Origin: Candidatus Magasanikiibacteriota bacterium
GTDB taxonomy: Bacteria; Patescibacteriota; Patescibacteriia; Magasanikbacterales; UBA922
Assembly (NCBI GenBank): GCA_003518365.1
Contig: DOYU01000022.1
Location: 24,095 to 88,094 of the forward strand
Length of the DNA: 64,000 nucleotides
Direction of reading: 5' to 3'
Shown here: piece after piece, positions 1-64,000 of the stretch
How the letters are laid out: each line of letters starts with the position of its first letter
Position numbering within the stretch: position 1 is the stretch's first letter
The notes under the pieces: generated by a model
Told to the model about the DNA's origin: nothing
What the model saw: only the letters and a program-made list of their open reading frames with translations
The model's database searches: none
Position numbers and translations under genes: made by a program

Positions 1-400
1 GTGTTGGTCCACAATTGTAAGCGGTAAAAAATTGACCAAGCAAAGTAATGCCTTTATATTTTGGGTCGATGGGAAAAACATCGCGACCAATATCTGATAC
101 TGTTGCAGGATCAGTGCATAGCGACGATGTCGTATGCTCAGGTTGAGTATTGTTTACTATAGCTGTATCTTGACTTGTCAATTCTTGTATAACTGTCACT
201 TTTTTAGCTTCCATCAAATCTTGTGATATTTTTTCATTCTGAATTCTAAGGGCTTGGATTTCTTTTCTCAAAATATCTGTCTGATTTTTTTGAAACAACA
301 TGAAACCTCCTCCCACAAGTAAAGCCGTTACCACTACGCTCAGTATGATTGTCCAGATGTTTTGAGAGCTTTGGGCTGGCTCGTTGTTTTGTAGGTTCAT
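1..400 (-). CDS. Partial CDS, only the N-terminal ~133 aa are in the window. It is a membrane-anchored coiled-coil protein; the start codon is at 398-400 and the ORF runs off the window start.
   Basis: The reverse strand translates without a stop from 400 to 1 (MNLQNNEPAQSSQNIWTIILSVVVTALLVGGGFMLF...), showing one TM helix followed by a heptad-like region. It is not in the ORF track because it has no stop inside the window. Confidence 0.45.
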   Translation of the reverse strand, partial: MNLQNNEPAQSSQNIWTIILSVVVTALLVGGGFMLFQKNQTDILRKEIQALRIQNEKISQDLMEAKKVTVIQELTSQDTAIVNNTQPEHTTSSLCTDPATVSDIGRDVFPIDPKYKGITLLGQFFTAYNCGPT

Positions 401-490
401 ATTTTTTGTTAAGTAATTGAGACAGAAAAGTGGAAAAAAATCAGTAAAATTTCACATAACGCGTGATAGGCGATGTGTTTGTGCAAGGTA

Positions 491-958
491 TTATGTGGTA
501 GGGGATGTCGTTGAATACTCCAAAACAATTATGGGAATTTTTATGCCTTGTTTTATGAACACATCATCTTTTATTTTTACAAATCCATATTTTTTGTAAA
601 AACTTTCGGCATTGATAGTTGATTCAATTTTAATTTTTTTGTGATTTTGTGAAGCTATATGAAGGCCATAATCCAATAGACGTTTTCCCATTCCTTTTTT
701 GTGGAAAGTGGGATCGACAAAAATGGCAATAACCTCTCCGGGAATTGCATGACCAAAGCCGATTATCTTCCCATCATCTTCTGCTACATACATTTCACCG
801 TTATTGATACCTTCGTAGTATCCTTCAGGTGATCTGCCTTCGAGCCATGCTTGTATCTGTCTTTCTGTATAAAAATCTTTGCATGTTGTATGTACTGCAC
901 TCGTGTGAATCCTATGCATTTCTTTTGCATCATTGATTGTTGCTGTTTTTATTTTCAT
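491..958 (-). CDS. GNAT-family N-acetyltransferase. The ORF track extends it to 1048, but the likely start is the internal Met at 958.
   Basis: Acetyl-CoA-binding motifs (IIGFGHAIPGEVIAIFVDPTFHKKGMGKRLL) are typical of GNAT enzymes. The longer start would overlap the upstream ACT gene by 43 nt. Confidence 0.75.
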   Translation of the reverse strand: MKIKTATINDAKEMHRIHTSAVHTTCKDFYTERQIQAWLEGRSPEGYYEGINNGEMYVAEDDGKIIGFGHAIPGEVIAIFVDPTFHKKGMGKRLLDYGLHIASQNHKKIKIESTINAESFYKKYGFVKIKDDVFIKQGIKIPIIVLEYSTTSPTT

Positions 959-1005
959 AAGTGTGTATTCAACGAGTGCATATACTGTGTTGTGCAATGT
1001 ATTTT

Positions 1006-1407
1006 TCAATCTTTTTTTATTACCGGAAATCCAATATCTTTTAGACAAGATATTACCGTGTCATAGGTTTTTTCTCGCACGAGTATGTAGTCTTTTGAAA
1101 AAGTAGAAACGACCAAGATGTTTAAACCTTTGTCAGCAACAGCCTTTGTTATTGCGGCAAGCAATCCCACTCCAAGAAACGGCACAGAAACTTTTATTTC
1201 GAACAACTTAAACCATTTAACTTCTTTGCTAAAGGTTGTTTGAGAAATATTTTCTTCTTCGGTTACTATTGTTGTTTCATCTTGATCCTGTGAAATAAAA
1301 AAATGGTTTTTTATTTCAAATTCTTTACCTTGAAGGTAAACATACCTCCCAGGATGAACAACAACTGTGCTGTTTTTTATTATTTCGGTTAGAGATGGGG
1401 TTTCCAT
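1006..1407 (-). CDS. ACT-domain (amino-acid-binding regulatory domain) protein
   Basis: The C-terminal PFLGVGLLAAITKAVADKGLNILVVSTFSKDYILV matches the ACT fold signature. Confidence 0.5.
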   Translation of the reverse strand: METPSLTEIIKNSTVVVHPGRYVYLQGKEFEIKNHFFISQDQDETTIVTEEENISQTTFSKEVKWFKLFEIKVSVPFLGVGLLAAITKAVADKGLNILVVSTFSKDYILVREKTYDTVISCLKDIGFPVIKKD

Positions 1408-1578
1408 AATTGAAAAAAATTTCAGCTAACGTATGTGAGTATGCGAAGTCCAGCCTTTTGTTTCCAGTACAAACTTTTATTTCACAATAAACCTATTTTA
1501 CTGCTTCAAACCTTCAATTTCAAGAGTGGAAGTTGTGTGGAGTGAAGAAAAAATTATTATTTTTTGTACTTTTTTAGC

Positions 1579-1607
1579 TTGACAGATATGCGTGAGCGTG
1601 ATATAAA
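1579..1607 (+). promoter_or_regulatory. Sigma70-like promoter: TTGACA, 17-nt spacer, TATAAA
   Basis: It lies upstream of the ORF at 1636, and a GGAGG ribosome-binding site precedes the ATG. Confidence 0.45.
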
Positions 1608-1635
1608 GAGTAGTCGCCAACGGAGGTAACTATAC

Positions 1636-1974
1636 ATGATCACGACGATGACGGTAAAAGCGGTGAATGAGCTTCGGGAAGCTCTGCGGTACGCCGAGGG
1701 CAAGTGTGACGTAGTACTTGCCAGTGGTTTACCCTATGATTCGTCCATCGACAATCTAGCTGATTTCCTCGCCCACCTTTTTGAACAAGGGGGTAACGAT
1801 CTTCCTCTTCGTGAGTGGTTCCGTGCGCTCGAAGAACAGACCTTCAGGAAGCTGATTGAGAATGGCGCAAAGGGTGCCGACCTAGATCGTTACCTTGGAA
1901 TGAAGAAGTCGGCAAGGCAACAGTATCTTTACCGGCGATTTGGAATTGCGGTTACCAAATTGGGGAATAGGTAG
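1636..1974 (+). CDS. Hypothetical 112-aa protein in a locally GC-rich segment
   Basis: A GGAGG RBS precedes it and GC content is clearly higher than in flanking DNA. A perfect GC hairpin terminator follows. Confidence 0.45.
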   Translation: MITTMTVKAVNELREALRYAEGKCDVVLASGLPYDSSIDNLADFLAHLFEQGGNDLPLREWFRALEEQTFRKLIENGAKGADLDRYLGMKKSARQQYLYRRFGIAVTKLGNR

Positions 1975-1999
1975 ATCGTCCAGTCGCCCCGCTCATCAC

Positions 2000-2037
2000 G
2001 CCCTGCCCGAGATATCTCGGGCAGGGCATTTCTTTTT
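2000..2037 (+). terminator. Rho-independent terminator: 12-bp perfect GC stem (gccctgcccgag / ctcgggcagggc) followed by a T-tract
   Basis: Seen directly in the sequence at 2000-2027, with attTCTTTTT after it. Confidence 0.8.
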
Positions 2038-2090
2038 CACGCAACCTTATACTCAGTGTTATCGTTGATGTACCTAGAAGTTTTTATTCC

Positions 2091-2675
2091 TTATTTCGTG
2101 AATTTAAAACTCGAAAGCATTAAATCAAAGGTATCAATATATTCTTTATCGCTAGAGGTTGTGTTGTGTAATCCTAATACGTAGGTTTCTGAATTTTTCT
2201 CTACATATACCCCCATATTGTATCCATTATTCAAGTTGATAATGAATTTGTCAGTTGAAACGCCTCCAACAACAACTGGTGATGTTGAAATGATTACATT
2301 GCTATTACGCTTAATATAATCAGCGCTATCAACTCTGGAAACGTTGGTCGTGGGAGAAACTTGAATGTCAACTATTTTGTCATGTGGCACATTTTTCTGT
2401 CCAGGGGCTAAGAATGTGGCTAGGGTTTTACCTCGACTATCTTTAGATGCCAAATCTACAGTCCACGTTGAAGGATATTGAATCGAATACCCATAATCTG
2501 TATTGGTGTACGTTTTCCAATTAGTTGGCACAACTGCTGTATCCGATGGTTCGACAGCACCATTGTACGGCATAATATCATTGTCAGCAGTCGTCGCCTG
2601 ATTAGTCGTGCATCCAGCCCCTGTTGTTAAAACGGTAGTGACGATGGCGAGTAGAAGTAACGTTTTCTGGTTCAT
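2091..2675 (-). CDS. Lipoprotein (signal peptide plus lipobox L-T-T-G-A-G-C). The ORF track extends it to 2729, but the likely start is MNQKT at 2675.
   Basis: An N-terminal hydrophobic segment ends in TGAGC, and a YSIQYPSTW module is present. It is paralogous to the next gene. Confidence 0.55.
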   Translation of the reverse strand: MNQKTLLLLAIVTTVLTTGAGCTTNQATTADNDIMPYNGAVEPSDTAVVPTNWKTYTNTDYGYSIQYPSTWTVDLASKDSRGKTLATFLAPGQKNVPHDKIVDIQVSPTTNVSRVDSADYIKRNSNVIISTSPVVVGGVSTDKFIINLNNGYNMGVYVEKNSETYVLGLHNTTSSDKEYIDTFDLMLSSFKFTK

Positions 2676-2758
2676 ACTTTTGCTGATTATTGAATAAATT
2701 ATATTTTTGCATTTTTTCTTGAATCCCATGCATACCTCTCAATTGAGGTTGGGCTTTT

Positions 2759-3358
2759 TTATCTAAGTTTTATTGTTGGTTCAACAACATCTTTCACTTC
2801 TTGACATCCAATTGGTTTGTTAGAGCCATCACTACCTCCAGAGCCACAGGAACTCATGAAGAGGAGCCAATTATCATTTAGCATTGTAGGATAAGCGTCT
2901 CCGGCGGCGTAACATAGATCAAAGTCTTTCTTGAATTGATCAAGTGAAGTATAACCAGCTTTGTTTGGAAGTAATGTTACGACGAAAGTATCAAATCCTT
3001 GGCTTTCTCCAGTGTACTTGAAGTTGTAGATAGTTTTAGATGAGCCACTAAATTTAGTAACTAACTTATCAAAGTAATCAGCTTCATGTTTGGTACCACA
3101 CTCTTTAGCCATTGATTCTAATTGATTGGCTGTGTAAACAAATGGTGCTGTCTTTTGGGATACAGAGGTGGAGACGCCACTTGTTGAATAGGTTATAGGT
3201 ATTTTTGGATCTTCGCTAACTGGATCAGATGGTTCGACGGCACCATTGAATGGCATAATATAAGGTTCATCAGTTGTTGCTTGATTAGTTGTACAGCCTG
3301 CTCCCATTGTTAATAATGGGATTGCAATTGCAAACAGGAACAAATTTTTTTTATTCAT
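2759..3358 (-). CDS. Lipoprotein, paralog of 2091..2675
   Basis: Its N-terminus, LTMGAGCTTNQATTDEPYIMPFNGAVEPSD, is nearly identical to the neighbour's TTGAGCTTNQATTADNDIMPYNGAVEPSD. Confidence 0.55.
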   Translation of the reverse strand: MNKKNLFLFAIAIPLLTMGAGCTTNQATTDEPYIMPFNGAVEPSDPVSEDPKIPITYSTSGVSTSVSQKTAPFVYTANQLESMAKECGTKHEADYFDKLVTKFSGSSKTIYNFKYTGESQGFDTFVVTLLPNKAGYTSLDQFKKDFDLCYAAGDAYPTMLNDNWLLFMSSCGSGGSDGSNKPIGCQEVKDVVEPTIKLR

Positions 3359-3406
3359 ATATATTACTATTAAACGAATTTCTTAAAATAATTGCTAAAT
3401 TTGCTA

Positions 3407-4336
3407 TTATTTTGTCAATCCAAATGTTTTTATAATTTCTTGAATTTCTGCCATTCTCGCAACCATTGTATTATTGACGGCATCTTGTGCTATTGCATAT
3501 CCGAAAACATATTTACTATTTTCTCCTAGATACGTCGGCGTAGGGCCTTCTTCAGATTCAAGTTTTTGCCATTGGCTTTTTGAATGTACACTAATATTGA
3601 ATAAGGAGTCTTGAACAGAAAAACCAAAGTCAATAGAATCGTTGGTACCTAACGTTCCCCAATCTATTGTTCTGCTTTTTGTCGTATAGTCTTTCCACGT
3701 TTGTGGAAAAGTTAAAGTGAAACCGTAGGTTGAGTTTGTGTAGACAATATCTTGAGGTTGAGTGACTTGTTGATTTGTATTTTGGTTTTGAAAAGAAAAA
3801 CTATTCAATATGGTTTCTATGTTAGTATAGTTTTGATCTGCTGGATCATAACTAATCAAGAATGTGTAATCATTCTGTGGAATCAATATAGAAACTACTG
3901 GGGAGCCAAAATCGCCCGTGAAGTTAATTTTTGTTGCAGATTGACCAGCAAAAGTAATATTCTCACGACTGATTAGGTTTTTTCGTATGTTGTCTTCAAG
4001 GGAAGAACGATTGATTGTAATCATTAACTCTGTATTTTGTTCAGCGTTCGTAATCTCTTTTTTTGAGATCCAAACAGCCTCTGGTTGTGCTTTATCAAGT
4101 TTTGGGCTCTTTGTAAGGAACCAGTCTTCTGGATATTGAAATGAATAATTGAACTCGGAACTACTATAAGTTTTTGTAGTTACTTTTGCAGGTTTTGTCT
4201 GTTCGGTAACATTTTGGTCTGTAGGCAATTTTGACTCCTGATTAGTTTGCCACCAATACACTAAGCCACCAACTACGACAGCGGTGATAATGATGGAGAG
4301 GACGACTGGGACTGTACTGGATTTCGTCTGTTCCAT
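3407..4336 (-). CDS. Membrane-anchored secreted protein with repeated Y-x-(Y/F)-P-x-(D/T)-W modules. The ORF track extends it to 4453, but the likely start is MEQTK at 4336.
   Basis: One N-terminal TM helix (VPVVLSIIITAVVVGGLVYWW) is present. The modules FNYSFQYPEDW and YGFTLTFPQTW resemble the module in the adjacent lipoproteins. Confidence 0.5.
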   Translation of the reverse strand: MEQTKSSTVPVVLSIIITAVVVGGLVYWWQTNQESKLPTDQNVTEQTKPAKVTTKTYSSSEFNYSFQYPEDWFLTKSPKLDKAQPEAVWISKKEITNAEQNTELMITINRSSLEDNIRKNLISRENITFAGQSATKINFTGDFGSPVVSILIPQNDYTFLISYDPADQNYTNIETILNSFSFQNQNTNQQVTQPQDIVYTNSTYGFTLTFPQTWKDYTTKSRTIDWGTLGTNDSIDFGFSVQDSLFNISVHSKSQWQKLESEEGPTPTYLGENSKYVFGYAIAQDAVNNTMVARMAEIQEIIKTFGLTK

Positions 4337-4535
4337 ATGTTTTTGGATTACTGAATAAATCTCATCGCTTATATGAAGCCTACTCTTAATCAAGGAATAA
4401 AGATATACCAACGGGAAACGACGCAGATATATACACATATTGTTTGCTTGCAACTAGAGCATATTACAATCCCTCTTGATGCTTGACGGAGTTCGTGCGA
4501 ATCCGATACAATACCCCTACTAATATTCTTGCACT

Positions 4536-5192
4536 ATGTCATCATTTGAACGCCTTTTTAAACTCGCAAAAAAGACCGGCGACCGTATGATCGTGTTTGA
4601 TAGCGCGATAGGGGACGGGTTTGCGGCTATCCCTATTGATGAATATGAGGCCATGATGACCGACCCACGTGATGTGATGTCTCTCTCTGGTGATGAACTC
4701 CTCGAACAAATCAATGACGATATTGCCATTTGGCGTGCACACCAGGAGGCAACAGAACGAGAAGAATTTGCAGATATTCTCGAAGAAAAACTTGCTGATG
4801 AACCACCCTTTGATCCGTTTGTGGAAGATTTTGCACACAAGCCTGAGTGGCACAGCACAGGAGATGTGTTACAAGATCGGTACAAAAAACCTTCGTTTGA
4901 CTGGCTGGAAGATGATGATGACGATGATGATCTTGGACTGTTTGATTATCATGAACCTGCTGACCATGAACGTCACCGTTCTCGATACGAAGATCCTGCT
5001 GTTGGTGTTGGAGAAGAGGAAGATTTTTTTGGAGATACTGAAGAAGAGGATGAAGAGATGACGGTTGAAACACTGCCGTTTGACCCACCGATGCCACAGT
5101 CTATTCCACCCGCAACAGAACGACCGCTCGGTGATTGGCAAGAAGAACCTCTCGATGAGGAACCGTTGTTTTTTGAAGAACCAATCGAATAA
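4536..5192 (+). CDS. Highly acidic, low-complexity hypothetical protein (Asp7 run, EEEDEE tracts)
   Basis: It is a 218-aa ORF with extreme D/E content and repeated W/F-x-D/E motifs. No catalytic motif was recognised. Confidence 0.5.
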   Translation: MSSFERLFKLAKKTGDRMIVFDSAIGDGFAAIPIDEYEAMMTDPRDVMSLSGDELLEQINDDIAIWRAHQEATEREEFADILEEKLADEPPFDPFVEDFAHKPEWHSTGDVLQDRYKKPSFDWLEDDDDDDDLGLFDYHEPADHERHRSRYEDPAVGVGEEEDFFGDTEEEDEEMTVETLPFDPPMPQSIPPATERPLGDWQEEPLDEEPLFFEEPIE

Positions 5193-5237
5193 ATTCTTAA
5201 ATTTTAAATTCAAAAATTCCTAATTCATCTCAATAAC

Positions 5238-5471
5238 GTGTTACCTTTGTATATGGATAATGCACAACAATCACAACCACCACAGTCAGCAGGACAGCCA
5301 GATTATGCAAATATGAGCGAAAAGGAACAAATGGACGCTGCGATGAAGCAGGCTGGCATGGGGCCTGGAGACCTGAAAAAGATGGTTGCCAAGAATATGG
5401 CAAAAAATATGGTGCAGAGCACAGCAAAGTCATGGATGCGTAGACTTCTTTCTCGCTTTTTGAAGTTCTAG
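5238..5471 (+). CDS. Small hypothetical protein with a Gln/Pro-rich N-terminus and a basic C-terminus
   Basis: ORF only, with no recognisable family. Confidence 0.3.
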   Translation: MLPLYMDNAQQSQPPQSAGQPDYANMSEKEQMDAAMKQAGMGPGDLKKMVAKNMAKNMVQSTAKSWMRRLLSRFLKF

Positions 5472-5515
5472 AACCAAACTGCCACATTTCCCCATGTTAT
5501 CCCTAGAAAGAGGGC

Positions 5516-5544
5516 TTGACGCATTGCGTTGTTTCCTATATAAT
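5516..5544 (+). promoter_or_regulatory. Near-consensus sigma70 promoter: TTGACG, 17-nt spacer, TATAAT, upstream of tuf
   Basis: TTGACG sits at 5516-5521 and TATAAT at 5539-5544, leaving a ~130-nt 5' UTR before tuf. Confidence 0.6.
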
Positions 5545-5675
5545 CGACACGCGTAACTTTTACGCCTTTTTTTCCGGCTCTGCGAAAGCAACACCGGATA
5601 GAATCTTAGATAAAACAAAGTATCATACCGCTGGACACAAATCTGTGCTGACCACTCAGTGCAGTGCGGTGAATA

Positions 5676-6878
5676 ATGTATGCCACTATGGCAGAGTTTA
5701 ATCGTTCCAAACCTCACGTGAATGTGGGTACCATTGGTCACGTAGACCATGGCAAAACAACGACCACTGCAGCGATCCTTGCTGTTGCTGGTGCACATGG
5801 GCTTGTTGCTCAGACAAAAGGTGTCGATGCTATCGACGCTGCACCAGAAGAAAAGGCACGTGGTATTACTATCGCGACTGCACACGTAGAATACGAGACA
5901 GATGCTCGTCACTACGCACACGTGGACTGTCCAGGCCATGCTGACTATGTCAAGAACATGATCACTGGTGCTGCACAGATGGACGGGGCTATCCTCGTTG
6001 TATCAGCTGCAGACGGCCCTATGCCGCAGACACGTGAACACATCTTGCTTGCTCGCCAGGTAGGTGTGCCTTACATCGTGGTCTTTTTGAACAAAGTCGA
6101 CCAAGTATCTGATCCAGAACTTATCGACCTCGTAGAAGAAGAAATCAAAGACCTCTTGAACAAATACGAATTCCCTGGAGACACCACACCTATCATCCGT
6201 GGGTCTGCACTCAAAGCTCTTGAAAATCCAAGCGATGACGCTGCAAGTAAGCCAATCATGGATCTTTTGAAGACGCTTGATGAATATATCCCAACACCTG
6301 TACGTGACCTCGACAAACCATTCTTCATGTCTATTGAAGACGTGTTCTCTATTGAAGGACGTGGTACGGTTGTTACTGGTCGTGTTGACCGTGGGTCAGT
6401 AAAAGTTGGAGAAGAAGTAGAAATTGTTGGTATGAAAGCTCAAACCAGTAAGACTACTGTGACTGGAGTTGAAATGTTCAACAAGAGTCTTGACCAAGCG
6501 CAAGCTGGTGACAACGCAGGTGTCCTCCTTCGTGGTACAAAGAAAGATGAAGTAGAGCGCGGACAAGTACTGGCAAAACCAGGTACTATTACGCCTCATA
6601 CTGAATTTGAAGCAGAAGTAGTTGCGCTCACCAAAGAAGAAGGTGGACGACACAAACCATTCTTCAATAAATACAAACCACAGTTTTACATCAACACAAC
6701 TGATGTAACAGGAGAAGTCACCTTGCCTGCTGGCACAGAAATGGTCATGCCTGGTGATACTGTGAATCTCAATATCAAACTCATCGTCCCAGTTGCGCTT
6801 GAAGAGAAGACTCGCTTTGCTATTCGTGAAGGTGGTCGAACCGTCGGCGCTGGTGTGGTAACGAAGATTATTCAATAA
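5676..6878 (+). CDS. tuf: Elongation factor Tu. A second in-frame ATG at 5688 gives the canonical MAEF...[19 protein letters not shown]-terminus.
   Basis: It carries the [10 protein letters not shown]-loop, DCPGHADY and NKVD motifs. Confidence 0.97.
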
Positions 6879-6887
6879 TAGAAAACC

Positions 6888-6928
6888 GGAGGAGAGCCGC
6901 ACTGCGGCTTTCCTCCTTTTCTTTCTTC
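6888..6928 (+). terminator. Rho-independent terminator after tuf: hairpin ggaggagagccgc...gcggctttcctcc followed by ttttctttctt
   Basis: Read directly from the sequence. Confidence 0.7.
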
Positions 6929-6937
6929 CGTTCTTTT

Positions 6938-7291
6938 ATGACAGCAGACAAGCACCCACAACAAGACGACGACACGCAGACCGCTGGATCAAAGCTTCGT
7001 ATTAAGATCCGCGCATACGATAATAAAATTATCGATATCGCTACAAAAACGATTATCGACACAGCTGAACGAAACGGTGCAAAAGTCGTCGGACCAGTTC
7101 CACTTCCTACTGAGACGGCAAAATTTAGTGTAAACCGTTCTACCTTTGTTCACAAACCTGCGCAAGAACAGTACGAAATGCGAACGCACAAGCGTCTGAT
7201 TGATATTATTTCACCTTCACCAAAAGCAATCGATGCTCTCATGAGTCTCAATTTGCCAGCGGGAGTTGATGTAGAGATCAAGATGAGTTAG
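6938..7291 (+). CDS. rpsJ: 30S ribosomal protein S10 with a ~15-aa N-terminal extension
   Basis: RIKIRAYDNKIID...GPVPLP is typical of uS10. Confidence 0.9.
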   Translation: MTADKHPQQDDDTQTAGSKLRIKIRAYDNKIIDIATKTIIDTAERNGAKVVGPVPLPTETAKFSVNRSTFVHKPAQEQYEMRTHKRLIDIISPSPKAIDALMSLNLPAGVDVEIKMS

Positions 7292-7328
7292 TTGCAAGTA
7301 GCAATGAACAACTAGCAATAAACAAAAA

Positions 7329-7353
7329 AATAGTCCGAAAGGGCTGTTTTTTT
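7329..7353 (+). terminator. Putative terminator after rpsJ: a short stem with a GAAA tetraloop (agtcc gaaa gggct) followed by T8
   Basis: It is preceded by A7, so it could act in both directions. Confidence 0.45.
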
Positions 7354-7367
7354 TGTTTGGTGGTAAT

Positions 7368-7478
7368 GCAAGCAACCCTACCTCCTGTCCTCCTTCCCTT
7401 AAAAAGGGAAAGAGGAACGTGCTAAGAAGGTTTCCTCCTCTTTTTAAGGGAAGGGTTAGGGTGGGGTTGCGTTGCCGC
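7368..7478. repeat. Copy 1 of a hairpin repeat element with terminal inverted repeats, which I call MITE/REP-like (TIR gcaaccctacc ... ggtggggttgc)
   Basis: It shares a 29-nt 5' block and the 3' TIR with the copy at 59139..59215. Confidence 0.7.
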
Positions 7479-7575
7479 AAGAAAAAAAAGTACAAAATCC
7501 AGCCTGCACGGAGCAATCGAACGAAGTGAGATGAAGCCGTGTGGATAACCTATCAATAAACCAACATATCTGCAC

Positions 7576-7604
7576 TTGACAGCCTAGAGAAAGTGAGATA
7601 CAAT
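7576..7604 (+). promoter_or_regulatory. Sigma70 promoter: TTGACA, 17-nt spacer, TACAAT, positioned to drive rplC and the downstream ribosomal genes
   Basis: TTGACA is at 7576-7581 and TACAAT at 7599-7604. Confidence 0.55.
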
Positions 7605-7804
7605 TGTGCCGCACTCAATACTTATATTTCTGTGCACGATAGCTTCATTCGCGGAGCAGATAAGATCTTCTCTTTCGACTCATTCAGTGGTTCAGGGAAA
7701 GAAAACATCTGTGGACGCCCGAAGATATCAGGAGAACACTACTGACACATTCCAATTTGTTACAAGCCTTCGCAAGTCCGCCTTGGGCGGATTATTCCAT
7801 AAGG

Positions 7805-7882
7805 CTAGAAAGAAAGGGTCCAATGCCGTTGTATTGATATCTTTCTTTCTAGTTTTTTGTTACCTTCCCGCATTGCGGGAAG
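7805..7882 (+). promoter_or_regulatory. Attenuator-like leader structure about 40 nt upstream of rplC: a 12-bp perfect stem (ctagaaagaaag...ctttctttctag), then T6, then a second 8-bp hairpin (cttcccgc att gcgggaag)
   Basis: Read directly from the sequence. By analogy only, it resembles the L4-mediated attenuation seen in S10 operon leaders. Confidence 0.4.
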
Positions 7883-7894
7883 CAATGACTGCAT

Positions 7895-8662
7895 ATGAAA
7901 TGTATTTTAGGAACAAAAAAAACAATGACACAGATCTTCCGTGAGGATGGTACTGTTGTTCCGGTTACTCGTGTACAGGCAGGTCCATGTGTTGTCACAC
8001 AAGTGAAAACGGTAAAGCGTGATGGTGTGAGTGCCCTACAGATTGGATTTGGTCCACAAAAAGCATTTCGCCTTACAAAACCACTCAAAGGACATTTGAA
8101 AGATATCGATGCTGTTAGACATATGCGTGATTTCCGCGCACCAGAGGATCATGGTCTTTCTCGAGGTGATAGTTTCACAGTCAGTATTTTTTCTGAGGGA
8201 GACCGTGTGGAAGTTGTCGGCGTATCAAAAGGAAAAGGATTCCAAGGTGTTGTCAAACGTCATGGATTTCGTGGGGCACCTGCAAGCCATGGTCATAAAG
8301 ATCAGCTTCGCATGCCTGGAAGTATTGGTGCCGGCGGTGTGCAGCGTGTATTCAAAGGCGTTCGTATGGGCGGACACATGGGAGACCAGCAAGTCACTGT
8401 GAAAAATTTGGAAATTGTTGGTATTGATGAAGAAAAAAATGAATTGTTGATCAAAGGCGCTGTTCCTGGTGCATTTGGTGGTTTATTGATAATTTCTACC
8501 GAAGAAGGAACCATTGAGGTTGCTCATGCTGCGGAAACAAAAGCGGATGCTACTGATGAGCTTGTTGACGATACAAAGAAAGAAGAACGCACCGAAGTTA
8601 CTCCTGAAACTAAGGTTGAGGAGACCCCTGAAGAAAAGAAAGAAGAAGCACCTGCTGCATAA
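7895..8662 (+). CDS. rplC: 50S ribosomal protein L3 with a ~50-aa acidic C-terminal tail
   Basis: MKCILGTKKTMTQIFREDG aligns with the uL3 N-terminus. Confidence 0.9.
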   Translation: MKCILGTKKTMTQIFREDGTVVPVTRVQAGPCVVTQVKTVKRDGVSALQIGFGPQKAFRLTKPLKGHLKDIDAVRHMRDFRAPEDHGLSRGDSFTVSIFSEGDRVEVVGVSKGKGFQGVVKRHGFRGAPASHGHKDQLRMPGSIGAGGVQRVFKGVRMGGHMGDQQVTVKNLEIVGIDEEKNELLIKGAVPGAFGGLLIISTEEGTIEVAHAAETKADATDELVDDTKKEERTEVTPETKVEETPEEKKEEAPAA

Positions 8663-8672
8663 TGCTATCTAT

Positions 8673-9293
8673 ATGAATGTATCAGTCTACAATGTACAAG
8701 GGAAGAAGGAAAAAGACATGGCATTGAATGATGCAATCTTTGGTGTGCCTACAAAAACTGCACTTGTGCATCAGGTATATCATGCGATTGAAGCAAATGC
8801 ACGTGAACCTTGGGCTCATACAAAAACAAAAGACGAAGTTCGTGGTGGTGGAAAAAAACCATGGAAACAAAAGGGGACTGGTCGCGCGCGACATGGATCT
8901 ACTCGTTCTCCAATATGGAAAGGCGGCGGTGTGACGTTTGGTCCACGAAATGTTCGAAATTATACCCAGCGTATCAACAAAAAAATGAAACAGCTTGCAA
9001 CAAAGATGGTGCTTTCTTCCAAAGCAAAGAATGAGAAATTTTTTATTGTTGAAGGGCTTACCGATTTGAAAAAAACAAAAGACATGTCAACCCTCGTGAA
9101 GACATTGCCTCTCAATGGAAAAAGTACCTTGATCATTGGTGGAGAGGGAGAAGATTTTGGATTGATTGTTCGAAATATTCCACAAGTACATTTGCAACGA
9201 GCAATTGATATGAACGTGGTTGATATTTTGCATCATCAATATATTGTTGCTACACAAAAAGCAATAGAAACTCTTGAATCACGTTTGGCATAA
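8673..9293 (+). CDS. rplD: 50S ribosomal protein L4. The true start is the Met at 8673, and the track's upstream Lys-rich extension is an artefact of an overlapping frame.
   Basis: GGGKKPWKQKGTGRARHGS is the uL4 signature. Confidence 0.9.
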   Translation: MNVSVYNVQGKKEKDMALNDAIFGVPTKTALVHQVYHAIEANAREPWAHTKTKDEVRGGGKKPWKQKGTGRARHGSTRSPIWKGGGVTFGPRNVRNYTQRINKKMKQLATKMVLSSKAKNEKFFIVEGLTDLKKTKDMSTLVKTLPLNGKSTLIIGGEGEDFGLIVRNIPQVHLQRAIDMNVVDILHHQYIVATQKAIETLESRLA

Positions 9294-9298
9294 TTGCT

Positions 9299-9679
9299 AT
9301 GGGAATTTTGAAACGAAAGACAACTGATACAAAAGCAAAAAAAGAAACAACACCTGTTTTAGAAGAAAAGAAACGTGTGTCTGTGCAGAATGCATTTGTT
9401 CACAAACGTATCTTACTGGGAGCACATGTCAGTGAAAAAGCGGCAAGTGTGGAATCTACAGGACGGTACACATTCCGTGTGGCAATCAATGCAACCAAAA
9501 ATGATATTTCTACTGAGATAAAAACACACTACGGTATCGCTCCTCTTTCAGTTCGTGTTATCAATGTAGAAGGAAAAAATGTTCGATTTGGTCGAACCCT
9601 GGGCAAGCGAAAAGATTGGAAAAAAGCTATTGTTACTCTGCCAGAAGGAAAGCATATTGATATTCATTCTGGTGTTTAA
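9299..9679 (+). CDS. rplW: 50S ribosomal protein L23 with an N-terminal extension
   Basis: Its position between L4 and L2 plus the conserved core (RVINVEGKNVRFG). Confidence 0.8.
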   Translation: MGILKRKTTDTKAKKETTPVLEEKKRVSVQNAFVHKRILLGAHVSEKAASVESTGRYTFRVAINATKNDISTEIKTHYGIAPLSVRVINVEGKNVRFGRTLGKRKDWKKAIVTLPEGKHIDIHSGV

Positions 9680-9688
9680 TATCCTGGT

Positions 9689-10531
9689 ATGCCGATAAAA
9701 AAATATAAGCCAACAACTCCAGGACGACGCGGTGCTAGTGCACAAGACTTTTCTGATATTACAAAGAAACGCCCTGAGAAATCTCTTACGAAAGTGTTAA
9801 AAAAACACAGTGGAAGAAATAATACAGGAAGTATTACGGTCCGACATCGAGGCGGCGGCGTAAAGAAGTTGTACCGCATGGTTGATTTCAAACGATTTTC
9901 ATTTGATACGCCCGCTACTGTTGAAGCGATCGAATATGATCCAAACCGTGGTGCTCGTATTGCGCTCGTTTCATTTGAAGATAACACAAAAGCATATTAC
10001 ATCGCAGCAAAAGGACAAAAAGTAGGCGATGTAGTCATATCATCACAACAAAAAATAGACGCAACCATTGGAAACCGCATGCCTCTCGAACATATTCCTG
10101 TTGGTCTGTTCGTATACAATGTTGAATTGGCACCAATGACTGGGGGATCTATTGTACGCGGTGCAGGAACAAGTGCGCAGCTTCAAACGATCGAAGGTGC
10201 CTTTGCTCAGTTGAAATTTCCTTCAGGAGAAATTCGTTTGATCCCAAAAGAAGCACTCGCAACTGTTGGGACTGTCAGTAATCCGGAATACAACTTGGTA
10301 CGACTTGGAAAAGCAGGACGCATGCGAAAGAAAGGTTGGAAACCAACAGTCAAGGGACGAGCAATGAATCCTGTAGATCATCCTCACGGAGGAGGGGAAG
10401 GGCGAACCAGTACAGGTCTCAAAGGTGGTCCAAAGACCCCATGGGGAAAGAAAGCAATGGGTGTCAAAACACGAAATAAAAAGAAGGCAAGCAGTAAATT
10501 TATTCTCCACCGCCGTAAAGGCAAGAAATAA
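9689..10531 (+). CDS. rplB: 50S ribosomal protein L2
   Basis: MPIKKYKPTTPGRRG together with the HPHGGGEG motif. Confidence 0.95.
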   Translation: MPIKKYKPTTPGRRGASAQDFSDITKKRPEKSLTKVLKKHSGRNNTGSITVRHRGGGVKKLYRMVDFKRFSFDTPATVEAIEYDPNRGARIALVSFEDNTKAYYIAAKGQKVGDVVISSQQKIDATIGNRMPLEHIPVGLFVYNVELAPMTGGSIVRGAGTSAQLQTIEGAFAQLKFPSGEIRLIPKEALATVGTVSNPEYNLVRLGKAGRMRKKGWKPTVKGRAMNPVDHPHGGGEGRTSTGLKGGPKTPWGKKAMGVKTRNKKKASSKFILHRRKGKK

Positions 10532-10534
10532 TTT

Positions 10535-10610
10535 AGAGAAGGCTTAGAAGGCCTAGAAGGCTCGGAAAGATATTCTTTCTCTGCCTTCCCAAGCCTTCCA
10601 AGTCCTCCAA
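10535..10610. repeat. Long imperfect inverted repeat built from 9-nt agaaggcyt units. It fills an unusual 89-bp rplB-rpsS spacer.
   Basis: agaaggcttagaaggcctagaaggctcggaaaga faces its near-complement tctttctctgccttcccaagccttccaagtcctcc. Confidence 0.6.
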
Positions 10611-10620
10611 GCATACATTT

Positions 10621-10932
10621 ATGTCACGAAGTTTGAAAAAAGGACCTTACGTTGATCCAAAAATCATTGCGAAGGTTCACAAAGCAAAAGCAGATAATGA
10701 TCGTACTCCAATTAAGACATGGTCACGATCCTGCACCATCACGCCAGACATGGTGGGTGTTTCCTTTGCTGTGCACAATGGACGCAAGTTTATTGAGTTC
10801 ACAGTGGATGAAAACATGGTAGGACATAAATTTGGTGAATTTTCTCCAACACGAACCTTTAAGGCACACAGTGGAAAACTTGCAAAAGAAAGCACAACGA
10901 AACCACCAGCACCAAAACCACAGCAAAAATAA
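10621..10932 (+). CDS. rpsS: 30S ribosomal protein S19
   Basis: SLKKGPYVD together with HNGRKF. Confidence 0.95.
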
Positions 10933-10961
10933 TTGACAACCAGTAACAAACAGCGTATAGT
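10933..10961 (+). promoter_or_regulatory. Consensus sigma70 promoter: TTGACA, 17-nt spacer, TATAGT, internal to the ribosomal cluster upstream of rplV
   Basis: TTGACA is at 10933-10938 and TATAGT at 10956-10961. Confidence 0.5.
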
Positions 10962-10982
10962 GCGCCCACCTATCACATACAT

Positions 10983-11441
10983 ATGAAACGGCAAGCAACA
11001 GCAAAATTGAACAATCTCCGCGTAGCACCACGAAAAGTGCGGCTGCTTGTTGACCTCATCCGTGGTATGCATGCTGCTGATGCATTGGTACAGCTCAAAT
11101 TTTCAAAAAAACACGCTGCATCATCTGTATTGAAATTACTCCGCAGCGCGGTTGCAAACGCTGAACATAATGCAGATATTGACATTGATACATTGATGGT
11201 AAAAGAAGCATACGTAGACGGTGGTCCGATTTTGTATCGCTGGATGCCACGAGCATTTGGTCGGGCAGGAAAAATCCGTAAGCGTACAAGCCACATTACG
11301 CTCGTGCTCGAAGGTGATGAAAAAGCGACAAAAAAAGCACCTAAAGCATCAACGCAAAAAAAAGAAGAAATGAAAGAAGATGTACAGACAAAGAATGCAG
11401 ATGAAATCCCTGCGAAAAAAGAAAAAAAGGCAAAGAAATAA
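10983..11441 (+). CDS. rplV: 50S ribosomal protein L22 with a Lys-rich C-terminal tail
   Basis: The conserved L22 core (KVRLLVDLIRG...HITLVL). Confidence 0.9.
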   Translation: MKRQATAKLNNLRVAPRKVRLLVDLIRGMHAADALVQLKFSKKHAASSVLKLLRSAVANAEHNADIDIDTLMVKEAYVDGGPILYRWMPRAFGRAGKIRKRTSHITLVLEGDEKATKKAPKASTQKKEEMKEDVQTKNADEIPAKKEKKAKK

Positions 11442-11478
11442 TTCTGCATTCGAAATTCTACATTCAACATTCTGATAT

Positions 11479-12204
11479 ATGGGACATAAAGTTCATCCAA
11501 AAATTCACCGCACTGGTATCATCTACACATGGGACTCTCGTTGGTTCTCAAAAGATGATTATGCTACCTATGCTGAGCAAGATATTGCTATTCGTACGTA
11601 TCTTGGGAAAAAGTTCAAGGATGCGCATATTGATCGCATCAGTATTGAACGTGGTCCAAAGAACGTAACCGTAACTATTTTGGCAGCAAAACCAGGATAT
11701 ATTATTGGACGCGGTGGAAAAGGTTTGGACGATGTCCGAAAATATATCGAACGAAAGATTTTGAAAATGATTCTGAAAGTGAAATTGAATGTCCGTGAAG
11801 TCAGTACACCAGCGCTTTCTGCGATGGTTGTGGGACAATCAATTGCAACTGATCTTGAAAAACGTATTCCATTCCGACGTTCCATGAAACAGTCTATTAA
11901 GCGTGTCATGGAAGCAAACGCAGGTGGTGTCAAAATTCAGGTATCAGGGCGTCTCAATGGCGCTGATATCGCTCGATCTGAAAAACTTGCTGCAGGAAAA
12001 GTTCCATTGATTACGCTTCGTGGTGATGTAGATTACGGAAGAGTTGAAGCGCATACCACATACGGTGTTATCGGTGTGAAGGTATGGATCTATCATGGGG
12101 AAGTATTTGGTCGAAAAGACGTGTTTGATATAGCTGATGAACCAAAAACACAAACAGCACGTCGCCGAAAGCGACCTGCAAGACGACTGTCTGATAAGAA
12201 CTAA
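11479..12204 (+). CDS. rpsC: 30S ribosomal protein S3
   Basis: MGHKVHPKIHRTG plus a KH domain. Confidence 0.95.
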   Translation: MGHKVHPKIHRTGIIYTWDSRWFSKDDYATYAEQDIAIRTYLGKKFKDAHIDRISIERGPKNVTVTILAAKPGYIIGRGGKGLDDVRKYIERKILKMILKVKLNVREVSTPALSAMVVGQSIATDLEKRIPFRRSMKQSIKRVMEANAGGVKIQVSGRLNGADIARSEKLAAGKVPLITLRGDVDYGRVEAHTTYGVIGVKVWIYHGEVFGRKDVFDIADEPKTQTARRRKRPARRLSDKN

Positions 12205-12212
12205 GAAACGGT

Positions 12213-12623
12213 ATGCTTATCCCAAAAAAAGTAAAACACAGAAAATGGCATAAACCGCGACGCGGGAATAAAGGTACCGCGAGCCGTACAAACACGATTG
12301 CTTTTGGTACGGTCGGTGTTGTGGCAACAACGCATAGTTGGGTCACATCACGACAGATCGAATCTGCTCGTCGTGTCTTGACTCGGTACGTCCGCCGTGG
12401 TGGAAAGGTCTGGATTCGTATTTTCCCAGATCGACCAGTCACCAAAAAAGGTTCTGAAGTACCTATGGGAAAAGGAAAAGGCGCACCTGATCATTATGTC
12501 TGTACGGTAAAGCCAGGAACTGTCATGTTTGAAATGGGTGGTCTCCCTGTAGAAAAAGCACAAGAAGCATTGGAATTCGCGGGGCATAAATTGCCAGTAA
12601 AAACAAAAATTATTACGAAGTAA
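12213..12623 (+). CDS. rplP: 50S ribosomal protein L16
   Basis: MLIPKKVKHRK. Confidence 0.95.
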   Translation: MLIPKKVKHRKWHKPRRGNKGTASRTNTIAFGTVGVVATTHSWVTSRQIESARRVLTRYVRRGGKVWIRIFPDRPVTKKGSEVPMGKGKGAPDHYVCTVKPGTVMFEMGGLPVEKAQEALEFAGHKLPVKTKIITK

Positions 12624-12626
12624 TAT

Positions 12627-12821
12627 ATGGAACTTGTAGAATTGAAGCAAAAAACAGGAGATGATTTGAAGACTTTGCTCATCGAGCAACGTGCTCATTT
12701 AAAAGAGCTTCAATTTCAGGCACATGAAGGGCAGCTCAAGCAAATCCATACCATTAAGCAGACAAAAAAAGTGATTGCCCAAATTTTGACACTGCTTAAT
12801 GTAGCGGCATCAAAGCAATAA
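12627..12821 (+). CDS. rpmC: 50S ribosomal protein L29
   Basis: Its size, position and coiled helical sequence. Confidence 0.8.
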   Translation: MELVELKQKTGDDLKTLLIEQRAHLKELQFQAHEGQLKQIHTIKQTKKVIAQILTLLNVAASKQ

Positions 12822-12828
12822 AGATTTT

Positions 12829-13110
12829 ATGACTACGAAGAATCACACAACACAAACTCCAAAAGTTATCAAGCGAGAATTCGAAGGTACTGTTGTTTCT
12901 GCAAAGGAACAAAAAACAGTCCATGTTCGTGTGGAAACTGTAAAAATGCATCCAAAGTATAAAAAACAGTATGTCACAAGTCGAAAATACGCAGTGCATG
13001 ATGAAAAAGGGACTGTGCAGGAAGGTGATGTTGTCCGATTTCAAGAATGCCGCCCATATAGCAAGACAAAACGATGGTTTGTGATTTCAGTTGTAAAGAA
13101 AACTGCATAA
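12829..13110 (+). CDS. rpsQ: 30S ribosomal protein S17
   Basis: EGTVVSAKEQKTVHVRVE. Confidence 0.9.
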   Translation: MTTKNHTTQTPKVIKREFEGTVVSAKEQKTVHVRVETVKMHPKYKKQYVTSRKYAVHDEKGTVQEGDVVRFQECRPYSKTKRWFVISVVKKTA

Positions 13111-13120
13111 TTCGTGAGAT

Positions 13121-13492
13121 ATGATCCAAGAAGAATCAGTGCTCAAAGTAGCCGACAATTCAGGAGCAAAGAGATTGAAGGTAATCCGCGTGCTCGGTGG
13201 ATTTAAAAAACGATATGCGCATATCGGTGACATTGTGACATGTGCAGTGAAAGAAGCAGCGCCACGTGCTGCCATCAAAAAAGGTGATGTTGTTCATGCT
13301 GTATTGGTTCGCCAACGAAAAGAAATTCGACGAAAAGATGGTACCTATATCCGATTTGATGAAAATGCTGCCGTTGTTGTTGATAAGAAAAATAAAGAAC
13401 CAAAGGGAACACGTATTTTTGGACCAGTTGCTCGAGAGCTTCGCGTAAAGGGATTCCAGAAAATTGTTTCTTTGGCACCTGAAGTACTCTAA
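13121..13492 (+). CDS. rplN: 50S ribosomal protein L14
   Basis: [17 protein letters not shown]. Confidence 0.95.
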
Positions 13493-13499
13493 CATTTGT

Positions 13500-13820
13500 A
13501 TGAAGATAAAAACAGGCGACAATGTAAAAATTCTTTCTGGAAAAGATAACGGAAAGACAGGAAAAGTTACACAAACTCTTTTTCACGAACAAAAGCAGCG
13601 ATGGTTTGTCGTCGTCGAGGGATTGAATGCGATGAAACGACACATGAAACCACGACAGCGTGGAGAGAAAGGGCAAGTGTTGGAACTTTCACGTCCCATT
13701 GATGCAAGTAATGTTATGGTTATTGACCCTGCATCAAAAAAACCAACTCGCGTTGGATATAAAAAAGAAGGTTCAACAAAAAAACGTATAGCTAAAGTAA
13801 GTGGTGAATACCTCGATTAG
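13500..13820 (+). CDS. rplX: 50S ribosomal protein L24. The true start is MKIKTGD at 13500.
   Basis: A KOW motif (KIKTGDNVKILSGKDNGKTGKV). Confidence 0.9.
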   Translation: MKIKTGDNVKILSGKDNGKTGKVTQTLFHEQKQRWFVVVEGLNAMKRHMKPRQRGEKGQVLELSRPIDASNVMVIDPASKKPTRVGYKKEGSTKKRIAKVSGEYLD

Positions 13821-13824
13821 TTTT

Positions 13825-14373
13825 ATGACAGAGCCAACACTCTACACACAATATAAAACGACTGTTGCACCAAAACTGCAAGAACAGTTTGGGTACAAAA
13901 ATGTTATGCAAGTACCACGCATTAAAAAAGTTGTGGTCAATGTTGGCTATGGTCGACATGTAAAGGATAAACAGTATATTGAGCAAATTGAAAAGACACT
14001 GACACAGATTACAGGACAAAAGCCAGTACATAATAAATCGAAAAAAGCTATTTCAAATTTTAAAATCAGAGAGGGGATGAATATTGGTGTATCCGTAACT
14101 CTGAGAGGGCGATCCATGTACGAATTTTTAAACAAATTGATTCATATTACATTTCCACGGGTGCGAGATTTTCGAGGTATTAGTCCAAAAAGTTTTGACG
14201 CACAGGGAAATTATGCTATAGGATTTAAAGAAAACATTGCATTTCCGGAAATTGGTGGCGACGCCGTAGAACGCATGCATGGGCTTGAAGTCGTGATAAC
14301 TACTACGGCGATCAACAAAAAAGAAGGACTCGCACTTTTGAAAGAAATTGGATTCCCATTTCGGGACAAATAA
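13825..14373 (+). CDS. rplE: 50S ribosomal protein L5. The likely start is at 13825, while the track ORF begins at 13801.
   Basis: FGYKNVMQVPRIKKVVVNVG. Confidence 0.9.
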   Translation: MTEPTLYTQYKTTVAPKLQEQFGYKNVMQVPRIKKVVVNVGYGRHVKDKQYIEQIEKTLTQITGQKPVHNKSKKAISNFKIREGMNIGVSVTLRGRSMYEFLNKLIHITFPRVRDFRGISPKSFDAQGNYAIGFKENIAFPEIGGDAVERMHGLEVVITTTAINKKEGLALLKEIGFPFRDK

Positions 14374-14382
14374 TATAGTGTT

Positions 14383-14568
14383 ATGGCAACAAAAGGACAA
14401 ATAGCAAAATCAAAACGTATTCCAAAGTTTAGTACTCGACTCGTGCGACGATGCTGGAATTGTGGACGAAAACGAGCATTTATGAGAAAATTTGGATTGT
14501 GCCGTATTTGTTTCCGGGAAATGGCAAACGATGGAAAACTCCCGGGTGTCCGTAAATCAAGCTGGTAA
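14383..14568 (+). CDS. rpsN: 30S ribosomal protein S14, zinc-ribbon type (type Z), 61 aa
   Basis: The [10 protein letters not shown]...CRIC Zn-finger. Confidence 0.9.
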
Positions 14569-14580
14569 GACGATTATTCT

Positions 14581-14970
14581 ATGATGACAGACCCAATCGC
14601 AGACATGCTCACACGTATCAGAAACGCTGCAAAATCACGCAAGCGTACTACTGAAGTACCTGTATCTAAGGTAAAAAGAGCTCTTGCAGATCTTCTCAAA
14701 GCAGAAGGCTATCTTCAAGACGTTGCAGAAATTGATGGCAACCCACGTATGCTTGTATTGACATTGGCGTACCAGGGAAAACAATCAAAAATTCAATCTA
14801 TTACTCGTGAAAGCAAGCCTGGACATCGGGTATACCGAAAATCTGATGAGATGCCTCGTGTTTTGAATGATTATGGTATCGCGATTGTGTCAACATCAAA
14901 AGGAATCATGACAAATAAGCAAGCGCGACAAGATGGTGTTGGGGGCGAAGTGCTTTGTAGTATCTATTAA
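14581..14970 (+). CDS. rpsH: 30S ribosomal protein S8
   Basis: DPIADMLTRIRNA. Confidence 0.95.
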   Translation: MMTDPIADMLTRIRNAAKSRKRTTEVPVSKVKRALADLLKAEGYLQDVAEIDGNPRMLVLTLAYQGKQSKIQSITRESKPGHRVYRKSDEMPRVLNDYGIAIVSTSKGIMTNKQARQDGVGGEVLCSIY

Positions 14971-14973
14971 TGT

Positions 14974-15522
14974 ATGTCACGTATAGGAAAAAAGACAATT
15001 GAGATCCCGCAAGGCGTCACGGTGACGATTGCCAATGATGTGGTGAAAGTCCAAGGTCCAAAAGGGACGCTCGAAAGGCGTATTCATCCACTCGTGAGTG
15101 TGTCAGTCACGGACAATGTTGTGGCAGTTGATGTGGTACAAAAAGAAGAAAAGAAAGAGCGTTCACTCTGGGGAACGTTTGGTGCACATATTCGAAACAT
15201 GATTGAGGGAGTAACCACTGGATTTAAAAAAGAATTGGAAGTCAACGGCGTAGGATATAAAGTGGCGATGCAAGGAACGGACCTTAAATTAGATCTTGGT
15301 TTTTCTCATCCTGTTATCTATAAGATTCCCGCAACTGTCCAAGCGAGTGTTGAGAAAAATGTTATGACGCTTGTCAGTGCTGATAAAGAATTATTGGGCG
15401 CTACGGCAGCAGAGATTCGTTCTATCCGTAAACCTGAACCATATAAAGGAAAGGGAATTAAGTATATGGAAGAACAGATTCGACGCAAAGCAGGAAAAGC
15501 TGCAAAGGCAGCTGGTGCGTAA
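14974..15522 (+). CDS. rplF: 50S ribosomal protein L6
   Basis: MSRIGKKTIEIPQGV. Confidence 0.95.
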   Translation: MSRIGKKTIEIPQGVTVTIANDVVKVQGPKGTLERRIHPLVSVSVTDNVVAVDVVQKEEKKERSLWGTFGAHIRNMIEGVTTGFKKELEVNGVGYKVAMQGTDLKLDLGFSHPVIYKIPATVQASVEKNVMTLVSADKELLGATAAEIRSIRKPEPYKGKGIKYMEEQIRRKAGKAAKAAGA

Positions 15523-15539
15523 TTCTCCATACATATTCT

Positions 15540-15917
15540 ATGAATACTAAACATCAGACAAAAGAACAAAAACGAGCTCGTCGACGCGTGCGTGTTCGTG
15601 CTCGTGTTGAAGGCACTGCGCTTCGTCCACGACTTTGTGTATTTCGGAGTCTTCGTGGGATGTATGTCCAGCTTATTGACGATGTCGCTAGTCTTACGCT
15701 TGTGAGTGTGCATAGTAAAAAAGATGCTTCTCTTGATGTTGACGCAGGAGATCGAACTGGCAAAGAAGCGCGTGCCTATGTGCTTGGAAAAGTCCTTGCT
15801 GAAAAAGCTCAAAAAGCAAACATTACAACGGTCGTTTTTGATCGTGGTGGGTATGCATACCATGGACGTGTGAAGGCTGTTGCAGATGGTGCACGAGATG
15901 GTGGTTTGATATTCTAA
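15540..15917 (+). CDS. rplR: 50S ribosomal protein L18
   Basis: RPRLCVFRSLRGMYVQLIDD. Confidence 0.9.
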   Translation: MNTKHQTKEQKRARRRVRVRARVEGTALRPRLCVFRSLRGMYVQLIDDVASLTLVSVHSKKDASLDVDAGDRTGKEARAYVLGKVLAEKAQKANITTVVFDRGGYAYHGRVKAVADGARDGGLIF

Positions 15918-15929
15918 TTTCGATTTCAT

Positions 15930-16523
15930 ATGGCACAACCAGAAGGAAAACGAAGACGTGGCTCTCGAGCCCCAAAAGAAAAACCAGAGTTTGACCAACA
16001 AATTGTTGATCTTGCTCGTGTAACTCGTGTTACAAAAGGTGGAAAACAAATGAGTTTCCGATGTTGTGTTCTTATTGGTGATCGAAATGGGCGTGTTGGG
16101 TATGGTATTCAAAAAGGAAAAGATGTCCAGATCGCTGTAGAAAAAGCAGTTCGACAGGCAAAGAAGCATATGATCCTTGTGCCCCTTATCAAGGAAACAT
16201 TGCCACATACGGTGCATGCGAAATTTAAAGCGGCTGATGTTATGCTCAAACCGGCACCAAAAGGGTCTGGTATTATTGCAGGATCAGTAATTCGCACGGT
16301 GCTTGAAATGGCAGGCGTCCCAAATGCTTCATCAAAAATGCTTGGGAAGACAAATAATAAAATCAACAATATCAAAGCAACCTTTGATGCATTGCAATCG
16401 TTTCATGTCAAAGAAAAAGGATCTAAAAAAGCTTCTAAAAAAATAGACGAAACGAATGACATCTCGAACAAGACTGTTCAGGATCCAAAAGCAACTGTAT
16501 CTGAAGAAAAGAAATCAGTATAA
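15930..16523 (+). CDS. rpsE: 30S ribosomal protein S5 with a ~40-aa Lys-rich C-terminal tail
   Basis: VTRVTKGGKQMSFRCCVLIGDRNGRVGYG. Confidence 0.9.
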   Translation: MAQPEGKRRRGSRAPKEKPEFDQQIVDLARVTRVTKGGKQMSFRCCVLIGDRNGRVGYGIQKGKDVQIAVEKAVRQAKKHMILVPLIKETLPHTVHAKFKAADVMLKPAPKGSGIIAGSVIRTVLEMAGVPNASSKMLGKTNNKINNIKATFDALQSFHVKEKGSKKASKKIDETNDISNKTVQDPKATVSEEKKSV

Positions 16524-16527
16524 TTAT

Positions 16528-16971
16528 ATGGCAATTGGTGCACACACAATTTCAAAAGCATTCGGATCAGCACGACAAAAAAAACGTGTTGGTCGTGGGA
16601 ATGGATCACAAAAAGGAACCACCGCAGCTCGTGGTACGAAAGGCCAACGAGCTCGTTCTGGTGGAAAGAGTAGAACCGCTGTTCGGGGAATGAAGCAATC
16701 TCTTCTCAAAGTTCCAAAACTTCGTGGATTTACGAGTATGCATCCAAAGGCACAGGCTGTGTCACTTCGAACACTGAATCGTGTCGCAGAAGAACATGTT
16801 TTGGTGACACCTTCATTTCTCAAAAGCAAAAGTGTTATCAAGAACATCTCACATCCTGTAAAGATTGTTGCCGGTGGTACATTGACGAAGAACGTCACAC
16901 TGCAGGGATGTGTTGCAACAAAGGCTGCGACCGCTGCAATTGAGCAAGCAGGCGGCTCTCTTCGTTTCTAA
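16528..16971 (+). CDS. rplO: 50S ribosomal protein L15. The true start is at 16528, immediately after rpsE, so no L30 gene lies between them.
   Basis: The Gly/Arg/Lys-rich N-terminus (KKRVGRGNGSQKGTTAARGTKGQRARSGG). Confidence 0.9.
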   Translation: MAIGAHTISKAFGSARQKKRVGRGNGSQKGTTAARGTKGQRARSGGKSRTAVRGMKQSLLKVPKLRGFTSMHPKAQAVSLRTLNRVAEEHVLVTPSFLKSKSVIKNISHPVKIVAGGTLTKNVTLQGCVATKAATAAIEQAGGSLRF

Positions 16972-17000
16972 GAATACTGATGGTCAGTATTCTTTGTGTG
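16972..17000 (+). promoter_or_regulatory. Perfect 9-bp hairpin (gaatactga tgg tcagtattc) followed by a T-rich stretch in the 94-bp rplO-secY spacer. It may be an attenuator or partial terminator.
   Basis: Read directly from the sequence. Confidence 0.45.
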
Positions 17001-17065
17001 TGATATCATGCACATGTTATCGGGTTGGGTTGCTCTACTCATCTCCATCATCACATTAGCTTTGT

Positions 17066-18346
17066 ATGTTAGAAACACTCCGCCGTATTTGGAAAATTAA
17101 AAATCTTCGTCAGAACATCCTGTTTGTCCTTGGGATGCTTGTTATTTTTCGTGCAGCTGCACATATTCCTGTCCCAGGAGTAGATATTGAAGCACTTCGA
17201 GGTTTTTTGTCTGGCAATCAGGTGCTTGGGTTATTGAATATTTTTTCAGGTGGTACGATTGAAAATTTTTCTATTGTGATGCTTGGTGTTGGTCCATATA
17301 TTACGGCGTCCATTATTTTTCAAGTGTTGACAATGGCGCTCCCTCAGTTGGAAGAATTGCAAAAAGAAGGGGAGTCTGGACAGCGAAAAATCAACATGTA
17401 TACCCGTATTGCAAGTATTCCTCTGGCTATTCTCCAGGCGTTTGCCTTGTTGCGTTTGCTTGGTTCTACCGCAAGCCAGGCTGGTGGCAATATCCTTGGT
17501 ATTTCATCTCCCTTTCAATGGGTTGCGATGATTACTGCTGTCACCGCTGGAACCGTCTTCCTTATGTGGATTGGTGAACTTATTACTGAAAAAAATATCG
17601 GCAATGGTATTTCTATTTTGATCTTTTCTGCCATTGTTTCTGGACTGCCAACGACCATTCAAAACCTTGTGGTAAATTACAACCCTGCGGATTTGACAAC
17701 GTATATTTTATTTGTGGCAGTTGCATTAGTGACGATCGTTGGCGTCGTGTACATTACTGAAGGACAACGCAATATCCCTATTACCTATGCGCGACAAGTG
17801 CGTGGACGTGCTGCTGCTGGTATGAAAAACCATCTGCCGCTTCGTCTGAACATGGCCGGTGTGATCCCTATTATCTTTGCCGTATCTGTCGTACTCTTTC
17901 CACCAATGATTGCACAGTTTTTTTCAAACAATCCTGGAACAGGTGGGGCAATAGCACGAGGCATTATTACCTTTTTCAATAATCAACTATATTACGGGTT
18001 GCTGTATTTCATTCTTGTATTTGGGTTCACCTATTTTTATACTGCGATTATCTTCCGACCAGATAAAATGGCTGAAAACCTACAACGACAAGGTGCCTTT
18101 ATTGCCAATGTTCGTCCAGGCAAGCAAACAGAAGAATATCTTGGCAAGGTCATGAATCGTCTTGTCTTTAGTGGAGCGCTTTTTCTTGCGCTTATCGCTG
18201 TCTTGCCACTCATTGTTCAGGCATTTACTCGTTCACAAGTATTGGCTGTGGGTGGTATCAGTCTTCTCATTGTGGTGAGCGTTGCTATTGAAATGGCAAA
18301 GCAAGTACAAGCTCAGCTCACGATGCATGAATACGATAGAGTGTAA
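17066..18346 (+). CDS. secY: Preprotein translocase subunit SecY
   Basis: Ten TM helices and conserved SecY motifs. Confidence 0.95.
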   Translation: MLETLRRIWKIKNLRQNILFVLGMLVIFRAAAHIPVPGVDIEALRGFLSGNQVLGLLNIFSGGTIENFSIVMLGVGPYITASIIFQVLTMALPQLEELQKEGESGQRKINMYTRIASIPLAILQAFALLRLLGSTASQAGGNILGISSPFQWVAMITAVTAGTVFLMWIGELITEKNIGNGISILIFSAIVSGLPTTIQNLVVNYNPADLTTYILFVAVALVTIVGVVYITEGQRNIPITYARQVRGRAAAGMKNHLPLRLNMAGVIPIIFAVSVVLFPPMIAQFFSNNPGTGGAIARGIITFFNNQLYYGLLYFILVFGFTYFYTAIIFRPDKMAENLQRQGAFIANVRPGKQTEEYLGKVMNRLVFSGALFLALIAVLPLIVQAFTRSQVLAVGGISLLIVVSVAIEMAKQVQAQLTMHEYDRV

Positions 18347-18368
18347 GCAAAAAATAATAAATAATAAA

Positions 18369-18396
18369 CAAAACCCCATGATAGGGGTTTTGTTGT
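18369..18396 (+). terminator. Rho-independent terminator (caaaacccc atgata ggggttttg followed by ttg)
   Basis: Read directly from the sequence. Confidence 0.75.
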
Positions 18397-18466
18397 AGAG
18401 TGGAGTAAAAGACTTGATTTTTTTGATATTGTCCTATACAATTCCTTTGTTATAACGTATGTTGTT

Positions 18467-18757
18467 ATGGGATTTTTTGACTATATCTTTGGGAGTAATG
18501 CAGCGTATTCGTCTGAGATGAAAGCCGTCTCGAGAGAACAAATACGTATGTTTGTCTCACAGTCGAGCGTGCGTACTCTTGATAGTAAGGAAGAAGATGC
18601 CATCGAAGACGCACTTGCTACGGCTCGACAAGATGGAAAGATATCACTTCAGAAGGTAGATAAGACATTACAGTCACTTGTGTCGAAACGTGTGATCAGT
18701 ATCAATGATAAAAAAGGAGTGTTTACTCTCTTTGAACAATATTTTGAATCACGGTAA
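18467..18757 (+). CDS. Hypothetical 96-aa protein inserted between secY and adk
   Basis: ORF only. Confidence 0.35.
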   Translation: MGFFDYIFGSNAAYSSEMKAVSREQIRMFVSQSSVRTLDSKEEDAIEDALATARQDGKISLQKVDKTLQSLVSKRVISINDKKGVFTLFEQYFESR

Positions 18758-19350
18758 TGCGTATGAAAAAAATTATTATTCTTCTCGGTATCCCAGGAAG
18801 TGGAAAAGGGACGCAAGCAATGCGGCTTGTTGAGCGTTATGGGTACACACACATTTCAACTGGCGACTTGCTCAGAGGGCTGCAAGGCAGAACAGATCTT
18901 GATTCCGAATTACAAGAAGCCGTAGACACCATGCTTGAAGGAAAATTGGTCAAAGACACTGTTGTGTATAGACTTGGTTTTGACGCGATTCGCGACGCAC
19001 TTGATGCTGGCAAAGGTGTTGTGCTCGATGGTGTTGTGCGCAATCGTGCGCAGGCAGAGTGCTACTATGCGTTTTTTGAAGAATTAGGTGTTGTCAATGA
19101 TGTACAGGTGATTGAAATTGCTCTTGATGACACGGAAAGTTTTGATCGTTTGAAAGCGCGGATTGCCAGTGGGTACCAGTCGCGTCCTGATGATACACAA
19201 GAAATTCTTCGTGAACGTATCAAAGTCCAGGGCAACACTGCACTTGCACCCATCAAAGCCTTTTATGACGCGCATGGTGTGCTTGCTCGGGTGGATGGAC
19301 GAGCGTCTATGGATGATGTAGAGAAAGCCATTACTGCTATTTTGTCGTAA
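18757..19350 (+). CDS. adk: Adenylate kinase, short form without the zinc lid
   Basis: IILLGIPGSGKGTQA. Confidence 0.95.
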   Translation: MRMKKIIILLGIPGSGKGTQAMRLVERYGYTHISTGDLLRGLQGRTDLDSELQEAVDTMLEGKLVKDTVVYRLGFDAIRDALDAGKGVVLDGVVRNRAQAECYYAFFEELGVVNDVQVIEIALDDTESFDRLKARIASGYQSRPDDTQEILRERIKVQGNTALAPIKAFYDAHGVLARVDGRASMDDVEKAITAILS

Positions 19351-19617
19351 CATTTGAGAATAAAAAAATAGACCCTCTTGGAGTCCTACTGCGAGATGTA
19401 CACCTCGCAGTTTCGCCTCAACAAGAATGGTCGTTTTTTTTTGCCTTTCGGCACTCTCTAGAGAGTCTTGATGCCATGCACCATAGTGCCTGGCAAAAGA
19501 GCTTGCATATTATATCGGTGTTTTACGATATTGTCTATGTGGTGCTATGTGGACATCTTGATTTTTTTGGTTTTTGTGTTAGTATGGGAATAAATAAATA
19601 TACCAATTATCTGTTGT

Positions 19618-20427
19618 ATGGCCTATCTGAAAACACAAGAAGAACAAGATGCAATTCTCAAAGGAGGACTTTTGTTGGGGGCAATTCTAGAAGATCTTGG
19701 GAAGATGGCAAAACCCGGAGTGACGACTCTTGAGATCGATACGGAAGCAGAACGACGTATTCGTGCGGTCGGTGGTATTCCTGCGTTTAAAGGCTATGCT
19801 CCATCAGGGCATCGTCCTTTTCCTGGGACTATTTGTGCGTGTGTGAACGATGAAATTGTGCATGGTATCCCGTCAGACCGTGTTCTTATTGAAGGTCAAA
19901 TTTTGAGTATTGATATTGGGATGCAGTATCCAGCCAAGAGTGGGCTAGGGCAAGGGGGCAATGGATTTTTTACAGATACGGCGATTACGGTGCCTGTCGG
20001 AGAGATCAACAGTCAAGCACGACAGCTCTTATCTGTCACAAAAAAATCACTTGAAATGGCAATAGAGGTTGCGACGGCTGGGACATCGGTTGCAGAGATT
20101 GGCAGAGTGATAGAGCGGTATATTGAGCCACAAGGCTATGGCATTGTCAGAGACCTGGTGGGTCATGGCGTCGGGCATGAGGTGCATGAAGATCCTGCTG
20201 TGCCAAATTATTATGAAGCATATCTTGAAAAAAAATTGTTGAAGCCGGGCGTGGTCATTGCGATTGAACCGATGATCACGGTGGGCGATTATCGTACAGA
20301 TGTCCTCGACGATGGGTGGACTATTGTCACAGACGATGGCAGTTTATCGGCTCATTTTGAACATACGATTATTATCACAGAGGATGGGAAGCCTATTGTC
20401 GCGACACTCAGGCCATCAGAAAAATAA
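19618..20427 (+). CDS. map: Methionine aminopeptidase type I
   Basis: Metal ligands fall in the conserved positions (D...D...H...E...E). Confidence 0.95.
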   Translation: MAYLKTQEEQDAILKGGLLLGAILEDLGKMAKPGVTTLEIDTEAERRIRAVGGIPAFKGYAPSGHRPFPGTICACVNDEIVHGIPSDRVLIEGQILSIDIGMQYPAKSGLGQGGNGFFTDTAITVPVGEINSQARQLLSVTKKSLEMAIEVATAGTSVAEIGRVIERYIEPQGYGIVRDLVGHGVGHEVHEDPAVPNYYEAYLEKKLLKPGVVIAIEPMITVGDYRTDVLDDGWTIVTDDGSLSAHFEHTIIITEDGKPIVATLRPSEK

Positions 20428-20429
20428 CT

Positions 20430-22145
20430 ATGTCTGTGCCATATACACTGGGACATGATTTTTTCAAAGTACAGCAATGTTTGTTTGCTGTACTTTTTTT
20501 TGTGTTTGCTGTCACATTTGTGAGTCCTGTTCATGCAAGTGAATTTCCTATTTCACTGCAAGGAGTAGAGGAGTCGGCTGTCTCTCCAGACTTGTATGCG
20601 TGCGTACAAGATGCAAATCAAGCATATCTGTACAATGCAGAGATACGGTATTCAGATTGGCTGGAACAAGCCGTCGCATGTTACCGACAAACTGGCGATA
20701 TGTCACTCCTTCCATCTTTTTTCCAAGCATACGATTTTTCTACTGCTGAAAAAGATTTTGCCTTAGAAAATTGTAATGCTGATGTGCAGCGTGGACAGTA
20801 TGCACGACTCACTGCATGTGCGTGGAGTGGAAAAAGTATCAACGCATGTTATGCTGAAGAAAAAAATACAACTGTTCAGTTGTTATCGGCGTGTTATAAA
20901 GAAAACATTCCAGAAGACAGTATATGGAATCTGCCGATCATGCAGCAGGGGATAGAGGCCATGCTCGGCGGGGCAGATTACAACACGATGTCGCTCGAAG
21001 AAAAATATACCCTTGATACATGTCTGCAAGATGCATTATCCGGGGAAAAGGCTGACACGCTTGATCAAGAAAAGGAAGCTGCAATTGCATCTTGTTATAC
21101 CGAGGTCGGATTGACGGATGTTGCTGCCTTTTATACCAAAACATCCATTGTGGTTGATTGTGCCCTCGAAGTAGCAAGTCGTCGAGGCGTCTCTGATATC
21201 AAGACACTGATTGTCTCTCGATCTGCCGCTGATGAAGCATACATCGAACAATGTGTGGTAAAGAAAACTGCCCCGATTATTCTTGGCATAGCAGTAGTAA
21301 ACATTCCATTTGCAGCTGGCTTTGGAAATCTTTTGTTGTACCTCCAATTTTTCTTTACACAACCACTTCTTCTGCTACGTGGAAAACGAGAAAATTGGGG
21401 GAAAGTGCTGGACGCTATGACAGGATCGCCGATAGACCTCTCCGCTGTCAGACTTATTGATGAAGAAAAACAGACCGTCCTCAGAAGTATGGTGACAAAC
21501 AAGAAGGGAGAGTATTTCTTTTTGCCACCAACCGGGACATATCGCGTGGAAGCGATGAAGCAAGGATATGCATTCCCATCTACCTTATTGAAAGGATCTC
21601 CAGAGTATTATTTTGGAAAGAGTTTTGCAATCGATTCAAAAGGAGATGTCATAGACAAACATATTCCTCTTGATCCGGCTGTTGAAACGGTTTCTGTACG
21701 AGCATTTCTTCTGAAAAAATGGCGATACCGTATTGGGACCTTGTTTGCTGTGGTAGGTCCCGTATCTTCTCTGATATTTTTTATCTTCGTGCCAAAGTGG
21801 TGGGTTGCTGTCCTCATTGTATTGCATATTGTTTTGTTTTTTGTCTTCCGTCGTCTGTCATCGAGGCATACCGTAAAACAATTTGGTGTGGTAACAGATG
21901 AAAATGGGAAATCATTGAGTCAGGTAAAAGTCATGCTCTTTAACGGACCGTATAAAAAGTTGCTGCAATATTATGTGACGGATATGTTTGGACGATACTA
22001 CTTTCCTCCTATTGTCGGTGAGTTTATTGTTAAATTTGAAAAAGATGGTTTTGAAATGGCGAGTAAAGAAATTCAGATTAGTCCACTTGATACGACGAAA
22101 ACAGTACATCTGGATGTTCATTTGAAATCTACTATAACGTCATAA
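20430..22145 (+). CDS. Large membrane protein with a signal peptide, a Cys-rich N-terminal domain, TM helices and two CarboxypepD_reg-like (prealbumin-fold) domains
   Basis: GEYFFLPPTGTYRVEAMKQGYAF and GRYYFPPIVGEFIVKFEKDGF are typical CarboxypepD_reg motifs. The gene sits where infA and rpmJ usually follow map. Confidence 0.55.
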   Translation: MSVPYTLGHDFFKVQQCLFAVLFFVFAVTFVSPVHASEFPISLQGVEESAVSPDLYACVQDANQAYLYNAEIRYSDWLEQAVACYRQTGDMSLLPSFFQAYDFSTAEKDFALENCNADVQRGQYARLTACAWSGKSINACYAEEKNTTVQLLSACYKENIPEDSIWNLPIMQQGIEAMLGGADYNTMSLEEKYTLDTCLQDALSGEKADTLDQEKEAAIASCYTEVGLTDVAAFYTKTSIVVDCALEVASRRGVSDIKTLIVSRSAADEAYIEQCVVKKTAPIILGIAVVNIPFAAGFGNLLLYLQFFFTQPLLLLRGKRENWGKVLDAMTGSPIDLSAVRLIDEEKQTVLRSMVTNKKGEYFFLPPTGTYRVEAMKQGYAFPSTLLKGSPEYYFGKSFAIDSKGDVIDKHIPLDPAVETVSVRAFLLKKWRYRIGTLFAVVGPVSSLIFFIFVPKWWVAVLIVLHIVLFFVFRRLSSRHTVKQFGVVTDENGKSLSQVKVMLFNGPYKKLLQYYVTDMFGRYYFPPIVGEFIVKFEKDGFEMASKEIQISPLDTTKTVHLDVHLKSTITS

Positions 22146-22148
22146 TAT

Positions 22149-22523
22149 ATGAATATATTAGCAATAGACTTCGGACAAAAACGAATTGGCCTGGCGTGGC
22201 TTCAGCCAGGCATTGATATTGTGCTTCCCTTTGGCGTGATCGCGTATGAAAAATGGAAAACAGAACTTCCCGCATTGATTGAGAGTGAAGGAATACAAAA
22301 CATAGTCATAGGAAATCCACTTGGTATGGATGGGGGAGAGAATGAGAATACAAAACGTGTTCAAGATTTTGTAGACGAACTTTCTGCAATGATTGCTGTC
22401 CCTATCGAGCTCTATGATGAACGATTTTCTTCAAAACAAGCAGATGCCATGGGAGGCACCGCAACGAGAGACGAAAAATCGGCCATGGTCATCTTGCAAA
22501 GTTATCTTGAGCGCAAAAAATAA
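22149..22523 (+). CDS. ruvX: Holliday-junction resolvase-like protein YqgF/RuvX
   Basis: MNILAIDFGQKRIGLA. Confidence 0.85.
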   Translation: MNILAIDFGQKRIGLAWLQPGIDIVLPFGVIAYEKWKTELPALIESEGIQNIVIGNPLGMDGGENENTKRVQDFVDELSAMIAVPIELYDERFSSKQADAMGGTATRDEKSAMVILQSYLERKK

Positions 22524-22531
22524 TTTTTTCT

Positions 22532-23311
22532 ATGTACGGCATTGTCCTCTCACGACGTGATTTTCGAGAGGCAGATCAAGTCATCACTATCTTGACTGCA
22601 GAGGAGGGCAAACGAGAATACATCGCCCGTGGGGTAAAAAAAATTGTCAGCAAAAACACGTCGCACCTTGAGCCTGCGACGCTTATTAGTTTTGGTATTG
22701 CAGAAGGAAAGAAAGAATTTTCCTATCTGACGAATGTCCAACCGGTTGAATCATTTTTTCATCTTCGACAATCTCTTCCAACACTTCATATCATCGGGTA
22801 TAGTCTTGATGCGCTTTTTACCATGCTCAAAGAAGGGGAAGCAGATAGCGACATCTACCAACTGTATATTTCGTATCTTAGATTTCTCAATACTCAAGAA
22901 CAGGTGAGACTTCTTCTTCTCGACGCATTTCTTATCAAACTTTTTTCTCATCTTGGCTATCATCCATCACTCGATGCGTGTGTGGTATGTGAAAAAACCT
23001 ATAAAGAAATAGGACTAGAATTTCTTTCTGCGACAGAGCAAAAACCTGGGTTTTATTTTGCCGGCGGCGGTATTATTTGTGCGTCTTGCAAAGCAGAAAA
23101 ACAACGCATTGGAGAAGTGGCATATCCGTGTGGAATAAAGGAAATCAACACGTTGCGTTTTCTATTGGCAAGTTCGTGGCAAGATGTGGTTTCGTTCCCA
23201 CTTGATGAAGAAGAATATCGTCTTGTACACAAACTGATCTATGAGTTTATGTTATATCACAGTGAGAGAAAGTGGGATGATTGGGGGAAGATTTCTTTGA
23301 TCATGACATAA
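22532..23311 (+). CDS. recO: DNA repair protein RecO
   Basis: An N-terminal OB fold plus a CxxC...CxxC zinc finger. Confidence 0.75.
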   Translation: MYGIVLSRRDFREADQVITILTAEEGKREYIARGVKKIVSKNTSHLEPATLISFGIAEGKKEFSYLTNVQPVESFFHLRQSLPTLHIIGYSLDALFTMLKEGEADSDIYQLYISYLRFLNTQEQVRLLLLDAFLIKLFSHLGYHPSLDACVVCEKTYKEIGLEFLSATEQKPGFYFAGGGIICASCKAEKQRIGEVAYPCGIKEINTLRFLLASSWQDVVSFPLDEEEYRLVHKLIYEFMLYHSERKWDDWGKISLIMT

Positions 23312-23371
23312 CCTGAGCAAAGAAATCTGCGGAAGGCTGGGGGCCTTCCGCGACTGTGGATGATGGTTTCG

Positions 23372-23542
23372 CTATACCTGTCCGGTGGCCTGTAGGAGCC
23401 ATCCCAACGCGGCAAGGACGAGGATGAAGATCGTCAGCTTGATGAGGACTTCGCCGCTAGTCTTTACTGTTTTGATGGGGTGGAAGAGAAGGTTCCAGAA
23501 AAACACCAGTACAAGAAATCCCAAAATACCAACAATCCACAT
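23372..23542 (-). CDS. Small membrane protein of 56 aa with two TM helices. The likely start is MWIV, preceded by a GGAGG RBS.
   Basis: An ORF in a GC-richer islet, preceded by the duplicated promoter module described below. Confidence 0.4.
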   Translation of the reverse strand: MWIVGILGFLVLVFFWNLLFHPIKTVKTSGEVLIKLTIFILVLAALGWLLQATGQV

Positions 23543-23703
23543 AGTAACCTCCAGTTTCGTCATGCATATATACAACATGTATTCTATTTATGCATGACAA
23601 AACTGAAGAGCGGTGGAGTATATACGATATTCTTTTTTCTGTCAACCTTGCAATTTTATTCCATTTTTAGCTCGATAGTCGAGGAATTATAGGAAATTTT
23701 TGA

Positions 23704-23772
23704 AATAAAAAAACAAGGAGATCTTGTTTGTTGAAGTGAACTCGGGCAGCGTGCGTGACGCCGCCCGAGTTC
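23704..23772 (-). terminator. Terminator region for the gene at 23788..24024: a GC hairpin (gaactcgggc...gcccgagttc) and then a 6-bp hairpin followed by a T-run on the minus strand
   Basis: Read directly from the sequence. Confidence 0.5.
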
Positions 23773-23787
23773 GTCGTTTAGCGGAAG

Positions 23788-24024
23788 TCACCCCAAAGGG
23801 GATTTCTTCCCATCGAAAACCTTGAGCGCCCGCCACGCGATGATCAAGGCAAGGAACAGCGTCAGAACAAACGAAGCACATGCTGCGCCGATGATATCGC
23901 GGGCTTCCTCAGTGGGGGCTTTCCTCACCATGACAAAGCCGGTGATGAGTGCGGCTATCAGAGCTGCCTTGAGCTGGCTCATGATTCCTCGCAACCATCG
24001 TACGGTCTGGTGATGTGGGTTCAT
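23788..24024 (-). CDS. Small membrane protein of 78 aa. The likely start is MNPHHQ with a GGAGGA RBS, and the track's longer start would overlap the -10 element.
   Basis: Two TM helices and the same upstream promoter module as 23372..23542. Confidence 0.4.
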   Translation of the reverse strand: MNPHHQTVRWLRGIMSQLKAALIAALITGFVMVRKAPTEEARDIIGAACASFVLTLFLALIIAWRALKVFDGKKSPLG

Positions 24025-24140
24025 CAGGTCCTCCGTCGGGGTTTGAATGACATAGTAACACATATTATTTTCCTGTCAACCTTGCAATTTTTCATTGTTT
24101 TTTGTAGTATACAAGGTACTTTAGATGTTATTACTTTTAT

Positions 24141-25436
24141 ATGAATGCACGTATATCACAGTTTAAAGACCACGTCGGCCAAGAAGTCACCATCCAAGGA
24201 TGGATTCAAGGAGGACGATCTTCTGGCAAGATCGCCTTTTTTGAGATTCGCGATGGCTCTGGATTTACGCAGGCAGTGGTAGCTCAAGAGAGTGTGTCTG
24301 ACGATGTCTGGCAACAGGCTGTCGGTGCCTCACAAGAGTCTTCCGTTCGACTAACAGGGACTGTCTCTGCACATCCAAAAAAAGAAGGTGTATTTGAACT
24401 TCAAGTATCGAGCATGAAAGTCGTGGGTGCTTCAGAAGAATATCCTATCGGGAACAAAGAGCATGGTCCGGATTTTCTCATGAATCATCGTCACCTCTGG
24501 CTCCGTAGCAAAAAGCAATGGGCGATTCTTCGCATCAGAGATACGGTAGAGCGAGCGATTATGAATTTTATGCATGAACAAACATTCGTGCGTACTGATT
24601 CTCCTATTTTTACGCCAAACGCGTGCGAAGGAACCACAGATTTATTTCCTGTCCCATATTTTGATCTTGGGGAAGCATATCTGTCACAGTCTGGACAACT
24701 CTATATCGAAGCGGCTATTGCGAGCGTCGGACGATGTTATGATTTTGGTCCAGTGTTTCGTGCAGAAAAATCTGTCACAAAACGGCATCTCACAGAATTT
24801 TGGATGATGGATGCAGAAGCGGCATTTGTCGAGCATGATGAAAACATGAATATCCAAGAAGCGCTTGTGAAATATATTGTCAAAGCGTGTCTCACAGAAT
24901 GTAAAGAAGAATTTGTTATTCTGGAGCGAGATACGACGCCATTAGAAAAACTTCTTGAACTTTCATTCGAACGACTCGAATACGATGATGCTATTGTTCG
25001 TCTCAATGAACTCGGATCAGATATTAAGCATGGAGAAGATCTTGGTAATGATGATGAAGGCTTGCTCACGCAGAATAGTCCTGTGCCAGTCTTCATCCAC
25101 AAATGGCCAAAGCATATCAAGCCATTTTATATGAAAATTGATCCAGAAAATCCAGCACGCGTCTTCAACAACGATCTTATTGGTATTGAAGGATCTGGAG
25201 AAATTATTGGTGGATCACAGCGTGAAGATAATTATGATTTGCTTTTGGAACGTATCAAAGCTGATGGGCTGAGTCCAGAAGAATATGAATGGTATCTTGA
25301 TCTTCGAAAATACGGCAGTGTGCCACATTCAGGATTTGGTATTGGGCTCGAGCGTATGGTGAGATGGATGTCTGGTACAGAGCATATTCGTGAATGTATT
25401 CCATTTCCACGATTGGTAAATAGAATAAAACCGTAA
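24141..25436 (+). CDS. asnS: Asparaginyl-tRNA synthetase
   Basis: Class IIb synthetase motifs (FRAEKSVTKRHLTEFWMMDAE and GGSQREDNYDLL) and a length near 430 aa. Confidence 0.85.
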   Translation: MNARISQFKDHVGQEVTIQGWIQGGRSSGKIAFFEIRDGSGFTQAVVAQESVSDDVWQQAVGASQESSVRLTGTVSAHPKKEGVFELQVSSMKVVGASEEYPIGNKEHGPDFLMNHRHLWLRSKKQWAILRIRDTVERAIMNFMHEQTFVRTDSPIFTPNACEGTTDLFPVPYFDLGEAYLSQSGQLYIEAAIASVGRCYDFGPVFRAEKSVTKRHLTEFWMMDAEAAFVEHDENMNIQEALVKYIVKACLTECKEEFVILERDTTPLEKLLELSFERLEYDDAIVRLNELGSDIKHGEDLGNDDEGLLTQNSPVPVFIHKWPKHIKPFYMKIDPENPARVFNNDLIGIEGSGEIIGGSQREDNYDLLLERIKADGLSPEEYEWYLDLRKYGSVPHSGFGIGLERMVRWMSGTEHIRECIPFPRLVNRIKP

Positions 25437-25445
25437 TAGCACGTT

Positions 25446-25468
25446 TCTCCTCCTTACTAAGGAGGAGA
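25446..25468 (+). terminator. Perfect 10-bp hairpin (tctcctcctt act aaggaggaga) after asnS, followed by aggaggttttctt. It is a putative terminator or SD-sequestering structure.
   Basis: Read directly from the sequence. Confidence 0.45.
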
Positions 25469-25569
25469 ACAAGAGGAGGTTTTCTTAGCAAGCAAAAGGA
25501 GGGGATATGACAAAGCTGTATAATAAGCAAGAATATACAAAAAAACGAAATGTATAAAACATATATACT

Positions 25570-26562
25570 ATGTCACGAAAAAATCGAAAGAAACAAAAAC
25601 CAGTTTTCCCAAAAGAAATTCCACAGGAATTTTTTGATCGGCTGACAGCGATGTTTGGTGATGTTTTGTCATCTGAATTACAACAAACATTTATCGACCG
25701 ACCGACGACATTCCGTGTGAATACGCTGCGGGCAAAAACGAAAGATATGTTGAACGTGTTGAAAGAACAGTCGTACGAGCTCGATCCTGTGACGTGGTTT
25801 CCAGATGCGTACATTCTTCGCAATAAAGAAAAGAAAGATATTTGTGATCTTGAGATGTATACTGACGCACAGATTTATCTGCAGAGTATTTCGAGTATGA
25901 TTCCGCCGGTGGTCTTGGATCCACAGCCAGGAGATCGCGTGCTCGATCTTACCGCAGCGCCTGGAAGTAAGACAAGCCAGATGGCGATCATGATGAATCA
26001 ACAAGGCGAGCTGGTTGCAAATGATAAAAACAAGATTCGGTTTTTCAAGCTGAAGCATAATATGGAGCAGCAGGGGGTGGTAGATGAAGAAAAGAAAGAC
26101 TGGTCACTGACTCTCCGCATGGAGCCGGGCACGCAGCTCGTTCGAGAATATGACGCGTATTTTGATAAGATTCTCCTCGATGCACCCTGTAGTTCGGAAG
26201 CGCGATTTGTAATTAGGAATCCAAAAACATTTGGGTATTGGAAAGATCGAAAAGTAAGAGAAATGGCATATACGCAGAGAGAGCTTTTGCTTTCTGCCTG
26301 GAAATCACTCAAACCAGGCGGTACGATCGTGTACAGCACCTGTACCTTCGCACCAGAAGAAAATGAAATGCAAATTGATAGAGTATTGGAGAGATTTGAA
26401 GATGCTATAGTCTTGCCAGTTGTACTGCCAGGAGTAGACACCTTGCCGATTATGAAAGAATGGAATGGAAAAACGTTGTCACCAGAGGTACAGAAGTGTC
26501 TTCGCGTGAAACCGACAAAAGATATGGAAGGATTTTTTATTGCAAAATTGCAGAAGAAATAA
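25570..26562 (+). CDS. RsmB/RsmF-family (NOL1/NOP2/Sun) rRNA cytosine-C5 methyltransferase
   Basis: The SAM-binding DLTAAPGSKT motif and the catalytic cysteines in DAPCS and TCT. Confidence 0.85.
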   Translation: MSRKNRKKQKPVFPKEIPQEFFDRLTAMFGDVLSSELQQTFIDRPTTFRVNTLRAKTKDMLNVLKEQSYELDPVTWFPDAYILRNKEKKDICDLEMYTDAQIYLQSISSMIPPVVLDPQPGDRVLDLTAAPGSKTSQMAIMMNQQGELVANDKNKIRFFKLKHNMEQQGVVDEEKKDWSLTLRMEPGTQLVREYDAYFDKILLDAPCSSEARFVIRNPKTFGYWKDRKVREMAYTQRELLLSAWKSLKPGGTIVYSTCTFAPEENEMQIDRVLERFEDAIVLPVVLPGVDTLPIMKEWNGKTLSPEVQKCLRVKPTKDMEGFFIAKLQKK

Positions 26563-26655
26563 TATACATTTGGGAGTGACGAAATGAGAGAAACGAATTT
26601 CGTTATCGTTGCTAAGAGGACGAACTCACGCTTGTCACTCCTCTCATTTTCATAT

Positions 26656-26892
26656 ATGGAAGACATCATCATCGGTGGCATCTACAAACATTATCGCAGA
26701 GGAGGGGAGTACAAAGTCATCGGTTTTGCGCGACATTCGGAGACACTGGAAGAGCTGGTGGTGTATAAGCCACTATACGACACGCCAGAATTTCCAGAAG
26801 GAACGCTCTGGGTGAGACCGAGAGAGATGTTTTTGGAAGATGTAGAAGTTGATGGGGAAATGGTGAAGCGGTTTCAGTATTTGGGGGAGTAA
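26656..26892 (+). CDS. DUF1653-family protein. The true start is MEDIIIGG at 26656.
   Basis: GIYKHYRRGGEYKVIGFARHSETLEELVVYKPLY matches the DUF1653 signature. Confidence 0.55.
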   Translation: MEDIIIGGIYKHYRRGGEYKVIGFARHSETLEELVVYKPLYDTPEFPEGTLWVRPREMFLEDVEVDGEMVKRFQYLGE

Positions 26893-26918
26893 AAAACGAG
26901 CTGGTTGCTCGTTTTTTT
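26891..26918 (+). terminator. Rho-independent terminator (aaaaaacgagc tggtt gctcgttttttt)
   Basis: Read directly from the sequence. Confidence 0.8.
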
Positions 26919-27143
26919 GTTATTTCAGATAACGTCTCTGGACATGCAAAGTTGCACCGTTGTTAGTTTACCAGATTTTCGTTTTAGTACTAGCCTTCGT
27001 CGAAGCCTCAAACTTTCAATTTTTTTGTCGTGGTTTACTATTGACAATTTATCTAAAAACGGTAAGATTGGGTCGAGAGTCGGGGTTTACCTTATTTCGA
27101 GGGATTCCTTGTGACTTTCAAGCATATCGAGAAGGAGCCTGTC

Positions 27144-27350
27144 ATGGCACGGAGTGTTCACCTCACGAACGGTCAGGGTCAGCCCGTCCGCTTCAGCAAG
27201 GGGCAGGGTGAGTCGGTCTACATCGGAAACGGCGGCGATCCGGTGTACGCCTCGAGCTCGGGGAAAATCGTCTGGGCGACGAACCCCGACGCTCTCCCCG
27301 CCAACCTGCGTCCCGGCCAGGTCGGGACGCGCGACGAGTTCAAGCCGTAG
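27144..27350 (+). CDS. Small 68-aa ORF with high GC, a GAAGGAG RBS 7 nt upstream of the ATG, and a putative promoter at 27041..27068. Function unknown.
   Basis: Its GC content is much higher than the surrounding genome, and a GC-rich terminator follows at 27371..27413. Confidence 0.35.
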   Translation: MARSVHLTNGQGQPVRFSKGQGESVYIGNGGDPVYASSSGKIVWATNPDALPANLRPGQVGTRDEFKP

Positions 27351-27370
27351 CCTACGGTAAGAACCATCTC

Positions 27371-27413
27371 AGGCCGGCTTCGCAATTTCGCGGAGCCGGC
27401 CTTTCACTTTTTA
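27371..27413 (+). terminator. GC-rich rho-independent terminator (aggccggct...agccggcct followed by ttcactttttag)
   Basis: Read directly from the sequence. Confidence 0.6.
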
Positions 27414-27441
27414 GAGAGAAAAAATTTTAAAAATAATGAAC

Positions 27442-27470
27442 AAAAACGAGTGTGGAAGCTCGTTTTTTTG
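27442..27470 (-). terminator. Bidirectional terminator (aaaaacgag tgtggaag ctcgttttttt) serving the minus-strand gene at 27504..28016
   Basis: Its stem sequence is nearly identical to the terminator at 26891..26918. Confidence 0.65.
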
Positions 27471-27503
27471 TTCAAATGAATAGGTAGGCTTTTTTATTGT
27501 GCA

Positions 27504-28016
27504 TTATTCAATAATTTCCCCTTCATCATACTTGTATTCTGCGTCATTCCAACAGTTACAAGTCGTATTTCCGTTGTTATCTGGTGAAAGATATGATCCA
27601 TTTCCGTCATAGCCTTTTTGTACACACAGATTGACACATTGTTGATGGTTTTGCTTTTTAGATAGAGAAGCACTCAGAAAAGTAAACATAAGAGTACCTA
27701 CTAAAACTAATATTGCTATCGAAATTATAACATGTCCGCTGTTTACTGAAACGTATTCAGATTCTCGTTTTTTTCCAATAAAAAATCCAGTCACTATCAT
27801 GATCGTGAGTGATGTTAAAAACGCTATCGCTTTTGTCCCTGTTATTATCAACCCGGCCACTGCAGGCCATGTATTATCTCCAAATACAAAAGCCCATAAA
27901 AATGCGAATGCTAATATCCCTGCCAATATTGATGCAAAAATTGATATTATAATGCCAGGAATTCCAAATAAAAGTGAGTAAATGTATCTTTGTTTCATAA
28001 TGAGATAATTAATCAT
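27504..28016 (-). CDS. Hypothetical membrane protein with four TM helices and a Cys-rich C-terminal tail
   Basis: Hydrophobicity pattern plus a C-terminal CxC-rich region. Confidence 0.45.
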   Translation of the reverse strand: MINYLIMKQRYIYSLLFGIPGIIISIFASILAGILAFAFLWAFVFGDNTWPAVAGLIITGTKAIAFLTSLTIMIVTGFFIGKKRESEYVSVNSGHVIISIAILVLVGTLMFTFLSASLSKKQNHQQCVNLCVQKGYDGNGSYLSPDNNGNTTCNCWNDAEYKYDEGEIIE

Positions 28017-28173
28017 CTATAGTTTATATGTCTTATTAAATGTTATCAAAATTTCGCTATTATAAGAAAAATATGTTTTAACGTGGCGCGGATATGAGAA
28101 GTTGGCTTTGCCAATTTGGGCGAGTGCGAAGCAACGAGCCTCATATCGGCTGTTAGGGGATGTGCTATAAAAA

Positions 28174-28602
28174 TTAAAAAAGATTGGCAGAGATAAATAA
28201 GTATAAAATGATCAATGAAAGAATGTATCCAATAATTGCGAAATGTTGAATGACTTTTTGTAGTAGAGTGAATTTTTTACTTGCTAGAATATAATCTTTA
28301 TCATTCTGCTTCGATGCACCAATATTTTGTCTACCTGTAGAACCAATGCTGTTGGCGGCTAAATAATTAGTTACAGAAGATAATATTAGAGTAGTTAACA
28401 ATAAGATTAAAGCAGTTTTGATGTAACAAACAGAATTTATTTTTCCATTTGAAGCTTTTATTTGTGTAATCAGCGGTATTATAAGAGTAATAGTTGCCCC
28501 CGAAAGTATTGACCAATGGAAAAAAAATTTTGTTCTTAATTCGGCTGCTTGTTTAGTTTGCTCTACGCCAAGATCAACTCTTTTTTCTTCTTCATTTTTC
28601 AT
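28174..28602 (-). CDS. Hypothetical membrane protein
   Basis: Three to four predicted TM helices. Confidence 0.45.
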   Translation of the reverse strand: MKNEEEKRVDLGVEQTKQAAELRTKFFFHWSILSGATITLIIPLITQIKASNGKINSVCYIKTALILLLTTLILSSVTNYLAANSIGSTGRQNIGASKQNDKDYILASKKFTLLQKVIQHFAIIGYILSLIILYLFISANLF

Positions 28603-28710
28603 ACTTTTTAATTTTTATAGCATTTTGCCTAACTGGTTTTTATCCAAACTTTTATATGGAAAATATACAAAATTTAGTATGAAATGCAAACTTTTGTCAC
28701 AGGGAATTTT

Positions 28711-29748
28711 CTACCCTTCTATACACGCATTATATCCACTCACCTCTACATTATATTCACTCACGAGCAACTCTGTCTCGCCAATAAGCGTGTTATATTC
28801 AGCAACAAGTGCATTGTATATATCTACTTTTTCTTTGTAAGCACTCCCTTGCTTTGGCTCGGACGCATCGAGTGCTTCTTTTTGCGCTGTGAGCTCGGCT
28901 TGCCGGTCTTTGATTGTTTGCTGGTTTGTTGCGATCAATGCTTGGGTATCTTTATTTGGAAGCGAACAATTTGGCAGCGGTTTTCCAAAAATTTGGACGG
29001 CAAGCCAGGTTTCGCGTCCGTCATACATGCCTTTGCCTACAGCAACACCAATCTCTGTATATTCTGGTTTTAATATATTTGCGCGATGGCCTGGACTATT
29101 CATCCATGCCGTGACCAGGTCTGTATCTCCAGAAAAGTCACCTAAGGCTAAATTTTCTCCAGTCAATCTGTAGATATATCCCGCACTTTCTACCCAGTAT
29201 GATGGCTGCGTGCCATCTGGCCCAACATGTGCAAAGTATTGCTTTGCAAACATATCTGCGAGCTTTGCTGCGGCAGCGTTGGAGAGCTTTGTGTTGAGCG
29301 TGAGAGATGAGAGGCCTTGGGCAGTTCTTTCCGCGTTTGTGACTGCTACGACGCCAGGAACGGTCAGTGCACCAGTCGCAGACAATGAAGGGCGTGTGAG
29401 CGGAGGCGGGGAATTGACTTCTTTTTTGGTGTCAGTGATTTTTGTTTGGGTAAATGTCGGGGTGGTTTCTTGTGTTGGGGTGTCTATCTTCTGTGGAGGC
29501 TCCTGATCTGCGGTTTTCTCAGTATCTGCTCTCAATGGTAGCTTTTGCCCTTTTGACGTGTCAGAAACACTTTGTGGGGCGTTGTAGCGAGCTAATTCTT
29601 CTATATCTACGTCTATCAGGGCTTCCTGTAAGGTAAATCTGAATAATAAGACAGCGCCAACCGTGAGGCCAGCAAAGAAGAGTATGGAGAAGAGTCGTCT
29701 CATAAGCTCTTGCGTAAAGGGGCATAGATTGCTACAATACCGAGGCAA
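28711..29748 (-). CDS. CAP/SCP (PR-1-like, YkwD-type) domain secreted protein with an N-terminal TM anchor and a C-terminal coiled coil. An alternative start is MRRLF at 29703.
   Basis: The CAP motifs GHRANIL and YTEIGVAVG. Confidence 0.65.
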   Translation of the reverse strand: MPRYCSNLCPFTQELMRRLFSILFFAGLTVGAVLLFRFTLQEALIDVDIEELARYNAPQSVSDTSKGQKLPLRADTEKTADQEPPQKIDTPTQETTPTFTQTKITDTKKEVNSPPPLTRPSLSATGALTVPGVVAVTNAERTAQGLSSLTLNTKLSNAAAAKLADMFAKQYFAHVGPDGTQPSYWVESAGYIYRLTGENLALGDFSGDTDLVTAWMNSPGHRANILKPEYTEIGVAVGKGMYDGRETWLAVQIFGKPLPNCSLPNKDTQALIATNQQTIKDRQAELTAQKEALDASEPKQGSAYKEKVDIYNALVAEYNTLIGETELLVSEYNVEVSGYNACIEG

Positions 29749-29814
29749 AAAATGCTTTATTCAGAGAAATCTTTCTGATTCAGTATACAAAAAATATACT
29801 ATATATTCAAGTCT

Positions 29815-31578
29815 ATGACACTTCGAACACATACGTGTGGAGAATTGAAAAAAGCTGCTGTCGGCACACAGGTCACATTGTCAGGTTGGGTCCACAAACG
29901 ACGCGATTTGGGAGGCTTGCTTTTTGTAGATCTTCGCGATCGATATGGCATCACCCAAGTCGTATTTCATCCAGACAAGGTGGCTGATTTTTCTGTGGCA
30001 GAAAGTTTGAAGTATGAATACATCATCACGGTGAACGGAGACGTCGTTGCGCGCGATGCCAATACAGTCAACAAAGATCTCGCGACAGGAGAGATTGAAA
30101 TTCATGCGACGACGCTCACGATTCAGTCTACGGCAAAAGCAATGCCATTTGAAATTTTTGACACACAAAAAGGAGAAGAAGATGAAGATCTTCGCTTGAC
30201 CTACCGTTTCCTCGAACTCCGTCGTGAAAAATTGAAAGAAAATATCATCTTCAGAAACAAGATGGAACAGCATATTCACAAGTACATGCAGGAGAGAAAT
30301 TTTTTGCATATTGCAACTCCGATTCTTACGGTCAGTTCTCCAGAAGGTGCGCGTGATTTTCTTGTGCCAAGTCGTATTCACCCAGGGAAATTTTACGCAT
30401 TGCCACAAGCGCCACAGCAGTATAAGCAGCTCCTCATGGTCGCAGGCTTTGATCGCTATTATCAGATTGCGCCATGTATGCGCGACGAAGATCCGCGCGC
30501 AGATCGTTCACCAGGAGAATTTTATCAGCTCGATACTGAAGTGAGTTTCATGACGCGTGATGAATTTTTTGAACTCATGGAACCTCTGTTTGTAGAACTT
30601 ACGGAACAAGTTGCTGGGAAAAAAATTCAACAAACACCATTTCCACGTATTCCATTCAAACAAGCAATGGAAGAATACGGCAGTGATCGTCCAGACCTTC
30701 GTTTTGGTTTGAAACTTGTTGATGTGACTGCGTGGGGGAATGCAAGTGCATTCAAAGTTTTTTCAGACGCACCAAGTGTTCGTGCATTGAAAATCGACGG
30801 TGGACACGAATGGAGCAGAAAACAAATCGAAGATGAATTTGAAGATGCGGCAAAACGTGCACATGCAAAAGGACTTGCATGGATGAAATTTGTTGAGGGT
30901 AAGTTCGATGGAGGTATTGCCAAGTTTTTTTCAGAGGAACAATTACAACAATTACAACAATTAGTACACATTGAACAAAACACGATAGTGTTTTTCGTCG
31001 CTGATGAATGGGATGTCAGTTGTCTTGCACTCGGTGCAGTTCGCCACTATGCAGGAAAGAAACTCGAGCTCGCAGATCAAAATGTGATTGCGTGGGCATG
31101 GATTGTCGATTTTCCATTTTTTGAAAAGAACAGTGAAACAGGAAAAATAGATTTTGGACACAATCCATTCTCTATGCCACAAGGCGGCCTTGACGCACTG
31201 AACAATCAAAACCCACTCGATATTCTCGCAGACCAGTACGACATCATTGCAAATGGACTTGAACTCAGTTCCGGTGCGGTGAGAAATAAAGATCCTGAAG
31301 TCATGTACAAAGCATTTGATATCGCTGGATATACCAAAGCGCAAGTAGATGAAAAGTTTGGGCACATGATAAAAGCGTTTGAATATGGTGCGCCTCCCCA
31401 TTGCGGCTTTGCGCCTGGTATTGAGCGTATGGTGATGGTATTGAAAGGGGAGACAAATATCCGTACTGTCATTCCATTCCCAAAGAATCAAAAAGCAGAA
31501 GAACCTATGATGGGCAGTCCTGCCGTTGTTGACGATGCGCAATTGAAAGAATTGGGGATTGCTGTGGTAAAGGAATAA
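29815..31578 (+). CDS. aspS: Aspartyl-tRNA synthetase
   Basis: An N-terminal OB fold, class II motifs and a GAD-type insertion, in a 587-aa protein. Confidence 0.95.
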   Translation: MTLRTHTCGELKKAAVGTQVTLSGWVHKRRDLGGLLFVDLRDRYGITQVVFHPDKVADFSVAESLKYEYIITVNGDVVARDANTVNKDLATGEIEIHATTLTIQSTAKAMPFEIFDTQKGEEDEDLRLTYRFLELRREKLKENIIFRNKMEQHIHKYMQERNFLHIATPILTVSSPEGARDFLVPSRIHPGKFYALPQAPQQYKQLLMVAGFDRYYQIAPCMRDEDPRADRSPGEFYQLDTEVSFMTRDEFFELMEPLFVELTEQVAGKKIQQTPFPRIPFKQAMEEYGSDRPDLRFGLKLVDVTAWGNASAFKVFSDAPSVRALKIDGGHEWSRKQIEDEFEDAAKRAHAKGLAWMKFVEGKFDGGIAKFFSEEQLQQLQQLVHIEQNTIVFFVADEWDVSCLALGAVRHYAGKKLELADQNVIAWAWIVDFPFFEKNSETGKIDFGHNPFSMPQGGLDALNNQNPLDILADQYDIIANGLELSSGAVRNKDPEVMYKAFDIAGYTKAQVDEKFGHMIKAFEYGAPPHCGFAPGIERMVMVLKGETNIRTVIPFPKNQKAEEPMMGSPAVVDDAQLKELGIAVVKE

Positions 31579-31585
31579 GAATGCT

Positions 31586-32281
31586 ATGAGGCAATCTGCT
31601 TATAGCATTATTATCCCAACCTATAACGAGGTAGAAAACATAACTCCGCTCATTGAGGAGATTATCGAACAGGTTGATAGTTCATCTGTGAGTTTGGATA
31701 TTGTTGTTATTGATGATAATTCTCCTGATGGCACAGGAAAAAAAGTGTTGGAATTGGTAGATACGTATCCTGTGAGGTTGATTTCTCGAGAATCAAAAAC
31801 CGGGTTAGGAAGCGCTGTGAGAGAAGGATTTGCTCAAACTGATTCAGAGTATCTTATTGTTATGGATGCAGATTTAAGTCATGATCCATCAATTTTGAAT
31901 GCTATGATCACGGCTTTATCGAGTTTTGATATTGTTATCGGCAGTCGTTTTTTGCCAGAAAGCACGGTTGAGTCTTGGACTCCTTGGCGTAAATTTTTAT
32001 CAAAATTTGGTGTTTCCTTGGCACGCTATACGGTGCAGGTACAGGATCCATTGAGTGGATATTTTGGTTTTCGTCGGCACGTTATTGATAATGTTCAGCT
32101 AAAGACAATGGGATATAAAATATTGTTTGAGATATTGGCGAAAGGAACCTATCAATCTGTATGCGAGATTCCGTTTACCTTTCGTGTGCGACATACGAGT
32201 GTTTCTAAATTGAATACGAAAGAATATCTTCGTTTTTTGTTTCAATGCATAACCTATGTGAGGTGGCGGAAAAAAAAGTAA
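31586..32281 (+). CDS. GT2 glycosyltransferase, polyprenol-phosphate mannose/glucose synthase (DPM1-like)
   Basis: IIIPTYNE, VIDDNSPDGT and DADLSHDP motifs. Confidence 0.8.
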   Translation: MRQSAYSIIIPTYNEVENITPLIEEIIEQVDSSSVSLDIVVIDDNSPDGTGKKVLELVDTYPVRLISRESKTGLGSAVREGFAQTDSEYLIVMDADLSHDPSILNAMITALSSFDIVIGSRFLPESTVESWTPWRKFLSKFGVSLARYTVQVQDPLSGYFGFRRHVIDNVQLKTMGYKILFEILAKGTYQSVCEIPFTFRVRHTSVSKLNTKEYLRFLFQCITYVRWRKKK

Positions 32282-32283
32282 GT

Positions 32284-33573
32284 ATGGTTTTACGGCTACG
32301 ACAAATAACATATATAAAAGTTTTTGCTTTTTCTTTTTTGTGTACGCTATTTGTTATATATCTCCATCTTGCATTGCCGTCGATGTTTAATCAATTTGCC
32401 AAAACAAACTTTTTCTTTTCTGATGTGTCTACAAGAATTAGCGAACCGTATGGAGAATATGTTTGGAATTTGCATACTACCCATCCGGTATTTGCAAGAA
32501 GGCAGCTTACGACACAAGTCGTACATTTGTTTCAGCATGTATTTGATATTGGGATAATGCCAGCGTTTATTCTGCTACAATCATTGCTTCTCTTTTTTTC
32601 TGGGGTGGCTCTCTTTTATTTTATACGGGCTGTAGAATTAGAAAAGTACTGGTTTGTATCATTGGCAGCATTTTATACAACATTTCCTATTTTATTTGCT
32701 TTTTTGCCTAGTATCTGGTCGTATGATGATCTTTGGCAAATATTTTTTTTGTTTCTTGTTCTTGCGAATGCGTGGAATCGGAGATATACGTTTACGTTAT
32801 TTTTTTTATTCCTTGCTCTCGTTTCTCGAGAATCAACGATCCTGGCGTTTCCTGGGATTTTTGGGATCATGGTCTATCGAGGATACGCCGGTGTGAAAAC
32901 AAAAATTTCATTTCGTTCTATATTCACCCATGGATTGATGTTATTACTTCCAATAGTAGTATATATGTTATATTATGTTGCATTAGGGCGCATACTCCAT
33001 ATGCAAGGAAGTGACGTCGCATATATGACAACTGAAAGATTTCGTCATGTTATGTATAATTTTCAGAATACTGCATATAGTGTAGAGTCTTTGGTTGCTC
33101 CGGTCCTTGTATATGGTTTAGCTGTATATGCTCTTTTTCGTTCCTTGCAAGGGGGATATATGAAAGAAACGTTTTTCCCTCTTGTGATTGGGTTTGTTGT
33201 GACTATGTTTGTAAATGTACTTGCTGTCTATACGGGTGGCCATGCCTATGAAATGCGCCTTTTTTTCTTACCCCTGGTATTTTTGTATCCACTATTGGGA
33301 TTTTTATATATGAAAGAATTGAGGACTATACGAGACATAGTGAAGAAACATACCATGCATAGGCGAGCTGCCCCTATACTTTTTACATATTTCATTTCTT
33401 TTTTCCTTTGTATTTTTGCTACAATTGTGTTTAGTTTTTTTGTATATAGTCCAGTTGGTGGTGGCCCTGTGAGTATGATATATCAATGTTTTCTTTTTCT
33501 TGTATTGTTTTTCATTGCTTTGAGTATGTGCTTGCACAGTGTAGACAAATCATTAAAAAGAATTTTAAGTTGA
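32284..33573 (+). CDS. Polytopic membrane protein, putatively a GT-C-fold glycosyltransferase partnered with the upstream DPM1-like enzyme
   Basis: At least ten TM helices and a position immediately downstream of a polyprenol-phosphate sugar synthase. The family assignment is inferred from context. Confidence 0.4.
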   Translation: MVLRLRQITYIKVFAFSFLCTLFVIYLHLALPSMFNQFAKTNFFFSDVSTRISEPYGEYVWNLHTTHPVFARRQLTTQVVHLFQHVFDIGIMPAFILLQSLLLFFSGVALFYFIRAVELEKYWFVSLAAFYTTFPILFAFLPSIWSYDDLWQIFFLFLVLANAWNRRYTFTLFFLFLALVSRESTILAFPGIFGIMVYRGYAGVKTKISFRSIFTHGLMLLLPIVVYMLYYVALGRILHMQGSDVAYMTTERFRHVMYNFQNTAYSVESLVAPVLVYGLAVYALFRSLQGGYMKETFFPLVIGFVVTMFVNVLAVYTGGHAYEMRLFFLPLVFLYPLLGFLYMKELRTIRDIVKKHTMHRRAAPILFTYFISFFLCIFATIVFSFFVYSPVGGGPVSMIYQCFLFLVLFFIALSMCLHSVDKSLKRILS

Positions 33574-33576
33574 CAT

Positions 33577-34266
33577 ATGGATCTCACGCTCAAACAATTT
33601 ACTGGCCCTTTTGATCTTTTGTTGTCGCTGGTGGAAGGGCAGGAGCTTCAGATTTCCGAAATTACCTTGTCCGAAGTCACAGAACAGTATCTCACATATC
33701 TCGATACCCTGGAGGAAGATCGTGTTGAAGAATTGGCAGATTTCCTGGTTGTTGCCGCAAAACTTTTGTATTTGAAATCAAAGCGACTCCTCCCTGAATT
33801 TTTGCCAGAAGAAGAGGATGATACTGATGGGCTTGAAGCACAGTTGAAGCTGTATAAGCAATTTGTTGATGCTAGTAAGATAGTAGACAAATTGTGGCTT
33901 GGAGACAAGAAAAGTGGCTTTCGCAGTGAACCACCAAAGCAACGTGACGGCTTTGCATTGCCCCCAGGGCTTGATCTAGAGGCTTTGGGGCAATCTATGG
34001 TACACTTAGTGTCCAAGATAGCGCCACCAAAAAAATTGCCTCGGACCCATATAGATAAAGGGGTGTCTCTCAAAGAGCGTATTGATGCGATTCGGAAGCT
34101 CTTGAAAGAACGAAAAAGTTTTCGTTTTGCAGATGCTCTTTCTGATGCTAATAATAAGACCGAAGTGATCATTGGATTTCTTGCGATTCTTGAACTGGTG
34201 AAGCAGAAGTCCTTATATTTAGATCAAGATGCGACCTTTGGGGATATTATGATTACGCGGGCGTGA
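33577..34266 (+). CDS. scpA: Segregation and condensation protein A
   Basis: FTGPFDLLLSLVEGQELQISEITLSEVTEQYL. Confidence 0.85.
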   Translation: MDLTLKQFTGPFDLLLSLVEGQELQISEITLSEVTEQYLTYLDTLEEDRVEELADFLVVAAKLLYLKSKRLLPEFLPEEEDDTDGLEAQLKLYKQFVDASKIVDKLWLGDKKSGFRSEPPKQRDGFALPPGLDLEALGQSMVHLVSKIAPPKKLPRTHIDKGVSLKERIDAIRKLLKERKSFRFADALSDANNKTEVIIGFLAILELVKQKSLYLDQDATFGDIMITRA

Positions 34267-34284
34267 AGCATCACTCCTACAATA

Positions 34285-34356
34285 GAACACGGATCAAACA
34301 GATTGAACGAATTTGAACTGATCCGTGAATATCTGTGAGATCTGTTCAATCCGTGT
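34285..34356. promoter_or_regulatory. Structured or operator-like scpA-scpB spacer: three copies of a 7-mer (cacggat / atccgtg / atccgtg) arranged as a 9-bp hairpin (34288..34327) plus an extra half-site
   Basis: Read directly from the sequence. scpA and scpB are separated by 109 bp here, whereas they are often translationally coupled. Confidence 0.4.
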
Positions 34357-34375
34357 GCTATCAGTACTTACCTCT

Positions 34376-34933
34376 ATGAATCTTTTATCAAAACTTGAAT
34401 CTATTCTCTTTGTTGCGTCAAAACCTTTGACGATTGTTCAGCTTGCAAAAGCACTCGATACGAGTAAGGAGCATATCAGTGAAGCACTGGATACACTTGT
34501 CATGAAATACAATCGTGATGATAGTGGCATTCATATATTGCGAGAAGCAGAAAGTGTGCAGATGGCGACGAATCCTGAAAATCTTTCTGCGATTGAAGGA
34601 TTTATCAAAGACGAAGTTTCAGGAGAATTGACAAAGGCACAACTCGAGACATTGACTGTCATTGCATATCGTTCACCAATCACCAGAGCTGATCTCGAGC
34701 AAATTCGTGGGGTGAACTGTTCTGTTATTTTGCGAAATTTGATGATGCGTGGGCTTGTGGATCAATATGATAGTAGTGAAGAAATTTTACCAACGTATGT
34801 GCTTACGATGGATGCCTTGGCCGCACTTGGTATTTCGGAGATTGCTGATTTGCCACAGTTCGCAGAGCTCAGTCAGCACGAGCATATTGCACATGCGCTT
34901 TCAAAAGAAGAAGATAGCGATACTGTAGAATAA
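34376..34933 (+). CDS. scpB: Segregation and condensation protein B. The true start is MNLLSKLE at 34376.
   Basis: LESILFVASKPL together with a winged-helix pair. Confidence 0.85.
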   Translation: MNLLSKLESILFVASKPLTIVQLAKALDTSKEHISEALDTLVMKYNRDDSGIHILREAESVQMATNPENLSAIEGFIKDEVSGELTKAQLETLTVIAYRSPITRADLEQIRGVNCSVILRNLMMRGLVDQYDSSEEILPTYVLTMDALAALGISEIADLPQFAELSQHEHIAHALSKEEDSDTVE

Positions 34934-34940
34934 TGTAATT

Positions 34941-36005
34941 ATGAATTTTCTTGATATACAATCTGGTGCAAAAGATAGATCAAATACGTGGCGAAATATT
35001 CTTGCTATGGGTATGTTTGTCGTTGCTCTTGGTGGTATTGGGTGGTCATTTGCATCATCATTTTCTTCTGGAAAAATATCTACATTTATTGCTCGGGTTA
35101 CGCCAGAAGGATTTCCTCTTGCAGAAGACAAAGAGGTGGTAAAAGCAGGAGGAGATATTACGGTCGAGCCCATGAATCTTCCTGTTCCACCAAAATTGAT
35201 AGGAGAACTTGTTCCTGCAAGCACTTTTGCGGCCGAAGGATTGATTGTCAAAGATGTGGAAACCGGTGCATTGCTGTATGAAAAGCGTGCCTATGATCAA
35301 CGACCAATCGCGAGTATTACAAAGCTCATGAGCGCGCTTGTTATTTTGGAAAAATCTCCTGATTGGACAACGTCAACTATTGTTGTCTCAGATACTGTCC
35401 CTGATACACACATGTATGCGGGGGATACCTATACACTCGAAGAATTATGGCGCGCGGCATTGGTTGGATCGTCAAATAAAGCGATTCTTACACTTGCGGA
35501 TGCTGTTGGCTGGCCACGCGATGCGTTTATCGAGCGCATGAATCAAAAAGCGCGCGAGCTTGGCATGCTCGATAGTTTGTTTACAGATCCGAGTGGACTT
35601 GATGCTGGGAATGTTTCAACGCCATCAGATTTGGTCATTCTCCTGAATGAAGCACTCTCACACGAAGATATTCAGCGGACACTCTTGATCACAGAAGTGC
35701 AGCTTTTTTCAAAAGAGCGAAATAAGCAGCATCACATGTGGAGCACCAATTGGCTTTTGCTTGGGTGGATCCAGCATGGATTTGCCAATATTCTTGGTGG
35801 AAAAACAGGCTACATTCCAGAATCTGGATACAATTTTACTGCTCGTATTGAAGATATTCTTGGGCATCAGCTCGATATTGTAGTTCTTGGTGCTACGGTA
35901 CATGAAGATCGTTTTACTGTGCTTCGAGAGGCAGGGGAGTGGGCATTTGAAAATTATCAGTGGGATGATGAACCAATTGTAGAAACTTCACCGGAGGGCG
36001 TATGA
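34941..36005 (+). CDS. D-alanyl-D-alanine carboxypeptidase (S11, PBP5/6-like)
   Basis: SITK (SxxK), SSN (SxN) and KTG motifs, plus an N-terminal TM anchor. Confidence 0.8.
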   Translation: MNFLDIQSGAKDRSNTWRNILAMGMFVVALGGIGWSFASSFSSGKISTFIARVTPEGFPLAEDKEVVKAGGDITVEPMNLPVPPKLIGELVPASTFAAEGLIVKDVETGALLYEKRAYDQRPIASITKLMSALVILEKSPDWTTSTIVVSDTVPDTHMYAGDTYTLEELWRAALVGSSNKAILTLADAVGWPRDAFIERMNQKARELGMLDSLFTDPSGLDAGNVSTPSDLVILLNEALSHEDIQRTLLITEVQLFSKERNKQHHMWSTNWLLLGWIQHGFANILGGKTGYIPESGYNFTARIEDILGHQLDIVVLGATVHEDRFTVLREAGEWAFENYQWDDEPIVETSPEGV

Positions 36006-36565
36006 ACAAAAAAGCAATATTGATCAAAATAATCGCACTCCTCTTTGTGTGTGGTATCATTGTCGGACTCAACATTTTTTTGATAGAGCACAGTGATGTT
36101 GTAGAAAATATTGTTTCACGCTTTGGATATGTGGGAATGTTTCTTCTTGCTGCGGTGAGTGGATTCAATCTGGTTGTCCCCATCCCTGCCATAGGATTTT
36201 ATCCGGTGTTTGCCGAACTTGGATATGCACCAGCCGTGATTATTGGCATCATGTCTCTTGGAATGACGCTTGGTGACTCTATTGGCTACTTGCTTGGGCG
36301 TACAGGAAAAGATATGCTTGCTGCCTCTTCATCACGGCATGTGAATGATGTCTTTCATAGATTGTATCTGCGACATCAAGTCTTGCCATTTGTTTTTTTG
36401 TTTTTTTATGTTGCATTTGTGCCACTTCCAAACGAGCTGCTTGTAATTCCTATGGCTATTGCCGGCTATCGGTATTGGCACATGGCTGTGGTATTGTGTT
36501 TGGGAAATATGTTGTTTAATACATTCGGTGCATTTGGAATAGCGACGATAGTGTCATTGTTTTAG
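36002..36565 (+). CDS. Membrane protein, possibly of the DedA/VTT family
   Basis: Four to five TM helices and a VPIPA motif. The family assignment is weak. Confidence 0.35.
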   Translation: MNKKAILIKIIALLFVCGIIVGLNIFLIEHSDVVENIVSRFGYVGMFLLAAVSGFNLVVPIPAIGFYPVFAELGYAPAVIIGIMSLGMTLGDSIGYLLGRTGKDMLAASSSRHVNDVFHRLYLRHQVLPFVFLFFYVAFVPLPNELLVIPMAIAGYRYWHMAVVLCLGNMLFNTFGAFGIATIVSLF

Positions 36566-36568
36566 GCT

Positions 36569-37075
36569 ATGCCTCATTTGAATCCTGCCACATGGTTTGC
36601 TGCACTTCCTCATGAATGGGCAGTATTTTTGCTTTCGATGCTCCCGATTACCGAGCTCCGAGCCGCTATTCCTATTGGGCTTACCGTCTATGACATGTCT
36701 TTACCCGTGACGTGGATCATGGCGGTGTTGGGCAATCTTGTGCCATCATTTTTTTTGCTCCTTCTTTTGCCTCGGTTGCATGATTGGATTATCCGACAAA
36801 AATATATAGGAGCTATATTCAAAAAGAAACTCGCAGATGCTGAGCGATTTTTTTCTGGCAATCATGCGAAGTATGGGGCTATCGCTTTGGTGGTATTCGT
36901 GGGGATCCCGTTACCTATGACCGGAGCATGGACTGGGTCACTCGCATCGTTTATTTTCAAAATCCCATTCAAAAAATCATTTCCTCTCATCGCGCTTGGC
37001 GTTTCGCTCGCCGCGACGATTGTTACTCTTATTACGCTCTTTGCTGGGGGAGCATGGCGAGCCTTATTTTTGTAG
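36569..37075 (+). CDS. Small multidrug-export-like membrane protein (COG2426 family)
   Basis: The PITELRAAIPIG motif. Confidence 0.5.
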   Translation: MPHLNPATWFAALPHEWAVFLLSMLPITELRAAIPIGLTVYDMSLPVTWIMAVLGNLVPSFFLLLLLPRLHDWIIRQKYIGAIFKKKLADAERFFSGNHAKYGAIALVVFVGIPLPMTGAWTGSLASFIFKIPFKKSFPLIALGVSLAATIVTLITLFAGGAWRALFL

Positions 37076-37105
37076 GAGGTATCCCATTTTGAAAAAACAC
37101 TCGCA

Positions 37106-38245
37106 TTATTGAGTGTTTTTTCTTTCCTGAATGAGTGTTTTTATTTCATGCACGATGGTATTGATGAGTTTTTTTATTTTTCTCTTGGATGAACGTATTT
37201 CATCATATTCCCAATAAATGCCAGGATTTGTATTGCCTTCTACGAGATACAAATGTCCATTGTTACTTCGTATATAGTCTAGTGCATAGAGAGAGTGTGA
37301 CAGGTCTAGGGTGTTTTCTAATATTTTTTTAATTTTTGTGTTCATGATGATTACATCTTGGGGGATGCGTCTTAGAGAAATATAAAAAGAACTTCCGCCC
37401 TGGTGTTGGTTTGCTAAAAAGTTTCCTTTTTGAGCTACGCGGATATAGCTTTGGAGTGTTTTTGTATTCAATGTGATTACTCGTACATCTATTGTTCCGC
37501 GATGTTTTTTGAAATGAAAGCTCGTATCACAGGTGAGAAAAGGTTGAAGAACATACGAGATATGTTTTGTATGATAGTCGATTATTTTGGCTATTCCTTT
37601 TTTGGTAAACGTTACTTTGTGAATATTGAATCCTCCAGATCCTGTTTTATTTTTTATAATGTATCCATTCAAAAAATCTTCACGATAGGGATGTTTTTGA
37701 AGTATGGCATCTAGTCTTTTTTTTGCTGCCATGATTGCTTTTTCTGTGCCATGTGTTATTTCTGCTGTAGGTATCGCATATTTTTTGAAATGTGTGTATG
37801 TATTGAATTTATTCTCAAAAACTTTTGTGAGGATTTTTTTGTTAAACGTATAGATTTTTTTGCTTGATGTAAGTGTAGACATTTGCTCCTTTTGAGTAGA
37901 TGTCTTTGGGGTAAACTTATCAAAGAGCATGGTCGTGTATGCCTTATGTGGGTGTCTGTGCCATGTGTTGTTGTCGTAGGTCCAAAAACTTTTGAATAAT
38001 CCTGAACCACAAATGTCTGATGATGTTGCAAATGCAGCGTTCAATCCTTTTTTTTTGCATCTTTCTAAAAAATATCGATAGCAGTCATTGTATACTCCTA
38101 CTTTACTTTTTGGAGGAAACGGAGGGCTGTCTGTATATGACGTATTGCCCGCACTCTTTGCTTTCATTCCCGAATACACAATAATAATGTCAAATGTGTC
38201 TATTTGAGTATTCATGATATGTTGATTTATCTTGAAATCAATCAC
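37106..38245 (-). CDS. ATP-grasp family protein with a C-terminal ATP-grasp fold. The likely start is MNTQID at 38215.
   Basis: NQHQGGSSFYISL and LYLVEGNTNPG match the ATP-grasp nucleotide-binding signatures. Confidence 0.55.
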   Translation of the reverse strand: MIDFKINQHIMNTQIDTFDIIIVYSGMKAKSAGNTSYTDSPPFPPKSKVGVYNDCYRYFLERCKKKGLNAAFATSSDICGSGLFKSFWTYDNNTWHRHPHKAYTTMLFDKFTPKTSTQKEQMSTLTSSKKIYTFNKKILTKVFENKFNTYTHFKKYAIPTAEITHGTEKAIMAAKKRLDAILQKHPYREDFLNGYIIKNKTGSGGFNIHKVTFTKKGIAKIIDYHTKHISYVLQPFLTCDTSFHFKKHRGTIDVRVITLNTKTLQSYIRVAQKGNFLANQHQGGSSFYISLRRIPQDVIIMNTKIKKILENTLDLSHSLYALDYIRSNNGHLYLVEGNTNPGIYWEYDEIRSSKRKIKKLINTIVHEIKTLIQERKNTQ

Positions 38246-38369
38246 CCTGCAGGAGGCTGACAGGGTGTGAGAAGAGATACCTTTGTATAGTACAAGGAAG
38301 GTCTAAGATATATATATCCTAGCATAGATACGAGTATCTGTATAGAGAAAATTTGTGGTATGACAACAT

Positions 38370-40307
38370 TTACTGTTGCTGGTATGTGAACGATTTTTTC
38401 ATTGCTTTCCAGAATACTTCTTTGTTGACACAATGTGGATTGGTCCCATCGCAGTCTTTGTTTTCTAAAATGTTGCCATATTTGGCAAACGTATTTTTGT
38501 CTTCGTACATATACGGATCTTTTTGCAAGTTTGCTGTGACAGCGGCATGCGCTTTGTCTACGTCACCACCGGCTTTTGCCAATTCTTCTTCCATACCTAG
38601 ATTGTATGCACGGACAAGGCCGCGGAATTCTGCTGATTTTGCTTCTTTTTGGACCGTGTCGAGCGCTTCACCGAGTATTGCTGTCGTTGCTCCGGCAGCA
38701 TCTGATTCGACGAGTTCGAGCAATTCTCCAAAAGCGGCTTTTTTGGCCTCGTCTGTTATTTTTTCAATTATGTCATCTTTTATTTGATCTTGTATACGAC
38801 CTGTTTCTCTCTCAAAATCTTGTTGTTCTTGACTCAAGCCTTTGTCAATGGCGGCTTGTCTCTCGAGCATTCTTTCATATATCAAGAGTGATTCATCATA
38901 TTTCTTTTCTTTTTCTGTTGGGTTTGCGTTCCAGAATTTGAGGTAGTCTTTGGCATTGCCAAGTTTTTCGTTCCAACGTAATTTTACGAGTTCAGAAGCT
39001 TCTAGATTTTCTATATCATTTTTTGGATCATTTTTGTAGGCAAGCATATCACTGATTGCCTTATACTCTTTTTCGCTCAGTGTTTCACCTTTTTCGCGCA
39101 AACTATCATTAAGCGCCGTCAGAGCATTTTTTGTTTTTTCATCTATTTCCCCCGTTGCGTAGTCGAGTGCTGTTTGTTTGTTCAGTGGGTCTGTGAGCGA
39201 TTCGTATTCTTTTTTATTTTCATCATTGATTACTGCCATGTAGTCTGCCTTGGTTTTTTCTAACTCGTCTAATTGTTTTTGCAACGCAGCGTCTGGATTT
39301 TCATTCAATTCTTTTTTCAAAAATTCTATTTGTTCGTCTATTTCAACTACTCTGCCAGGATGAATTGATGGACTTACTTGCTCAATACATGCGTCTCTAT
39401 CAGCTCCTGTTAATGCTACACAGCCAGAAGGATTTTTGAATTTGACGGAGGTATTCAAAATACATTCTTCTTTGGTGTACGAGTAGGGGCCTCCTTCTAT
39501 GTTGTCACACGTACCAAGGTCGCCGGTATTTTCCGCTATACGGAGATAACATTTGTCTTTTGGTGGATTCGATCCTGAATCAGAAAAATCTTCACCTTGT
39601 ATATTTTTACACGTATCGGGATTTCCTCCCTGAACCGCAGCATTTTGCAAACAATGATCAGGATTGTCAAAGAAGCCACATGCCCATTCGTTGATATTGC
39701 TTACGCACCCTGTGAGAAAGAGGGGTGCTATGAGGAAGGATGCAACAAGCGCAGATTTTTTAGCTACGTTTTTGCTGATTACTTTTTTGACAATGAGTAT
39801 CAACGTCCACAGAGCTACTACCCAAAACAAAAATTTGGTGGTAGATAAGAGCGGCACGCCGATATAATAGATGAGTCCTCTTCCCATATCAGTATATTTG
39901 TTTTCAATATAGACGAGCTGTCTCGCCAAAAAATACCAAGGTAACGTCATGAGGAACGCTATTACTGGGAATATAAGAGTGTAATTTTTTAGTGCAGTTT
40001 TTTTCAATATACCATACACTATATATCCACCAAGCATAGAGATGAATCCTAGTGCCAGTCCGGCAAAAATACTGTAGGTGGCAAAAAGTTTTGTTATACG
40101 AGCATCGGTAATATCTGCGTATGTGATCTTTGCTAAATCATACGAAAAAAAATAAAAAAGACCGCCAAAAACGATCCAGAATACGAGAGGCATAAGTGCC
40201 GTGTGCAAAAAGTTTGTTCTTGTCTTTTTTTCTTTGGGTGAGTTTTGTGTGTCTGCAAGTATTTCCTCTTGTTCTTCGGGCTGGTTGGCTATATGTTCTT
40301 CTTCCAT
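38370..40307 (-). CDS. Large 645-aa membrane protein with about six N-terminal TM helices, a Cys-rich segment and a long extracellular coiled-coil domain
   Basis: Hydrophobicity plus a heptad-rich acidic C-terminal half. There is no catalytic motif. Confidence 0.5.
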   Translation of the reverse strand: MEEEHIANQPEEQEEILADTQNSPKEKKTRTNFLHTALMPLVFWIVFGGLFYFFSYDLAKITYADITDARITKLFATYSIFAGLALGFISMLGGYIVYGILKKTALKNYTLIFPVIAFLMTLPWYFLARQLVYIENKYTDMGRGLIYYIGVPLLSTTKFLFWVVALWTLILIVKKVISKNVAKKSALVASFLIAPLFLTGCVSNINEWACGFFDNPDHCLQNAAVQGGNPDTCKNIQGEDFSDSGSNPPKDKCYLRIAENTGDLGTCDNIEGGPYSYTKEECILNTSVKFKNPSGCVALTGADRDACIEQVSPSIHPGRVVEIDEQIEFLKKELNENPDAALQKQLDELEKTKADYMAVINDENKKEYESLTDPLNKQTALDYATGEIDEKTKNALTALNDSLREKGETLSEKEYKAISDMLAYKNDPKNDIENLEASELVKLRWNEKLGNAKDYLKFWNANPTEKEKKYDESLLIYERMLERQAAIDKGLSQEQQDFERETGRIQDQIKDDIIEKITDEAKKAAFGELLELVESDAAGATTAILGEALDTVQKEAKSAEFRGLVRAYNLGMEEELAKAGGDVDKAHAAVTANLQKDPYMYEDKNTFAKYGNILENKDCDGTNPHCVNKEVFWKAMKKSFTYQQQ

Positions 40308-40392
40308 ATACTATATGAAACTAGGTATACGCACCTATATGAGGTAGCATAGCACTTTTTTTTGTTCCGTACAGTCTCCCTGTTGATAATTA

Positions 40393-41364
40393 TTACTCCA
40401 CCTTCAACAACACCACTTCCGGCGGATTGAACAACCTTGCGCGCGCGCCGGTTTCCCCTGTGCCGCTTGTGACAAATAATTGCGTGTCTGTATCAACCTC
40501 TACAAGCCCTTGATACCAATCTGCAGGAATGGCTTCTGCGATTCGACCGACAGGGCCAACAAATGGCAACCGAATTTGTCCGCCATGGGTATGTCCAGAC
40601 AGGATCAGATCGATCTTTTCTTTTGCTGCTAGCCATGCGGCTGCAGGATTGTGTATGAGTGCAATCGTTGGAATCTCAGTCATCGTCTCCTCAAGCGCAT
40701 CAAAGGCGAGCTTACCCGCAAGGTAGGAATCGCCCCCGAAAATCTGTATATCCTGTCCATGAATGGTCGTGGTCACGACATCGTTCACCAGATACGTGAT
40801 TCCCATAGGGGTCATGGCATCGTAGACCTGTGTGCTCACGTCACCGAGTAAAAATACAGGACCCTTTTTTCGACTCATACTGACACCGTATTCATGATTG
40901 CCATGAATAGCGTACGTCGGGATGCCGGCATCTACTAAGCGAGCGAGGGGAGCGAGCTCAAGTGTTTCGTCGGTTGGTCCATTTGCATTATCCACTTGAT
41001 CTCCTGCAATCATCACGATGTCTGGCTGAAGGCTGAGAATCCGGTCAACGATGCGATCCATATACACGGCTTTCTTGTACGGCCCTACTTGAAAGTCTGC
41101 AACAAGTGCAATGCGAATGGGTGTATTGATGCCAGGGATATCAATCGTTTGTTCGCGTATCACGAGAAACGTGGGTTCAATAAAACTGCCATAGAAAATG
41201 GTCGTTGCGCCAAAAAGGAGGAGAGTAACAAACAAAAAAGACCAACGTTTGTGTCGGTATTCCCAGCTCTGTATCCTCCTCTTCGTACTGTGGAGAATGA
41301 TTCCTGCTGGGACAATTGTCCCAACAAGAAAGATGGCGATCATCAGATCGTAGAAGATACGCAT
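40393..41364 (-). CDS. Membrane-anchored metallophosphoesterase of the calcineurin-like family. The true start is MRIFYDL at 41364, since the track's longer N-terminus would run antisense through the tRNA-Leu gene.
   Basis: The GDQVDN, GNHEYG and GHTHGGQ motifs. Confidence 0.8.
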   Translation of the reverse strand: MRIFYDLMIAIFLVGTIVPAGIILHSTKRRIQSWEYRHKRWSFLFVTLLLFGATTIFYGSFIEPTFLVIREQTIDIPGINTPIRIALVADFQVGPYKKAVYMDRIVDRILSLQPDIVMIAGDQVDNANGPTDETLELAPLARLVDAGIPTYAIHGNHEYGVSMSRKKGPVFLLGDVSTQVYDAMTPMGITYLVNDVVTTTIHGQDIQIFGGDSYLAGKLAFDALEETMTEIPTIALIHNPAAAWLAAKEKIDLILSGHTHGGQIRLPFVGPVGRIAEAIPADWYQGLVEVDTDTQLFVTSGTGETGARARLFNPPEVVLLKVE

Positions 41365-41367
41365 ATG

Positions 41368-41451
41368 TGCCCTGGGAGAGACTCGAACTCTCATGATGTT
41401 GCCATCACTGGATTTTGAGTCCAGCGCGTCTACCAGTTCCACCACCAGGGC
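41368..41451 (-). tRNA. tRNA-Leu(CAA), 84 nt with a long variable arm and no encoded CCA
   Basis: Folds as a 7-bp acceptor stem GCCCTGG/CCAGGGC, anticodon loop CTCAAAA, long variable arm TGATGGCAACATCATG, and T-arm GAGAG TTCGAGT CTCTC. Confidence 0.85.
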
Positions 41452-41457
41452 ATGTAT

Positions 41458-41733
41458 TTACTTTTTTAGACTATCACGTAACAGTAATTTTACCATACGT
41501 TTGCCTGTACTTGTTTTCAGATACGTTTCTCTTCTCAATGCATCTGTTTTTGAACAAAATGCTTCGTAGTACACAAGTTGGAATGGTCGATATGGTGCAG
41601 TTGATTGCACTTTTCCATCTGTATGTTCTTGCATTCTTCTTTTCAAGTCACTTGTTTGTCCACTATATATATTTCCACTACTTAATTGTAACAAGTATAC
41701 ATAGTGCATAGAATAGAAATGGATTTTGTCCAT
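41458..41733 (-). CDS. GIY-YIG nuclease family protein of 91 aa (URI domain, COG2827-like)
   Basis: YVYLLQLSSGNIYSGQTSDLKRRMQEH...YEAF...RRETYLK matches the GIY-YIG signature. Confidence 0.75.
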   Translation of the reverse strand: MDKIHFYSMHYVYLLQLSSGNIYSGQTSDLKRRMQEHTDGKVQSTAPYRPFQLVYYEAFCSKTDALRRETYLKTSTGKRMVKLLLRDSLKK

Positions 41734-41792
41734 GAACTAGAGCGAAGCTCAGTTCAGGACACCAGGAAGCGAGCTTTGCTCTGCTTCTCTGG

Positions 41793-41830
41793 TGAGTCCA
41801 GCGCGTCTACCAGTTCCACCACCAGGGCAT
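41793..41830 (-). repeat. A 38-nt exact duplicate of the tRNA-Leu 5' half (2 nt of 5' flank plus tRNA nucleotides 1-36, ending inside the anticodon)
   Basis: 41793..41830 is identical to 41416..41453. Confidence 0.85.
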
Positions 41831-42003
41831 TAGATAGTTTCTAAGCAGTCAATACTATAGCGAAAAATGGCAGGGTTGTCAATTTTGTGATATACTTTCA
41901 TTGATTTCACAGATCTGAAAGGATTACACTGATTTTTGCTATAAATAGCTTCATAAATTCTTTGTATATAGCAAAAAAGAGAGATCTGTTGCTGACATAT
42001 GAT

Positions 42004-42771
42004 ATGGCTAAAATTATTGCTGTTGTGAACCAAAAAGGTGGCGTGGGGAAGACCACGACTGCTATGAATCTCGCCGCTCACCTCGCTGAGCTTGGCAAAT
42101 TTGTGCTTCTCGTGGACATGGATCCACAGGGGAATGCCACGAGCGGTTTTGGTATTGCCGTGCATGAATTGGAGCATGGTGTGTATGAAGCCTTAGCAAA
42201 ACAAAAGCGTGTGCATGATGTGATCCAAAATACGTCCCACGAAGGGCTGCGCATTTTGCCGGCGACGACAAATCTTGCCGGTGCAAATATTGAGCTTGTG
42301 GACATGGATCGCCGTGAATTTCAATTGTCAGATCTTCTCGGAGAAGTGACGCATGCGTATGATTATATTATTATTGATTGTCCACCATCTCTTGGATTGC
42401 TCACGATCAATAGTCTTGTTGCTGCCAATGAACTCCTGATTCCTGTGCAAGCTGAGTATTATGCGCTCGAAGGATTGGGACAGCTTCTCAAAACAATTCA
42501 GCTTATCCAAGAACACATCAAGCCGAATTTGGAAGTGCTCGGTGCTGTGATTACCATGTTTGATAAACGTACACGACTTTCGACAGATATTATGGATCAA
42601 TTGTACAAATTTTTTCCTGATACGATTTTCCGATCAGTTATTCCACGTACCGTTCGTCTTGCCGAAGCCCCAAGTTTTGGACAGACGATTCTCCAATACG
42701 ATCCAAAAGGAAAAGGGTCTCGCGCGTATGAGCGGTTGGCGAGGGAGATTCTAGAAAAGCATCAGATGTAA
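42004..42771 (+). CDS. parA: Chromosome partitioning ATPase ParA/Soj. The true start is MAKIIAV at 42004, because the track ORF begins at an upstream TTG.
   Basis: NQKGGVGKTTTA deviant Walker A motif. Confidence 0.9.
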   Translation: MAKIIAVVNQKGGVGKTTTAMNLAAHLAELGKFVLLVDMDPQGNATSGFGIAVHELEHGVYEALAKQKRVHDVIQNTSHEGLRILPATTNLAGANIELVDMDRREFQLSDLLGEVTHAYDYIIIDCPPSLGLLTINSLVAANELLIPVQAEYYALEGLGQLLKTIQLIQEHIKPNLEVLGAVITMFDKRTRLSTDIMDQLYKFFPDTIFRSVIPRTVRLAEAPSFGQTILQYDPKGKGSRAYERLAREILEKHQM

Positions 42772-42889
42772 ATTACAAATTACTAATTACCTAATTCACC
42801 TAATAAAATTTCAAAATAGTATTTTCTTATTAGAATTTTTGCATGTTATTTTGAATGAGATAATTAGATGAATTAGAAATGTATAGTAT

Positions 42890-43756
42890 ATGGCATTAGG
42901 AAAAGGACTCGACTCCCTCATCCCCTCACAATCAAAACGCAGGTCGTTTCGAAAAGAAACAGAATTTTCTCCGTCTGCAAATGCTGCAGATCGGGTGTGG
43001 CATATTCCGCTCTCAGAGATCACCCCAAATCCAAATCAGCCACGAAAAGAATTTTCTCATACTGAAATGGAACAGCTTGTCGCTTCGATCAAAAAACATG
43101 GTGTGATGCAGCCAATCACGGTGACAGAAAAAGAGGATGGTGGGTATGAAATTATTGCAGGAGAACGTCGATTTCGTGCATCAACGATTGCTGAACTGCC
43201 AACTATTCCCGCATTGGTTCGCAGTGCGACGGAGCAAGAAAAATTGGAATTAGGACTGATTGAAAATATTCAACGGCAGGATTTGAATCCGATTGAAGAG
43301 GCATTTGCGTATCAACGGCTTACTGATGAATTTGGCTTAACCCAGCAAGAAATTGCCGATCAAGTGGGGAAAAGTCGTCCTCTGATTGCCAATACTATTC
43401 GATTGTTAGATTTGCCAGAACCTATCCAAAAGGGATTGATTGATGGACTGCTATCTGTCGGGAAAGCGCGCGCACTGTTGAGCTTGAAAGATGAAAAAGA
43501 ACAATTGAATATGTACCAAAGTATGATTGGCACCACTGCAACGGTGCGGCAGATCGAACAGGCCGTCGCAGGAAAAGGAGAACACTCTCGCAAAGGATCT
43601 GTCCGTCGTGACCAGCAATTGTCTCAAGCAGAAAAAATTATTGAAGATAGGCTTCGTGCAAAAGTGCATATCAGTGGAAAGGGCGAGAAGGGAACGATTC
43701 AGATCTCGTACTATTCAAAAGATGAGCTGAAGCGACTTATTGAAGAATTATCCTAG
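42890..43756 (+). CDS. parB: Chromosome partitioning protein ParB/Spo0J
   Basis: GERRFRA ParB box together with a helix-turn-helix. Confidence 0.9.
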   Translation: MALGKGLDSLIPSQSKRRSFRKETEFSPSANAADRVWHIPLSEITPNPNQPRKEFSHTEMEQLVASIKKHGVMQPITVTEKEDGGYEIIAGERRFRASTIAELPTIPALVRSATEQEKLELGLIENIQRQDLNPIEEAFAYQRLTDEFGLTQQEIADQVGKSRPLIANTIRLLDLPEPIQKGLIDGLLSVGKARALLSLKDEKEQLNMYQSMIGTTATVRQIEQAVAGKGEHSRKGSVRRDQQLSQAEKIIEDRLRAKVHISGKGEKGTIQISYYSKDELKRLIEELS

Positions 43757-44078
43757 TATGGATGAACTACAAAGTCCTGATGTACACATGGCTGTTGCCA
43801 ACATGATCAATATCGCGCTTGGCTTTATTGGCATGTTGTCCGTATTTTCGGTTTTTTTCTTTTGGATCGTCGCGCTCATTCAGGTGATTATCAGAAAAGA
43901 TTTGACTGAACACAAGTTGCTGTGGATATTACTTCTGATATTTGTTGCCCCCGTTGGTGTACTAGCATATTTCTTTATTGAAAAAAGAAAAGGGTGGGGG
44001 ATTGCGGCTGCAATTTCTTTTGCCATACTTCCTTTTGTGTTAGTTTTTTGGGCGATCTCAAGAGCGATGTATTTGTAG
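43740..44078 (+). CDS. Small membrane protein with a PLDc_N-like (phospholipase-D N-terminal) domain
   Basis: LLWILLLIFVAPVGVLAYFF is typical of PLDc_N. Confidence 0.45.
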   Translation: MKNYPSMDELQSPDVHMAVANMINIALGFIGMLSVFSVFFFWIVALIQVIIRKDLTEHKLLWILLLIFVAPVGVLAYFFIEKRKGWGIAAAISFAILPFVLVFWAISRAMYL

Positions 44079-44097
44079 AGAAGAACATAAAAAATAA

Positions 44098-44130
44098 AAA
44101 ACGATGGGAAACACCCATCGTTTTTTTATA
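44098..44130 (+). terminator. Rho-independent terminator (aacgatggg aaacac cccatcgtt followed by ttttt)
   Basis: Read directly from the sequence, and it could act in both directions. Confidence 0.75.
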
Positions 44131-44162
44131 CCTAATTCTCTAAGACTCTAAACCTCTAACAC

Positions 44163-45659
44163 CTATTTATTCGGCAACACACTCTTGATCCAACTTGTTC
44201 GTTTTTTCTTCGCTGCATTTTTTATATGCGATTTTGCTGTATGTGTTTTGACGAAGCTAATCCAATCTGGATTTGGTTCTTTTCGATTTTTGTCAAGAAT
44301 AATATCGATCACGTCACCATTTTTCAGTTCTGTATCAAGGCTCACCATTTTGTCATTCACGATTGCACCATTACATTTATTTCCAATATCTGTGTGGATA
44401 TGATACGCAAAATCAATCGGTGTGGCACCGTCTGGCAGATCGATAACATCTCCCTTTGGTGTGAAGACAAAAATGCGTGATTGCAAAAAATCGACTTTCA
44501 TTTCTTCGAGATCATTCAATTTTGTGAGCATGTCTTTTTGTATTTCAGCCAATTCTTTTGCCCACGCTACTTCCTTTTTGGGCATACGAGCACCTTCTTC
44601 ATCGTAGTGCCAGTGTGCTGCAATACCAAATTCTGCTTCTTCATGCATTTCTTGTGTACGGATTTGAAATTCGACAAGTTCCCCATCAGGTGTAAAAACA
44701 GTGGTATGGAGTGATTTGTATCCATTTGGTTTCGGTTGAGAGATGTAATCTTTGATCCGCCCTTTCATAGGGCGCCAGATGTAGTGAAGAATGCCGAGAG
44801 CGGCATAACAATCTGCGACTGTTGGGACAATGACTCTGATCGCGACCAGATCATAAATTTTTGCGACCTGGTTGTCTTTTCGAAGTAATTTTTGATAAAA
44901 ACTATACAAGCGTTTTTCTCTGCCATAGAGTTCTTTGATAGGCACGCCTGCTTGCGCCAATTCAGCTTTTGCTTTTTCTTCAATATCTTTTAAAAATTTT
45001 TCTTTCCCAGCCAATTTTTCTTCACGGACCTTCTTCGTTCTCTCATATTCTTTTGGGTAGACATATTTGAACGACAAGTCTTCCAGCTCTCCTTTCATTT
45101 CTGCCATCCCAAGACGATTTGCAATTGGTGCATAAATTTCCAGACTCTCAAGCGCGATGCGATACCGTTTTTGTGGTGGAAGTGCGTCCAGCGTGGAAAG
45201 ATTGTGAATACGATCTGCAAATTTGATAATCATGACGCGGACATCTTCTGCCATTGCCACAAACATTTTTCGAAGATTCTCAATATAGCGCTCGACACCG
45301 CGATATTTCAATTTTCCAAGTTTTGTGATGCCTTCTACTAGTTTTCGGATTTCTTCTCCAAAGTTTTTTTCAAGTTCATCAAGTGTCACCTCTGTATCCT
45401 CTGGCACATCGTGCAGGAGCGTCGCGACAATGATAACAGGATCTATCTTCATATCTGCTACAATATGCGCAGCACCAAGCGGGTGAATTATATAGGGTTC
45501 ACCTGATTTTCGGAATTGCCCTTCGTGCGCGTCTCTTGCAAATTCGTATGCAAGCTTGATCATGTCTAGATCTGTCTGAGGCGCATATTCTCGTACTTTG
45601 TCGAGCAGTCCTTCAATTGTCTCCTTTTTCTGCTTTGTCATACCACTGTATGTTACCAT
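44163..45659 (-). CDS. rel: RelA/SpoT-homolog (p)ppGpp synthetase/hydrolase, a short 498-aa form with HD, synthetase and TGS domains but no ACT domain
   Basis: The HD motif (HDVPED), the synthetase domain and the TGS domain. Confidence 0.85.
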   Translation of the reverse strand: MVTYSGMTKQKKETIEGLLDKVREYAPQTDLDMIKLAYEFARDAHEGQFRKSGEPYIIHPLGAAHIVADMKIDPVIIVATLLHDVPEDTEVTLDELEKNFGEEIRKLVEGITKLGKLKYRGVERYIENLRKMFVAMAEDVRVMIIKFADRIHNLSTLDALPPQKRYRIALESLEIYAPIANRLGMAEMKGELEDLSFKYVYPKEYERTKKVREEKLAGKEKFLKDIEEKAKAELAQAGVPIKELYGREKRLYSFYQKLLRKDNQVAKIYDLVAIRVIVPTVADCYAALGILHYIWRPMKGRIKDYISQPKPNGYKSLHTTVFTPDGELVEFQIRTQEMHEEAEFGIAAHWHYDEEGARMPKKEVAWAKELAEIQKDMLTKLNDLEEMKVDFLQSRIFVFTPKGDVIDLPDGATPIDFAYHIHTDIGNKCNGAIVNDKMVSLDTELKNGDVIDIILDKNRKEPNPDWISFVKTHTAKSHIKNAAKKKRTSWIKSVLPNK

Positions 45660-45718
45660 TTATCCTATCCCAGGTGTGGGTATTTTGCAAGTCTCCACTC
45701 ATTTTTAAAAAAGATCCG

Positions 45719-46399
45719 CTAACATGACGGATCTTTTTTGTGTTCAGACTGTTCAGGTCCTTTTTCCTCTAGATCAGAAAAATTTCGCAATCCTTCCCAT
45801 TTTTTGCGGAAATCTTCCGCACCGAGGTACTCAACAAAGGTATGGTATTGGGAATGTGTGTGGGGTAGGCGGGTGGCGTATTTGATGGGGCACCAATATC
45901 GTTCTGTCCGCCCAGCAATTTCAGTCGCGTAGCGCATGAGATTGTTGAAGTAGCTGCAGTACAGACAATTGAATTTTTCAAACCAGTTTAAATAGGGCAG
46001 CCGTTGGCGGTCGTAGACAAAATAGTCTCGTGCTTTTACGCGTGGGATATCGTACAGACGAAATGAAAACTGATGATACATCTCAAGGCAAATATGAAAA
46101 ATGATCGCAGGCATGATCATTCCATAAATGAATGGAACGCTGAGAAGATGGGGGAGGCTAATGGGAAAAAAAGTTTTGAGAGAACTGATTTTCCATTGTC
46201 GCATTTGTTCTCTTTTTTTCTTGAGTTCTGTAAAAATGTTTGTCTTTGTATTCACTGCTTGCATTGCACGATCAAACGCTGCAAACATATCGTCCCCAAG
46301 TTCTGAAAGTTTTTTCACTTCAAGCTCTTTCATTTTCCCCAGACGATCTTGAATGTTTTTCAGGCGTTTTTGGAGGTCTTGTTTTGTTTTGTTTATCAT
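45719..46399 (-). CDS. Hypothetical protein with an N-terminal coiled coil, one TM helix and a C-terminal Cys/His-rich region
   Basis: ORF only. Confidence 0.4.
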   Translation of the reverse strand: MINKTKQDLQKRLKNIQDRLGKMKELEVKKLSELGDDMFAAFDRAMQAVNTKTNIFTELKKKREQMRQWKISSLKTFFPISLPHLLSVPFIYGMIMPAIIFHICLEMYHQFSFRLYDIPRVKARDYFVYDRQRLPYLNWFEKFNCLYCSYFNNLMRYATEIAGRTERYWCPIKYATRLPHTHSQYHTFVEYLGAEDFRKKWEGLRNFSDLEEKGPEQSEHKKDPSC

Positions 46400-46509
46400 A
46401 TCATCTAAATATAGCGAATGGAGTATAGCAGAAGTTGTGTTTTCAGTACACGTTTTATGTATAGAGTTATATATAGATTCCTCCCTTACTTTTTTTTACC
46501 AATCTGATG

Positions 46510-46541
46510 AAAAAAATCGCCACTGTGGCGATTTTTTTGGT
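46510..46541 (-). terminator. Bidirectional terminator (aaaaaaatcgccac tg tggcgatttttttt) downstream of topA
   Basis: Read directly from the sequence. Confidence 0.75.
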
Positions 46542-46542
46542 A

Positions 46543-48834
46543 TTACTCACTTTTTTTCTTTTTTGCCCATTTTCGTTTTGGTTTTTTCTTTGCCTCTTCT
46601 ATCAGTTCTTGACACTGTTCAAGCGTCAGGGTTGTTGGATCAGTATCTTTTGGAATCTTCGCATTTATTTTGCCAGCTTTAATATATGGTCCATAGCGGC
46701 CTTCACGGATTTCAATGCGCTCTTCGGCGTCAAAAGCTTTTATCAATGCTTTTGCTTTTTTTTCTTTATCTGCTGCAACAACTTCTTTTGCTCTTTCAAG
46801 TGTGACAGTATATGGGTCATCATCTTTGAGAGAAACATATACTTTTCCAATCTGAATATACGGTCCAAATTTGCCAATCGCGACTGTCATATCTTCACCT
46901 GCTTCTGTTTGCCCGAGAATTTTTGGCAATGACAGGAGATGGAGTGCTTCGTTCATGGTGACGGTTTGGACAGATTGTCCTTTGCCAAGGCTGGCAAATT
47001 TTGGTTTTTCTTCGTCTTCTTTATCACCGAGCTGCACAAACGGGCCAAAGCGTCCGATGCGCGCAAAAATTGGTTTACCGCTTTTCGGGTCTGTGCCAAC
47101 TTCTCTGATTTGCAGTGTATCTTCGCGGGACAGTTCTTCTTCTTTTTTTACTAAATTTTCATGAAAGGGATGATAGAACGTCGCAATGATTGGTTGCCAA
47201 TCGCGTTCACCTGTTGCGATCTCATCGAGATTTTGTTCCATGAGTGCGGTGAAATCGTAATCAATAATATCTTTGAAATGATCAACAAGGAGATCATTGA
47301 CAACCATGGCGATGTCTGTTGGTTTGAGTCGTTTGTCTTCCAGTCGTTCGACATAGCCGCGCGCTTCAATTGTCCCAATTGTTGGCGCATAGGTGGATGG
47401 GCGGCCGATACCACGCTCTTCGAGTGCTTTGACAAGTGTTGCATCGGAATAGCGAGCAGGTGGTTTGGTAAAATGTTGTTCTGGTTTGAGTGCTTCACAC
47501 ACAAGTGTTTGGCCTTGTGCAAGCACCGGCAGCATTTCATGTTTGATATTTTCTGGATAGAGTGCAAGCCAGCCATCAAACACACAGGTTTGTCCATTTG
47601 CACGGAAGGTATATTTCAGTGCAGAAATATCAACTGCTGTTTTGTTGAGTTTCGCCGCTGCCATCTGTGTCGCGACTGCGCGTTTCCAGATCAGTGCATA
47701 CAATTTGTATTGATGATCATCGAGATATTGTTTGATTGATTCTGGTGTGCGTGCAGGGTCTGTGGGACGGATAGCTTCATGCGCTTCTTGGGCTCCTTTT
47801 GCTTTTTTTGCATAGACACGCGGTGTATCGAGAATGTATTTGTCTCCGTGGGTATGTTTAATGTAGGCGTTTGTCTCTGTGACAAATTTTTCAGACAAAT
47901 TTGTTGAATCCGTACGCATGTAGGTGATCAGCCCTGTTGATCCTTCTGCTCCAATCGCAATTCCTTCATACAGTTGCTGAGCAAGACGCATGATTTGTTT
48001 TGCAGAAAATCCATATACGTTGTTTGCCGCTTGCTGCAAGCTGGACGTAATAAAGGCTGGTGGGGGAGTGCGTGTTGTTGCTTTTTCTTCAATATGTGAA
48101 ATGGTGTATACTGCGCCTTCAAGATCTGTAAGAATCGTATCGACAGTTCCTTTTTCGCTCAGTTCCAATTTTTTTAATGATTTTCCATCAATGGCTTGCA
48201 GCTTTGCCACCACCGGATCTGGAAATGTTTTTTTCTCATCTTGAAATAAACCCTCAAGGGTCCAATATTCTTCCGCAATAAATGCTTGAATTTCTCGTTC
48301 ACGCTCGACGGTGAGGCGCACGGCTACTGATTGCACACGCCCAGCAGAAAGACCTCGGGCTACTTTTTTCCATAAAAATGGGGAGAGCTCGTATCCCACG
48401 AGGCGGTCCAGCACACGGCGCGCTTGTTGTGCATCGACCAGCTTTTGATCAATTGTACGGGGATGTGCCAGCGCTTCATCAATCGCGTGTTTGGTGATTT
48501 CATGGAAGACAATGCGATGCGCGTCTTCTGGTTTTACTTTCAAAATATGCGCCAAATGCCAGGAGATGGCTTCTCCTTCGCGATCTTCATCAGTTGCAAA
48601 GATGATTTCATCACTTTTTGCTGCGAGATCTTTGAGTTTTTTTACTTGCGCGGTCTTATCTTTTGACACGGTGTAGGTGGGTTCAAACGTCCCGCCTTCA
48701 ATATCAATGCCCATTTTGCTTTTTGGCAGATCGCGGACATGGCCAAAAGAAGACTCAACATAGTAGTCTTTGCCTAGGAATTTGCCGATAGTCTTCGCTT
48801 TTGTCGGTGACTCAACGATTACAAGTTTTTTCAT
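46543..48834 (-). CDS. topA: DNA topoisomerase I
   Basis: A TOPRIM domain (MKKLVIVESPTKAKTI), the catalytic Tyr region and a Lys-rich tail. Confidence 0.95.
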   Translation of the reverse strand: MKKLVIVESPTKAKTIGKFLGKDYYVESSFGHVRDLPKSKMGIDIEGGTFEPTYTVSKDKTAQVKKLKDLAAKSDEIIFATDEDREGEAISWHLAHILKVKPEDAHRIVFHEITKHAIDEALAHPRTIDQKLVDAQQARRVLDRLVGYELSPFLWKKVARGLSAGRVQSVAVRLTVEREREIQAFIAEEYWTLEGLFQDEKKTFPDPVVAKLQAIDGKSLKKLELSEKGTVDTILTDLEGAVYTISHIEEKATTRTPPPAFITSSLQQAANNVYGFSAKQIMRLAQQLYEGIAIGAEGSTGLITYMRTDSTNLSEKFVTETNAYIKHTHGDKYILDTPRVYAKKAKGAQEAHEAIRPTDPARTPESIKQYLDDHQYKLYALIWKRAVATQMAAAKLNKTAVDISALKYTFRANGQTCVFDGWLALYPENIKHEMLPVLAQGQTLVCEALKPEQHFTKPPARYSDATLVKALEERGIGRPSTYAPTIGTIEARGYVERLEDKRLKPTDIAMVVNDLLVDHFKDIIDYDFTALMEQNLDEIATGERDWQPIIATFYHPFHENLVKKEEELSREDTLQIREVGTDPKSGKPIFARIGRFGPFVQLGDKEDEEKPKFASLGKGQSVQTVTMNEALHLLSLPKILGQTEAGEDMTVAIGKFGPYIQIGKVYVSLKDDDPYTVTLERAKEVVAADKEKKAKALIKAFDAEERIEIREGRYGPYIKAGKINAKIPKDTDPTTLTLEQCQELIEEAKKKPKRKWAKKKKSE

Positions 48835-48886
48835 ACAAAGCCGAGCATAGAGGAAGATCGTCCAATTGTCAACCCTCCGTAGATTT

Positions 48887-50203
48887 TTAGTAGAAGAAGC
48901 TTTTTATTTCACTGCTTACAAACAGCGAACCGGTGACAAGTAGTATATCATGTTTTTTCACATGTTTCTGTGCCCACGTGAATGCATCCTGTGGTTGGAG
49001 GAATATTTCTGTGTGTGCATCACTATAGTTGTTCCATACGTTTGCGATATCGTGTGGTGACGCAACTTTTCGAAAATGATTTATGGTATTTCTTGTACAG
49101 ACAACTGCTTTTGGATTGAGCGTTGCCAGCTGTGAAATCATTTTTTTCAGATCTTTGTCACCTGAAAACCCATTGATGATATACAGATTTCTTTTTTTGT
49201 CAGGTCTTAAGACCTGCGTTACACTAGCAACTGTTGTTTGTATCTTATCTGCATTATGCGCTCCATCAAGAATAATCAGTGGCATTTCCGACAACACTTC
49301 CATGCGTAATGGTTGGTCGGCGTGACTGATTCCGTTTGCGATATGTTTTTCATCAATGCCAATTGCCGTTGCCGCGTCAATGGCAATTGCAGCATTCATG
49401 CTCTGATGCTCGCCGAGCGCTGTTGTATGATATGTCGACCCTTGATATGTGAACATTGTGCCATTGAGATCAGTGGTTATATCACAAATTTCTTTTTTCG
49501 ATATGGCGTGTATCTTCGAGTTCTGTTTTTTTGCTTGTGTTTCAATAATTTTTTTAATCACCGTACTTTGTTCACCTGTAATAACGGTGCATGGTGCGGA
49601 AATAATACCAGCTTTGCGTACTGCGATTTCTTGTTTTGTTTTCCCAAGCAGCTCTGTATGATCCAATCCGACATTGGTAATCACGGCGACATCTTTGTAG
49701 GGGATAACATTCGTTGCATCGTATGTGCCGCCACAGCCGACTTCAAGAATTGCCCATTCCACTTTTTTTTTTGCAAAAAAATAGAGGGCAATGGCTGTTG
49801 TCAGATCAAAGTAAGAGAGCATGTCATAGGGGGATGTTCGAATATATTCATCAAGAAGAGGGGAGAAGGTCTCCATGATGTTTGCAAATTCTTTTTTTGT
49901 CATGCAGACATTGCCTACCTTCCATCGTTCAGTGATGGATGTTGGATGAGGAGATGTGGTACTTCCAACTTTTTTTCCGGCTTGCTTGAGAATGCTATGA
50001 ATATAGTTGACGGTCGATCCTTTCCCGCTCGTCCCTGTGACATGGATGTAGTGTGGAATCTTTTTTTCAGGATTGCCAAGAATGTCGAGAAAAAATTGTA
50101 CGCGCGGTAAATATTCTGAACAGTCTCGACTGTCAGTCATGTATTCTTTTCTCGGAAGATTTGAAAGAGAATACAGAAATTGTTCTGCGTCATGATAGTT
50201 CAT
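48887..50203 (-). CDS. folC: Folylpolyglutamate synthase / dihydrofolate synthase (Mur ligase family)
   Basis: HVTGTSGKGST P-loop. Confidence 0.8.
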   Translation of the reverse strand: MNYHDAEQFLYSLSNLPRKEYMTDSRDCSEYLPRVQFFLDILGNPEKKIPHYIHVTGTSGKGSTVNYIHSILKQAGKKVGSTTSPHPTSITERWKVGNVCMTKKEFANIMETFSPLLDEYIRTSPYDMLSYFDLTTAIALYFFAKKKVEWAILEVGCGGTYDATNVIPYKDVAVITNVGLDHTELLGKTKQEIAVRKAGIISAPCTVITGEQSTVIKKIIETQAKKQNSKIHAISKKEICDITTDLNGTMFTYQGSTYHTTALGEHQSMNAAIAIDAATAIGIDEKHIANGISHADQPLRMEVLSEMPLIILDGAHNADKIQTTVASVTQVLRPDKKRNLYIINGFSGDKDLKKMISQLATLNPKAVVCTRNTINHFRKVASPHDIANVWNNYSDAHTEIFLQPQDAFTWAQKHVKKHDILLVTGSLFVSSEIKSFFY

Positions 50204-50226
50204 TGGATGACAAACTCAACTGTGTG

Positions 50227-50898
50227 TTATGAGATACGCGCATGCTCTGTATTTTCTGCATCATCTTGTGTGTGCCCTTTTCGAAGCCAGCGGACGAGCG
50301 CATAGACAAGTGGTGTATCGATGAGAGCAAAGAGTGCTTTGATGAGCCAGTAGGTAATGGAAAGATGCAAAATAAATCCAACCGTAAATCGGTCATTAAT
50401 GCCGTAGAAAGCAATAAACATGAAGAGCAGTGTATCAATGGCTTGGCTGACAACTGTTGATGCATTATTTCTGAGCCAGAGATATTTTCCATGTGTTTTT
50501 TTTTTCCACCATTCAAATGCCCAGATGTCATGCGCTTGCGCAACAACAAAGGCGATGAGGCTCGCGATGATCATACGAATGCTGCCATGAAAGACGGTGA
50601 TGTATTCTGCATTGGTGGTATATCGTTCTGCTGGTGGCAGAGCAACGGAAAGCCAGGTGAGAAAGAGGACTAAGATTTGGGCAAGAAATGCAGCGTAGAC
50701 GACTTGTTGTGCTTTTTTCTTTCCGTACACTTCTGCGATAGCATCTGTCATGAGAAAGGTAAGAGGATAAGAAAAAATAGCAACGGACATCGTGACGCCA
50801 AAGATGGTCGTAACTTTCGCGCCAAGAAGATTTGCAGAAATAAGTCCTGCCACAAAGATTGATGTAAGAATGGTTAGTTTGTAGTGTTGATCTTTCAT
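50227..50898 (-). CDS. yhhQ: Queuosine-precursor transporter YhhQ (DUF165/VUT family)
   Basis: YPLTFLMTDAIAEVYG motif. Confidence 0.75.
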   Translation of the reverse strand: MKDQHYKLTILTSIFVAGLISANLLGAKVTTIFGVTMSVAIFSYPLTFLMTDAIAEVYGKKKAQQVVYAAFLAQILVLFLTWLSVALPPAERYTTNAEYITVFHGSIRMIIASLIAFVVAQAHDIWAFEWWKKKTHGKYLWLRNNASTVVSQAIDTLLFMFIAFYGINDRFTVGFILHLSITYWLIKALFALIDTPLVYALVRWLRKGHTQDDAENTEHARIS

Positions 50899-50991
50899 AG
50901 GAATGTTGAATATAGAATGCTGTATGAAGAAATAATACGCTTGCCGTGTTTTTATGAGATCGTTCCCAGTTACGGGTGCCTAGTGACTATC

Positions 50992-52077
50992 TTATCTCGC
51001 TACAACATAGTGCATGTTTCCTATATTACGGACTTTTCCTTTCATTTCCATGAGGGTGAGAGTACTATTTACCTCTCTGCTTGTCAAACTACTCTGTTTT
51101 GCCAATTCATCTACGTGAATTGGTTCCCTAGACAAATGCGTAAGAATCGCTGCTTCTTGTGGAGTGTCAGGGATGATCGCGGCATTTTGTGTAAATGTTT
51201 TGAGTTCATTTAAATTGAGCACGTCAATGACATCTGATGCTGACGTGACCATGTGTGCGCCTTCTTTGAGCAGCTTATTTGGACCTGTGCCAGTTTCTGA
51301 CGTAATTGGGTGGGGGACTGCAAAAATTTCTCTGCCATGTTCGAGTGCATAGCTCGAGGTAATGAGTGCACCTGATTTTTCTGCGGCTTCGATCACAAGC
51401 GTGCCAAGCGTCATGCCGGCAATAATGCGGTTTCGTCGCGGAAAGGTAAATTTTGATGGGAGTGAGCCTGGGGGATATTCTGAAATAACAGCGCCGCCCC
51501 GAGCAATGATTCTCTCGGCAAGTTGTTTGTGTACCGCTGGATAAATGTGATGGCGATTGATACCGCTCCCGAGCACGGCAATCGTCGTGCCACCTGCCTG
51601 CATCGTAGCATCGTGAGCAATGCCATCGATGCCAAGTGCTAGGCCACTTGTAACCACCAGCCCATGTTGTGCAAGACCGCTGACAATTTCTTGCGTAATC
51701 TGTTTGCCATAAGCACTTGCCTTTCTTGTCCCTACCACGGCAATAGGATATTGATTTTTGAGTTGCAATTTGCCTCGCACAAATAAACAAAACGGTGGAT
51801 CATAGATTTGCTTTAACAATGGTGGGTACTGTTCGTCTTGCTCGGTAATAACAGTGATATGTTCTTGCTCTAAAATTTTCTTGATCCGTTTTGGATCAAT
51901 ATCTTCTCGCCACATGAGGAAAAGATTTTTTGTCTCTTCATCCCATGGAAGTTTTTCTTTTATGACATAGGTATCTGCATCAAAAAAAGCGTCTGCAGAA
52001 CCAAAAGCTGCGACGCCTTCTTTGAAACGTTTGACCGTCATTTTTGGAAAGTGAGCAAAAAGTGCTTCAGCAATCAT
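50992..52077 (-). CDS. dprA: DNA processing protein DprA (Smf)
   Basis: Rossmann-like motifs VVTSGLALGIDGIAH and PRRNRIIAG. Confidence 0.85.
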   Translation of the reverse strand: MIAEALFAHFPKMTVKRFKEGVAAFGSADAFFDADTYVIKEKLPWDEETKNLFLMWREDIDPKRIKKILEQEHITVITEQDEQYPPLLKQIYDPPFCLFVRGKLQLKNQYPIAVVGTRKASAYGKQITQEIVSGLAQHGLVVTSGLALGIDGIAHDATMQAGGTTIAVLGSGINRHHIYPAVHKQLAERIIARGGAVISEYPPGSLPSKFTFPRRNRIIAGMTLGTLVIEAAEKSGALITSSYALEHGREIFAVPHPITSETGTGPNKLLKEGAHMVTSASDVIDVLNLNELKTFTQNAAIIPDTPQEAAILTHLSREPIHVDELAKQSSLTSREVNSTLTLMEMKGKVRNIGNMHYVVAR

Positions 52078-52613
52078 GTGATCCAGTCAGTAATATGAGT
52101 ATGCGCATCTTCTGCCATTTTTTTTATTGCTCGTTTTTCGAACATGCTAAATTTTCCGAGGACAAAGTTCACTGTATCTTCCATTTGGCGAGGATGATCT
52201 GATGCAATGCCGAGTCGAATGCGAGTAAAATTTTGTGTGCCAAGATGTTCTATAATTGATTTAACGCCGTTGTGTCCCGCTGCTCCTCTGTCTTTTTGTA
52301 CTTTGATCGTGCCGAGTGCAATATCCTTTTCATCATGTAAGACGATGAGGTCTTTTGTTGGGTCGAGTGTATAGTAATTGATCAGCAACCCTACCGACTG
52401 CCCTGAGTTGTTCATGAAAGTCATTGGTTTTACGAGCATGATAGATTCATTCACAATAGATCCTTCGCTTATTTCGGCATTAAATTTTTTACTGAGTGAC
52501 CATTTTTTCATGCCTGGGAGCTTTTGGAGTTCATCCAACACAAGAAACCCAGCGTTGTGTCGAGTTTTTTCGTATTGTTTCCCTGGATTCCCTAATCCTA
52601 CGATGAGCTTCAT
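52074..52613 (-). CDS. pth: Peptidyl-tRNA hydrolase
   Basis: MKLIVGLGNPG...TRHNAGF. Confidence 0.9.
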   Translation of the reverse strand: MKLIVGLGNPGKQYEKTRHNAGFLVLDELQKLPGMKKWSLSKKFNAEISEGSIVNESIMLVKPMTFMNNSGQSVGLLINYYTLDPTKDLIVLHDEKDIALGTIKVQKDRGAAGHNGVKSIIEHLGTQNFTRIRLGIASDHPRQMEDTVNFVLGKFSMFEKRAIKKMAEDAHTHITDWIT

Positions 52614-52726
52614 ACAATCATGTATACGGATATCCGGATAATCCAGATATACAGATTATGTTAATATGTCTTTTTGTAAGATACATCCAATCCGTAAATC
52701 TGGATTATCTGAATATCCAGGTGCTG

Positions 52727-54124
52727 TTATCTTTTCATCTTGGTCAGCTTTATTATAATCGGTACAGCGTAAAAATCAAATTGTTCGCGGAGGCGATTTT
52801 CGAGATAGTTGATATACGATCGGTGGACAGATGTCCGAAACTTCACAAATATTTCAAATACCGGAGGAGCAGTCCCTATTTGTCTGATTCCCATGAGTTT
52901 TGGGTGGCGCGTTCCTTTGCCCCGAGAAGGCGCATGCGCACTTGTTGCAGTCTTCAGGAATGATTCGAGTGCTTTGACTGGTACGGCTATTTGACGTGCA
53001 TGCCATGCATGAATGAGCTCAGGAAAAATTTTATGAACGCCATATCCTGTTTTTCCACTCACGAGTAAGATTGGCGCAAAGTTGAGATGGGGAAGATACT
53101 GTGCGATCATGGTTTTTATTTCATTTCGTTTGTTATCAGCTTTATCATCAGAGAGGTCCCACTTATTGAGTAAAATAATAACGCTTTTTGCATGCCGCTC
53201 AAGAAGACCACCGAGTTGCATGTCTTGTGTTGATATTTCTTCTGTCCCATCAATAACAAAGAGCGCTATATCTGCTTTTGTCGAAGCATCTATACTTTTG
53301 TGAATACTCTCACGTTCGAGCCCTTTTCCGACTTTTGCTTTCCTTCGAATTCCTGCTGTATCGATAAACGTGATGCGGTAGGGAAGTGCTTCTGCTTGTT
53401 CTGGTGTATACATGACTTCTGTATCATGTGGTTCCCGTGTCGTGTGTGGAATGTCACTTACAATAACCTTGTCTTCCCCAATAAGTTTGTTAAAGAGTGA
53501 AGATTTTCCAACATTTGGTTTCCCTATTAACGTCACTGAGAATGATGCATTCACTGATACACCATCTTCTTTCACCTTCGATCGTTTTACATGCTTTGTG
53601 AGATCAACAATAATATCAAGGAGATCACCTGTATTTTTTCCACTTGCTGCAGAGAGGGGGAACGGTTCACCAAGACCGAGTTTATACCAAGCTGCGTCTG
53701 TGAGATTGCGTTCATGTTTTTTATTGTCTGCTTTATTTGCGATGAGGATGACAGGCTTTTGTTCAATACGTCTGAGATGCTTTGCGAGCTCATGCTCTTG
53801 TGGCAAGATGCCTGTTTGTGCATCGGTGACAAATAAAATGATATCAGCTTCTTTCATGGCAGCTTTGGATTGTTCGAGAATTTCTTTTTCAAAAGGGATA
53901 TCATCAGTAAATGTTAGTCCTCCTGTGTCGATGATGCGGAATTCTTCGCCACGCCAGATGATAAGTCCTTCATTGTTTGTACGTGTTGTTCCTGGAACGT
54001 CAGAAATAATTGCCTTTGGGCTTTCGATTAATTTATTGAACAATGTTGATTTTCCGACATTAACTCGTCCTACGAGTGCGATTGTTGGGAGTGTTCGTTT
54101 TTCTTGTGTGTATTGTTTTGTCAT
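52727..54124 (-). CDS. der: GTPase Der/EngA with two G domains and a KH-like domain. The true start is MTKQYT at 54124.
   Basis: GRVNVGKSTLFN and GKPNVGKSSLFN. Confidence 0.9.
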   Translation of the reverse strand: MTKQYTQEKRTLPTIALVGRVNVGKSTLFNKLIESPKAIISDVPGTTRTNNEGLIIWRGEEFRIIDTGGLTFTDDIPFEKEILEQSKAAMKEADIILFVTDAQTGILPQEHELAKHLRRIEQKPVILIANKADNKKHERNLTDAAWYKLGLGEPFPLSAASGKNTGDLLDIIVDLTKHVKRSKVKEDGVSVNASFSVTLIGKPNVGKSSLFNKLIGEDKVIVSDIPHTTREPHDTEVMYTPEQAEALPYRITFIDTAGIRRKAKVGKGLERESIHKSIDASTKADIALFVIDGTEEISTQDMQLGGLLERHAKSVIILLNKWDLSDDKADNKRNEIKTMIAQYLPHLNFAPILLVSGKTGYGVHKIFPELIHAWHARQIAVPVKALESFLKTATSAHAPSRGKGTRHPKLMGIRQIGTAPPVFEIFVKFRTSVHRSYINYLENRLREQFDFYAVPIIIKLTKMKR

Positions 54125-54125
54125 A

Positions 54126-55571
54126 TTATTCTTCAAAATCCTCTCCCAGGATGACGAGCACTTGGGTCCCCGTCGCATGACGGAGATCTTTCTGAGGCTC
54201 TTTAATAGGTATCTGGAGTGTTCCTTTTATTGCTTGGGCAGCGTCTTTTCCAAATGGGTCAAGGATATAGATTGCACTTTCCATGATTGGACGTTCATCT
54301 GTGTTGCCGAGAATGGATACTGAAATATCTTCGTCCTCAAGTTGTCTTTGCGTGCGAGCGGCAAGACCTGCGCGCCATGTTCCATTTTGTATTTCTACAA
54401 TGGTAGGTGGTAATTGTGGTTGTGCTTGTACCGGTGTATCGATTGCTTCGACTGTATCGAGTATGATGTCAGGATTGAAAATATGTTCAAACAAATAAGA
54501 AATGTCATCAAAATTTCCTGAAACGGGCTCAAGGATAAATGCTCCGCTCGAACTGTATCCATTTTTTAGATACCCATTTACTGATGTGTCGAGCACGACT
54601 GTCTTGATACTGGAGAGATCTACTTCTTTTGCCAGTTTCATCATGGACATAATGTCTGAGAACATCATGTTCGTTGATATGTGTTTGTCGAGTGTAGAAA
54701 GAATGCTATGAATCCGAATAGGATTTGACAGTGTTTCAAAAGAAAGCATTTTTTCTTTGAGCGCGAGGATCACGCGTTGTTGTCTGCGGGCGCGAGCAAA
54801 GTCTGATCCTTCGCCATTATTGCCATGGCGAGAGCGTGCATATTCGAGTGCGGTCTCACCATCCATAGTTTGAACGCCTTGTTTGAACGAGACGGTTTGG
54901 TACAGATGATTGGCTGCTGGGAATTCCGCATCTGTAAAGCTACGTTCTACATCTACTGTAATGCCACTGATATCGTCGACAATTTTTTTGATTGCCTCAA
55001 AATCGACACGCACATAGTAGTGTATGGTGATTGCAAAGGTATCACTAACCACTTTTGCGGCAAGGGCGCCCCCACTGCCAGATTGGTTTGCTTCGCCAAA
55101 CGCATTGGCGTGGTTGATCTTATACCACCCATGGCCTGGAATATCAACCCCTAGGTCACGCGGAATAGACATAAGTGCTACTTCACCGGTCGATGGTTGG
55201 ATACTTGCCACTATCATGGTATCGGTCAGATATGGGCCATCATGACCTGGGCCTCCCATCCCAAGGAGGAGAATATTGATGCGGTCTTGTTTTTCTCCAG
55301 CAAGTGGTTCTTCTTTGCTGAATACCAAGTGCTTGATTCGCGTGAGGAGACCTTCTGGTTCAATTGGTTCGAGTGTTACTGGGTCGTAGGCAAGTGGGTC
55401 ATTTGGGAGTGTTCGTTCTATGAAAATTCTCCCTACGCAGCCAGATACAAAGAGGATGGTTCCAATGAGCAAAAATAAAAAAATCCGTCCTCGTTTTTTT
55501 TTGGGCGGTTCGTATATCTGTGGTTCAGTAGAGGGGGAATTGTCTAGAAAGTTCGTTTTTCTCTTTTCCAT
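54126..55571 (-). CDS. LytR-CpsA-Psr (LCP) family cell-envelope phosphotransferase with a C-terminal LytR_C-like domain
   Basis: An N-terminal TM helix and an LCP core (NILLLGMGG...LTDTMIVASI...SIPRDL). Confidence 0.8.
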   Translation of the reverse strand: MEKRKTNFLDNSPSTEPQIYEPPKKKRGRIFLFLLIGTILFVSGCVGRIFIERTLPNDPLAYDPVTLEPIEPEGLLTRIKHLVFSKEEPLAGEKQDRINILLLGMGGPGHDGPYLTDTMIVASIQPSTGEVALMSIPRDLGVDIPGHGWYKINHANAFGEANQSGSGGALAAKVVSDTFAITIHYYVRVDFEAIKKIVDDISGITVDVERSFTDAEFPAANHLYQTVSFKQGVQTMDGETALEYARSRHGNNGEGSDFARARRQQRVILALKEKMLSFETLSNPIRIHSILSTLDKHISTNMMFSDIMSMMKLAKEVDLSSIKTVVLDTSVNGYLKNGYSSSGAFILEPVSGNFDDISYLFEHIFNPDIILDTVEAIDTPVQAQPQLPPTIVEIQNGTWRAGLAARTQRQLEDEDISVSILGNTDERPIMESAIYILDPFGKDAAQAIKGTLQIPIKEPQKDLRHATGTQVLVILGEDFEE

Positions 55572-55665
55572 AGCGTTGCTAGTATACGAAAAAAAAGTGT
55601 TTTTGGCAATGTTGTTTGCATATGGGGTTTTATGCTATACTTCTATCACTTATAGGTACATATAT

Positions 55666-56163
55666 ATGCCAGAGAAAATAACTGAACATACTTTTATAGG
55701 AGATGTCCTCTACGAATGGGATGTAGAGGAATATGAACAACATGACCGTGGGACATTGTGGCATGTTTTGGTAATTTCAGTTGGCATTCTTCTTGTGATA
55801 TATGCCCTCGCTACAGATAACTTTTTATTTGCAGTTATTATTATTCTGGCCGCAATAATTTTGTTTTTGCAGTCAGCTGTTGAGCCAAATAAAGTTTCTT
55901 TTGCTATTGCAGATTTGGGCATTGTGTTAGGCAACCGTTTTTATACATATGATGAATTGCGTGCCTTCTATATTATTTTTACCCAAGATGCACGGACGCT
56001 TTTTTTTGATACAAAATCTGCAATTCGTCCTGATATCAGAGTTCCTCTCAAGGATGCAGATCCTATGGAAGTTAGATTTGCCTTACAAGCTGTATTGGAT
56101 GAAGATTTAGAAAAGGAAGAGCCTTTTTCAGATAGAGCTGCACGGAGATGGAAGATGCATTAA
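55666..56163 (+). CDS. Hypothetical membrane protein with two TM helices. The track ORF starts at 55420, inside the LCP gene, so the likely start is at 55666 or 55609.
   Basis: ORF only, followed by the terminator at 56172..56200. Confidence 0.35.
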   Translation: MPEKITEHTFIGDVLYEWDVEEYEQHDRGTLWHVLVISVGILLVIYALATDNFLFAVIIILAAIILFLQSAVEPNKVSFAIADLGIVLGNRFYTYDELRAFYIIFTQDARTLFFDTKSAIRPDIRVPLKDADPMEVRFALQAVLDEDLEKEEPFSDRAARRWKMH

Positions 56164-56171
56164 AAATAAAC

Positions 56172-56200
56172 AAAAACAGCAGGTCCCTGCTGTTTTTGTT
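56172..56200 (+). terminator. Rho-independent terminator (aaacagcagg tcc cctgctgttt followed by ttgttttt)
   Basis: Read directly from the sequence. Confidence 0.75.
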
Positions 56201-56204
56201 TTTG

Positions 56205-56279
56205 TGGTGCTCCCGCTAAGAATCGAACTTAGATTTTTGGTTCCGCAAACCAATGTCCTATCCATTGAACGACGAGAGC
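56205..56279 (-). tRNA. tRNA-Arg, 75 nt, with an apparent GCG anticodon (CCA encoded)
   Basis: Acceptor stem GCTCTCG/CGGGAGC, D-loop AATGGATA carrying A20, anticodon stem-loop TTGGT-TTGCGGA-ACCAA, and T-arm CTAAG-TTCGATT-CTTAG. Confidence 0.7.
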
Positions 56280-56349
56280 CTTATGCGAAACGAGTATAGT
56301 CGAAATATGCCTATTCGTCAATACCGAGCTCTTTTGCTAGAATAGACAC

Positions 56350-58497
56350 ATGCATCTCGATACCTCAGTTATTCATCTCAATAAGGTAGGGGAGGCGCTT
56401 GAGAAGCGTCTGCTTCGGCTTGGGATAAAAACGGCGCACGATCTGTTATTTCATTTTCCGTTTCGCTATGAAGATTTTAGCCAGGTGTCTGGGATTACAC
56501 AACTGCAGAACGGACAGGAAACAACGATTGAAGGAACAGTCGAGCTGATTGCAAATAAACGTAGTCCACGAAAGTGGACGATGATCACAGAAGCGGTAGT
56601 AAGCGATGGGACAGCGCAGATGCGTGTTGTGTGGTTTGGTCAGCCATTTATTGCAAAAAGTTTACATGTAGGGGACAGGGTGTTTCTGTCTGGAAAAGTG
56701 AAGGATGATATGTTTGGGTTACAGATGGTGTCGCCGAGCTACGAAAAAATCAGAAATCAGGCGTCAGTAACCAGTAACCTAGACACTTTGAATACTGCAA
56801 GAATCGTGCCAATGTATTCACTTACAACAGGGCTCACACAAAAACAATTGCGGATGTTGATAAAGCAAGTATTACCCGTTGCCAAAGAACTTTCAGAATG
56901 GCTGCCTGAAGATATCCGCGACAGAGCAGACGTCATGCCACTGCATGAGGCGCTTGCGCATATCCATTTTCCAGAAGACCTGGATAGTTTGAAACATGCC
57001 GAGCGTCGATTGAAATTTGATGAATTATTTTTATTGCAGCTCAGAGCTGAGATGATTCGCCAAGAAGTGAAGCAAGAAACTGCATCAGAAATTCCATTTG
57101 CTGAAGAAACGATCAAGGCGTTTGTGGCTGCATTGCCGTTTGCTCTCACGAAAGCACAAAAGATTGCGGCGTGGGAGATCTTGAAAGATATAGAAAAAAA
57201 AGAACCCATGAATCGATTGCTTGAAGGAGATGTAGGATCAGGGAAAACCGTTGTGGCTGCGATGGCGACGCTCGATGCTGTTCATGCTGGGTTTCAAGTA
57301 GCGATCATGGCGCCGACGGAGATTTTGGCGAAGCAACATTTTCAATCATTTCAGACGTTGCTTCCCAATGCAAAGATATTGCTTATAACATCGTCAGAAA
57401 TTAGAAATTTGAAATTAGAAATTGGTGAAGAATCAAAGAAAAAGCGGAGAGATCAAGCCATTGCATGTATGAAAAGTGGGGAAGCGCAGATTGTGATTGG
57501 GACGCATGCATTGCTGACAGACGATGTCTTATTTAAAAATCTCGGTTTGGTCATCGTTGACGAACAACATCGCTTTGGTGTGGCGCAGCGGAAAACAATT
57601 CGAGAAAAGTCTGGTAATCCAAATACCATGCCGCATTTTCTTTCTATGACTGCGACACCGATTCCACGTTCGTTTGCATTGACATTGTACGGCGATTTGG
57701 ATTTGTCTATTATCAATGAAATGCCAGTGGGGAGGAAACCTGTGAAGACTACGGTTGTCGATCCACACGCACGGTCTGCTGCGTATGATGTTATTCGGGA
57801 TGAGGTGAAGGCGGGGAGGCAGGTGTTTGTAATTTGTCCGTTGATTGAGGAAAAAAAAGATGAAGGGACAGGTTCCTCCACTTCGGCGGACAGGCGTGAC
57901 CTGTCAGTACAGACGTCTGGTTCAGAAAAAAAATCTGTATTAGCAGAGTATGAAAAACTTTCAACAAAAATATTTCCTAATCTTCGCGTTGCATATATTC
58001 ATGGAAAAATGAAATCTGTAGAGAAAGATGCTGTGATGAACAAATTTGCTACTGGCGAGATCGATATTCTTGTTTCAACCTCAGTCGTTGAGGTCGGTGT
58101 AAATATTCCAAACGCGAGTGTGATGATGATAGAAGGAGCTGAAAATTTTGGGCTTGCACAGCTTCACCAGTTTCGTGGACGTGTGGGGCGAAGTGAATAT
58201 CAGTCATATTGTTTTTTGTTTACTGATAGTGATAGTCAGCGAGTGGCAGAGCGACTGAAATTTTTTTCAAGCACGACGAACGGATTCAAAGTCGCTGAGT
58301 ATGATCTCGAGATGCGTGGGCCGGGAGAAGTGTATGGGAAGATGCAGAGTGGTATGGGAGAGTTGAAGTTTGCGACGATGCAAGATGGCGAGCTTATCAA
58401 GCTTGCACGAGAGGTTGCACGTGGTATTGATTTTGAGAAATATAGTACGCTAAAAGAAAGGGTGGAGGAGTGGGAGCGGGGGATTCATCTGGAATAA
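56350..58497 (+). CDS. recG: ATP-dependent DNA helicase RecG
   Basis: A wedge domain and helicase motifs (GDVGSGKT, DEQH). Confidence 0.9.
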   Translation: MHLDTSVIHLNKVGEALEKRLLRLGIKTAHDLLFHFPFRYEDFSQVSGITQLQNGQETTIEGTVELIANKRSPRKWTMITEAVVSDGTAQMRVVWFGQPFIAKSLHVGDRVFLSGKVKDDMFGLQMVSPSYEKIRNQASVTSNLDTLNTARIVPMYSLTTGLTQKQLRMLIKQVLPVAKELSEWLPEDIRDRADVMPLHEALAHIHFPEDLDSLKHAERRLKFDELFLLQLRAEMIRQEVKQETASEIPFAEETIKAFVAALPFALTKAQKIAAWEILKDIEKKEPMNRLLEGDVGSGKTVVAAMATLDAVHAGFQVAIMAPTEILAKQHFQSFQTLLPNAKILLITSSEIRNLKLEIGEESKKKRRDQAIACMKSGEAQIVIGTHALLTDDVLFKNLGLVIVDEQHRFGVAQRKTIREKSGNPNTMPHFLSMTATPIPRSFALTLYGDLDLSIINEMPVGRKPVKTTVVDPHARSAAYDVIRDEVKAGRQVFVICPLIEEKKDEGTGSSTSADRRDLSVQTSGSEKKSVLAEYEKLSTKIFPNLRVAYIHGKMKSVEKDAVMNKFATGEIDILVSTSVVEVGVNIPNASVMMIEGAENFGLAQLHQFRGRVGRSEYQSYCFLFTDSDSQRVAERLKFFSSTTNGFKVAEYDLEMRGPGEVYGKMQSGMGELKFATMQDGELIKLAREVARGIDFEKYSTLKERVEEWERGIHLE

Positions 58498-58578
58498 GGT
58501 TTCTGAGGTTGGTAAGGTTGTTGAGGTAGCTAAGGTTTCTAATGATTACGGGAAAGAATTTTGCTTTATACACATAAG

Positions 58579-58602
58579 ATGCTTTACAAAAAGCATTTTT
58601 TG
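58579..58602 (+). terminator. Terminator after recG (atgcttt acaa aaagcat followed by ttttt)
   Basis: Read directly from the sequence. Confidence 0.6.
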
Positions 58603-58692
58603 GTGTATTTTGGGCACATCGTTGTCGGCCTCATTCTATCCTTTGCCTAAGTGGGCGTTGGAAAGAAGAGGCAAACGCATCAAGGGAACACC

Positions 58693-58914
58693 ATGCATTG
58701 TGTCAAGAAGGTCGGTTCCGAGTATGTTCAAGCCGACTTCCACCTGGCCACCCGCGGGAATCACCGGCGCATCCTGGTGCCGGTCCGTCCTCTCAGGGAA
58801 GGAGATCCCCTCCCCAAGGGAGTGTCCTCGATGATGGATCTCGGTAGGCTCTGTGCCACTGAGCGAGAGCTGAAGGCCGCCCGCGTCGCTGCGGGAGTGC
58901 CGCACCGCGGCTAG
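58693..58914 (+). CDS. Possible small ORF or pseudogene fragment in a GC-rich islet. The frame has a strong GC3 skew, an AAGGGA RBS precedes the ATG at 58693, and the track ORF starts at GTG 58651.
   Basis: About 70% of third-codon positions are G/C in this frame and not in the antisense ORF. No family was recognised. Confidence 0.25.
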   Translation: MHCVKKVGSEYVQADFHLATRGNHRRILVPVRPLREGDPLPKGVSSMMDLGRLCATERELKAARVAAGVPHRG

Positions 58915-59086
58915 CACTTCATCGCCGTCCACGTGGCAAGGAGAGGGCTGCGTGTACTCATCCGCGGCCCTCTCCTCTGAGAATTGCATTTGTACCCAAC
59001 CACTCGCACCTCACTGTGATTTGAACTCAAAACGTTCAAGTCAGAGCAAGGTAGCTCATATCGAGTGGTTGTCTCTACAATTAAAA

Positions 59087-59115
59087 ACACTCCGTGTAAG
59101 CGGGGTGTTTTTTTT
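59087..59115 (+). terminator. Rho-independent terminator (acactccg tgtaag cggggtgt followed by T8)
   Basis: Read directly from the sequence. Confidence 0.7.
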
Positions 59116-59138
59116 CGTGCTGGGTTTTTCTTGCTGCG

Positions 59139-59215
59139 GCAACCCTACCTTCTGTCCTCCTTCCCTTATAAAATATTCCTTCCCCTTTTTAAGGGGAGGG
59201 CTAGGGTAGGGTTGC
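59139..59215. repeat. Copy 2 of the MITE/REP-like hairpin element with terminal inverted repeats (perfect 11-bp TIR gcaaccctacc ... ggtagggttgc)
   Basis: It shares the 29-nt 5' block gcaaccctacctyctgtcctccttccctt and the 3' TIR with 7368..7478. Confidence 0.7.
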
Positions 59216-59229
59216 GTGGCTAACAGTCA

Positions 59230-60588
59230 TTACGTCTTTGCAATCAATTCTTCTATATTTTTTACTTGCACTGTTTTTACACCATCAATGATTGGTACGG
59301 CTTTACTCGCTGCGGTGATGACGCGTGTCATGCCAAGCTGGGCTGCTTCTTTTATTCTTTTTTCGAGAAAACGTACGGATCGGACTTCACCGCCAAGACC
59401 GACTTCTCCAAACACGACCAAATCTTTGCCACCGGATTTTTCTTTGAAACTACTTGCGATGGCAAGGCAGACTGCAAGATCTACCGATGGTTCTGTTGCT
59501 TTTACACCGCCGACAACATTGAGATGAATGTCGTACTGTCCGAGATCTAGGCCTGCCCGTTTTTGTAGCACGGCGACGAGGACGTGGAGGCGATTGATAT
59601 CAAAGCCACTTGCTTTTCGTACTGGATATCCAAAACTTGTTTTGTTTACCAGTGCCTGGATTTCTACGAGGAGTGGGCGCGTGCCTTCCATGAGGCAGGT
59701 GATAATACTGCCAGGCATGTCGTCACCTCGTTCTGCGAGAAAGGCGGCGGATGGATTTGCTACACCAAAAAGACCATCGCTTTTCATTTCAAAAATACCA
59801 ACTTCGTCTGTGGATCCAAATCTATTTTTGACAGCGCGAAGAATTCTGTATACATGATATCTATCTCCTTCGAGGTATAGGACGGTGTCGACAAGATGTT
59901 CCAGTGTTTTGGGGCCGGCCACCGTGCCGTCTTTTGTGACATGTCCGATAAGGACGACTGGCACGCCGCTCGACTTTGCAGCGTCGAGGAGTGTTACGGT
60001 GCAGGCACGAATTTGGGACACACTTCCTGATTCTCCTGTCGCGTCCGCATTCCACATGGTTTGCATGGAGTCGACGATTACTAACTGTGGTTTGAGTTTT
60101 TTAATTGTACTAGAAATAACATCAATGTTTGTCTCATTCGAGAGGGAAAGAGACGCATGGCTATGCGTCTTTACGTCGTTCATGTTTAGTCTATCGGCTC
60201 TTAGTTTGATTTGTTCGACGGATTCTTCTCCGGAGAAGTAGAGTGTGTTTGGGATGCTGGCAGCGAGCTGGAGAGACAGTGTGGATTTCCCAATGCCAGG
60301 TTCACCGCCAAGCAGTGTGAGGCTTCCCGGGACAATGCCACCGCCGAGGACACGGTCAAGTTCGCTGATATGTGTTTGTGCTCTGACGATGTTTTTCCCT
60401 GCGATATCTTTCAATGATGTTGTCTTTGCAACAGGGAGATCTTGAAGATTTTTTGATTTGTTATTTTCTTGTGTTATTGCCTTCTCAAGCGTACCCCATT
60501 TGCCACATTCAAGACACCTGCCGTTCCATTTTGTAAACTGGGCGTCGCAGTTTGTACAAGAAAAAATAGTTGTGTTTTTTTCAGCCAT
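59230..60588 (-). CDS. radA: DNA repair protein RadA/Sms
   Basis: An N-terminal C4 zinc ribbon, a RecA-like ATPase (GEPGIGKST) and a Lon-like C-terminal domain. Confidence 0.9.
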   Translation of the reverse strand: MAEKNTTIFSCTNCDAQFTKWNGRCLECGKWGTLEKAITQENNKSKNLQDLPVAKTTSLKDIAGKNIVRAQTHISELDRVLGGGIVPGSLTLLGGEPGIGKSTLSLQLAASIPNTLYFSGEESVEQIKLRADRLNMNDVKTHSHASLSLSNETNIDVISSTIKKLKPQLVIVDSMQTMWNADATGESGSVSQIRACTVTLLDAAKSSGVPVVLIGHVTKDGTVAGPKTLEHLVDTVLYLEGDRYHVYRILRAVKNRFGSTDEVGIFEMKSDGLFGVANPSAAFLAERGDDMPGSIITCLMEGTRPLLVEIQALVNKTSFGYPVRKASGFDINRLHVLVAVLQKRAGLDLGQYDIHLNVVGGVKATEPSVDLAVCLAIASSFKEKSGGKDLVVFGEVGLGGEVRSVRFLEKRIKEAAQLGMTRVITAASKAVPIIDGVKTVQVKNIEELIAKT

Positions 60589-60692
60589 AGAAGAAACGAT
60601 ATCTCACGAGTGGAGGAATGACTATTTATTTTTGGTGCTGGGCGTTGCCGTTTGTAGAAGAAGCTAGAGGATAGGCATATGCCCTATCTGCT

Positions 60693-62609
60693 TCACTCCT
60701 CTTCAACAGATTGACTTGATACATTTGGGCATGTGGATTCTTGCCACATCACGGCATTCACTCTGTTAAAGCAATCTTTATTTGTTTCGGACTCTATATA
60801 TTCTGTTTTCCCAGTATCATTTGATATTTCACAACATCCTTTTGCATTATCTGCTTTTTTTAGTGAGTAATCTTGTTGAGCAAGTTGTGTTGCAATTTTT
60901 TCTGACCATTGCTTATTTTTGCATCCATGAACAGTAGAGTCTAATCCTATTTTACTATAATCAAAATTCCGTGCATCTGCTCTGTTATTATCCACTTGGC
61001 AATGATTCAAAATACTTCCATCCGTTCGCGAGATGCTCGTCATAGGAACTACTTTTGAAATAATTTTATTTATAGCATCATATTGTTCTTGGGTATATGT
61101 GCATTTCGCACTACAGGTGGCATCTCTTACACATGCCGTTCCTGTGCTACATTCATCTGCAATGCTCAGATCTATGCCAATAGAAAATGGATTTATGGTG
61201 CCTGCATGATACGCTCTCCTGCGTATGTCTACGGCTTCAATAATGGTCCCATCTCGTTTTACCACAAAATGCGTTGAGAGTTGTCTCGATTTTAGTGTAT
61301 TTACGGTTGCATCGATTCCATTGACGAGTTTATCTCGACTACCTTCATGAAGAATAATATATCGGACACTTTTGAGGGAACGATTGCCACAGGAAAATGC
61401 ATCAAGTGCATCGAACTGTGCTATGCCAAGTCCTAAACTTTGAGATGCAGGTTTTCTCCCTACACATGGTGTAGAGACTGTTGATGCCGTTTCTTCTTCT
61501 GCACTGTGCTCTGAGAGAGGGATGCTTTGGACTATCATGACACGCAGATTTCTAAAATTTACCAATTCTGGGTTGATAAGGTAGAGTAACGCATAGGATG
61601 TTGTGGCAATAAAGAGACCAATGATTGCCTGTGTGATATGTTTTTTGGCAGTAGTAATTTTGTCACTCTGTCCTGATGATGCAATCCATAAGAGACCTGC
61701 ATACATAATCATGACTACGGAGGCAACCCCAATTGCTATGATACCGTACTTGTATATTGAAGCTATATATTCTCCTAAATAGGGGAAATACACATACGTT
61801 GCTCCTCTTTCGTCTGTTGTTCGTTTCAGTTTGCTAGGATTTGTGAAGGATACCCCCGGGATAGTAATTTTGAGACTGGGTGCTTGAATGAGTTTATTCA
61901 ATGCGGCTGCATTGAGCTGGATCGCGGCTGAAGTGTCTGTAAGAATATCGAGGCCGCAGCTTTCCGTGACTGGTCCGGGAAATTTTGAGTTGACTTGGTT
62001 ATCATATTGACAATAGTTTAGATTACCTGATCCACAAGTTCCATCGTTACATTCCCATTTGGTAGGATCTTGCCCCGGTGTCCCATATGCTTGTGAACAA
62101 TCTTCCTTACCAGTCGATCCGACTGCTGCCGCACTACACACACAATAATTTCTTTGGTCGATAGCGCTTTTTTCACAAACATCCGTGCTGCAATCGTTAT
62201 CATCAGTACATATTTGTCCAATAGAGAGTTTGGTCTGCTGCTCGGCTGCCTCATCATTGTATTGGCAGTAATTTAAGTTGCCTGTTGTAATTTTTCCATC
62301 ATTACATTCCCATTTGGTAGGATCTTGTCCCGGTGTCCCATATGCTTGAGCACATTCTTGGTCACCTGTCGACCCGATTGCTGCCGCACTACACACACAA
62401 TATTTTTTTCCATCGAGATAATTTTCCTCACAAACATCAGTACTGCAATTATCATTATCAGTACATATCTGTCCAATAGGAAGTTTTGCCGGCTCTGCTT
62501 GTCCGTATGCTATGTGAGGCAAGGAAAAGAGTCCCAAAAGGAATGGAAAAACAAATAAACATGTTGATACATATATTCTGCGTTTCATAGACCAAGCACT
62601 ATTTCCCAT
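60693..62609 (-). CDS. Secreted, membrane-anchored protein with a signal peptide, two tandem ~85-aa Cys-rich repeats, a hydrophobic anchor region and a C-terminal N-acetylmuramoyl-L-alanine amidase (Amidase_2/PGRP-like) domain
   Basis: The repeats LPIGQICTDNDNCSTDVCE... and LSIGQICTDDNDCSTDVCE..., and the amidase motifs ILHEGS...HFVVKRDG...AYHAG. Confidence 0.65.
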   Translation of the reverse strand: MGNSAWSMKRRIYVSTCLFVFPFLLGLFSLPHIAYGQAEPAKLPIGQICTDNDNCSTDVCEENYLDGKKYCVCSAAAIGSTGDQECAQAYGTPGQDPTKWECNDGKITTGNLNYCQYNDEAAEQQTKLSIGQICTDDNDCSTDVCEKSAIDQRNYCVCSAAAVGSTGKEDCSQAYGTPGQDPTKWECNDGTCGSGNLNYCQYDNQVNSKFPGPVTESCGLDILTDTSAAIQLNAAALNKLIQAPSLKITIPGVSFTNPSKLKRTTDERGATYVYFPYLGEYIASIYKYGIIAIGVASVVMIMYAGLLWIASSGQSDKITTAKKHITQAIIGLFIATTSYALLYLINPELVNFRNLRVMIVQSIPLSEHSAEEETASTVSTPCVGRKPASQSLGLGIAQFDALDAFSCGNRSLKSVRYIILHEGSRDKLVNGIDATVNTLKSRQLSTHFVVKRDGTIIEAVDIRRRAYHAGTINPFSIGIDLSIADECSTGTACVRDATCSAKCTYTQEQYDAINKIISKVVPMTSISRTDGSILNHCQVDNNRADARNFDYSKIGLDSTVHGCKNKQWSEKIATQLAQQDYSLKKADNAKGCCEISNDTGKTEYIESETNKDCFNRVNAVMWQESTCPNVSSQSVEEE

Positions 62610-63229
62610 TCAGCAACAGAATTCGGTGTTGCGATTTGGGTATTATCAACAAAAAATGTTGGGACACTCTGCACATGAAGAATTGTTGCCAATGATTGAA
62701 TTGTATCAATATATGCAAGACCATCATTTGAATCAAGACATGCTGATAGTTTTTCTTGATCTAACTCGATTTCATTTGAGATGGTGACTAATGTTGTTGG
62801 TGTGAGATTTGTATTATTTACAAATGCATACTCTTTAAATACTTCAAATTTTCCTTGTTTGTGTGCACAAAATGCATATTCATGGGCGACTTCACTCGGA
62901 TATGGATAGGGGATAACGGGAAGACCTTTCCATATAATTTTGACTTTGCCTGGATGTTGTTGTTGAACCTGTTTCAAAAAGGTATCTTGTATTTTACATC
63001 CTGCACAGGCAAGATCTTCAAACACGACGATTGTTTTTGGGGAAGAAGGAGAGCCTATGATTGGATCATCAGGTAATATTGGTATCAAATCAAGTGATTC
63101 ATTCTGTTGAGATTGAATTTTTCGTGACTGAGATAAGGAATTGTATTGCCATATGCGTATCATGAAAATTCCGGCAACAAGAAAAATTGCCGGTATCATG
63201 ATAAAAAATATGTGTCTCGGTTTTATCAT
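62585..63229 (-). CDS. Thioredoxin-fold thiol:disulfide oxidoreductase (DsbA-like) with an N-terminal TM anchor
   Basis: A CAGC (CxxC) active-site motif in a thioredoxin-like context, and adjacency to a Cys-rich secreted protein. Confidence 0.55.
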   Translation of the reverse strand: MIKPRHIFFIMIPAIFLVAGIFMIRIWQYNSLSQSRKIQSQQNESLDLIPILPDDPIIGSPSSPKTIVVFEDLACAGCKIQDTFLKQVQQQHPGKVKIIWKGLPVIPYPYPSEVAHEYAFCAHKQGKFEVFKEYAFVNNTNLTPTTLVTISNEIELDQEKLSACLDSNDGLAYIDTIQSLATILHVQSVPTFFVDNTQIATPNSVAEWEIVLGL

Positions 63230-63240
63230 AGAAGGTGTGT

Positions 63241-64000
63241 TTAGAGCGGTATTTGGAAAAGACCTGTTTGATTTTTATCTGTAAAGTACAGGGTGCGCCC
63301 GCTGTCTCCCAAAAACATGCTATCAACTGTGTGGACACCATCTGTTTGTATTTGTTGTTTCAAACCTGTTTGTGTGTCGATTCGAATAATATCGTCAGGA
63401 GCCGCATCTGCGAGTGCCGGTACAAAACCACTTCCTTTTTCTAGGATTCTGGGTACCCCACAATAGACATATCTGTCGTCGGCAAATGCGCATTTGTCTG
63501 CCCATGTATTTACATTGAGTAGCTTTCTTCCAGAACCAATGGTATCTCCTGACGCATTTACCACCCACAATTGTGGCTGGTACTCACTTTGTGCACTATA
63601 CACGCTGTGTAACAATTTTTCTCCATTTGGAGACCATGTGGAACGCAAATCTCTCCCCTCAACAATAACAGATTTAAAATTTTCACCATATTGACCGAGA
63701 AGTAAGACTTCTTGTCTATCAGAACCAAGTGATTCTCCTGTCCTTGAAAGCGCAATAACACTATTATTTGGAGACCAATCGACAATTACTTTTGCAGCAT
63801 TTTGTCCGAGGGGTTCAATAGGAGTCACATTGGTTCCTTTTGGATCAGAAACAACAAGCCATTGATTTTCTTCAGAAAATCCAATACTTTTTGCGGCAAT
63901 TTTGTCTCCGGTTTGTTCAAAACTAAAAGATTCCCAGTGTTGGGGAAGGGTCACTTGTTCTTTTGTATCAAAATTATAATAAATATTTGCACCATCAGGA
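63241..64000 (-). CDS. WD40-like beta-propeller (TolB-like) repeat protein, partial. The N-terminus lies beyond the window end.
   Basis: Repeated SPNGEKL/SPNNSVIAL-type propeller blades. The reading frame stays open to position 64000. Confidence 0.55.
   Translation of the reverse strand, partial: PDGANIYYNFDTKEQVTLPQHWESFSFEQTGDKIAAKSIGFSEENQWLVVSDPKGTNVTPIEPLGQNAAKVIVDWSPNNSVIALSRTGESLGSDRQEVLLLGQYGENFKSVIVEGRDLRSTWSPNGEKLLHSVYSAQSEYQPQLWVVNASGDTIGSGRKLLNVNTWADKCAFADDRYVYCGVPRILEKGSGFVPALADAAPDDIIRIDTQTGLKQQIQTDGVHTVDSMFLGDSGRTLYFTDKNQTGLFQIPL

What the first reader, a model, noticed from the sequence alone, without database searches (positions are those of the whole stretch)
41368..41830. 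GIY-YIG nuclease gene wedged between an intact tRNA-Leu(CAA) and an exact 38-nt duplicate of that tRNA's 5' half
On the minus strand the order is a partial tRNA-Leu copy (2 nt of 5' flank plus tRNA nucleotides 1-36, 41830..41793), a 59-nt spacer, a 91-aa GIY-YIG (URI-domain) ORF (41733..41458), a 6-nt gap, and the complete tRNA-Leu (41451..41368). The duplicate is 100% identical and stops inside the anticodon, between the second and third anticodon nucleotides. A duplicated tRNA segment flanking a nuclease gene is the classic scar of a site-specific insertion that regenerates its tRNA target. The unusual part is that the 5' half is duplicated rather than the usual 3' end, and that the breakpoint lies in the anticodon loop, where tRNA group I introns and homing endonucleases act. 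This looks like a minimal GIY-YIG-associated mobile element, or a homing or retrohoming remnant, targeting tRNA-Leu in a CPR-like genome. The spacer carries two short hairpins (CACCAG...CTGGTG and GAACT...AGTTC), and the ORF start (ATGGACAAAATCCAT) faintly echoes the tRNA anticodon arm (GGACTCAAAATCCAG).
Basis: partly seen in the sequence, partly recalled or inferred. Interest (0 to 1): 0.75.

Follow-up and report, generated by a model that had tools for sequence, protein, structure and literature searches.

The report
Tiny nuclease cassette splitting a tRNA gene
A 377-base cassette, made of a double DNA hairpin and a gene for an 83-residue GIY-YIG nuclease, sits inside a tRNA-Leu gene that survives because its front half is present twice; the same layout recurs at many other tRNA genes in many bacterial lineages and looks like an undescribed family of minimal mobile elements.

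Summary
An exact 38-nt direct repeat (2 nt of flank plus tRNA-Leu(CAA) nt 1-36) brackets a GIY-YIG ORF, and ten independent assemblies carry the same arrangement. The interpretation as a minimal GIY-YIG mobile element in a tRNA gene is supported, with three corrections. (1) The upstream copy does not stop in the anticodon. A 65-nt double hairpin is inserted at 35/36 and the tRNA then resumes (AAAATCCA). (2) The real ORF start is probably 41709, giving 83 aa. (3) There is no intron and no integrase. Relatives have empty sites: promoter, tRNA-Leu and metallophosphoesterase gene lie directly adjacent in L100, L102 and L103. Homologous nuclease genes sit beside at least 10 different tRNA species with the same anatomy: pseudo-fragment, then one or two hairpins in the anticodon, T or D loop, then 5-9 nt of tRNA, then the ORF, then the intact tRNA. 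The hairpins show compensatory changes, are dyad-symmetric and change together with the nuclease clade. The protein is an Slx1/UPF0213-type stand-alone GIY-YIG. A sister group of the same family forms about 315-bp elements with terminal inverted repeats and TATG target duplications. I found no published description. Mobility and nuclease specificity are inferred, not demonstrated.

The parts
41854..41882 (-). Sigma-70-type promoter (TTGACA-17-TATAGT) upstream of the pseudo-fragment. It is the original tRNA promoter and now presumably drives pseudo-fragment, nuclease ORF and tRNA as one transcript.
   Evidence: Matches 11 of 12 consensus positions. The same promoter lies directly in front of the intact tRNA in the empty site L100. 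No comparable promoter lies between the ORF and the tRNA. Co-transcription is inferred.
41793..41830 (-). Pseudo-tRNA 5' fragment: 2 nt of flank (AT) plus tRNA-Leu(CAA) gene positions 1-36, ending after the second anticodon base. It is the upstream copy of the 38-nt repeat.
   Evidence: 100% identical to 41416-41453. Sequence read.
41762..41792 (-). Hairpin H1 (CCAGAGAAGCAGAGC-AAA-GCTCGCTTCCTGG). It is an inverted-orientation copy of the hairpin unit and forms the first half of the double hairpin inserted in the anticodon loop.
   Evidence: Folds (DNA z-score -6.9). 29 of 31 nt identical to L011 copy A H1, and the two differences form a compensatory pair. Unit alignment.
41728..41761 (-). Hairpin H2 (TGTCCTGAACTGAGC-TTC-GCTCTAGTTCATGGAC), the hairpin unit in forward orientation with a bulged T.
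   Evidence: 34 of 34 nt identical to L011 copy B H2, while the ORFs are 66% identical at nucleotide level. 14 pairs, 96% paired, 10 pairs with changes on both sides across 8 units. The apex motif GAGCWWHGCTC occurs nowhere else in the window.
41720..41727 (-). AAAATCCA: the tRNA resumes here (rest of the anticodon loop plus 4 of the 5 bases of the 3' strand of the anticodon stem). This is the 'anchor' that follows the hairpins in all related loci.
   Evidence: The equivalent 5-9 nt (19 in L051) are seen in L011, L024, L026, L028, L037, L051, L053, L054, L075, L087, L021 and L022.
41710..41719 (-). A+T-rich spacer (TTTCTATTCT) between the anchor and the start codon.
41458..41709 (-). Gene for an 83-aa stand-alone GIY-YIG nuclease of the Slx1/UPF0213 type. 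The longest ORF would start at 41733 (91 aa).
   Evidence: PF01541 E 7.4e-15. PDB 1ZG2 E 1.9e-10 and 1YWL E 2.9e-7. Database gene calls are 83 aa. Invariant Y5, Y15, G17, R25, H29 and E49 across 9 homologues.
41452..41457 (-). 6-nt gap (ATACAT) between the stop codon and the tRNA. Its last 2 nt belong to the repeat.
41368..41451 (-). Intact tRNA-Leu(CAA). Its first 36 nt are the downstream copy of the repeat. Its 3' end lies 3 nt from the start codon (41364) of the metallophosphoesterase gene, as in empty sites.
   Evidence: ARAGORN. Rfam tRNA 54.5 bits, full length. Empty-site comparison.

Best explanation
The 377-bp repeat unit is a minimal selfish cassette. It consists of a dyad-symmetric double hairpin, a short spacer and a gene for an 83-aa Slx1-type GIY-YIG nuclease. 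It has inserted into the anticodon arm of the tRNA-Leu(CAA) gene that lies between parA and a metallophosphoesterase gene. The original 5' part of the tRNA stays attached to its promoter as a dead fragment, with the hairpins exactly at position 35/36 and the fragment ending about 8 nt later. A second copy of nt -2 to +36 lies directly after the nuclease stop codon and rebuilds a complete tRNA with the original 3' part. The essential gene therefore survives. Shown: the anatomy, empty sites in relatives, recurrence at many tRNAs, hairpin covariation, and hairpin/nuclease co-variation. Inferred: (i) the cassette has no promoter of its own, is transcribed from the tRNA promoter, and its mRNA 3' end is made when RNase P cuts at the tRNA 5' end; (ii) the nuclease cuts tRNA-gene DNA by shape, since breakpoints lie after the 4th base of the 7-nt anticodon or T loop and near the 3' base of the same stem, as expected for a structure-specific Slx1-like enzyme or a dimer on the stem palindrome; (iii) the break is repaired by copying the cassette, through homing between alleles of the same tRNA and occasionally at a new tRNA; (iv) the flanking direct repeats allow tandem amplification, precise loss and gene conversion, which would keep the copies identical; (v) the hairpins are the nuclease's cognate DNA site or the joined ends of an ORF-less derivative.
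For: The anatomy is.

Empty versus filled sites. L100 matches L011 at 97% in the promoter, 99% in the tRNA and 88% in the neighbouring gene, but has no cassette. L102 and L103 have synteny without the cassette.

Recurrence. Among 80 homologue loci, tRNA density is 0.61 per kb within 300 nt against 0.14 per kb further out, and 27 of 28 nearby tRNAs are co-oriented. 5'-partial copies upstream of the ORF with the intact tRNA downstream occur at Leu-CAA, Leu-TAA, Leu-TAG, Ser-CGA, Arg-GCG, Arg-TCT, Gln-CTG, Glu-TTC and Lys. The mirror layout, intact tRNA then ORF then a 3'-partial copy, occurs at Ser-CGA, Tyr, Arg-TCT and Met.

Tandem units occur in L026 and L110.

Hairpin position rule. Anticodon loop 35/36: window, L011A/B, L015, L026, L028, L051, L053, L054, L087, L093, L110. 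T loop 57/58: L011C, L020, L024, L037, L075. D loop: L011A/B, L021, L022, L053, L081.

Hairpin structure. 16 pairs, 98% paired, 5 pairs changed on both sides and none on one side. 14 pairs, 96% paired, 10 pairs changed on both sides. Model hits score almost equally on both strands.

Hairpin type follows nuclease clade although the tRNA targets differ. In the window and L011 the hairpins are 94-100% identical while the ORFs are 66% identical.

The protein belongs to the Slx1/UPF0213 family (PMC1564403).

The same family forms TIR-bounded elements with target-site duplications.

Precedents are the phage GIY-YIG SegB at tRNA genes, which drives tandem tRNA+segB amplification (PMC13096335), and GIY-YIG-encoding non-intron insertions at stem-loops of CPR rRNA genes (PMC11270868).
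Against: No activity, transcript or transposition has been observed. In the window's own species every contig is filled, and an exact-match search for its empty site found nothing, so the cassette may be fixed and inactive here. The intact downstream tRNA is still a potential target, which is awkward for a simple homing model. An 83-aa protein has no DNA-binding domain, so its specificity is unexplained. The step that creates the tRNA-segment duplication at each new tRNA is not explained. The duplication begins within 0-7 nt of the tRNA 5' end in every case, which selection alone does not obviously predict. The empty site L100 could reflect precise loss rather than a never-invaded state. About two thirds of homologue loci have no tRNA nearby.
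Confidence: 0.6

Rival explanations
1. The cause is nuclease-driven local amplification, not insertion. The GIY-YIG gene is a long-term resident beside the tRNA gene. Its occasional cuts in the tRNA gene trigger microhomology- or recombination-mediated tandem duplication of a tRNA-plus-nuclease segment, as shown for phage SegB. Later decay leaves half-tRNAs. The cassette does not move between sites by itself.
For: SegB produces tandem units of tRNA-Tyr plus segB, joined through microhomology between the tRNA 5' end and the segB 3' end (PMC13096335). Tandem units occur in L026 and L110, and ORF-3'-end remnants lie upstream of the half-tRNA in L028. The gene keeps the same syntenic place in the window and L011 although the proteins are only 63% identical.
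Against: One nuclease clade with one hairpin type is found at Arg-TCT, Ser-CGA, Lys, Arg-GCG and Ala-CGC genes in different phyla. That requires moves to new targets. The empty site L100 lies in a close relative. Sister elements have TIRs and target duplications. This rival explains the arrays but not the arrival.
Confidence: 0.15
2. This is an ordinary host gene with an RNA leader. The half-tRNA plus double hairpin is a structured 5' untranslated region, acting in processing, stability or regulation, of a housekeeping Slx1-like repair nuclease that is co-transcribed with tRNAs. The duplications are by-products of selection for that leader.
For: The leader is strongly structured (RNA z-score -3.5). 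The hairpins show covariation. The Slx1 family has been regarded as vertically inherited repair proteins, and one fusion to a tRNA methyltransferase hints at RNA metabolism (PMC1564403). The hairpins always lie upstream of the ORF.
Against: The two hairpins are the same unit in opposite orientations and score equally on both strands. That fits DNA recognition, not RNA recognition. There are no one-sided (G-U) changes. Hairpins also occur in 3' pseudo-fragments downstream of the intact tRNA, far from the ORF start (L011C, L015, L020). Presence/absence polymorphism exists. A regulatory leader would not need to be rebuilt from a different tRNA in each lineage.
Confidence: 0.12
3. This is the remnant of a group I intron with a homing endonuclease gene at anticodon position 35/36, a site known for Patescibacteria tRNA introns. 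The ribozyme core was lost and the hairpins are leftover intron helices.
For: Group I introns at 35/36 are enriched in Patescibacteria tRNA genes (PMC13011429). The hairpins sit at that same position. A weak sub-threshold hit to the 'group I intron endonuclease' NCBIfam model exists.
Against: No Rfam intron or ribozyme hit at E<=10 in the window or at E<=1 in 15 related loci. The ORF lies outside the insertion, after the tRNA resumes. The base before the insertion is A, G, C or T rather than the U of group I 5' splice sites. The same hairpins occur in T and D loops. The hairpins are dyad-symmetric repeats of one unit. The NCBIfam hit scores 23.8 bits against a cut-off of 56.05. The HEGs reported in those introns are HNH, and that paper never mentions GIY-YIG.
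Confidence: 0.05
4. This is the scar of an integrase-mediated genomic island or prophage (attL/attR) that has since been deleted down to a small remnant.
For: Partial tRNA copies are the usual signature of integrase-mediated insertion (PMC9897764). Anticodon and T loops are the classical integrase crossover sites (Williams 2002, from memory and that paper's reference list).
Against: There is no integrase or other island gene. The unit is 377 bp. The 5' part, not the 3' part, is duplicated. The same compact layout recurs in dozens of loci with only the GIY-YIG ORF.
Confidence: 0.02

Closest known systems
Free-standing GIY-YIG homing endonucleases of T-even phages, especially SegB in the tRNA gene cluster
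   Same: A GIY-YIG nuclease gene lies outside any intron and next to tRNA genes. Cleavage in the tRNA region followed by recombinational repair spreads the gene or amplifies it. Tandem tRNA-plus-nuclease units are joined at the tRNA 5' end (PMC13096335).
   Different: Seg proteins are over 200 aa with DNA-binding domains and belong to the UvrC/I-TevI lineage. This protein is an 83-aa Slx1-type domain alone. It is chromosomal in bacteria rather than phage-borne: only 6 distant hits in IMG/VR and no PHROG match. It sits inside a tRNA gene with a partial duplication and a conserved double hairpin.
GIY-YIG-encoding, non-intron insertion sequences in rRNA genes of CPR bacteria (Tsurumaki et al. 2024)
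   Same: The same bacterial group. GIY-YIG ORFs are carried by insertions that are neither group I nor group II introns. The insertions lie at the top or base of stem-loops of a structured RNA gene (PMC11270868).
   Different: [quoted passage not shown] Here the target is a tRNA gene, function is rescued by duplicating a tRNA segment, and a hairpin module marks the breakpoint. Whether the rRNA-borne proteins are the same Slx1-type clade was not tested.
Group I introns at position 35/36 of Patescibacteria tRNA genes
   Same: The same unusual site in the anticodon loop and the same phylum (PMC13011429).
   Different: Those are self-splicing ribozymes in the only copy of the tRNA gene. Here there is no ribozyme, the interrupted copy is a truncated pseudo-fragment, and an intact copy lies beside it.
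Integrase-mediated islands and prophages in tRNA genes (attL/attR partial tRNA copies)
   Same: The outcome is one complete and one partial tRNA copy flanking foreign DNA. Breakpoints lie in the anticodon or T loop (PMC9897764).
   Different: Those are kilobases long with a tyrosine integrase and duplicate the 3' part. Here the unit is 377 bp, has no recombinase, and duplicates the 5' part (3' part in the mirror class).
Bacterial Slx1-family / UPF0213 stand-alone GIY-YIG proteins (PDB 1ZG2, 1YWL)
   Same: Sequence family and minimal single-domain architecture (PMC1564403).
   Different: That family has been described as ancestral, vertically inherited and probably acting in repair, with the selfish GIY-YIG enzymes placed in the other (UvrC+) lineage. 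The members studied here behave as the sole gene of mobile cassettes.
Fungal mitochondrial free-standing GIY-YIG genes that duplicate part of a host gene, and mitochondrial double-hairpin elements (Allomyces; recalled from memory, not verified here)
   Same: A nuclease ORF is inserted in a gene together with a replacement copy of the displaced gene segment, leaving a pseudo-fragment. Small double-hairpin elements are present in the same genomes.
   Different: Those involve protein-coding host genes in organelles and nucleases with DNA-binding domains. No link between hairpins and the nuclease breakpoint is known to me.

Membership tests
GIY-YIG nuclease superfamily | Match to the GIY-YIG catalytic domain profile above the curated threshold | tested here: met
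   PF01541 scores 55.5 bits against a cut-off of 22.6, E 7.4e-15, covering residues 9-78 of the 91-aa ORF.
GIY-YIG nuclease superfamily | Conserved catalytic core residues (Tyr of GIY, Tyr/Gly of YIG, Arg, Glu) | tested here: met
   Y5, Y15, G17, R25, H29 and E49 are invariant in 9 homologues. Assigning them to catalytic roles rests on knowledge of I-TevI and UvrC, not on a test here.
Slx1 / UPF0213 stand-alone GIY-YIG family | Closest solved relatives are the bacterial Slx1-like proteins, and the architecture is a single domain with no auxiliary domain | tested here: met
   1ZG2 E 1.9e-10 and 1YWL E 2.9e-7 are the only PDB hits. The protein is 83 aa. PMC1564403 places 1ZG2 and 1YWL in the Slx1 family.
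Slx1 / UPF0213 stand-alone GIY-YIG family | Structure-specific cleavage of branched or hairpin DNA | not testable with these tools
   Only indirect evidence: breakpoints lie in loops and at stem bases of tRNA-gene stem-loops.
Classical GIY-YIG homing endonuclease (I-TevI / Seg type) | Match to the group I intron endonuclease model above the cut-off, and a C-terminal DNA-binding domain | tested here: not met
   TIGR01453 scores 23.8 bits against a cut-off of 56.05, over the catalytic domain only. At 83 aa the protein has no room for a DNA-binding domain.
Classical GIY-YIG homing endonuclease (I-TevI / Seg type) | Cleaves the allele that lacks the element, and that allele exists | tested here: inconclusive
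   Empty alleles exist in relatives (L100, L102, L103). Cleavage cannot be tested. The filled allele still contains an intact target.
Group I intron in tRNA | Ribozyme core detectable by covariance model, with the exon sequence interrupted only by the intron | tested here: not met
   No RF00028 or any ribozyme hit at E<=10 in 40800-42400 or at E<=1 in 15 loci. The non-coding parts are 65+18+6 nt. The ORF lies after the tRNA resumes.
Integrase-type tRNA-targeting island | A tyrosine or serine recombinase gene between the tRNA repeats, and duplication of the 3' part of the tRNA | tested here: not met
   The only ORF with homologues between the repeats is the GIY-YIG gene. The 5' part is duplicated.
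Mobile genetic element (generic) | Presence/absence polymorphism at an orthologous site | tested here: met
   L011 is filled and L100 empty, with 88-99% identical flanks. L102 and L103 are empty. No empty site was found for the window's own species.
Mobile genetic element (generic) | Related copies at several unrelated target sites | tested here: met
   One nuclease and hairpin clade occurs at Arg-TCT, Ser-CGA, Lys, Arg-GCG and Ala-CGC genes. Overall at least 10 tRNA species are involved.
Transposon with terminal inverted repeats and target-site duplication | TIRs at both ends and short direct repeats of target outside them | tested here: inconclusive
   This is met for the sister sub-family: 20 of 23 loci have TIRs, with TATG-type 4-5-nt duplications. 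In the window cassette the only inverted repeat is the H1/H2 pair at the left end. The flanking direct repeat is 38 nt of tRNA, and a possible 1-nt duplication flanks the double hairpin.

The most novel reading that the evidence does not exclude
These are a previously unrecognised class of minimal DNA transposable elements whose only protein is an Slx1-type GIY-YIG nuclease working with cognate hairpin or inverted-repeat ends. One branch is a roughly 315-bp TIR-bounded element with 4-nt TATG target duplications. The branch seen in the window recognises the shape of tRNA-gene stem-loops, not their sequence. It cuts after the 4th base of 7-nt loops and at stem bases, so that its 'target-site duplication' is a whole tRNA segment that rebuilds the gene. 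This would overturn the view that the Slx1 lineage of GIY-YIG enzymes is non-selfish.
Probability: 0.3. Interest if true: 0.9.

Novelty: new variant of a known kind. Interest (0 to 1): 0.8.

Why it matters
If correct, this is among the smallest autonomous mobile units described in bacteria: about 310-380 bp with an 80-aa nuclease. It would also be the first case where an Slx1-type GIY-YIG enzyme is the mobility gene. It shows a way to invade an essential tRNA gene without an intron or a recombinase, by rebuilding the gene from a duplicated segment and borrowing the tRNA's promoter and processing.

It links three separate observations in CPR/Patescibacteria: GIY-YIG insertions at rRNA stem-loops, the 35/36 hotspot in tRNA anticodon loops, and abundant small GIY-YIG ORFs.

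A nuclease that reads DNA shape together with a co-evolving hairpin would be a testable model of structure-guided targeting.

There are practical consequences for annotation. Half-tRNAs and loop hairpins confuse tRNA finders. ORF starts are miscalled: 91 versus 83 aa here, and neighbouring genes are extended into the tRNA. Contigs often break at these repeats.

Tried and rejected
1. Group I/II intron or known ribozyme. Rfam at E<=10 on 40800-42400 and at E<=1 on 15 related loci returned only tRNAs and noise.

2. Genome-wide REP-like repeat. The hairpin apex motif occurs only at this locus in the 64 kb.

3. Empty site of the window's own species. An exact 48-nt promoter-flank-to-anticodon pattern had 0 hits in metagenome contigs, and all 10 contigs with the identical protein are filled.

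4. Phage origin. Only 6 distant hits in IMG/VR and no PHROG family.

5. Defence system. Only a marginal PADLOC hit to a type II restriction enzyme model, E 0.0027.

6. Other structured RNA genes next to tRNA-less homologues. None in 20 loci.

7. Base-pairing between the first hairpin arm and the target stem as a guide mechanism. I checked this by eye across loci. It was inconsistent (it fits the window, L024, L028 and L054 but not L053, L075 or L087), so I dropped it.

8. Hairpins as fold-back copies of local tRNA sequence. Rejected, because the same hairpin sequence occurs in different tRNAs.

9. The first profile scan with 9 sequences failed for lack of conserved blocks. It was repeated with 4 sequences.

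10. MAFFT misaligned L075 and L051 in the double-hairpin alignment, so covariation was counted on 6 sequences only.

11. Literature. All ten full-text searches found no description of GIY-YIG cassettes with partial tRNA duplication. The library lacks most subscription journals, so prior description cannot be excluded.
Full report
OBSERVATION. On the minus strand the window reads as follows:
- a strong sigma-70-type promoter (TTGACA-17-TATAGT, 41882-41854, 11 of 12 consensus positions);
- 23 nt of leader;
- AT plus tRNA-Leu(CAA) gene positions 1-36 (41830-41793);
- 65 nt forming two hairpins (H1 41792-41762, H2 41761-41728);
- AAAATCCA (41727-41720);
- a 10-nt A+T-rich spacer;
- an ORF from the ATG at 41709 to the stop at 41458;
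- 6 nt;
- the intact tRNA-Leu(CAA) (41451-41368; ARAGORN, Rfam 54.5 bits);
- 3 nt later, the start codon of a metallophosphoesterase gene.

The 38-nt repeat is exact, with spacing 377. Ten contigs from independent NCBI, JGI and ENA assemblies that encode the identical protein all carry both copies at that spacing. These assemblies are annotated as Candidatus Magasanikbacteria, from groundwater. The feature is therefore real and not chance.

- The upstream copy does not simply stop in the anticodon. After the 65-nt insertion the tRNA resumes with the rest of the anticodon loop and four bases of the 3' stem strand. This explains the 'faint echo' at the supposed ORF start.
- All homologues and the database gene calls begin at MHYVY, giving 83 aa. 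The first eight codons of the 91-aa ORF are therefore probably untranslated hairpin and tRNA sequence.

THE PROTEIN. The ORF matches Pfam GIY-YIG (E 7.4e-15). Its only solved relatives are the bacterial UPF0213 proteins 1ZG2 and 1YWL. The phylogenomic study of the superfamily places those in the Slx1 family. It describes that family as the minimal stand-alone form of the domain, thought to be vertically inherited and distinct from the lineage that gave rise to homing and restriction enzymes (PMC1564403). The ORF falls well below the threshold of the 'group I intron endonuclease' model (23.8 bits against 56.05). It has no room for a DNA-binding domain. It has no PHROG match and only a marginal PADLOC hit. 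Y5, Y15, G17, R25, H29 and E49 are invariant among nine homologues, so the enzyme is probably active.

EMPTY AND FILLED SITES.
- L011 is a relative whose GIY-YIG protein is 63% identical. It has the same synteny: parB, parA, cassette, tRNA-Leu(CAA), metallophosphoesterase gene.
- The metagenome contig L100 has the same promoter (97% identical to L011), the same tRNA (99%) and the neighbouring gene at 88% nucleotide identity. In L100 the promoter is followed after 16 nt by the intact tRNA and then the neighbouring gene. There is no nuclease gene, no half-tRNA and no hairpin.
- L102 and L103 are more distant relatives. They have parB, parA, a 68- or 162-nt gap, tRNA-Leu(CAA) and the metallophosphoesterase gene, again without the cassette.
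- In L011 the promoter is joined to a 5' pseudo-fragment. The neighbouring gene is joined to a 3' pseudo-fragment that carries a double hairpin in its T loop. The intact tRNA lies between them. The fragments at the edges are therefore the remains of the resident gene.
- For the window's own species I found no empty allele.

RECURRENCE. A profile scan of one genome per species returned 121 confirmed homologue loci, of which 80 were kept (41-59% identity). Most are Patescibacteria. Others are labelled Lentisphaerae/Victivallis, Zixibacteria, Nitrospirota, Bdellovibrionales, Ignavibacteria and 'Gammaproteobacteria'.

tRNA genes are 4.4 times denser within 300 nt of these ORFs than further out in the same loci (0.61 against 0.14 per kb). 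27 of the 28 nearby tRNAs are co-oriented with the ORF.

Exact-repeat analysis and reading of the sequences show two mirror layouts.
- Class A, as in the window: a 5' pseudo-fragment, the ORF, then the intact tRNA 1-61 nt after, or overlapping, the stop codon. It occurs at Leu-CAA, Leu-TAA, Leu-TAG, Ser-CGA (four lineages), Arg-GCG, Arg-TCT, Gln-CTG, Glu-TTC and Lys.
- Class B: the intact tRNA, hairpin(s), the ORF, then a 3' pseudo-fragment. It occurs at Ser-CGA, Tyr, Arg-TCT and Met. Related class B forms lie after Ser-GGA, Ser-TGA, Gln-TTG and Asn.

L026 and L110 hold tandem units, and L028 keeps the ORF 3' end upstream of its half-tRNA. Three class A contigs end right after the ORF, as expected where repeats break assemblies.

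THE HAIRPINS. In class A the pseudo-fragment is always interrupted by one or two G+C-rich hairpins, after which 5-9 nt (19 in L051) of tRNA follow before the spacer and the ATG.

The position is regular.
- Anticodon loop at 35/36, within 1 nt: window, L011A/B, L015, L026, L028, L051, L053, L054, L087, L093, L110.
- T loop at 57/58: L011C, L020, L024, L037, L075.
- D loop: L011A/B, L021, L022, L053, L081.

In both 7-nt loops the insertion comes after the fourth loop base, whatever the sequence. The pseudo-fragment ends within the 3' strand of that same stem. Intact tRNAs never carry the hairpins.

The hairpins are conserved structures.
- In a 40-nt double-hairpin family from six loci, 16 pairs are 98% paired. 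Five pairs are changed on both sides and none on one side only.
- In the window/L011 family, eight copies of a 33-nt unit have 14 pairs that are 96% paired, ten of them with changes on both sides. The unit has the apex GAGC-TTY-GCTC-T and a bulged T.
- In that second alignment the H1 hairpins had to be reverse-complemented. A double hairpin is therefore the same unit twice in opposite orientation.
- In agreement, a covariance model of the 40-nt family hits both strands with nearly equal scores.
- This dyad symmetry and the absence of wobble intermediates argue for recognition as DNA rather than as RNA. The sample is small, so this is an inference.

The hairpin type follows the nuclease clade and not the tRNA. 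One hairpin family goes with the clade L014/15, L020, L024, L026, L028, L037 and L054 (53-82% identical), at five different tRNA species. Other families go with L021/L022, L053/L087 and L051/L110, and with window/L011/L112.

Between the window and L011, H1 is 29/31 identical, with one compensatory pair. H2 is 34/34 identical to a hairpin of L011's second pseudo-copy. The ORFs are only 66% identical and the tRNAs 78%. The hairpins are thus the most constrained, or most recently exchanged, part of the cassette.

No Rfam family matches them. The apex motif occurs nowhere else in the 64-kb window.

CONCERTED EVOLUTION. The tRNA-Leu genes of the window and L011 differ at five positions in their first 17 nt. 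In each genome the pseudo-copies match the local intact gene exactly. This means either recent insertion or ongoing gene conversion between the repeats. The same repeats would allow precise loss, so L100 may be a revertant.

A SISTER ARCHITECTURE (noticed in passing). 23 of the homologue loci without a nearby tRNA carry CC(N)GGTAGTGAAAATTCGAC 24-37 nt before the ATG. In 20 of them an inverted copy overlaps the stop codon. These 297-327-bp units are flanked by 4-5-nt direct repeats, mostly TATG, often supplying the start codon of the next gene. ORF-less pairs of the two ends lie next to full copies in several loci. This is the anatomy of a transposon with terminal inverted repeats and target-site duplication, whose only gene is the 80-aa nuclease. 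It independently supports mobility of this protein family.

HOW IT PROBABLY WORKS.

Shown: the cassette is absent from orthologous sites in relatives; related cassettes occupy many different tRNA genes; each time a segment of the local tRNA is duplicated so that a complete gene remains; and a clade-specific, dyad-symmetric hairpin module marks the breakpoint.

Inferred:
1. Expression piggybacks on the tRNA promoter. The only strong promoter is upstream of the pseudo-fragment, and the same promoter fronts the bare tRNA in L100. RNase P cleavage at the tRNA 5' end, 6 nt after the stop codon, would release the mRNA.
2. The nuclease cuts tRNA-gene DNA by shape. Slx1 enzymes are structure-specific (PMC1564403). 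The breakpoints fall at the centre of 7-nt loops and near the 3' base of the same stem, in three different arms and at least 10 tRNA species. A homodimer on the stem palindrome, or cutting of hairpins extruded from the heavily transcribed gene, would fit.
3. The break is repaired by copying the cassette from a filled allele (homing), and occasionally at a different tRNA.
4. The flanking repeats then produce tandem arrays, deletions and gene conversion. SegB, the phage GIY-YIG enzyme at tRNA genes, has been shown experimentally to drive just such tandem tRNA-plus-nuclease amplification through double-strand breaks and recombination (PMC13096335).

Unexplained:
- how the duplication is generated at a new tRNA;
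- why it starts within 0-7 nt of the tRNA 5' end (class A) or ends at its 3' end (class B);
- why a few tRNA bases always separate the hairpins from the ORF;
- how the intact tRNA in a filled locus escapes cutting.

One speculation would explain the first three points at once. Staggered, structure-defined cuts at the base of the acceptor stem and at the base of an inner stem would make the intervening tRNA segment a long 'target-site duplication'. This is untested.

COMPARISON WITH WHAT IS KNOWN. The nearest described things are listed here.
- SegB-type free-standing GIY-YIG homing endonucleases at phage tRNA genes. The logic is the same, but the protein lineage and size differ, there are no hairpins, and the gene is not inside a tRNA gene.
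- GIY-YIG-encoding, non-intron insertions at the tops and bases of stem-loops in CPR rRNA genes. These have been reported but left unexplained (PMC11270868).
- Group I introns at 35/36 in Patescibacteria tRNA genes (PMC13011429). The site is the same but the entity differs.
- Integrase islands with partial tRNA copies (PMC9897764). The outcome is the same but the scale, enzyme and side differ.

The locus fails the membership tests for intron, integrase island and classical homing endonuclease. It passes those for the GIY-YIG superfamily, the Slx1/UPF0213 family and, generically, a mobile element.

Ten full-text searches found no description of this arrangement. The library omits most subscription journals, so the claim of novelty is provisional.

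VERDICT. I rate it a new variant of a known kind: a free-standing nuclease-gene cassette that rescues its target by partial duplication. There is a real chance (about 0.3) that it represents a new class of nuclease-only transposable elements with structure-guided targeting. Interest 0.8.

Noticed in passing
L023, L025, L029, L031, L032, L039, L040, L043, L045, L057, L065, L068, L069, L078, L085, L097, L115 (element ends listed): A sister branch of the same GIY-YIG family forms 297-327-bp units. They are bounded by roughly 20-bp terminal inverted repeats (CC(N)GGTAGTGAAAATTCGAC ... GTCGAATTTCTACTACC(N)GG) and flanked by 4-5-nt direct repeats, mostly TATG. This is transposon anatomy with the 80-aa nuclease as the only gene. 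20 of 23 loci with the upstream motif have the inverted copy overlapping the stop codon.
   Followed up: partly
L032 ~1900-1975; L042, L047, L052, L071 within 130 nt upstream of the ORF: ORF-less pairs of the two inverted-repeat ends, separated by a short hairpin (MITE-like), lie immediately next to full copies of the sister element.
   Followed up: no
L023 ~1940-1980; L031 ~1950-1975: Several sister elements sit exactly at the 3' end of what looks like the RNase Y gene (...VIEYAR*), with the inverted repeat supplying the last codons and the stop. Identifying the gene as RNase Y rests on my recollection of its C-terminus and was not tested.
   Followed up: no
L011 3504-3640: Downstream of the intact tRNA-Leu lies a third pseudo-fragment: the T arm to the 3' end, with a double hairpin in the T loop. 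The database gene call for the neighbouring metallophosphoesterase (379 aa) runs through it, giving a spurious N-terminal extension that contains IPTPGTQK twice. That peptide is the translation of the repeated tRNA 3' end.
   Followed up: yes
window 40393-41445 (-): The longest ORF of the metallophosphoesterase gene (350 aa, GTG start) begins inside the tRNA-Leu gene, and some assemblies annotate it that way (L001, L005). The ATG at 41364, 3 nt after the tRNA, is the likely start, as in the empty site L100.
   Followed up: partly
L015 1920-1995 versus L014 2381-2453: Two contigs encode the identical GIY-YIG protein P0003 but differ upstream. tRNA-Pro(CGG) is intact in L014, L016, L017 and L018. 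In L015 it carries several substitutions and is no longer detected. L015 also has a pseudo-tRNA-Ala fragment with a double hairpin downstream of tRNA-Ala(CGC), which L014 lacks.
   Followed up: partly
L034 1860-2408: Here the nuclease gene lies between tRNA-Ser(GGA) and the SRP RNA gene (Rfam 86.5 bits). A hairpin follows the tRNA, and then an 8-nt repeat of the tRNA 3' end (CTCCGCCA).
   Followed up: no
L103 2355-2400: In this empty site a short hairpin-like sequence (CCCTAAACCACATAGGGTTCAGGG) lies between the promoter and tRNA-Leu(CAA). It could be a footprint of a former cassette or chance.
   Followed up: no
window 41962-43756 (+): parA and parB lie divergently upstream of the cassette, and a RelA/SpoT-like gene lies beyond them in the matching contigs. 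This synteny made the empty-site comparison possible. A weak Rfam hit (c4-a1b1, E 0.066) inside parA is probably chance.
   Followed up: no

What the first reader, a model, noticed from the sequence alone, without database searches (positions are those of the whole stretch)
58498..59229. 730-bp recG-radA intergenic region containing a GC-rich islet with a coding-like GC3 skew, but no recognisable structured-RNA motifs
After the recG terminator, about 58600..58980 is clearly more GC-rich than the surrounding genome. One plus-strand frame (58651/58693..58914) shows about 70% G/C at third codon positions, the hallmark of a coding sequence from a high-GC organism, while the antisense ORF does not. 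It ends in a 9-bp GC hairpin (58940..58975) and then a terminator (59087..59115), followed by copy 2 of the hairpin repeat element. I considered RNase P RNA, tmRNA and SRP RNA, because GC-rich islands in AT-rich genomes are often structural RNAs. I could not find their conserved blocks: CR-I GGAAAGUCCGGGCUC, the tmRNA T-arm and 3' CCA, or the SRP GGAA tetraloop helix. Together with the islets at 1636..2037 and 27144..27413, this suggests recurrent acquisition of short high-GC cassettes, each with its own GC-rich terminator. The source could be a high-GC host or phage, which would fit an episymbiotic lifestyle.
Basis: partly seen in the sequence, partly recalled or inferred. Interest (0 to 1): 0.5.

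Follow-up and report, generated by a model that had tools for sequence, protein, structure and literature searches.

The report
Hidden small protein gene, structured UTRs
The GC-rich patch between recG and radA is a real 73-amino-acid protein gene that public annotation calls on the wrong strand; it has its own promoter and unusually conserved folded RNA ends, and related bacteria carry different small GC-rich genes at the same spot.

Summary
The GC islet is real: 61-69% GC against about 42% for the genome. It is not RNase P RNA, tmRNA, SRP RNA or any other Rfam family.

It is a 73-aa protein gene at 58693..58914 (+). Orthologues in four other Candidatus Magasanikbacteria lineages keep the frame open. 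Substitutions peak at codon position 3, dN/dS is 0.34, and AlphaFold gives pLDDT 90.5. The family has no Pfam, PHROG, PADLOC, PDB or viral match. The publicly annotated 117-aa antisense ORF is a shadow ORF.

The gene is its own transcription unit:
- a promoter embedded in the recG terminator,
- a conserved 5' hairpin and an SD,
- the ORF,
- a 14-bp GC hairpin,
- a conserved 75-nt 3' long hairpin with covariation, 90% identical in the 3' UTR where synonymous sites are saturated,
- a bidirectional terminator shared with radA.

Across about 20 related loci the same scaffold carries several unrelated small ORFs. One contig has two units in tandem. Nearly all these ORFs have GC3 of 0.54-0.89, against 0.21-0.48 in the adjacent radA.

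High GC is therefore a maintained, lineage-wide property of this slot. It is not a mark of recent import from a high-GC donor or phage. The protein's function is unknown.

The parts
58579..58602 (+). recG intrinsic terminator: hairpin AUGCUUU-ACAA-AAAGCAU followed by T6
   Evidence: Read from the sequence. Conserved in L007, L008 and L088. Relatives have an equivalent hairpin that contains TTGACA.
58583..58611 (+). Promoter-like site TTTACA-17-TATTTT, embedded in and just after the recG terminator
   Evidence: It is the only sigma-70-type match in 58400-59300. The same terminator-with-promoter design, with consensus TTGACA-17-TATACT, recurs in more than 10 related loci. Its function is inferred; transcription was not measured.
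58628..58672 (+). Conserved 5'-leader hairpin (GCCUC...GAGGC)
   Evidence: Present in the MFE and centroid folds. The leader is 79% identical to L007 where synonymous sites are saturated. 4 of 17 pairs keep pairing through changes on both sides, for example GCCUC/GAGGC to GUCUC/GAGAC. Support is moderate: only 5 sequences.
58682..58687 (+). Shine-Dalgarno-like AAGGGA, 5 nt upstream of the ATG
   Evidence: Read from the sequence. Orthologues have GGAGGA, GAGGA or GGAGGG at the same distance from ATG or TTG starts.
58693..58914 (+). 73-aa protein gene (MHCVKKVGSEYVQADF...AARVAAGVPHRG, stop TAG), a Magasanikbacteria-restricted family
   Evidence: Orthologues are in L007, L009/L088 (P0004), L029/L095 (P0005) and P0006. 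Differences to L007 by codon position are 27/23/42. BLOSUM score is 180 in this frame against 51 in the antisense-ORF frame. dN/dS is 0.34. AlphaFold2 gives pLDDT 90.5.
58636..58989 (-). 117-aa antisense 'shadow' ORF, not a gene (publicly annotated as hypothetical protein UV82_C0016G0020)
   Evidence: Its only database hit is itself. Substitutions peak at its codon position 1 (42/23/27), and it is 25% identical to the L007 counterpart against 51% for the sense frame. It stays open because its stop codons correspond to the sense codons TTA, CTA and TCA, which the GC3-rich gene does not use.
58939..58976 (+). Post-stop GC hairpin, 14 bp (AGGAGAGGGCUGCG / CGCGGCCCUCUCCU), with no U-run
   Evidence: Conserved in L007, L008 and L009 with paired changes. 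Hairpins with a GAGGAG...CUCCUC base follow the unrelated ORFs of L031, L092 and L029.
58997..59071 (+). Conserved 3'-UTR long hairpin: P1 CAACCACUCG/CGAGUGGUUG, P2 CCU/AGG, and an apical stem
   Evidence: Not in Rfam. In a 9-sequence alignment 97.2% of cells are paired, against 35-52% when partners are slid. 6 pairs change on both sides. The covariation score is 0.230 against 0.160 in shuffles, exceeded in 0 of 500. G-U pairs favour the + strand. 19 distinct versions occur across about 20 loci. The 3' UTR is 90% identical to L007 while the ORF is 58% identical.
59083..59115 (.). Bidirectional intrinsic terminator (A5 - ACACUCCG/CGGGGUGU - U8), shared by the small gene (+) and radA (-)
   Evidence: helix 3, with a CG-to-UA double change. 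In L008 and L009 it lies directly after the radA stop. The simple terminator scan did not list it.
59139..59215 (.). Palindromic repeat element (GCAACCCUACC...GGGUAGGGUUGC), copy 2; not part of the gene unit
   Evidence: The second copy is at 7372-7470. In L007 the corresponding repeats flank an inserted DUF559 endonuclease-like gene.

Best explanation
The islet is the coding region of an independently transcribed small-protein gene. It sits in a conserved 'expression slot' between the convergent genes recG and radA of Candidatus Magasanikbacteria (Patescibacteria/CPR).

Shown:
- A 73-aa ORF on the + strand is conserved as protein under purifying selection.
- It is flanked by a conserved 5' leader hairpin and by a 3' UTR (GC hairpin, 75-nt long hairpin, terminator). 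The 3' UTR is far more conserved than the ORF itself and shows covariation on the + strand.
- In relatives the same scaffold carries unrelated small ORFs.
- Nearly all ORFs in the slot are strongly GC3-rich and use codons that are rare in the host genome.

Inferred:
- Transcription starts at the promoter embedded in the recG terminator and ends at the bidirectional terminator shared with radA.
- The terminal hairpins protect a short mRNA.
- The product is a small basic cytoplasmic protein: a beta-hairpin plus two strands, with weak resemblance to small beta-barrels, followed by a C-terminal helix ending in the AR-AAGV--R motif. It probably acts by binding a partner, either nucleic acid or protein.
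- Its fast evolution (dN/dS about five times that of its neighbours) and its replacement by other ORFs in sister lineages fit an accessory, conflict-type or niche-type role rather than housekeeping.
- ORF replacement most likely occurs by homologous recombination in the conserved flanks.

The high GC3 is maintained, either by selection on the mRNA or its codons or by GC-biased repair at a recombination hotspot. Which of these applies is open.
For: Coding:
- Protein-level orthologues exist at the same locus.
- Substitutions by codon position are 27/23/42, with 22 codons differing only synonymously.
- NG86 window vs L007 gives dS 1.38, dN 0.47, omega 0.34, against omega 0.07 for radA and 0.09 for recG. 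Other pairs give omega 0.41-0.45.
- SD-like sequences precede ATG or TTG starts in all orthologues.
- AlphaFold2 gives pLDDT 90.5 and pTM 0.77 from only 4 sequences.

Not a known RNA. The ORF alone folds no better than shuffled sequence (z = -0.87), and ORF-internal helices are not kept in L007.

Unit anatomy:
- Promoter.
- Leader hairpin.
- 3' element covariation and strand.
- Conservation: 3' UTR 186/206 identical, leader 87/110, ORF 127/219, with pS about 0.6 in the neighbouring genes.

Slot and cassette behaviour:
- L008 has an unrelated 94-aa ORF between the homologous leader and 3' UTR. nhmmer finds L008's leader and 3' part but not an ORF match, and BLASTP gives E = 1.1.
- L031/L093 and L092 carry two further families. 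L092 has two tandem units, each ending in the element.
- Diverged elements follow other small ORFs in L013, L018, L027, L030 and L034. nhmmer finds further versions of the element in the gaps of L014, L015, L023, L024, L041, L058 and L069.
- recG-radA synteny holds in about 60 loci, with gaps from 3 nt to 3.1 kb.

Maintained GC:
- Slot ORFs have GC3 of 0.54-0.89, with one exception at 0.35. radA in the same loci has 0.21-0.48.
- Highly expressed genes are not GC3-rich: EF-Tu is 0.38 and ribosomal proteins about 0.3.
- The codon-usage index is 0.54, against 0.73 +/- 0.03 for the genome.
Against: - No expression data. The promoter, transcript ends and translation are all inferred.
- The family is tiny: 5 real members among 1.84 billion representatives. 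The AlphaFold confidence therefore rests on a shallow alignment.
- dS is saturated, so vertical descent of the ORF and repeated allelic replacement cannot be told apart rigorously.
- The near-identity of the 3' element between the window and L007 could reflect recent gene conversion rather than selection.
- The leader structure rests on 5 sequences, and the alignment register is imperfect.
Confidence: 0.85

Rival explanations
1. The GC islet is a structured non-coding RNA: RNase P RNA, tmRNA, SRP RNA or a novel ribozyme or sRNA. GC-rich islands in AT-rich genomes are often structural RNAs.
For: The whole 58590-59120 stretch folds much better than shuffles on both strands (z = -6.8 and -5.4).
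Against: - No Rfam family matches, even at E<=10, and ARAGORN finds no tmRNA.
- The fold signal comes from the UTR hairpins. The ORF alone has z = -0.87.
- Helices predicted within the ORF are not conserved in L007.
- The islet shows 3-base periodicity, substitutions concentrated at codon position 3, and dN/dS of 0.34.
Confidence: 0.03
2. The ORF is a recently acquired cassette from a high-GC donor (host bacterium, phage or plasmid), and its composition is the donor's signature.
For: - GC3 is 0.73 against a genome mean of 0.36, and the codon index is about 6 SD below the genome.
- The GC boundaries coincide with the ORF.
- The ORF is replaced by unrelated ORFs in sister lineages.
- Two other islets in the window have the same profile.
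Against: - Orthologues sit at the same locus in lineages with RadA 64-90% identical, and their dS equals that of the flanking genes.
- GC3 stays at 0.55-0.80 despite saturated synonymous divergence.
- No homologue exists outside this clade among 1.84 billion representative proteins.
- Nothing turns up in phage records, viral contigs, PHROGs or viral folds.
- No mobility gene lies within +/-10 kb.
Confidence: 0.12
3. The real gene is the 117-aa antisense ORF (58636..58989, minus strand), as in the public annotation.
For: It is the longest ORF in the gap. It is open in L007 too, and gene callers chose it in most assemblies.
Against: - Substitutions peak at its first codon position (42/23/27).
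- It is 25% identical with BLOSUM 51, against 51% and 180 for the sense frame.
- It has no homologue except itself.
- Its N-terminal 'conservation' is simply the conserved GC hairpin read as protein.
- In L029 the sense ORF is conserved. No antisense counterpart was looked for there.
Confidence: 0.02
4. The locus is an integron-like cassette site: ORFs with a 3' folded recombination site (attC-like) inserted by a site-specific recombinase.
For: - Variable ORFs are each followed by a conserved imperfect hairpin.
- Two units lie in tandem in L092.
- The position in the chromosome is fixed.
Against: - No integrase or any recombinase gene lies within +/-10 kb.
- The RYYYAAC/GTTRRRY core sites are not conserved. 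The window's ACCCAAC is AGACAAC in relatives, and the 3' side GTTGTCT does not fit.
- Each unit has its own promoter and SD.
- In many relatives the hairpin is flanked by an A-run and a U-run and is plainly a bidirectional transcription terminator.
- The hairpin is conserved in sequence, unlike attC sites (established knowledge of integrons).
Confidence: 0.05
5. The islet is a decayed fragment or pseudogene of a housekeeping gene.
For: None beyond its small size and orphan status.
Against: - No similarity to any Pfam family or to any larger protein.
- The frame is intact, with start, SD and stop, in all five lineages.
- dN/dS is below 1.
- The predicted fold is compact and confident.
Confidence: 0.02

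Closest known systems
Small orphan protein genes missed or called on the wrong strand ('shadow ORFs' in GC3-rich genes)
   Same: It is a short ORF without database relatives. The longer antisense ORF stays open because A-ending codons are avoided, and that ORF is what annotation pipelines report.
   Different: Here the true gene can be proved by orthologues. It also lies in an elaborate, conserved non-coding scaffold.
Bidirectional intrinsic terminators between convergent genes
   Same: In relatives the 3' long hairpin is an A-run, a GC-containing stem and a U-run between the small gene and radA. The window has such a terminator at 59083-59115.
   Different: The hairpin is 60-100 nt long with conserved internal loops, including an SD-like GGAG(G). 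It is conserved in sequence across lineages whose RadA is only about 63-69% identical to the window's. In the window's clade it has lost its U-run yet is retained upstream of a second terminator, which suggests a role beyond termination.
Integron gene cassettes (ORF plus attC)
   Same: Unrelated small ORFs occupy one chromosomal site, each followed by a folded element, and tandem units occur.
   Different: There is no integrase and no attC core sites. Each unit has its own promoter, and the element is sequence-conserved and acts as a terminator.
3'-UTR-derived regulatory sRNAs of enterobacteria such as CpxQ and SroC (from general knowledge, not tested here)
   Same: The 3' UTR with its terminator is more conserved than the coding sequence upstream.
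   Different: There is no evidence of processing, targets or a chaperone. The idea was not testable here.
Small beta-barrel (SH3/Tudor/KOW-like) proteins and the antitoxin VapX

Membership tests
Bacterial RNase P RNA (Rfam RF00010/RF00011) | Match to the covariance model, with the conserved CR-I to CR-V blocks and the P4 helix | tested here: not met
   No hit at gathering score over the whole window, and none at E<=10 over 58400-59300.
tmRNA | tRNA-like domain with a 3' CCA context, plus a tag-peptide reading frame | tested here: not met
   ARAGORN finds only two tRNAs in the window. No Rfam tmRNA family matches.
SRP (4.5S) RNA | Domain IV helix with conserved loops; match to the Rfam model | tested here: not met
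   No hit.
Protein-coding gene | Reading frame kept open in orthologues, with a start codon and a ribosome-binding site | tested here: met
   The frame is open with an SD plus ATG or TTG in the window, L007, L088/P0004 and L029/P0005. P0006 adds an open frame of the same family, but its locus could not be inspected.
Protein-coding gene | Substitution pattern of a translated sequence: excess at codon position 3 and dN/dS below 1 | tested here: met
   27/23/42 differences by codon position. Omega is 0.34-0.45 in three pairs.
Protein-coding gene | Evidence of transcription and translation | not testable with these tools
   No RNA-seq or proteomics data are available here.
HicA toxin (Pfam PF07927), considered because of a G-x-H ... 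LPKG ... LG pattern | Match to the family profile and a conserved catalytic histidine | tested here: not met
   No Pfam hit at E<=1. The His is Tyr in L007 and Gly in L029 and P0006. No HicB neighbour is present.
Integron gene cassette | attC site with RYYYAAC / GTTRRRY cores, and an intI integrase at the platform | tested here: not met
   The cores are not conserved. No recombinase is among the genes within +/-10 kb.
Recently acquired genomic islet | Atypical composition | tested here: met
   GC3 is 0.73 against 0.36 +/- 0.06, and the codon index is 0.54 against 0.73 +/- 0.03.
Recently acquired genomic islet | Absence from related lineages, presence of mobility genes, or an identifiable donor | tested here: not met
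   Orthologues are syntenic in lineages with RadA 64-90% identical, and their dS equals that of the flanks. No mobility genes are nearby. No donor or viral relative was found.
Intrinsic (bidirectional) terminator | GC-containing stem-loop followed by a U-run, with an A-run upstream for the opposite strand | tested here: met
   59083-59115 is A5 - 8-9 bp stem - U8. Helix 3 has a double-sided change in 4 sequences. The simple scan did not flag it.
Conserved structured RNA element (3' long hairpin, new motif) | Base pairs maintained through compensatory changes across species | tested here: met
   97.2% of cells are paired, and 5 pairs in helices 1 and 2 change on both sides (6 counting the terminator helix). 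The covariation score is exceeded by 0 of 500 shuffles, and slid controls pair at 35-52%. 19 versions all fold as the same interrupted hairpin. No formal R-scape test was possible.

The most novel reading that the evidence does not exclude
Magasanikbacteria keep a dedicated chromosomal expression scaffold between recG and radA. It consists of a promoter built into a terminator, a 5' hairpin, and a conserved 3' long hairpin with an SD-like loop. Unrelated small ORFs are swapped into it among lineages without any integrase. Their extreme GC3 and rare-codon usage is actively maintained, either by selection on the mRNA or by GC-biased repair at a recombination hotspot. The 3' hairpin would then be a functional RNA module of its own, a new motif absent from Rfam. 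The small proteins would be fast-evolving effectors of the episymbiotic or anti-phage lifestyle.
Probability: 0.25. Interest if true: 0.75.

Novelty: new variant of a known kind. Interest (0 to 1): 0.5.

Why it matters
- It corrects a public mis-annotation. The gene is on the other strand from the one annotated.
- It defines a new small-protein family with a confident but unmatched fold.
- It defines two conserved RNA elements that are absent from Rfam, in an uncultivated phylum for which almost nothing is known about gene expression signals.
- The wider pattern is unusual. One conserved promoter, leader and terminator scaffold carries different small ORFs in different species. Nearly all use codons that are rare in their own genomes, and this persists after synonymous sites have saturated.
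- If the pattern is real, it offers a compact, testable case for two questions. What maintains local GC3 in bacteria, selection on mRNA or biased gene conversion? And how do CPR bacteria exchange accessory small genes?
- It also shows that atypical GC cannot be read as recent horizontal transfer in these genomes.

Tried and rejected
1. **Known RNA families.** I ran Rfam at gathering score and at E<=10, plus ARAGORN. Only chance-level hits appeared (ceN41, PyrR, rimP leader and others, all far below gathering).
2. **Word-indexed protein search with either ORF.** Each ORF found only itself. That looked like 'no protein', but the cause was the 5-residue word limit. Orthologues came from synteny (radA loci) and then from a profile.
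3. **HicA-like toxin idea**, from motif resemblance. Rejected: no Pfam hit, the His is not conserved, and there is no HicB.
4. **The L018/L027/L013 slot ORFs as distant relatives of the family**, from an apparent RG-H-R--V-P pattern. Rejected: HMM iteration does not recruit them, and hhalign probability is 0.1%.
5. **attC/integron reading.** Rejected.
6. **Phage or plasmid pool.** I found no 3' element in viral contigs and no tblastn hit in phage records. Three of the slot ORF families had no relatives in viral contigs. PHROGs and PADLOC gave nothing, and BFVD folds gave nothing. The plasmid collection was not searched.
7. **Codon bias linked to high expression.** Rejected: EF-Tu and the ribosomal protein genes have ordinary GC3.
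8. **Structured-mRNA explanation for the ORF's GC.** The ORF-only z-score is -0.87.
9. **afdb50 fold library.** It was unavailable.
10. **Literature.** Two full-text searches found nothing describing such loci. A third search failed on syntax.
Full report
**Source and setting.** The window comes from a groundwater Candidatus Magasanikbacteria genome (Patescibacteria/CPR). The identical RadA protein occurs on GCA_001000125.1 and several aquifer assemblies. The antisense ORF is annotated in a GW2011_GWD2 bin. recG (56350..58497, +) and radA (59230..60588, -) are convergent and identified by Pfam. The 732 bp between them hold the finding.

**Checking the observation.** The GC islet is real.
- The 100-nt windows between 58700 and 58999 are 61-69% GC, in a window that averages about 42%.
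- The 51 long genes of the window have GC3 of 0.36 +/- 0.06.
The 117-aa ORF 58636..58989 (-) shares codon position 2 with the + frame and shows 0.70/0.45/0.69. Composition alone cannot choose the strand.
- The hairpin after the ORF is a 14-bp stem (58939-58976). The terminator at 59083-59115 and the palindromic repeat at 59139-59215 are as described, with the repeat's other copy at 7372-7470.
- Rfam finds only two tRNAs in the whole window. In 58400-59300 it finds nothing above chance even at E<=10, and ARAGORN finds no tmRNA. The negative result for RNase P, tmRNA and SRP stands.

**RNA or protein?** The whole stretch 58590-59120 folds far better than shuffled sequence on both strands (z = -6.8 and -5.4), which at first favours an RNA. 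Word-indexed protein searches with either ORF returned only the query itself. The answer came from synteny.
- A scan for RadA relatives gave 80 loci.
- In L007 (RadA 90% identical) the gap aligns to window 58504..59149 at 76% identity. L008 and L009 share only parts of it.
- The ORF of L007 that corresponds to the window's + frame is 51% identical at the protein level. L009/L088 and the much more distant L029 (RadA 64%) carry the same protein.
- A profile of these recovered the database entries P0003, P0004 and P0005.
- An exhaustive HMMER search of 1.84 billion representative proteins added one further member, P0006, plus a 28-aa fragment of the same family and one spurious repeat protein.

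**Strand and frame.** Between the window and L007, differences fall 27/23/42 on codon positions 1/2/3 of the + frame, and 22 codons differ only synonymously. The sense frame scores BLOSUM 180. The frame of the 117-aa antisense ORF scores 51, and its differences peak at its position 1. Nei-Gojobori estimates give dS 1.38, dN 0.47 and omega 0.34 for the ORF. radA has dS 1.01 and omega 0.07, and recG has dS 1.28 and omega 0.09. The two other ORF pairs give omega 0.41 and 0.45. The ORF alone has no excess RNA structure (z = -0.87), and the helices predicted within it are not maintained in L007.

The islet is therefore a protein gene, 58693..58914 (+), 73 aa, evolving about five times faster at non-synonymous sites than its neighbours. 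The antisense ORF is a shadow ORF. Its possible stop codons correspond to the sense codons TTA, CTA and TCA, which this gene does not use. That shadow ORF is what most assemblies and the NCBI record annotate.

**The protein.** AlphaFold2 on the four-sequence alignment gives pLDDT 90.5 and pTM 0.77. The model has a beta-hairpin (residues 2-15), two further strands, and a C-terminal helix (57-67) that carries the invariant AR-AAGV--R motif. Nothing known matches it.
- Pfam, PHROGs and PADLOC return nothing.
- Foldseek against the PDB and BFVD gives E >= 0.8.
- A HicA-like reading suggested by a motif was rejected.
- There is no phage or viral relative.

**The transcription unit.**
- *Promoter.* The only sigma-70-like site in the gap, TTTACA-17-TATTTT (58583-58611), overlaps the recG terminator hairpin (58579-58602). 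The same design recurs in many relatives: a terminator hairpin that contains the -35 box, then the T-run, then the -10 box, often with consensus TTGACA-17-TATACT.
- *Leader.* A leader hairpin (58628-58672) is conserved, with some compensatory changes. It is followed by an SD (58682-58687).
- *After the stop codon.* There is the 14-bp GC hairpin without a U-run, then a 75-nt interrupted hairpin (58997-59071), then an A5-stem-U8 terminator. In L008 and L009 that terminator lies directly behind the radA stop, so it serves both convergent genes.
- *Covariation in the 3' module.* In a nine-sequence alignment 97.2% of cells are paired, against 35-52% when partners are slid. Six pairs change on both sides. 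The covariation score is exceeded by 0 of 500 shuffles. Frequent G-U pairs, and the greater stability of the sense strand in most versions, point to the + strand.
- *Conservation.* Between the window and L007 the 3' UTR is 90% identical (186/206) and the leader 79%. The ORF is 58% identical, and synonymous sites of the flanking genes are saturated (pS 0.55-0.62). Both UTRs are constrained, the 3' one very strongly. Recent gene conversion is an alternative reading that I cannot exclude.

**A slot, not just a gene.**
- L008 (RadA 89%) has the homologous promoter, leader, post-stop hairpin and 3' hairpin, but an unrelated 94-aa ORF between them. nhmmer finds both flanks and not the ORF, and BLASTP gives E = 1.1.
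- A pattern scan of metagenome contigs for the 3' hairpin returned nine loci. Some repeat the known types. L093 and L092 carry two more ORF families, and L092 has two complete units in tandem, each ending in the hairpin and a terminator.
- A covariance model and nhmmer then found diverged versions directly downstream of radA, giving about 20 loci in all. They fall into three sequence subtypes. In many of them P1 is flanked by an A-run and a U-run, so it is itself a bidirectional terminator. Most carry an SD-like GGAG(G) in the 3' internal loop.
- Each of the loci I inspected in detail has its own small ORF of 63-166 aa upstream. Clustering resolves several sense-strand families that are unrelated by BLAST, HMM iteration or hhalign.
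- recG and radA are convergent neighbours in about 60 loci. The gap is 3-90 nt in a dozen lineages and 0.35-3.1 kb in the rest.
- No recombinase lies within +/-10 kb of the window's unit, and attC-type core sites are not conserved. Replacement by homologous recombination in the conserved flanks is the simplest mechanism. This is an inference.

**The GC anomaly.**
- Slot ORFs have GC3 of 0.54-0.89, with one exception at 0.35. radA in the same loci has 0.21-0.48.
- In the window, the gene's usage-based codon index is 0.54, against 0.73 +/- 0.03 for 45 long genes (minimum 0.67).
- It is not expression-linked codon bias. EF-Tu (GC3 0.38) and the ribosomal protein genes (about 0.3) are ordinary.
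- It is not a fading import signature. Three orthologues that differ by dS 1.2-1.4 still have GC3 of 0.73-0.80. A fourth, in a 34% GC genome, has 0.55 against 0.29 for radA. On a rough neutral relaxation estimate of my own, GC3 should have fallen to about 0.55 in the three closer lineages.
- No relative exists in any high-GC organism among 1.84 billion representative proteins.
- The GC-rich zone stops sharply at the ORF and its post-stop hairpin.
- What maintains it is unresolved. Candidates are selection on the mRNA, deliberate use of rare codons, GC-biased repair in a recombination hotspot, or a still unsampled GC-rich gene pool.

**Verdict.**
- The coding interpretation is right.
- The 'cassette' intuition is partly right.
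- The 'high-GC donor or phage' source and the idea of recent acquisition are not supported.
- The claim that there is no RNA structure here is wrong for the untranslated regions.

What is new: a small protein family with an unmatched fold, annotated on the wrong strand in public records; two RNA elements not in Rfam; and a conserved expression scaffold that hosts different GC3-rich small ORFs across a CPR lineage. Function remains unknown. My best guess is a fast-evolving accessory binding protein, and I hold it with low confidence. All statements about transcription and translation are inferences that metatranscriptomic and metaproteomic data from the same aquifer could test directly.

Noticed in passing
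window 27144-27350 (+), with promoter-like TTGACA...TAAGAT at about 27051-27079 and a terminator at about 27373-27410: A second islet holds a 68-aa ORF (MARSVHLTNGQGQPVRF...) with a promoter, an SD (GAAGGAG), an ATG and a GC-rich terminator. Its GC3 is 0.84 and its codon index 0.50. It has no Pfam, PHROG or PADLOC hit and lacks the 3' long hairpin of the recG-radA unit.
   Followed up: partly
window 1636-1974 (+): A third islet holds a 112-aa ORF (MITTMTVKAVNELREAL...) with TTGACA-17-TATAAA, a GGAGG SD and a GC-rich terminator. Its GC3 is 0.54 and its codon index 0.56. No family hit. The three islets form one compositional class of small, separately transcribed, rare-codon genes.
   Followed up: partly
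window 7372-7470 and 59139-59215; L007:5350-5960: A palindromic repeat element (GCAACCCTACC ... CCCTTTTTAAGGGG ... GGGTAGGGTTGC) occurs twice in the window. In L007 related repeats flank an inserted DUF559 (endonuclease-like) gene between radA and the small-gene unit. DUF559 genes also sit on the antisense strand of the same gap in L015, L024, L058 and L092. It looks like a MITE-like footprint or target of a selfish DUF559 element.
   Followed up: partly
L092:1-2100 (metagenome contig Ga0172380_10022511): Two complete small-gene units lie in tandem downstream of recG. Each has its own promoter, leader, ORF (110 aa and 97 aa), post-stop GAGGAG...CUCCUC hairpin, 3' long hairpin and terminator. 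L031 and L093 have the same two ORF families but only one 3' hairpin.
   Followed up: partly
L038 and L044, the recG-radA gaps (about 645 nt each): These gaps reach 77-79% GC in 150-nt windows, in genomes of 46-47% GC. They begin with long GC-rich hairpins and do not contain the 3' hairpin motif. Their coding strand and nature were not examined.
   Followed up: no
3' long hairpins of about 15 loci (for example L013, L014, L018, L023, L030, L034): An SD-like GGAG(G)/GAGGAGGA sequence is conserved in the 3'-side internal loop, 5-10 nt before the closing stem and the U-run, with no ORF downstream. The base of the post-stop hairpin is likewise GAGGAG/CUCCUC. No explanation was found.
   Followed up: no
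window 58636-58989 (-); NCBI protein UV82_C0016G0020: The public annotation, and most gene calls in other assemblies, place a 117-aa hypothetical protein on the wrong strand. The true 73-aa gene was called on only one JGI contig.
   Followed up: yes
window 50992-52077 (dprA), 56350-58497 (recG), 59230-60588 (radA): The slot lies in a neighbourhood of recombination and transformation genes: DprA, RecG and RadA all fall within about 10 kb. Whether this bears on the ORF swapping or on the protein's function is unknown.
   Followed up: no
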